A stretch of 12,508 nucleotides of DNA from Nitrospirota bacterium (GTDB taxonomy: Bacteria; Nitrospirota; UBA9217), in assembly GCA_029858565.1 (NCBI GenBank), contig JAOUEV010000081.1:1-12508 (forward strand), given 5' to 3'. Positions 1 to 12,508 of this stretch are shown here, in pieces. Each line of letters starts with the position of its first letter. The first letter of the stretch is position 1. The notes beneath the pieces are model-generated. The model did not search any database. It was not told the origin of the DNA and saw only the letters and a program-made list of their open reading frames with translations. Both the position numbers and the translations under genes were made by a program.

Positions 1-2
1 CC

Positions 3-1055
3 GTGAACCGCTCGAAACAAGAGTGGCAGGAAACCTTCGACAGCATCACGGACATGATATCCATCCACGACAGGGACTATAACGTCATCAAGGCGAATAA
101 GGCGTTCTCGGCGAACCTGGGGAAAACCCCTCAGGAGGTCATCAACAGGAAATGTTATGAGCTCATGCATCACGGCGGGATCTCGGCGATCGCCGGTTGT
201 CCTCATGAGCGGACCATGCGGAATAAGGAGTTTGTCTCCGTGGAGTTGTTTGATGAAATCACCAAGAAGACCTTCTCCGTTTCAACCTATCCATATCTGT
301 CTCCGGATGGGGACCTTGTCGGTTCCATCCATATCGCACGGGACATCACGGAGGAAAAGGACCGGGAGATGCGGATGATCATGACTGAGCGGCTTGCCTC
401 GCTGGGCCAGATGGCTGCGGGCATCGCCCATGAGATCAACAATCCTCTTCAGTCGGTCGTAATCTGCTCGGAGATGCTTTTGATGAAGGTGGCGAAGGAC
501 AACTACGACCACGGACAGTTCGAGAAGTACCTCAAGACCATAGACGAGGAAGTGCAGCGCTGCAGGGACATCACGAGCAATATGCTCTCGTTCTCCCGCC
601 AGACTACCCAGAGCCGGTCCGACATTGACGTGCATCTTTTGATGGATAAGGCCGTCGATCTCGTCGGCTACCAAGGGAGGCTGAAGAATGTGACTGTAAT
701 AAAGAAATACGGAGAGAGGTTCCTGCTCAGCGGGAACGAAGGCGAGCTGCGGCAGGTATTTCTCGTGCTCATCATAAACGCCCTGGACGCCATGGAGAAC
801 AAAGGCGTGATCACGCTCGAGACCGGAGCGGGGGCGGGCAATGCATGGTTCCGAGTGACGGATACCGGCCCGGGAATCGCGCCGGAAAATATTCAGAGGA
901 TATTCAATCCCTTCTTTTCCACGAAGACCGAGAAAGGAGGCACCGGACTCGGTCTTTCCATAGCTCATAGGATCATTGCCAATCACCGCGGCTCTCTCAC
1001 CGCGGTCTCTGAACAGGGCCATGGCGCGGCATTCACGGTAACCCTTCCTCGGTAG
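3..1055 (+). CDS. PAS-domain sensor histidine kinase (NtrB-like HisKA + HATPase_c), probably 5'-truncated by the window edge
   Basis: PAS-like segment (WQETFDSITDMISIHDRDYNVIKANKAF...GSIHIARDITEEK), H-box AHEINNPL preceded by ERLASLGQMAAG, N-box LRQVFLVLIINALDAM, G1 DTGPGI, F-box IFNPFFSTK, G2 GTGLGL. The frame is open from the window edge. Confidence 0.95.
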   Translation: MNRSKQEWQETFDSITDMISIHDRDYNVIKANKAFSANLGKTPQEVINRKCYELMHHGGISAIAGCPHERTMRNKEFVSVELFDEITKKTFSVSTYPYLSPDGDLVGSIHIARDITEEKDREMRMIMTERLASLGQMAAGIAHEINNPLQSVVICSEMLLMKVAKDNYDHGQFEKYLKTIDEEVQRCRDITSNMLSFSRQTTQSRSDIDVHLLMDKAVDLVGYQGRLKNVTVIKKYGERFLLSGNEGELRQVFLVLIINALDAMENKGVITLETGAGAGNAWFRVTDTGPGIAPENIQRIFNPFFSTKTEKGGTGLGLSIAHRIIANHRGSLTAVSEQGHGAAFTVTLPR

Positions 1056-1069
1056 AAATGCCCTTTCCG

Positions 1070-1104
1070 CTGACAAGTTGTCAGCCTGCCTGACAACCTG
1101 TACC
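1070..1104. promoter_or_regulatory. Tandem palindromic operator/upstream activator sites (GACA-N3-TGTC), putative binding sites of a sigma54 enhancer-binding protein
   Basis: CTGACAA-G-TTGTCAG (1070-1084) is a perfect 7-bp-arm inverted repeat. A second, degenerate copy CTGACAACCTGTA starts at 1090, so the centres (1077, 1097) are 20 bp apart. The same arrangement recurs at 2351-2384. Confidence 0.75.
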
Positions 1105-1157
1105 GCACTACCGCTTCCCCATTACACTGAAACCCCATGAAAACAATGCACTCCGAA

Positions 1158-1173
1158 TGGCACGACACTTGCT
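1158..1173 (+). promoter_or_regulatory. Sigma54 (RpoN) -24/-12 promoter of the HD-GYP gene
   Basis: TGGCACGACACTTGCT is an exact match to the consensus TGGCACG-N4-TTGC(A/T). It is intergenic and ends 70 nt upstream of the ATG at 1244. Confidence 0.88.
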
Positions 1174-1243
1174 GTAGAGGGCAATAGTGAGGCCGGGCTG
1201 TTGGTCCCGCGTGCTCATTGCGTTCGGAAGGACAACCATCCCT

Positions 1244-2302
1244 ATGATCTCCAAGATACTGCTCGTAGACGATGAAGTGCGGATCCTTGATGTGATGACG
1301 CAGATGCTCATGGAGTTGGGCCTCGATGTCAAGGCGACAGCGCATCCGGACGAGGCGGTCCGGCTGGTGGCTGAGGAAAAGTTTCATATAGCGTTCGTTG
1401 ACAATTTCCTCGGGCCCGTGGAAGGGATCGAGCTTATCGAGCAGATGGGGGCGATGGATCGTGAGCTCCAGTTCGTGATCATGACCGGAAATCCCGACAT
1501 AGAAACTGCGATCTGTGCCCTCAAAAAGGGAGTGGCCGATTTCCTCCGCAAGCCCTTTCGCATCGAGGAGTTGCTGGTCAGCATCGATCATGTGAGACGG
1601 AGGCTGGAGCTGGAACAGCAGCGGAAGGACCTTTTGTCCGGGCTGGAACTGACGGTCCAGGAGAAGACCTCTGAGCTGAAGCAGACCTATCTGTCCGTGC
1701 TGATCGCGTTGTCGCGGACCGTGGAAAAGAAGGACCTGGGGACCTACGGCCACAGCATGCGGGTCAGTGATATATCCTCGAGGATCGCGCGACAAATCGG
1801 CCTTTCGACGAGCGAAGTGGAGAACGTGCGAGCCGCTTCCCTTCTGCATGATATCGGCAAGATCGGGATCAGCGATTCGATCCTGGCGAAAAAGGGGCCG
1901 CTTGATGCGGAGGAGGCGGATATCATCAGAAGCCATCCTGAGAAGGGCGTGGAGATCCTGCAGCCGTTGAAGCAATTTGAGCTGTTGCTGCCGGCCATCC
2001 TGCATCATCACGAACGCTTCGACGGGTCCGGGTATCCGCGGGGGCTCTCCGGTGACGCCATCCCGCTGTCGGCGCGGATCATCTCCGTGGCCGACACCTA
2101 CGACGCGATCCAGTCGGACCGGCCCTACCGTTTGGCGGCTTCGCATGAGAATGCAGTGCGCGAGGTCTGTGCATGGTCGGGGAAGCAGTTCGATCCGGGA
2201 GTCGTGTCCGCCTTTACCCGGGTGCTGCAGGAAGGGAATAGCGAAGCAGATATCCTGAAAAGCGCGCAACGGCTGTGTGCGCAGAAAAGGACCGGTCAAT
2301 GA
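1244..2302 (+). CDS. Response regulator with HD-GYP output domain (RpfG-like cyclic di-GMP phosphodiesterase)
   Basis: REC domain (ILLVDDE, phosphoacceptor-position D in AFVD, IMTG, FLRKPF), coiled-coil linker, then TYGHSMRV, LLHDIGKIGI, HHHERFDGSGYP, VADTYDA, DRPYR, GKQFDP. Start moved from the ORF-track 1187 to ATG 1244, where the REC fold begins, after GGAAGGA at 1226-1232. Confidence 0.93.
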   Translation: MISKILLVDDEVRILDVMTQMLMELGLDVKATAHPDEAVRLVAEEKFHIAFVDNFLGPVEGIELIEQMGAMDRELQFVIMTGNPDIETAICALKKGVADFLRKPFRIEELLVSIDHVRRRLELEQQRKDLLSGLELTVQEKTSELKQTYLSVLIALSRTVEKKDLGTYGHSMRVSDISSRIARQIGLSTSEVENVRAASLLHDIGKIGISDSILAKKGPLDAEEADIIRSHPEKGVEILQPLKQFELLLPAILHHHERFDGSGYPRGLSGDAIPLSARIISVADTYDAIQSDRPYRLAASHENAVREVCAWSGKQFDPGVVSAFTRVLQEGNSEADILKSAQRLCAQKRTGQ

Positions 2303-2350
2303 CGACGGCTCATTCAACGCTGCTGGAAATAGCTGTTTCAGGGACTTCTT

Positions 2351-2384
2351 CTGACAACTTGTCCTGATTAAAGACAGACTGTCA
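2351..2384. promoter_or_regulatory. Second tandem pair of GACA-N3-TGTC palindromes (putative upstream activator sites)
   Basis: CTGACAACTTGTCC (2351-2364) and AGACAGACTGTCA (2372-2384) have centres at 2358 and 2378, 20 bp apart, as in the 1070-1104 pair. Confidence 0.75.
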
Positions 2385-2438
2385 TTGCATTTGGACAGCC
2401 CGGATCGTCAAGTGGCTGAAATAAAGCTTGTTGTCATC

Positions 2439-2454
2439 TGGTATTGATCATGCA
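2439..2454 (+). promoter_or_regulatory. Sigma54 -24/-12 promoter of the binding protein-MCP-cheW unit
   Basis: TGGTATTGATCATGCA keeps TGG...TGCA with exact GG-N10-GC spacing. It starts 87 nt after the first TGACA, the same offset as in the first promoter. Confidence 0.72.
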
Positions 2455-2551
2455 TCTACTATTGCAGTCTGAGGCGATTTGCCGGGAACGGAAACGGAAA
2501 AGAGCGCATATCAACGGTGTCGTAAAAACCGTTTTCACAGGAGGTCACACT

Positions 2552-3415
2552 ATGATTGGACGGATCGTAAAGGCAGGACTGGTCACACTGGTCGTTGTTG
2601 CGTCACTGGGATGGTCACGGCCGGAGACCGCGGCTGCTGAGATCAAGCTTGGACTGCTTCCCCGGCTGAGCGCGATGGAAATGACCGCCATGTTCACTCC
2701 GCTGGCGGAATACCTGAGCAAGGAAACAGGCGAAAAGGTCAGCTTGATTGTCCCGAAGGACTTCGACGCTTTTAAGGCGCTCGTCTCCTCCGGCCATGTT
2801 GATATGGGATTTGCCAATCCGCTCATCTATGTGCAGCTGAAAAAGGACGACCCGTCGCTCGATCCGCTCGGGTTGGCGTCGGAAAAATCGGGAACCAAGT
2901 TCCGGGGCATCATCATCATCCGGAAGGACTCGGGCATAGAAAAGGTGCAGGACCTGAAAGGGAAGAAGATCATATTCGTGGAGCAGGACTCCGCTGCGGG
3001 TCATATCTTCCAGATGCTGACCCTGAGCAAGGCCGGCCTTGACGTGAAGAACGATTTCACCAAGCTGCCCTTTGCCAAGAAGCATTCGAACGTCGCCATG
3101 GCGGTGTTCAACAAGGCGGCTGATGCCGGCGGCATTCGCGAGGATGACCTCGAAAAGATGAAAGATGTGGTGGACCTTGCGCAGATCAAAGTCGTTGCCT
3201 ACACGGACTATTATCCGAACTGGCCGCTGTTCAGCACGAAAAAGATGAGCAAGGCGAGCGCTGACAAAGTGAAGGCAGCGCTGCTGAAGCTCAAGCCGAA
3301 CAGCCCCGAGGCGAAGCAGGCAGCCGGTCCGGCCAAGATCACGGGATTTGCGCCGGTCGTTGACAAGGACTATGACCTGCTCCGTCAGGCGGCCAAGATC
3401 GCAGGCGCATATTAG
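2552..3415 (+). CDS. PhnD/PtxB-family (phosphate/phosphite/phosphonate-type) periplasmic substrate-binding protein, with no adjacent transporter genes
   Basis: SD AGGAGG at 2539-2544 before ATG 2552. Sec-type signal peptide ending ETAAA/EIK. Family hallmarks: [73 protein letters not shown]. Confidence 0.88.
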
Positions 3416-3433
3416 GAAGACGCATCGAAGTGC

Positions 3434-3458
3434 GCGGGGACGGCGTCGCTGTTCCCGT
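3434..3458 (+). other. Intergenic RNA hairpin without a U-tract between the binding-protein gene and the MCP gene
   Basis: GCGGGGACGGC-GTC-GCTGTTCCCGT forms an 11-bp stem with three G-U pairs, beginning 19 nt after the stop codon. Confidence 0.45.
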
Positions 3459-3563
3459 AACCTGCCGCCTCGCAGAGCATGCGCAGTGAACGGGAAGTCC
3501 GTCAGCGTCCGGCAGGACATCGGCAGCATCGGATACAACGGAATATCGAGCAGGGGGGGCATT

Positions 3564-5291
3564 ATGAAGATCAATATTCGGGAGTGGTCAGTGACCAAAC
3601 AGTTTCTAGCCAGCATCATGCTGGTAATGCTGCTGGTGACAATTGCCATGGTGTGGATATTGAGCGCCAGCCAGCAAAGGGCATTGATGCGGCAGTTGGA
3701 GGAGAAAGGGAAGAACACGGCATCGTTCCTGGCGGCCATATCCGCCGAACCGATACTCTCCTATAATTTCGGATACCTGGAGAACTATGTAAAGGACATC
3801 TCGAACGATCGCGAGGTGGTGTCCGCGGTCGTGCTGGACAAGCAGGGCGCCCCGCTCACCCAGCATGGCAACGGCCAAAGCGGTGTGAAAAAAGTGATGG
3901 AATTCACCAGCCCGATCCTGCAGAACGGCGAACAAATCGGCATGGTGAAGCTCGGTTTCACCCGGCAGTATGTTGACGAGGCCATTCGGAGCGCCCAGGC
4001 AATCATTGTGGCGCTGTTTGTCGCAACCATGATCGTGCTTTCCGGCGTTGTGTACCTGCTGTTCCGGAAGATCATCCTCGCCCCGCTGGGAGCCGAGCCC
4101 GTTTTTGTCGCAGGTATTGCGAACCAGGTTGCTGAAGGCAATCTGAGCATCAGCCTGCAGACAGCTGCAGACGACCGGAGCAGCGTTCTCTTCTCCATGA
4201 AAAAGATGGTCGATAATCTGAAAGGGCATGCCGGTGTTGCGGAGCAGATCGCGGCGGGAGACCTGCGGGTCAATGCCACGGTGCTCGGCAGTCAGGATAT
4301 TCTGGGCAAGTCCCTGACCGCGATGATCGAAAAGCTGAGGTCTGTCGTAGCTGACGTGATGATCGCGTCGGACAATGTCGCTTCGGGCAGCCAGCAGATC
4401 TCGTCGAGCGCCTCGCAGCTCTCTGAAGGGACAACCAATCAGGCGGCATCCGCGGAAGAGGCATCATCGTCCGTGGAAGAGATGAATGCCACGATCCGGC
4501 AGAACGCTGATAATGCCGAGCAGACGGAAAAGATCGCCAAGAAGAGCTCCAATGACGCGATCGAAAGCGGTAAGGCCGTGGGAGAAGCTGTGGGCGCCAT
4601 GAAGAACATCGCTTCCCGGATCACGATCATCGAAGAGATCGCGCGTCAGACGAACCTGCTTGCATTGAACGCGGCCATCGAGGCTGCACGCGCGGGCGAG
4701 CACGGAAAAGGATTCGCCGTGGTCGCCGCGGAAGTGCGCAAGCTGGCGGAGCGGAGCCAGGTGGCTGCAGGAGAGATCAGTCACCTCTCGAACTCGAGCG
4801 TGGACGTTGCCGAGAGCGCCGGCGCGATGCTGGCGAAGCTGGTCCCGGACATCCAGAAGACCGCTGACCTGGTGCAGGAGATCAGCGCCGCGTCGAAGGA
4901 ACAGGCGGGCGGCGCCGACCAGATCAACAGCTCGATCCAGCAGCTGAACAGCGTGGTCCAGATGAACGCGGGGGCGGCGGAGGAGATGGCCTCAACGGCG
5001 GAGGAACTTTCCGCCCAGGCAGCGCATTTGCAGCGCTCTATCTCCTTCTTTACCGTGGAAGATGCGGAGGAAGAGGCGCCTCGATTGGCGGCAGCGCCTG
5101 TGAAGAAGATCCCCGCGCGTCCTGCAAAATTGCCGGCGCCGTTCCCTGACCGGAAACGGGAAAAGGTCCTGGTTGCGGCGGGAGCGAAGGTCAGTGGCGG
5201 CGTGGAAATCAATTTGGGTCCTGACGCCGGCGGCAACGGGACGCGTGAAAAAGGCAATGATTCCAGGGACCACGATTTCGAGAAATTCTGA
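3564..5291 (+). CDS. Methyl-accepting chemotaxis protein (2 TM, small periplasmic domain, tandem HAMP, C-terminal pentapeptide)
   Basis: Start at ATG 3564 after a G-rich SD (AGGGGGGG). TM1 [22 protein letters not shown]2 [21 protein letters not shown], two HAMP-like repeats ([11 protein letters not shown]; [11 protein letters not shown]), signalling tip [40 protein letters not shown], Pro/Ala/Lys-rich linker, terminal DFEKF. Confidence 0.96.
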
Positions 5292-5381
5292 ACAGGGCCG
5301 GGAGCTGGATCGGATAACAAGTCGCTGCAGAAGGCGCATTGCGATTACGAGCATTCCTGGCGGTATTCGAAGGAGAAGCCC

Positions 5382-5876
5382 ATGAGCATGGCAGAAGCGA
5401 CGGAGATGACGCAATACCTTACGTTCAGCCTGGGCGACGAGCTGTTCGCCCTGGATATTGCAAAGGTCCGCGAGGTCCTTGATTACACGACCGTCACCAG
5501 GGTCCCCCGCATGCCCGCATATATGCTGGGGGTGATCAACCTGCGGGGCACGGTCGTTCCGGTCGTTGACCTCCGGAGCAAGTTCGGCACTGATGTTAGG
5601 GGCAATTCGGTGAACACGTGCATCATCATCTCGGAGGTCCTGGTCGATGGAAAGATCACGGTGCTAGGCGCGCTGGCTGACTCGGTGCAGGAGGTGGTGG
5701 ACCTTGATCTCGAGAACATCGCGCCGGCTCCCCGCATCGGCTCGAGGCTTAATACGGATTTCATCAAGGGCATAGGCAGGCAGAATGACCGGTTCATTGT
5801 CATGCTCGACATTGACCGGGTTTTTTCAGCGGGAGATCTGGACACGGTTACGGACAGGCCGGGAGTGCCGGTATAA
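5382..5876 (+). CDS. cheW: Chemotaxis coupling protein CheW
   Basis: QYLTFSLGDELFALDIAKVREVL, TRVPRMPAYMLGVINLRGTVVPVVDLR, GALADSVQEVV, FIKGIG, LDIDRVFS. SD AGGAG at 5371-5375. Confidence 0.96.
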   Translation: MSMAEATEMTQYLTFSLGDELFALDIAKVREVLDYTTVTRVPRMPAYMLGVINLRGTVVPVVDLRSKFGTDVRGNSVNTCIIISEVLVDGKITVLGALADSVQEVVDLDLENIAPAPRIGSRLNTDFIKGIGRQNDRFIVMLDIDRVFSAGDLDTVTDRPGVPV

Positions 5877-5885
5877 CGGGGTGCC

Positions 5886-6176
5886 GTGGTCCGGGAAATG
5901 GATCTGCCGGAAAAGGCAAGCATGGGCAGTGTATGGTTTTTCCCGGATAATGGGACGCTGCGGGATATTAGCGAACTTCCGTATCTGCTGACCTGCGACG
6001 CAGAACAGCTGATCATGCGGACAATGCCGGGTTGGGAGGAAGCGCATGCATTCTTTCTCTTCATGATCGACACCCGCATGCTGATGCGGGATCTTGGCGG
6101 CGTTTTGTGGGTCGGGCATGCTTCGGCGCGGCTGGATAACGCCGGTAGTTCGAACTGCGCGGATCGATCGATGTGA
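5886..6176 (+). CDS. Possible small hypothetical protein (up to 96 aa) following cheW
   Basis: Starts 9 nt after the cheW stop in the same orientation and fills otherwise empty space. No recognisable motif, no clear SD, and the start is uncertain (GTG 5886, ATG 5898 or ATG 5922). Confidence 0.35.
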   Translation: MVREMDLPEKASMGSVWFFPDNGTLRDISELPYLLTCDAEQLIMRTMPGWEEAHAFFLFMIDTRMLMRDLGGVLWVGHASARLDNAGSSNCADRSM

Positions 6177-6321
6177 TGCGGAACGATCTCGATCTTGCGC
6201 GAAAGCGCGTGACGAAAGATCCGCAGGGCGGGTCTCATGAGAGCCCATGAGGCGCTGTTCCTGCGGGAGCACTGCCTTTTCACTTGGTCAGCATTCTCTC
6301 AAGCGACTCTCGCTTCTCATG

Positions 6322-7482
6322 CTATTTTCGGTTCGCTCCCCGTGGTTTGAAGAGCGTGCGCACCCCGTGGAAGAGCAGGAACAGCGGCAAACGGATGAGC
6401 ACCCATCGCTGGAAGCGGACATAGTCGCTCTTTCCCAGGGCGATATCGACATATTGTTCCAGCGTCCCTTTGTGCGTGAAGAACAGGGTGAGGAAGAACC
6501 GGGGATAGCGATCCAGCAGCCGGGCCATGCGAAGGGCGATCCTCAAATCTTTGAGAAGCAGTTCTTCACACCGGTCTTCATACCAGGCCGTGCAAGTTCC
6601 CGGCTCATTGCCCTGTTCCGCGATCGCCTGCGCGGCAAGCGCTCCGGACAGCACGGCATTGCCCATGCCCTCGCCGTCAAAGGGGTCCGCGAACCCGGCC
6701 GCATCCCCTGCCAGCAGGACGCGCTGTCCGGTGATCTGTCGTTCAATCCCGCCCAGCGGTATGGTGTGGCCCCGTGTCCCGGTAAGGGTGATGTTCCGGG
6801 ACCGGGCGAACTCCGCCAGACACTGCTGCGCCCCGGAAAACTCCTCTGCCAGTCCCACAACCCCCACGGAATCATACTCCCGGTGCGGGAACACCCAGGC
6901 GTAGCCTTGCGGCGCTATTCCGAAATGCATCTCGAGCGTGTCGCCGCGCGTTCCGGCTGCAGCGGGCACGGAGGAGACCAGGGCAGCCAGGATCTCCGTC
7001 CGCGCAAAAGCGGAGCGCAGCGACCGTGCCGCGATGCTGTTCGCGCCGTCCGCGGCCACGACATAGCGGCTCCGGTAAACACCCTGCGCCGTCCTGACCT
7101 CAACGGTGTCCCTCCCATCGCTGACGCCGGTGGCCTGCTCGTCCTGATGGAAATCAGCGCCCTGCTCGATCGCCTTGTTTGCCAGAAACAGATCGAACCG
7201 TTCCCGGCTCACCATCGCGCAGATCCGCTGCCTTTTCCTGACCTCGACCCTCTCCGGTCCATAGTGGACACTGATGGCGAAACATTCCTGGTCAATGATC
7301 TCCGGGGGGAGAGGGAAACCGAGCCGGCTGATGGAGCGCTGCGACAGGGCGCCGCCGCAGGGCTTGGGCCGGGGAAAGGCAGCGCGGTCCAGCAGCAGGG
7401 TTCTCAGGCCGCGCCGTGCGCATTCCCCGGCGCAGGTGGAACCCGCTGGGCCGGCACCGATAACAATGACGTCGTAGACCAT
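6322..7482 (-). CDS. Geranylgeranyl reductase-family FAD-dependent oxidoreductase
   Basis: YDVIVIGAGPAGS dinucleotide-binding motif, FPRPKPCGG, RERFDLFL, VVAADGANS, GYAWVFP, LLAGDAAGFADPFDGEGM. SD GAGGG upstream of the ATG. Confidence 0.92.
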   Translation of the reverse strand: MVYDVIVIGAGPAGSTCAGECARRGLRTLLLDRAAFPRPKPCGGALSQRSISRLGFPLPPEIIDQECFAISVHYGPERVEVRKRQRICAMVSRERFDLFLANKAIEQGADFHQDEQATGVSDGRDTVEVRTAQGVYRSRYVVAADGANSIAARSLRSAFARTEILAALVSSVPAAAGTRGDTLEMHFGIAPQGYAWVFPHREYDSVGVVGLAEEFSGAQQCLAEFARSRNITLTGTRGHTIPLGGIERQITGQRVLLAGDAAGFADPFDGEGMGNAVLSGALAAQAIAEQGNEPGTCTAWYEDRCEELLLKDLRIALRMARLLDRYPRFFLTLFFTHKGTLEQYVDIALGKSDYVRFQRWVLIRLPLFLLFHGVRTLFKPRGANRK

Positions 7483-7618
7483 ATGGTTCCCTCAAGACGG
7501 TGAACGCCTGATTTGATCACACAGTCACCGAGGGCAGGACGGAAAGCTGTCCCCTGGTGATCCCAATTCCCCCTGTCCCAGCGTCTCCGCGGCAGCGGTC
7601 GTGATCATGCAGTCCCGC

Positions 7619-8203
7619 TCACCTCTTCCGTCCATGGAACAACTCGCTTCCCGCGCCGGGGTAGATCCTCCGCTCGCTCTTCGGGGTAGGTGTGGGAACG
7701 GGCGGCCATTTGACGGTCCGGGGTTCCGCGCCCTCCTTTGCCAGAGCGGTCGGCTCCCGGTCCGCCATGAGCGGGCTCTTCCTGATGTCCGTGCCCGGCA
7801 CGTAATAGCTGAACTCGATCGGGATGCCGTTGGGATCGTAGGCATAGATCGAATGGATGAATCCATGGTCGATGACCTCCGAGACCCAGACCCCCGCCGC
7901 ATGCAACCGGTCCTTTAATTCCCACAGCACATCGTCGCTCTCAACGCCGAAGGAAACATGATCAAAACAGAAGGGGCCGGACGCCGGGTGTCCATGCTCC
8001 TTTTCCTCCACCGGCCTGACATCGGGCCATTCAAAGAACGCGACCATGTCGTGGTCCGAGACCTGCAGGAAGTACTGGCGGTAGCCGGGCTTGCCAAGGC
8101 CTGCCACGAGCCGCATGCCCAGCAGGTCCCTCCAGAACAGGATCGTTTCGTCCATGTTCCCGGTTGCAAGTGCGAGGTGGTTCACGCCGCTGTATCTGAT
8201 CAT
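7619..8203 (-). CDS. VOC (glyoxalase/bleomycin-resistance/dioxygenase) family metalloprotein
   Basis: GVNHLAL...FWRDLLGMRL, VAFFE, FDHVSFGV, SIYAYDPNGIPIEF give the H/E/H/E metal-ligand pattern of paired beta-alpha-beta-beta-beta modules. SD-like AAGGGG upstream. Confidence 0.9.
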   Translation of the reverse strand: MIRYSGVNHLALATGNMDETILFWRDLLGMRLVAGLGKPGYRQYFLQVSDHDMVAFFEWPDVRPVEEKEHGHPASGPFCFDHVSFGVESDDVLWELKDRLHAAGVWVSEVIDHGFIHSIYAYDPNGIPIEFSYYVPGTDIRKSPLMADREPTALAKEGAEPRTVKWPPVPTPTPKSERRIYPGAGSELFHGRKR

Positions 8204-8384
8204 CGCAAAAGCCCCTTTTTTGGATGCCTGACCTGACTTTGAATCCTCAAGTCACAGGAAAGCGCAGAGTGACCTCAAGAAGTCCTGTTCTCAGGCTTGG
8301 TGACTCAATTGTACCGCAGGATGTCGGCAATTGCCATGAGCAGGAGCACATTATTGCACCTCCTGAGCCTCGGCACGGGCTTTT

Positions 8385-8393
8385 TGCTAGAAT
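8385..8393 (+). promoter_or_regulatory. Putative sigma70 extended -10 promoter (TGcTAGAAT) of the ATP synthase operon
   Basis: TG-C-TAGAAT matches TGnTAnnnT (5/6 to TATAAT). It ends 6 nt before ATG 8400, and there is no convincing -35 at 17 bp. Confidence 0.55.
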
Positions 8394-8399
8394 AGAGGC

Positions 8400-8714
8400 A
8401 TGGACAAGGACATTCTGAACGAAGTGATCGAGGCGGAGAAGAATATCCAGCGGTGTTTGGAAGCAGAGCAGGCCCGGCTCGCTCTCTGGCTCGATCAGGT
8501 GCGTCGCGATGCCGAGGAATCAGTGCGTGCCGAGGAGCGGAACAACGGCGACTCCGGCAGGCTGGCCCTTGAGGAAGCGAAGCGAGATGCCGCGGCCCGG
8601 GCACGGCAGGTGGTGGCGGAAGCGGAGCAGCAGGCGCGGTCGCTGGCACGGCTCGACGACAGCACGCTGGCAGGCATCGTGATGAAGCGCATTCCCCGTA
8701 TCCTGATGGAATGA
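8400..8714 (+). CDS. V/A-type ATP synthase peripheral-stalk subunit G (archaeal subunit H equivalent)
   Basis: 104-aa Glu/Ala/Arg-rich coiled coil (ILNEVIEAEK...EEAKRDAAARARQVVAEAEQQA), positioned immediately before subunit I as in Thermus and archaeal operons. Confidence 0.75.
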   Translation: MDKDILNEVIEAEKNIQRCLEAEQARLALWLDQVRRDAEESVRAEERNNGDSGRLALEEAKRDAAARARQVVAEAEQQARSLARLDDSTLAGIVMKRIPRILME

Positions 8715-8718
8715 GGCC

Positions 8719-10596
8719 ATGATCATCAGAATGTCGAAGATCGAGATCGCGGGGCCCAAGGACCTTCTGCAGCAGGTCCTGTCCCTGCTGCGCGAACTCG
8801 GGCTGTTCCAGGTCGAGCCCGCTGCCATCGGGTTCATCGACAGCGCTGACGAGCAGCATGTACGCTCGTTCTCGCTCGACGAAAAGACGACGATCGAACG
8901 GCTTTACCTCGAAGACCTGCGGCTGAAGATCGACGATCTGGTCTCCCTCCTTCCTCATGCCGCTGTCCGTGAAAGTTATATCGACCCCCCGACGGTGATC
9001 GAGGCGCTGGCGCGCATGGTCGACCATCACACGGTCCAGGCCCGCGAACTGTCGGAGCGGCGCGACGCCCTGCAGAAAGAACGTGTCGAACTTGAACGGA
9101 ACGCAGTGTTCCTGAGCGCCGTCGCGTCACTGCTCCAGAGCGCCAAGGAGACGCCGAACCTCGAGTTCATCGGGCTCACGGTGCGCGACCCCGCGATGGT
9201 GGGCAATCTGCGCGAGGCGATCTCGCGCATCACCGACTGGAAATACGAGTTCCAGACCGGGACAGCGGGCGACGGCACGGTGGTGGGACTGATCACGGTC
9301 GAAAAAGCGATCGCTGACAAGGTCAAGCGGTCCCTTGCCGACGAGCAGGTGCCTGAGCTGACCTTTCCCGCGGCTTTCGGCAGCATGACATTCACCGAAA
9401 AGATCGCTTACGTGAACCAACGGAAGATCGAAGCCGCGGCGGAGATCGAAGGAGCGACCGCTGCGCAGGAGCGGTTCGCCCACCGGTGGCTTCCGCTCTA
9501 CCGGAGCGTCCGCGACTGGATCGACGGGCGGTTGAGCCTGCTGCGCACGACGGCATCGGCCTATGAGACGAAAATGTGCTTTTTCATCCACGGCTGGATG
9601 CCCTCCCGGGACCTGGAACGGATCCGGGGAAGCCTGCTCCGGTCCCTTGGGCCGCAGGTCGTGGTGGAGGAAAAGGAAATGCGCGAGCAGGACCTGGAGC
9701 ATGTTCCCATCGCGCTCAGGAACCCGGCCTATTTCCGGCCCTTTGAGCTCATGACGAGCCTGCTGCCGCTCCCTGCCTACAGGTCCTACGACCCCACACC
9801 GTTCATCGGCATTTTCTTTCCGATCTTTTTCGGCATCATCCTCGGCGACGCGGGCTACGGCCTGGTGCTGCTGCTCGGCGCCTGGTATCTGCGCAAGCGT
9901 TTCCGCGGGGACCAACGGATCCATGACGGCGGAACGATATTGATGATCTCCTCGGGCTACACGATCTTCTTCGGCGTGCTCTTCGGCGAGTTCTTCGGCG
10001 ACCTGCCGGAGCGGCTGTTCCATCTCCAGCCGCTCTGCGTGGAGCGGCGCACGGCGATCGTGCCCATGCTGATCTTCTCGCTTGCCATCGGTGCGGGCCA
10101 TGTGGTGCTCGGGCTGCTGCTCGGGGCAATGAACGCTTTTCAGCGGAACCTGAAGCGGGAAGGGCTGTTCAAGGCGCTCAGCATCGTCGTTATCTTTCTC
10201 ATCGCGGCGGTCCTGGCGTCGTTCTTCGGCGTCTTCCCGCTGGTGCTGAAGCGTCCGGCGGTGCTTCTCATCCTGTTCCTCACTCCGCTCCTGCTCTTTG
10301 CCGGCGGCATTCTGGCGCCGCTGGAGTTCCTGAAGAGCATCGGCAACATCATCTCCTACGTGCGCATCACGGCCATCGGGCTCACATCGGTGCTGCTCGC
10401 CTATGTAGCGAACCAGCTCGGGGGGCTCACAGGCGATGTCGTGCTCGGGGTGGTCGTCGCCGGGCTGATCCACGGCCTGAACATCGTGCTCGGCGTGTTC
10501 TCGCCAACGATCCACTCGCTCCGGCTCCATTACGTGGAGTTCTTCAGCAAGTTCGTGGAGCACGGGGGAAGGAAGTTCGAGCCGCTGAAAAAATAG
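8719..10596 (+). CDS. atpI: V/A-type ATP synthase subunit I (a)
   Basis: N-terminal MSKIEIAG, soluble domain ending IHGWMP, PIALRNP, YDPTPF...FFGIILGDAGYG, GEFFG, essential Arg in GNIISYVRITAIGL, and HSLRLHYVEFFSKF...GGRKFEPL. Confidence 0.97.
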   Translation: MIIRMSKIEIAGPKDLLQQVLSLLRELGLFQVEPAAIGFIDSADEQHVRSFSLDEKTTIERLYLEDLRLKIDDLVSLLPHAAVRESYIDPPTVIEALARMVDHHTVQARELSERRDALQKERVELERNAVFLSAVASLLQSAKETPNLEFIGLTVRDPAMVGNLREAISRITDWKYEFQTGTAGDGTVVGLITVEKAIADKVKRSLADEQVPELTFPAAFGSMTFTEKIAYVNQRKIEAAAEIEGATAAQERFAHRWLPLYRSVRDWIDGRLSLLRTTASAYETKMCFFIHGWMPSRDLERIRGSLLRSLGPQVVVEEKEMREQDLEHVPIALRNPAYFRPFELMTSLLPLPAYRSYDPTPFIGIFFPIFFGIILGDAGYGLVLLLGAWYLRKRFRGDQRIHDGGTILMISSGYTIFFGVLFGEFFGDLPERLFHLQPLCVERRTAIVPMLIFSLAIGAGHVVLGLLLGAMNAFQRNLKREGLFKALSIVVIFLIAAVLASFFGVFPLVLKRPAVLLILFLTPLLLFAGGILAPLEFLKSIGNIISYVRITAIGLTSVLLAYVANQLGGLTGDVVLGVVVAGLIHGLNIVLGVFSPTIHSLRLHYVEFFSKFVEHGGRKFEPLKK

Positions 10597-10613
10597 TGTC
10601 CAAGGAGGTCCCT

Positions 10614-10838
10614 ATGAATCTCGAAAAAGTACTGATAGCGTTTTGCGCGGCATTGGCGATCGGCATCCCGGCGATCGCAACGGCGTGGGCGCAGTCCCGG
10701 ATCGGGGCTGCCGGGGCAGGGACGCTGGCCGAGAAACCGGAACTGACCGGCACGGTCATCATCCTGGTCGCTATTCCCGAGACCATGGTGATTCTCGGCT
10801 TTGTGGTCGCCACGATGATCCTCTTCACGGTGAAATAG
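10614..10838 (+). CDS. atpK: V/A-type ATP synthase proteolipid subunit K (c), single hairpin, 74 aa
   Basis: Strong SD AAGGAGGT at 10602-10609 before ATG 10614. Two hydrophobic helices, AQSRIGAAGAG, loop AEKPE, and the ion-binding Glu in IPETMVILG. Confidence 0.95.
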   Translation: MNLEKVLIAFCAALAIGIPAIATAWAQSRIGAAGAGTLAEKPELTGTVIILVAIPETMVILGFVVATMILFTVK

Positions 10839-10839
10839 C

Positions 10840-11406
10840 ATGGGCTGCAGGGAGCTGATCGAGTCGCTGCGCCAGGCCGGTGATGGACGTGCGCGCGCGG
10901 CCAGGGCCGAGGCCGAGCAGGAGGCGGAGAGGATCAAGGCCGACGCCGCCGGCCGCATTGCCAGGGTCAGGGAGGCGAACGAGCGGAAGCGCGCCGATGG
11001 GGCAGCCCGTCACGAAGCCACGGTGCTGGCCGAAGCGAATGCCGAGGCGCGTCGGATCAGGATCAGGGCCGATCGCTTGCTCGCCGAACGGCTTCAAGCC
11101 GCCGCGCGGTCGGGCCTTTCTTCGCTCAGGAACGTGGGGTACGAAGGAGTGTTCCGGGGATTTGCCCGGGAGATGCCCCGGGTCCCCTGGAAGAAGGTGC
11201 AGGTGAATCCCGCTGACGAACCGCTCGCCCGGGAGATATTCCCTGACGCCGAGATCGTCACGGACAGTTCGATCACCGGCGGATTCGTCGCCCTGTCGGA
11301 AGGCGACCAGGTCAGGGTCGTGAACACCTTTGAAAAGCGCCTCGAGCGTCTCTGGGATGAAATACTCCCGGATATGATCAACGAGGTGCGGGAGATGTTC
11401 CGGTGA
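10840..11406 (+). CDS. atpE: V/A-type ATP synthase subunit E
   Basis: N-terminal coiled coil (MGCRELIESL...AEAEQEAERIKADA) and C-terminal VQVNPAD and ITGGFVA...VVNTFEKRL motifs. Located directly after subunit K. Confidence 0.9.
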   Translation: MGCRELIESLRQAGDGRARAARAEAEQEAERIKADAAGRIARVREANERKRADGAARHEATVLAEANAEARRIRIRADRLLAERLQAAARSGLSSLRNVGYEGVFRGFAREMPRVPWKKVQVNPADEPLAREIFPDAEIVTDSSITGGFVALSEGDQVRVVNTFEKRLERLWDEILPDMINEVREMFR

Positions 11407-12422
11407 GATCAATGGCAGACCGCCCAGCCATTGCCGGTGACCGGCAGCACGGCGGATTCCGTGGACTGCTGACGGACAGGGTCCGTTCGGGGTATCCGGC
11501 AGAGTATCTTCTCACGAGGCTGCGCGGAAGGCGCGCGAAGCTGGTCTCGAACTGGAAGACCCTTGTCTATGCTCCTGATCTTTCCGGGGGGCTCAGCGCG
11601 TTACGGTACCAGGGGTTCGTGCGTGAGCGGACCGTGGAGGGAATGTGGCGGTCGCTGCTGCTGGAGCACCAGTGGGTGTTCCGCCAGATGGACGAAAGAC
11701 TGCGCGCGGTTTTCGCGCCCTATTTCGTGCACGCCGAACTGCGGACGCTGTTCATCAGCCTTCGGTCGCTGGCGGGCGAGAACGACCGGAAGGTCCCGGA
11801 AGTGCTCAGCCACAGCCTGCTGTCCGGACGGGTAAAGGCGGCGTTGAATGCAGAAGATGCGGCAGCGGCGCTTCATCGGACCGAGACGATCCTGTGCGGG
11901 ATCTCCCCGCGTTTTGCCGGGATCGCCGCGCTGTACGAACGTGAAGGCGCCCGTGCCGGAGAGCAGGAACTGACGACCAGGCTGTTCGCCGCGATCCTGG
12001 AGGCCCCGCTCCATCCCGTGATCAGGCAGTTCTTTGAACGGCTTGTGGACGCGAGGAATGTCCTGTCCTTGTACGCGCTGCTTCGCGCGGGAAGAGATGA
12101 ACCCGCCGTGTTCATGCGGGGAGGGGCGATCTCTCTTGATCGGCTGCGCGGTATCCTGGAGAAGGGGGATATTTTCTCGGTCCTGCCGGTCGTCAAACAG
12201 GCGTCAGGCGTGGTCATTCGTGACCCGGAGGCGGTGCAGGTCGAGGTCGCTCTTTATCGGGGCGTGACGAGGTTCGCGAAGGCCGAAGGACGTGATCCGC
12301 TGGGGGCCGGCTTGATCCTGGACTATCTCTGGCGGTGCTCGCTCGAGGTCACGAACCTGGGCCTGTTGTACGCGGGAAAGGACCTGGACCGGGAAATGAT
12401 ACTGGCCGAGCTGGTGCATTGA
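11403..12422 (+). CDS. atpC: V/A-type ATP synthase subunit C (d / AC39 family)
   Basis: YPAEYLLTRLRGRRAKL N-terminal motif, RLVDARNV, and C-terminal DPLG...ILDYLW...EVTNL. Size (~339 aa) and position between E and F fit. Start is GTG 11403 (GTGA overlap with the E stop) or ATG 11412. Confidence 0.85.
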   Translation: MRSMADRPAIAGDRQHGGFRGLLTDRVRSGYPAEYLLTRLRGRRAKLVSNWKTLVYAPDLSGGLSALRYQGFVRERTVEGMWRSLLLEHQWVFRQMDERLRAVFAPYFVHAELRTLFISLRSLAGENDRKVPEVLSHSLLSGRVKAALNAEDAAAALHRTETILCGISPRFAGIAALYEREGARAGEQELTTRLFAAILEAPLHPVIRQFFERLVDARNVLSLYALLRAGRDEPAVFMRGGAISLDRLRGILEKGDIFSVLPVVKQASGVVIRDPEAVQVEVALYRGVTRFAKAEGRDPLGAGLILDYLWRCSLEVTNLGLLYAGKDLDREMILAELVH

Positions 12423-12453
12423 AAAACAGCAGGCGGGAGTCAGGGGAAGCAGT

Positions 12454-12508
12454 ATGAAGAAGATCGTGTTCATAACAGCCCGTGACGCGGAGTTCGGGTT
12501 CCGTCTGA
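12454..12508 (+). CDS. atpF: V/A-type ATP synthase subunit F, 5' fragment running off the window (not in the ORF track)
   Basis: Manual translation from ATG 12454 gives MKKIVFITARDAEFGFRL, matching the subunit F N-terminus pattern (K-I-x-V/F-I...D...GFRL). Preceded by AGGGGA and in the expected position after subunit C. Confidence 0.8.
   Translation, partial: MKKIVFITARDAEFGFRL

Follow-up and report, generated by a model that had tools for sequence, protein, structure and literature searches.

Two predicted sigma-54 promoters with tandem-dyad enhancers in a Nitrospirota genome, and an NtrC-type response regulator as their most likely activator

Results

Genes at the locus and the upstream two-component system

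The DNA analysed here, hereafter the window, is the whole of contig JAOUEV010000081.1 (12,508 nucleotides; positions 1-12,508 of the forward strand; assembly GCA_029858565.1) from a Nitrospirota bacterium (UBA9217), and all of its genes described below lie on the plus strand. The window opens within a sensor histidine kinase gene, whose 3' part (3-1055) encodes PAS, HisKA and HATPase_c domains (Pfam). The next gene (1244-2302) encodes a receiver fused to an HD-GYP domain (Pfam Response_reg and HD_5), 71% identical to its orthologue in the related genome G051. Both the HD and the GYP motif are intact in the translation, and this RpfG-like composition points to a likely c-di-GMP phosphodiesterase. 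A second unit then begins with a secreted solute-binding protein of the PhnD family (2552-3415; Pfam Phosphonate-bd), which scores above the cut-off of TIGR01098 and below that of the PhnD equivalog in NCBIfam; it is 84% identical to its G051 orthologue and 31% identical to the sensor domain of the kinase itself. It is followed by a methyl-accepting chemotaxis protein, or MCP (3564-5291; Pfam MCPsignal), for which the ATG at 3564 was preferred to 3348 as the start, on the basis of a G-rich ribosome-binding site and of N-terminal likeness to the G051 MCP. The CheW coupling protein (5382-5876; Pfam CheW) is the last recognisable gene of this unit, and the order binding protein, MCP, CheW is that of G051. 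Neither a sigma-70-like promoter, nor an intrinsic terminator, nor an Rfam family was found between positions 1000 and 2700. As no terminator was detected between the two units, transcripts from the first may run on into the second.

The start of the kinase gene was found on another contig of the same assembly, C57, where it encodes a periplasmic PhnD-like domain (Pfam Phosphonate-bd). The end of C57 and the 5' end of the window share an overlap of 158 nt containing 2 mismatches; over its last 126 nt the match is exact and unique in the genome, and the reading frame runs through unbroken. We infer the adjacency of the two contigs from this imperfect overlap, and not from continuous assembly. 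On C57, the N-terminal part of the kinase is preceded by a gene for an NtrC-type sigma-54 activator of 442 residues, with a receiver, an AAA+ domain carrying GAFTGA and a Fis-type HTH, that is, the composition of NtrC-family response regulators (group I bEBPs). This protein matches Sigma54_activat, and both GAFTGA and Walker A can be seen in its translation; its orthologues in related genomes match Response_reg, Sigma54_activat, AAA_lid_14 and HTH_8. Its best solved relatives are the NtrC-family structures 4l4u and 1ny5. It aligns over its full length to the AtoC, NtrC and GlrR models of NCBIfam, and remains below the curated cut-offs (AtoC, 410 of 714 bits; NtrC, 403 of 559; GlrR, 331 of 763; ZraR, 323 of 760). 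The genome also encodes RpoN (a frame of 511 residues on C82 matches Sigma54_DBD with 209.8 bits), together with about 25 full-length sigma-54 activator genes.

Architecture of the two intergenic regions

Each of the two intergenic regions carries a pair of 13-bp dyads of the type TGACA-N3-TGTCA, with centres 20 bp apart and starting no more than 50 nt past the stop codon of the upstream gene; no strand was assigned to these dyads, which were scored with a matrix built from the sites of other genomes only. In the first enhancer, the promoter-distal dyad (1071-1083; centre 1077, about -107) is a perfect TGACA-N3-TGTCA with a score of 19.0, and the promoter-proximal dyad (1091-1103; centre 1097, about -87), whose right half reads TGTAC, scores 15.8. 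In the second, the distal dyad (2352-2364; centre 2358) ends in TGTCC and is the best site of the whole genome (21.8), while the proximal dyad (2372-2384; centre 2378), which begins with AGACA, is the weakest of the four (3.9 and 7.2 on the two strands). An earlier note on this DNA had described two GACA-N3-TGTC palindromes per region. Their positions and 20-bp spacing were confirmed, and so was the distance of exactly 87 nt between the first dyad and the TGG of the promoter in both regions (1071 to 1158; 2352 to 2439). The strict pattern, by contrast, holds for three of the four sites, since the dyad at 1091 reads TGTA. As a refinement, what is conserved is an invariant ACA-N3-TGT core within the consensus TGACAA-N2-TGTCC.

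Downstream of each pair lies a predicted sigma-54 promoter of the -24/-12 type, in which exactly 10 nt separate the GG and GC doublets. P1 (1158-1173, plus strand; GG at 1159-1160, GC at 1171-1172) matches the consensus TGGCAC-N5-TTGCW at 11 of 11 positions, a grade reached by only seven sites in the genome, both strands counted, and it is kept in the orthologous loci; transcription would start near 1184. P2 (2439-2454, plus strand; TGGTAT-N5-ATGCA; GG at 2440-2441, GC at 2452-2453), with a predicted start near 2465, matches at 8 of 11 positions, and sites of at least this grade number 3923 in the genome, which on each strand amounts to roughly one in 2 kb. Its placement is backed by its distance of 67 nt from the proximal dyad, the same as for P1, and by its alignment with a 9/11 box at the corresponding G051 promoter. 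A second GG-N10-GC element in the same region, at 2413-2428, is not kept at the orthologous promoter.

Rarity in the genome

The arrangement was compared with chance in the 3,918,454 bases of the organism's own genome, allowing at most two mismatches to the 10 specified bases of the dyad. Single dyads are common at this threshold (813 sites, of which 4 are perfect, 57 have one mismatch and 752 have two). Pairs are rare: six are spaced 17-24 bp apart, and the two at exactly 20 bp are both in the window, against about 0.17 expected at any one fixed spacing from the site counts. Tandem pairs at 20 bp being confined to the window, their arrangement is not due to chance. The earlier note had proposed a genome scan for tandem dyads ahead of -24/-12 boxes; when a dyad pair was required together with a sigma-54-like box 55-80 nt past the proximal dyad, three places were returned, namely the two regions of the window and one site on contig C142. 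The C142 site adjoins a paralogous regulator. Single high-scoring dyads on C100, C115, C5, C9, C62 and C41 have neither a partner at 19-22 bp nor a sigma-54 box at 55-80 nt; they apparently fall inside coding sequence and were thus taken as chance occurrences. One pair on C100 has a spacing of 23 bp.

Conservation in related genomes

Related loci were sought in a set of 64 genomes, the class holding the same 64 as the family. An activator at least 75% identical to that of C57 defined orthologous loci in seven other genomes (G051, G046, G050, G043, G048, G071 and G064), from four other genera. All seven carry tandem dyads within about 270 nt past the kinase stop, followed by a sigma-54 box of 9-11 out of 11. 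The motif and its spacing, whose lack of conservation in orthologous loci would have spoken against the earlier reading, are thus kept. These genomes contribute eight promoters which, with the two of the window, make ten promoters in eight genomes and five genera. In all ten, the proximal dyad lies 66-68 nt from the TGG. Because the dyads are spaced by either 20 or 21 bp, it is this proximal distance that stays constant. In the alignment, non-coding conservation is centred on the dyads and on the -24/-12 boxes, with an additional A/T-rich patch before the -24 element.

The gene content is also kept. The first gene past the promoter is an orthologue of the receiver-HD-GYP gene in six of the seven loci, and encodes a stand-alone receiver protein of 162 residues in G048. 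The second enhancer and promoter, ahead of the binding protein, MCP and CheW genes, are likewise found in G051 (one of the seven genomes). In related genomes, the upstream regions of 18 genes homologous to that of the binding protein hold no dyad pair, and neither does that of the organism's own paralogue on C51 (83% identical), which follows an MCP gene. Those 18 homologues are mostly paralogues set in other contexts, some with sigma-70-like or other sigma-54 boxes.

The motif follows the activator. It is present at all seven loci in which activator identity reaches 75% or more, versus none of nine informative loci in other genomes where the activator is a paralogue of 55-65% identity; several of those nine have other dyads at the equivalent position. 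Three genomes of the same genus (94, 86 and 97% complete) have no activator above 58% identity and no motif. The cassette is therefore patchy, being found in 8 of 64 genomes. A search of genome contigs for related loci yielded no orthologues, the activators returned being generic ones that reach 44% identity at most.

Recovery from metagenomes

A scan of metagenomes that started from the motif returned 41 matches. Twelve of these have a sigma-54 score of at least 9, though only five positions were forced, and 11 of the 12 show a dyad spacing of 21 bp and a distance of 65-68 nt. A receiver-HD-GYP gene lies just downstream in 7 of the 12 strong matches, with a kinase C-terminus upstream in six of those seven, whereas the cassette is found at none of the 29 weak matches. 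At the metagenome locus L179, activator and enhancer stand in the same order as in the genomes. On the AT-rich metagenome contigs L165-L167, the tandem motif lies ahead of an apparently non-coding region.

These observations bear on whether the dyads are enhancers at all. They might instead be operators of a factor unrelated to sigma-54, weak hairpins that end the upstream genes, or chance sequences, in line with the short distance of both pairs from the upstream stop codons and with the number of perfect single sites, which is close to chance (4, against about 3.7 calculated for a 3.9-Mb genome with 10 bases fixed). The stem, however, would be only 5 bp long around a loop of 3 nt, it lacks a T-run, and no terminator was detected; the pairs have no counterpart elsewhere in the genome, stand at a constant 66-68 nt from sigma-54 boxes in five genera, and were recovered from metagenomes together with strong boxes of this kind. 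We consider such an origin highly improbable, and the dyads are discussed below as enhancers.

Discussion

A probable NtrC-type activator shared by the two promoters

Taken as a whole, this locus is best read as a two-operon regulon of sigma-54 promoters with tandem-dyad enhancers, most likely under the C57 activator, a reading which we hold with good confidence. Several features count against it: the weakness of P2, the poor score of its proximal dyad, the imperfect overlap that joins C57 to the window, the patchy distribution of the cassette, the homologues of the binding protein that lack the motif, and the presence of other activators, some of them beside similar dyads. The mini-regulon is real and conserved, and is an ordinary kind of bacterial gene switch. 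Repeated dyads centred near -107 and -87 and kept together with the promoter are indeed what is expected of enhancer-binding proteins, which typically act from about 80-150 bp upstream. The proposal of the earlier note that the HD-GYP gene and the binding protein/MCP/cheW unit share one activator gains support from the presence of rpoN, on which both promoters would depend, from conservation in seven genomes and from the occurrence of both promoters in G051, and the motif moreover travels with a single NtrC-type activator/kinase pair, located directly upstream of the window. On sequence grounds, the most likely activator of both enhancers is therefore the NtrC-type response regulator of C57.

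The promoters and enhancers could also be real and yet be bound, alone or additionally, by another of the approximately 25 activators encoded in the genome. The paralogue of C142, about 60% identical, is one candidate: in its cassette, a related GGACA-N3-TGTCC dyad is followed by a sigma-54 box, again at 67 nt, and then by a paralogous receiver-HD-GYP gene, and the region of its recognition helix resembles that of the C57 protein. With so many activators, and with this paralogue beside such a dyad, cross-talk is possible. The motif also extends beyond a single orthologous group, since two perfect dyads of this type adjoin a different activator in the genome G019. The distribution of the motif (seven of seven orthologous loci against none of the nine paralogous ones) and the synteny which sets the C57 activator directly upstream nevertheless make it quite unlikely that another activator is responsible.

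Comparison with characterised systems

A search of the literature for the motif strings returned only a preprint on an unrelated cyanobacterial repressor, and the motif was matched to no characterised regulator. NtrC (NRI) at glnAp2 is the textbook group I enhancer-binding response regulator. The C57 protein resembles it as a receiver-AAA+-HTH activator with a GAFTGA loop, encoded beside its kinase, and the dyads resemble NtrC sites in being arranged in tandem along the same side of the helix, about 80-110 bp ahead of a -24/-12 promoter. Unlike NtrC, the C57 protein falls short of the equivalog cut-offs (403 vs 559 and 336 vs 620 bits), its dyad is shorter (13 bp, with half-site centres 8 bp apart) and of another sequence, and the putative targets are signalling and chemotaxis genes, not those of nitrogen assimilation. 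AtoC, the best-scoring NCBIfam model, is aligned over residues 7-442, hence over the full length, with the same domain order. The score is far below the AtoC cut-off, and acetoacetate genes are not found nearby; with such a score, the C57 protein is no AtoC equivalog.

The GlrR/QseF-GlrK system at glmY (PMC3045617) is also an NtrC-type two-component activator with a small regulon, and its binding sites combine TGTC and GACA half-sites that lie more than 80 bp or so ahead of the promoter. Its sites are TGTC-N10-GACA in three copies, while those of the window have the opposite arrangement, GACA-N3-TGTC, in two copies; its target is a small RNA, unlike those considered here, and the C57 protein is well below the GlrR cut-off. 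This likeness raises the question of the recognition unit, which might be the inverted repeat TGTC-N9/10-GACA formed across the inner halves of both dyads, in the manner of GlrR/QseF, the outer half-sites being auxiliary. In six promoters of related genomes, with 21-bp spacing, the inner halves indeed read TGTC/TGTT-N10-GACA/ACA, equal to the published GlrR consensus, and the activator aligns to the GlrR model over its full length. Conversely, the inner spacer varies (N9 in four promoters, N10 in six), whereas the N3 within the 13-mer does not vary at any of the 20 sites in the loci found by synteny; inner and outer half-sites are equally conserved, and the activator does not reach the GlrR equivalog cut-off (331 vs 763 bits). 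An inner repeat as the unit is accordingly unlikely, and the 13-bp dyad is retained.

The GlrR system also has IHF-like sites between enhancer and promoter. Sites with at most one mismatch to WATCARNNNNTTR are present in 7 of the 10 spacers between dyads and promoter studied here, against a mean of 0.85 in shuffled sequences, and there is a himA-like gene. In the window itself there is no IHF-like site at P1 and only a weak minus-strand match at P2, and help from IHF is therefore not claimed for it. Regulon predictions for sigma-54 activators in Desulfovibrio vulgaris (PMC4641369, as far as its main text goes) follow the same inference, from an activator gene, a conserved promoter and a palindromic upstream site. 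That main text holds neither GACA/TGTC strings nor an HD-GYP target; its motif figures and supplementary tables might hold a match.

Proposed mechanism and significance

From a mechanistic point of view, the PhnD-like domain would let the kinase detect a ligand in the periplasm, and the kinase would phosphorylate the C57 activator. Two dimers of this activator may then fill the two dyads, which lie two helical turns apart on the same side of the helix, and seed the active oligomer. A DNA loop would carry this oligomer to the sigma-54 holoenzyme, and in some relatives an IHF-like bend may assist. The general mechanism of such activators is reviewed in PMC7175178. P1 would thereby supply the receiver-HD-GYP phosphodiesterase, and P2 the binding protein, the chemoreceptor and CheW.

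The cassette kinases of different genomes carry PhnD-like, SBP_bac_3, dCache or GAF sensors. Tentatively, the activator, the tandem dyads, the sigma-54 promoter and the receiver-HD-GYP gene, usually followed by CheA, might form a portable module with exchangeable sensors, for an inducible chemosensory branch that degrades c-di-GMP. On this reading, the operon of binding protein, chemoreceptor and CheW was recruited by a second enhancer copy, both in the genome studied here and in G051. The binding protein induced here being homologous to the sensor domain of the kinase (31% identity), the cell would build a chemotaxis receptor for the ligand that it has just detected.

As the scheme of enhancer and sigma-54 promoter is a standard one, the value of this work lies in annotation and regulon mapping, and not in a new principle. 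An uncharacterised NtrC-type two-component system from an uncultured lineage is tied here to a DNA motif and to a two-operon regulon, which provides a testable activator-motif pair and, as judged from sequence, a probable example of sigma-54 control over both c-di-GMP turnover and chemoreceptor supply. If the module reading is true, the tandem motif would be an enhancer type in wide reuse, given its occurrence ahead of sigma-54 promoters beside other activators, as in G019, and on the contigs L165-L167.

Results

The same promoter architecture was found in two intergenic regions of the window, one (P1) before the gene of a receiver-HD-GYP (REC-HD-GYP) protein with intact HD and GYP motifs (1244-2302, forward strand), the other (P2) before a forward-strand unit encoding a PhnD-family solute-binding protein (2552-3415), a methyl-accepting chemotaxis protein (MCP, start placed at 3564) and CheW (5382-5876). 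Dyads of the TGACA-N3-TGTCA type, 13 bp long, start at 1071 and 1091 in the first region and at 2352 and 2372 in the second, with centres 20 bp apart. The pairing and spacing of these palindromes, described as GACA-N3-TGTC in an earlier note, were upheld, and the motif as written there fits three of the four, the dyad at 1091 ending in TGTA. The leading T of the GG-N10-GC box is at 1158 in the first region and at 2439 in the second, and the first dyad indeed lies 87 nt before the TGG in both regions, as had been claimed. Box 1 is one of only seven perfect matches to TGGCAC-N5-TTGCW on either strand of the genome. Box 2 scores 8/11, a level reached 3923 times in the genome, and is therefore convincing only by its position; P2 and its proximal dyad are weak. 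No sigma-70-like promoter, intrinsic terminator or Rfam match was found in 1000-2700, and rpoN is present in the genome.

The window corresponds to one entire contig (C59, 12,508 bases) of a genome of 3.92 Mb, 144 contigs and 57% G+C. It opens with the 3' 350 codons of a PAS-HisKA-HATPase histidine kinase (3-1055, forward). Past cheW lie three open frames without Pfam or NCBIfam match (6247-7503, forward, 418 codons, 370 nt after cheW; 7525-7902, reverse; 7958-8236, forward), then part of a V-type ATPase operon (8719-12422, forward) with subunit I, a short 80-codon frame and the E and C/AC39 subunits. A second set of MCP, binding protein and CheW is encoded on contig C51 (7507-11133), with a binding protein 83% identical to that of the window; the dyad motif was not found at this set.

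About 25 full-length sigma-54 activators are encoded in the genome, none of them within the window. Contig C57 ends in 158 nt that recur, with two mismatches, at the start of the window; the final 126 nt of this overlap are exact and found nowhere else in the genome, and the kinase frame is kept. Encoded on C57 is an NtrC-type response regulator of 442 residues that has GAFTGA and a Fis-type HTH. The kinase gene begins 12 nt further on, and the kinase has a PhnD-like domain as its periplasmic part. From this overlap and these genes we infer that the order would be activator, kinase, enhancer 1/P1, REC-HD-GYP, enhancer 2/P2, binding protein, MCP and CheW. Tested as a GlrR, AtoC, NtrC or ZraR equivalog, the C57 activator fell short of all four cut-offs.

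Within the genome, 813 sites show at most two mismatches to the ten specified dyad bases, and only two pairs among them are 20 bp apart, both in the window, with about 0.17 pairs expected at one fixed spacing from the genome site counts. A composite scan, which combined a weight matrix (16 dyad sites, all from other genomes) with a partner at 19-22 bp and a sigma-54-like box 55-80 nt past the proximal site, returned three places, the two of the window and C142:45122. On that contig (C142:45100-47100), the genes of an activator about 60% identical to that of C57 and of its kinase precede a GGACA-N3-TGTCC dyad, whose partner, 19 bp away, is degenerate. An A/T-rich stretch comes next, then a sigma-54 box (10/11) 67 nt past the proximal site, a small Cys-rich ORF and a REC-HD-GYP paralogue (46127-47089, 53% identical). 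There may be cross-talk with paralogous activators.

All 64 species genomes of the organism's class, which belong to one family, were searched. The exact 14-base tandem pattern was present in four (G000, the organism's own genome, G043, G048 and G019), and a reversed-pattern control in none of the 64. The C57 activator gave E values of 1e-120 or better in 22/64 genomes, and activators 75-80% identical to it occur in seven others spanning four other genera (G051, G046, G050, G043, G048, G071 and G064, the last copy matching over residues 3-317 only). Eighteen loci were fetched, seven with a close activator orthologue and 11 others. In all seven, tandem dyads lie at most about 270 nt from the kinase stop and are followed by a sigma-54 box of 9-11/11, the earlier note having proposed a scan of relatives for tandem dyads at the window's distance from -24/-12 boxes; G051 has two such promoters, matching the window. 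Dyad spacing is 20 bp in G000 (twice), G043 and G048, and 21 bp in six promoters, with 86-89 nt from the distal dyad to the TGG across the ten promoters and 66-68 nt from the proximal one in all ten. When these ten regions are aligned, the conserved non-coding positions cluster in the dyads, the -24/-12 boxes and an A/T-rich patch immediately upstream of -24. Over the 20 dyad sites the consensus is TGACAA-N2-TGTCC, ACA and TGT being invariant (flanking G 17/20, flanking C 16/20, A after ACA 18/20).

A REC-HD-GYP orthologue is the first gene past the first promoter in 6/7 loci, usually with cheA next, and a stand-alone receiver protein occupies its place in G048. The second promoter of G051 precedes a binding protein-MCP-CheW unit (binding protein 84% and MCP 58% identical to the window's). 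No close cheA orthologue was found in the organism's own genome (best match 51%), and the three genomes of the same genus that were searched lack the cassette. Two of the 11 remaining loci were uninformative, their contigs ending too early (L066, L070), and the dyad pair is absent from the nine informative ones, with activators of 55-65% identity.

The motif was also searched for in metagenomes, with a 22-base pattern (two dyad cores, gaps of 9-12 and 52-70 nt, and the promoter's TGGCA only), a collection scan that comes without a chance estimate. Of 41 stretches returned, 12 reach a full sigma-54 score of 9 or more, 11 of these with a spacing of 21 and 65-68 nt to the TGG. A REC-HD-GYP gene lies just downstream in seven of the 12, with a kinase C-terminus upstream in six of these seven cassettes and a CheA match further on in four; one (L179) also includes an activator of 68% identity. 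The 29 weak matches, with scattered gaps and none with the cassette, look like background.

Discussion

The binding unit can be read in two ways. The published GlrR consensus is TGTC-N10-GACA (PMC3045617), and at 21-bp spacing the inner halves of the two dyads read likewise, making a GlrR-like inner repeat a possible binding unit, as opposed to two dimers on two 13-bp dyads. However, all 20 synteny-found sites keep N3 within the dyad, against a variation of 1 bp in the spacer between dyads, and the C57 protein is below the GlrR equivalog cut-off. We therefore favour the 13-bp dyad as the binding unit, with a spacing of 20-21 bp that would put two dimers on one face. In the recognition-helix region, the orthologues, the C142 paralogue and a G019 activator adjoining two perfect dyads resemble one another and are set apart from the 64-65% clade and from unrelated activators, a pattern that is no more than suggestive. 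IHF-type sites (at most one mismatch to WATCARNNNNTTR) occur in 7/10 spacers, compared with 0.85 on average, and never more than 3, in 500 shuffles, and a himA-like gene exists. Since P1 of the window has no such site and P2 only a weak one, IHF assistance is a possibility for the relatives.

From a functional point of view, a ligand would most likely activate a two-component switch, which would in turn switch on two units via sigma-54, namely a receiver-controlled c-di-GMP phosphodiesterase and a binding-protein-dependent chemoreceptor with its coupling protein. The sensors of the orthologous kinases are PhnD-like (own genome), SBP_bac_3 (G046), dCache (G048, G064) or GAF (G071), and no sensor domain was recognised in the kinases of G051, G050 and G043. 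The binding protein of the P2 unit and the sensor domain of the kinase share 31% identity, which suggests the bolder idea that detection and chemotaxis might share one ligand; the binding protein's family has members that bind phosphonate, phosphite, selenate and tetrathionate.

The window shares the textbook enhancer/sigma-54 arrangement of NtrC-type regulators; its specific features are the motif, the pairing of regulator with motif, and the targets. In line with the earlier statement that the motif could not be assigned to a characterised regulator, a literature search for the motif strings yielded no enhancer-binding protein, and the main text of a study on the Desulfovibrio vulgaris regulome (PMC4641369) contains none of them.

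Several loci with activators of 55-65% identity have sigma-54 boxes of their own, preceded at the corresponding position by other dyads. In L071, L075, L068 and L076 (G019, G043, G061 and G014), these are repeated dyads of the G+C-rich CGGGC type or of the ATCGGTA type, here too with an A/T-rich patch before -24; these four represent a family of related cassettes with diverged enhancers. In L060 (G019:C2), and also in L054, a different NtrC-type activator (471 aa) is encoded downstream of cheB. Between it and a CZB-domain MCP there is a tandem (about 9011-9043 in L060) of two perfect TGACA-N3-TGTCA dyads spaced 20 bp, with a perfect IHF consensus and a TGGCAT-N5-TTGT box 78 nt past the proximal dyad, about one helical turn beyond the distance in the window.

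Other arrangements were seen among the metagenome contigs. Three AT-rich ones (L165, L166 and L167) have tandem dyads at 21-bp spacing and a sigma-54 box (9-10/11) 65 nt downstream; past the L167 promoter, hairpin-rich sequence was found and no ORF of at least 50 aa on that strand. These promoters may yield a sigma-54-dependent small RNA; the search against Rfam gave no family at or above its gathering score. L193 has a kinase C-terminus, tandem dyads and a sigma-54 box (11/11) in series, followed by a 30-residue stretch 80% identical to the activator's C-terminal HTH, which opens a 1004-codon frame with weak kinase similarity, and looks like a rearranged cassette.
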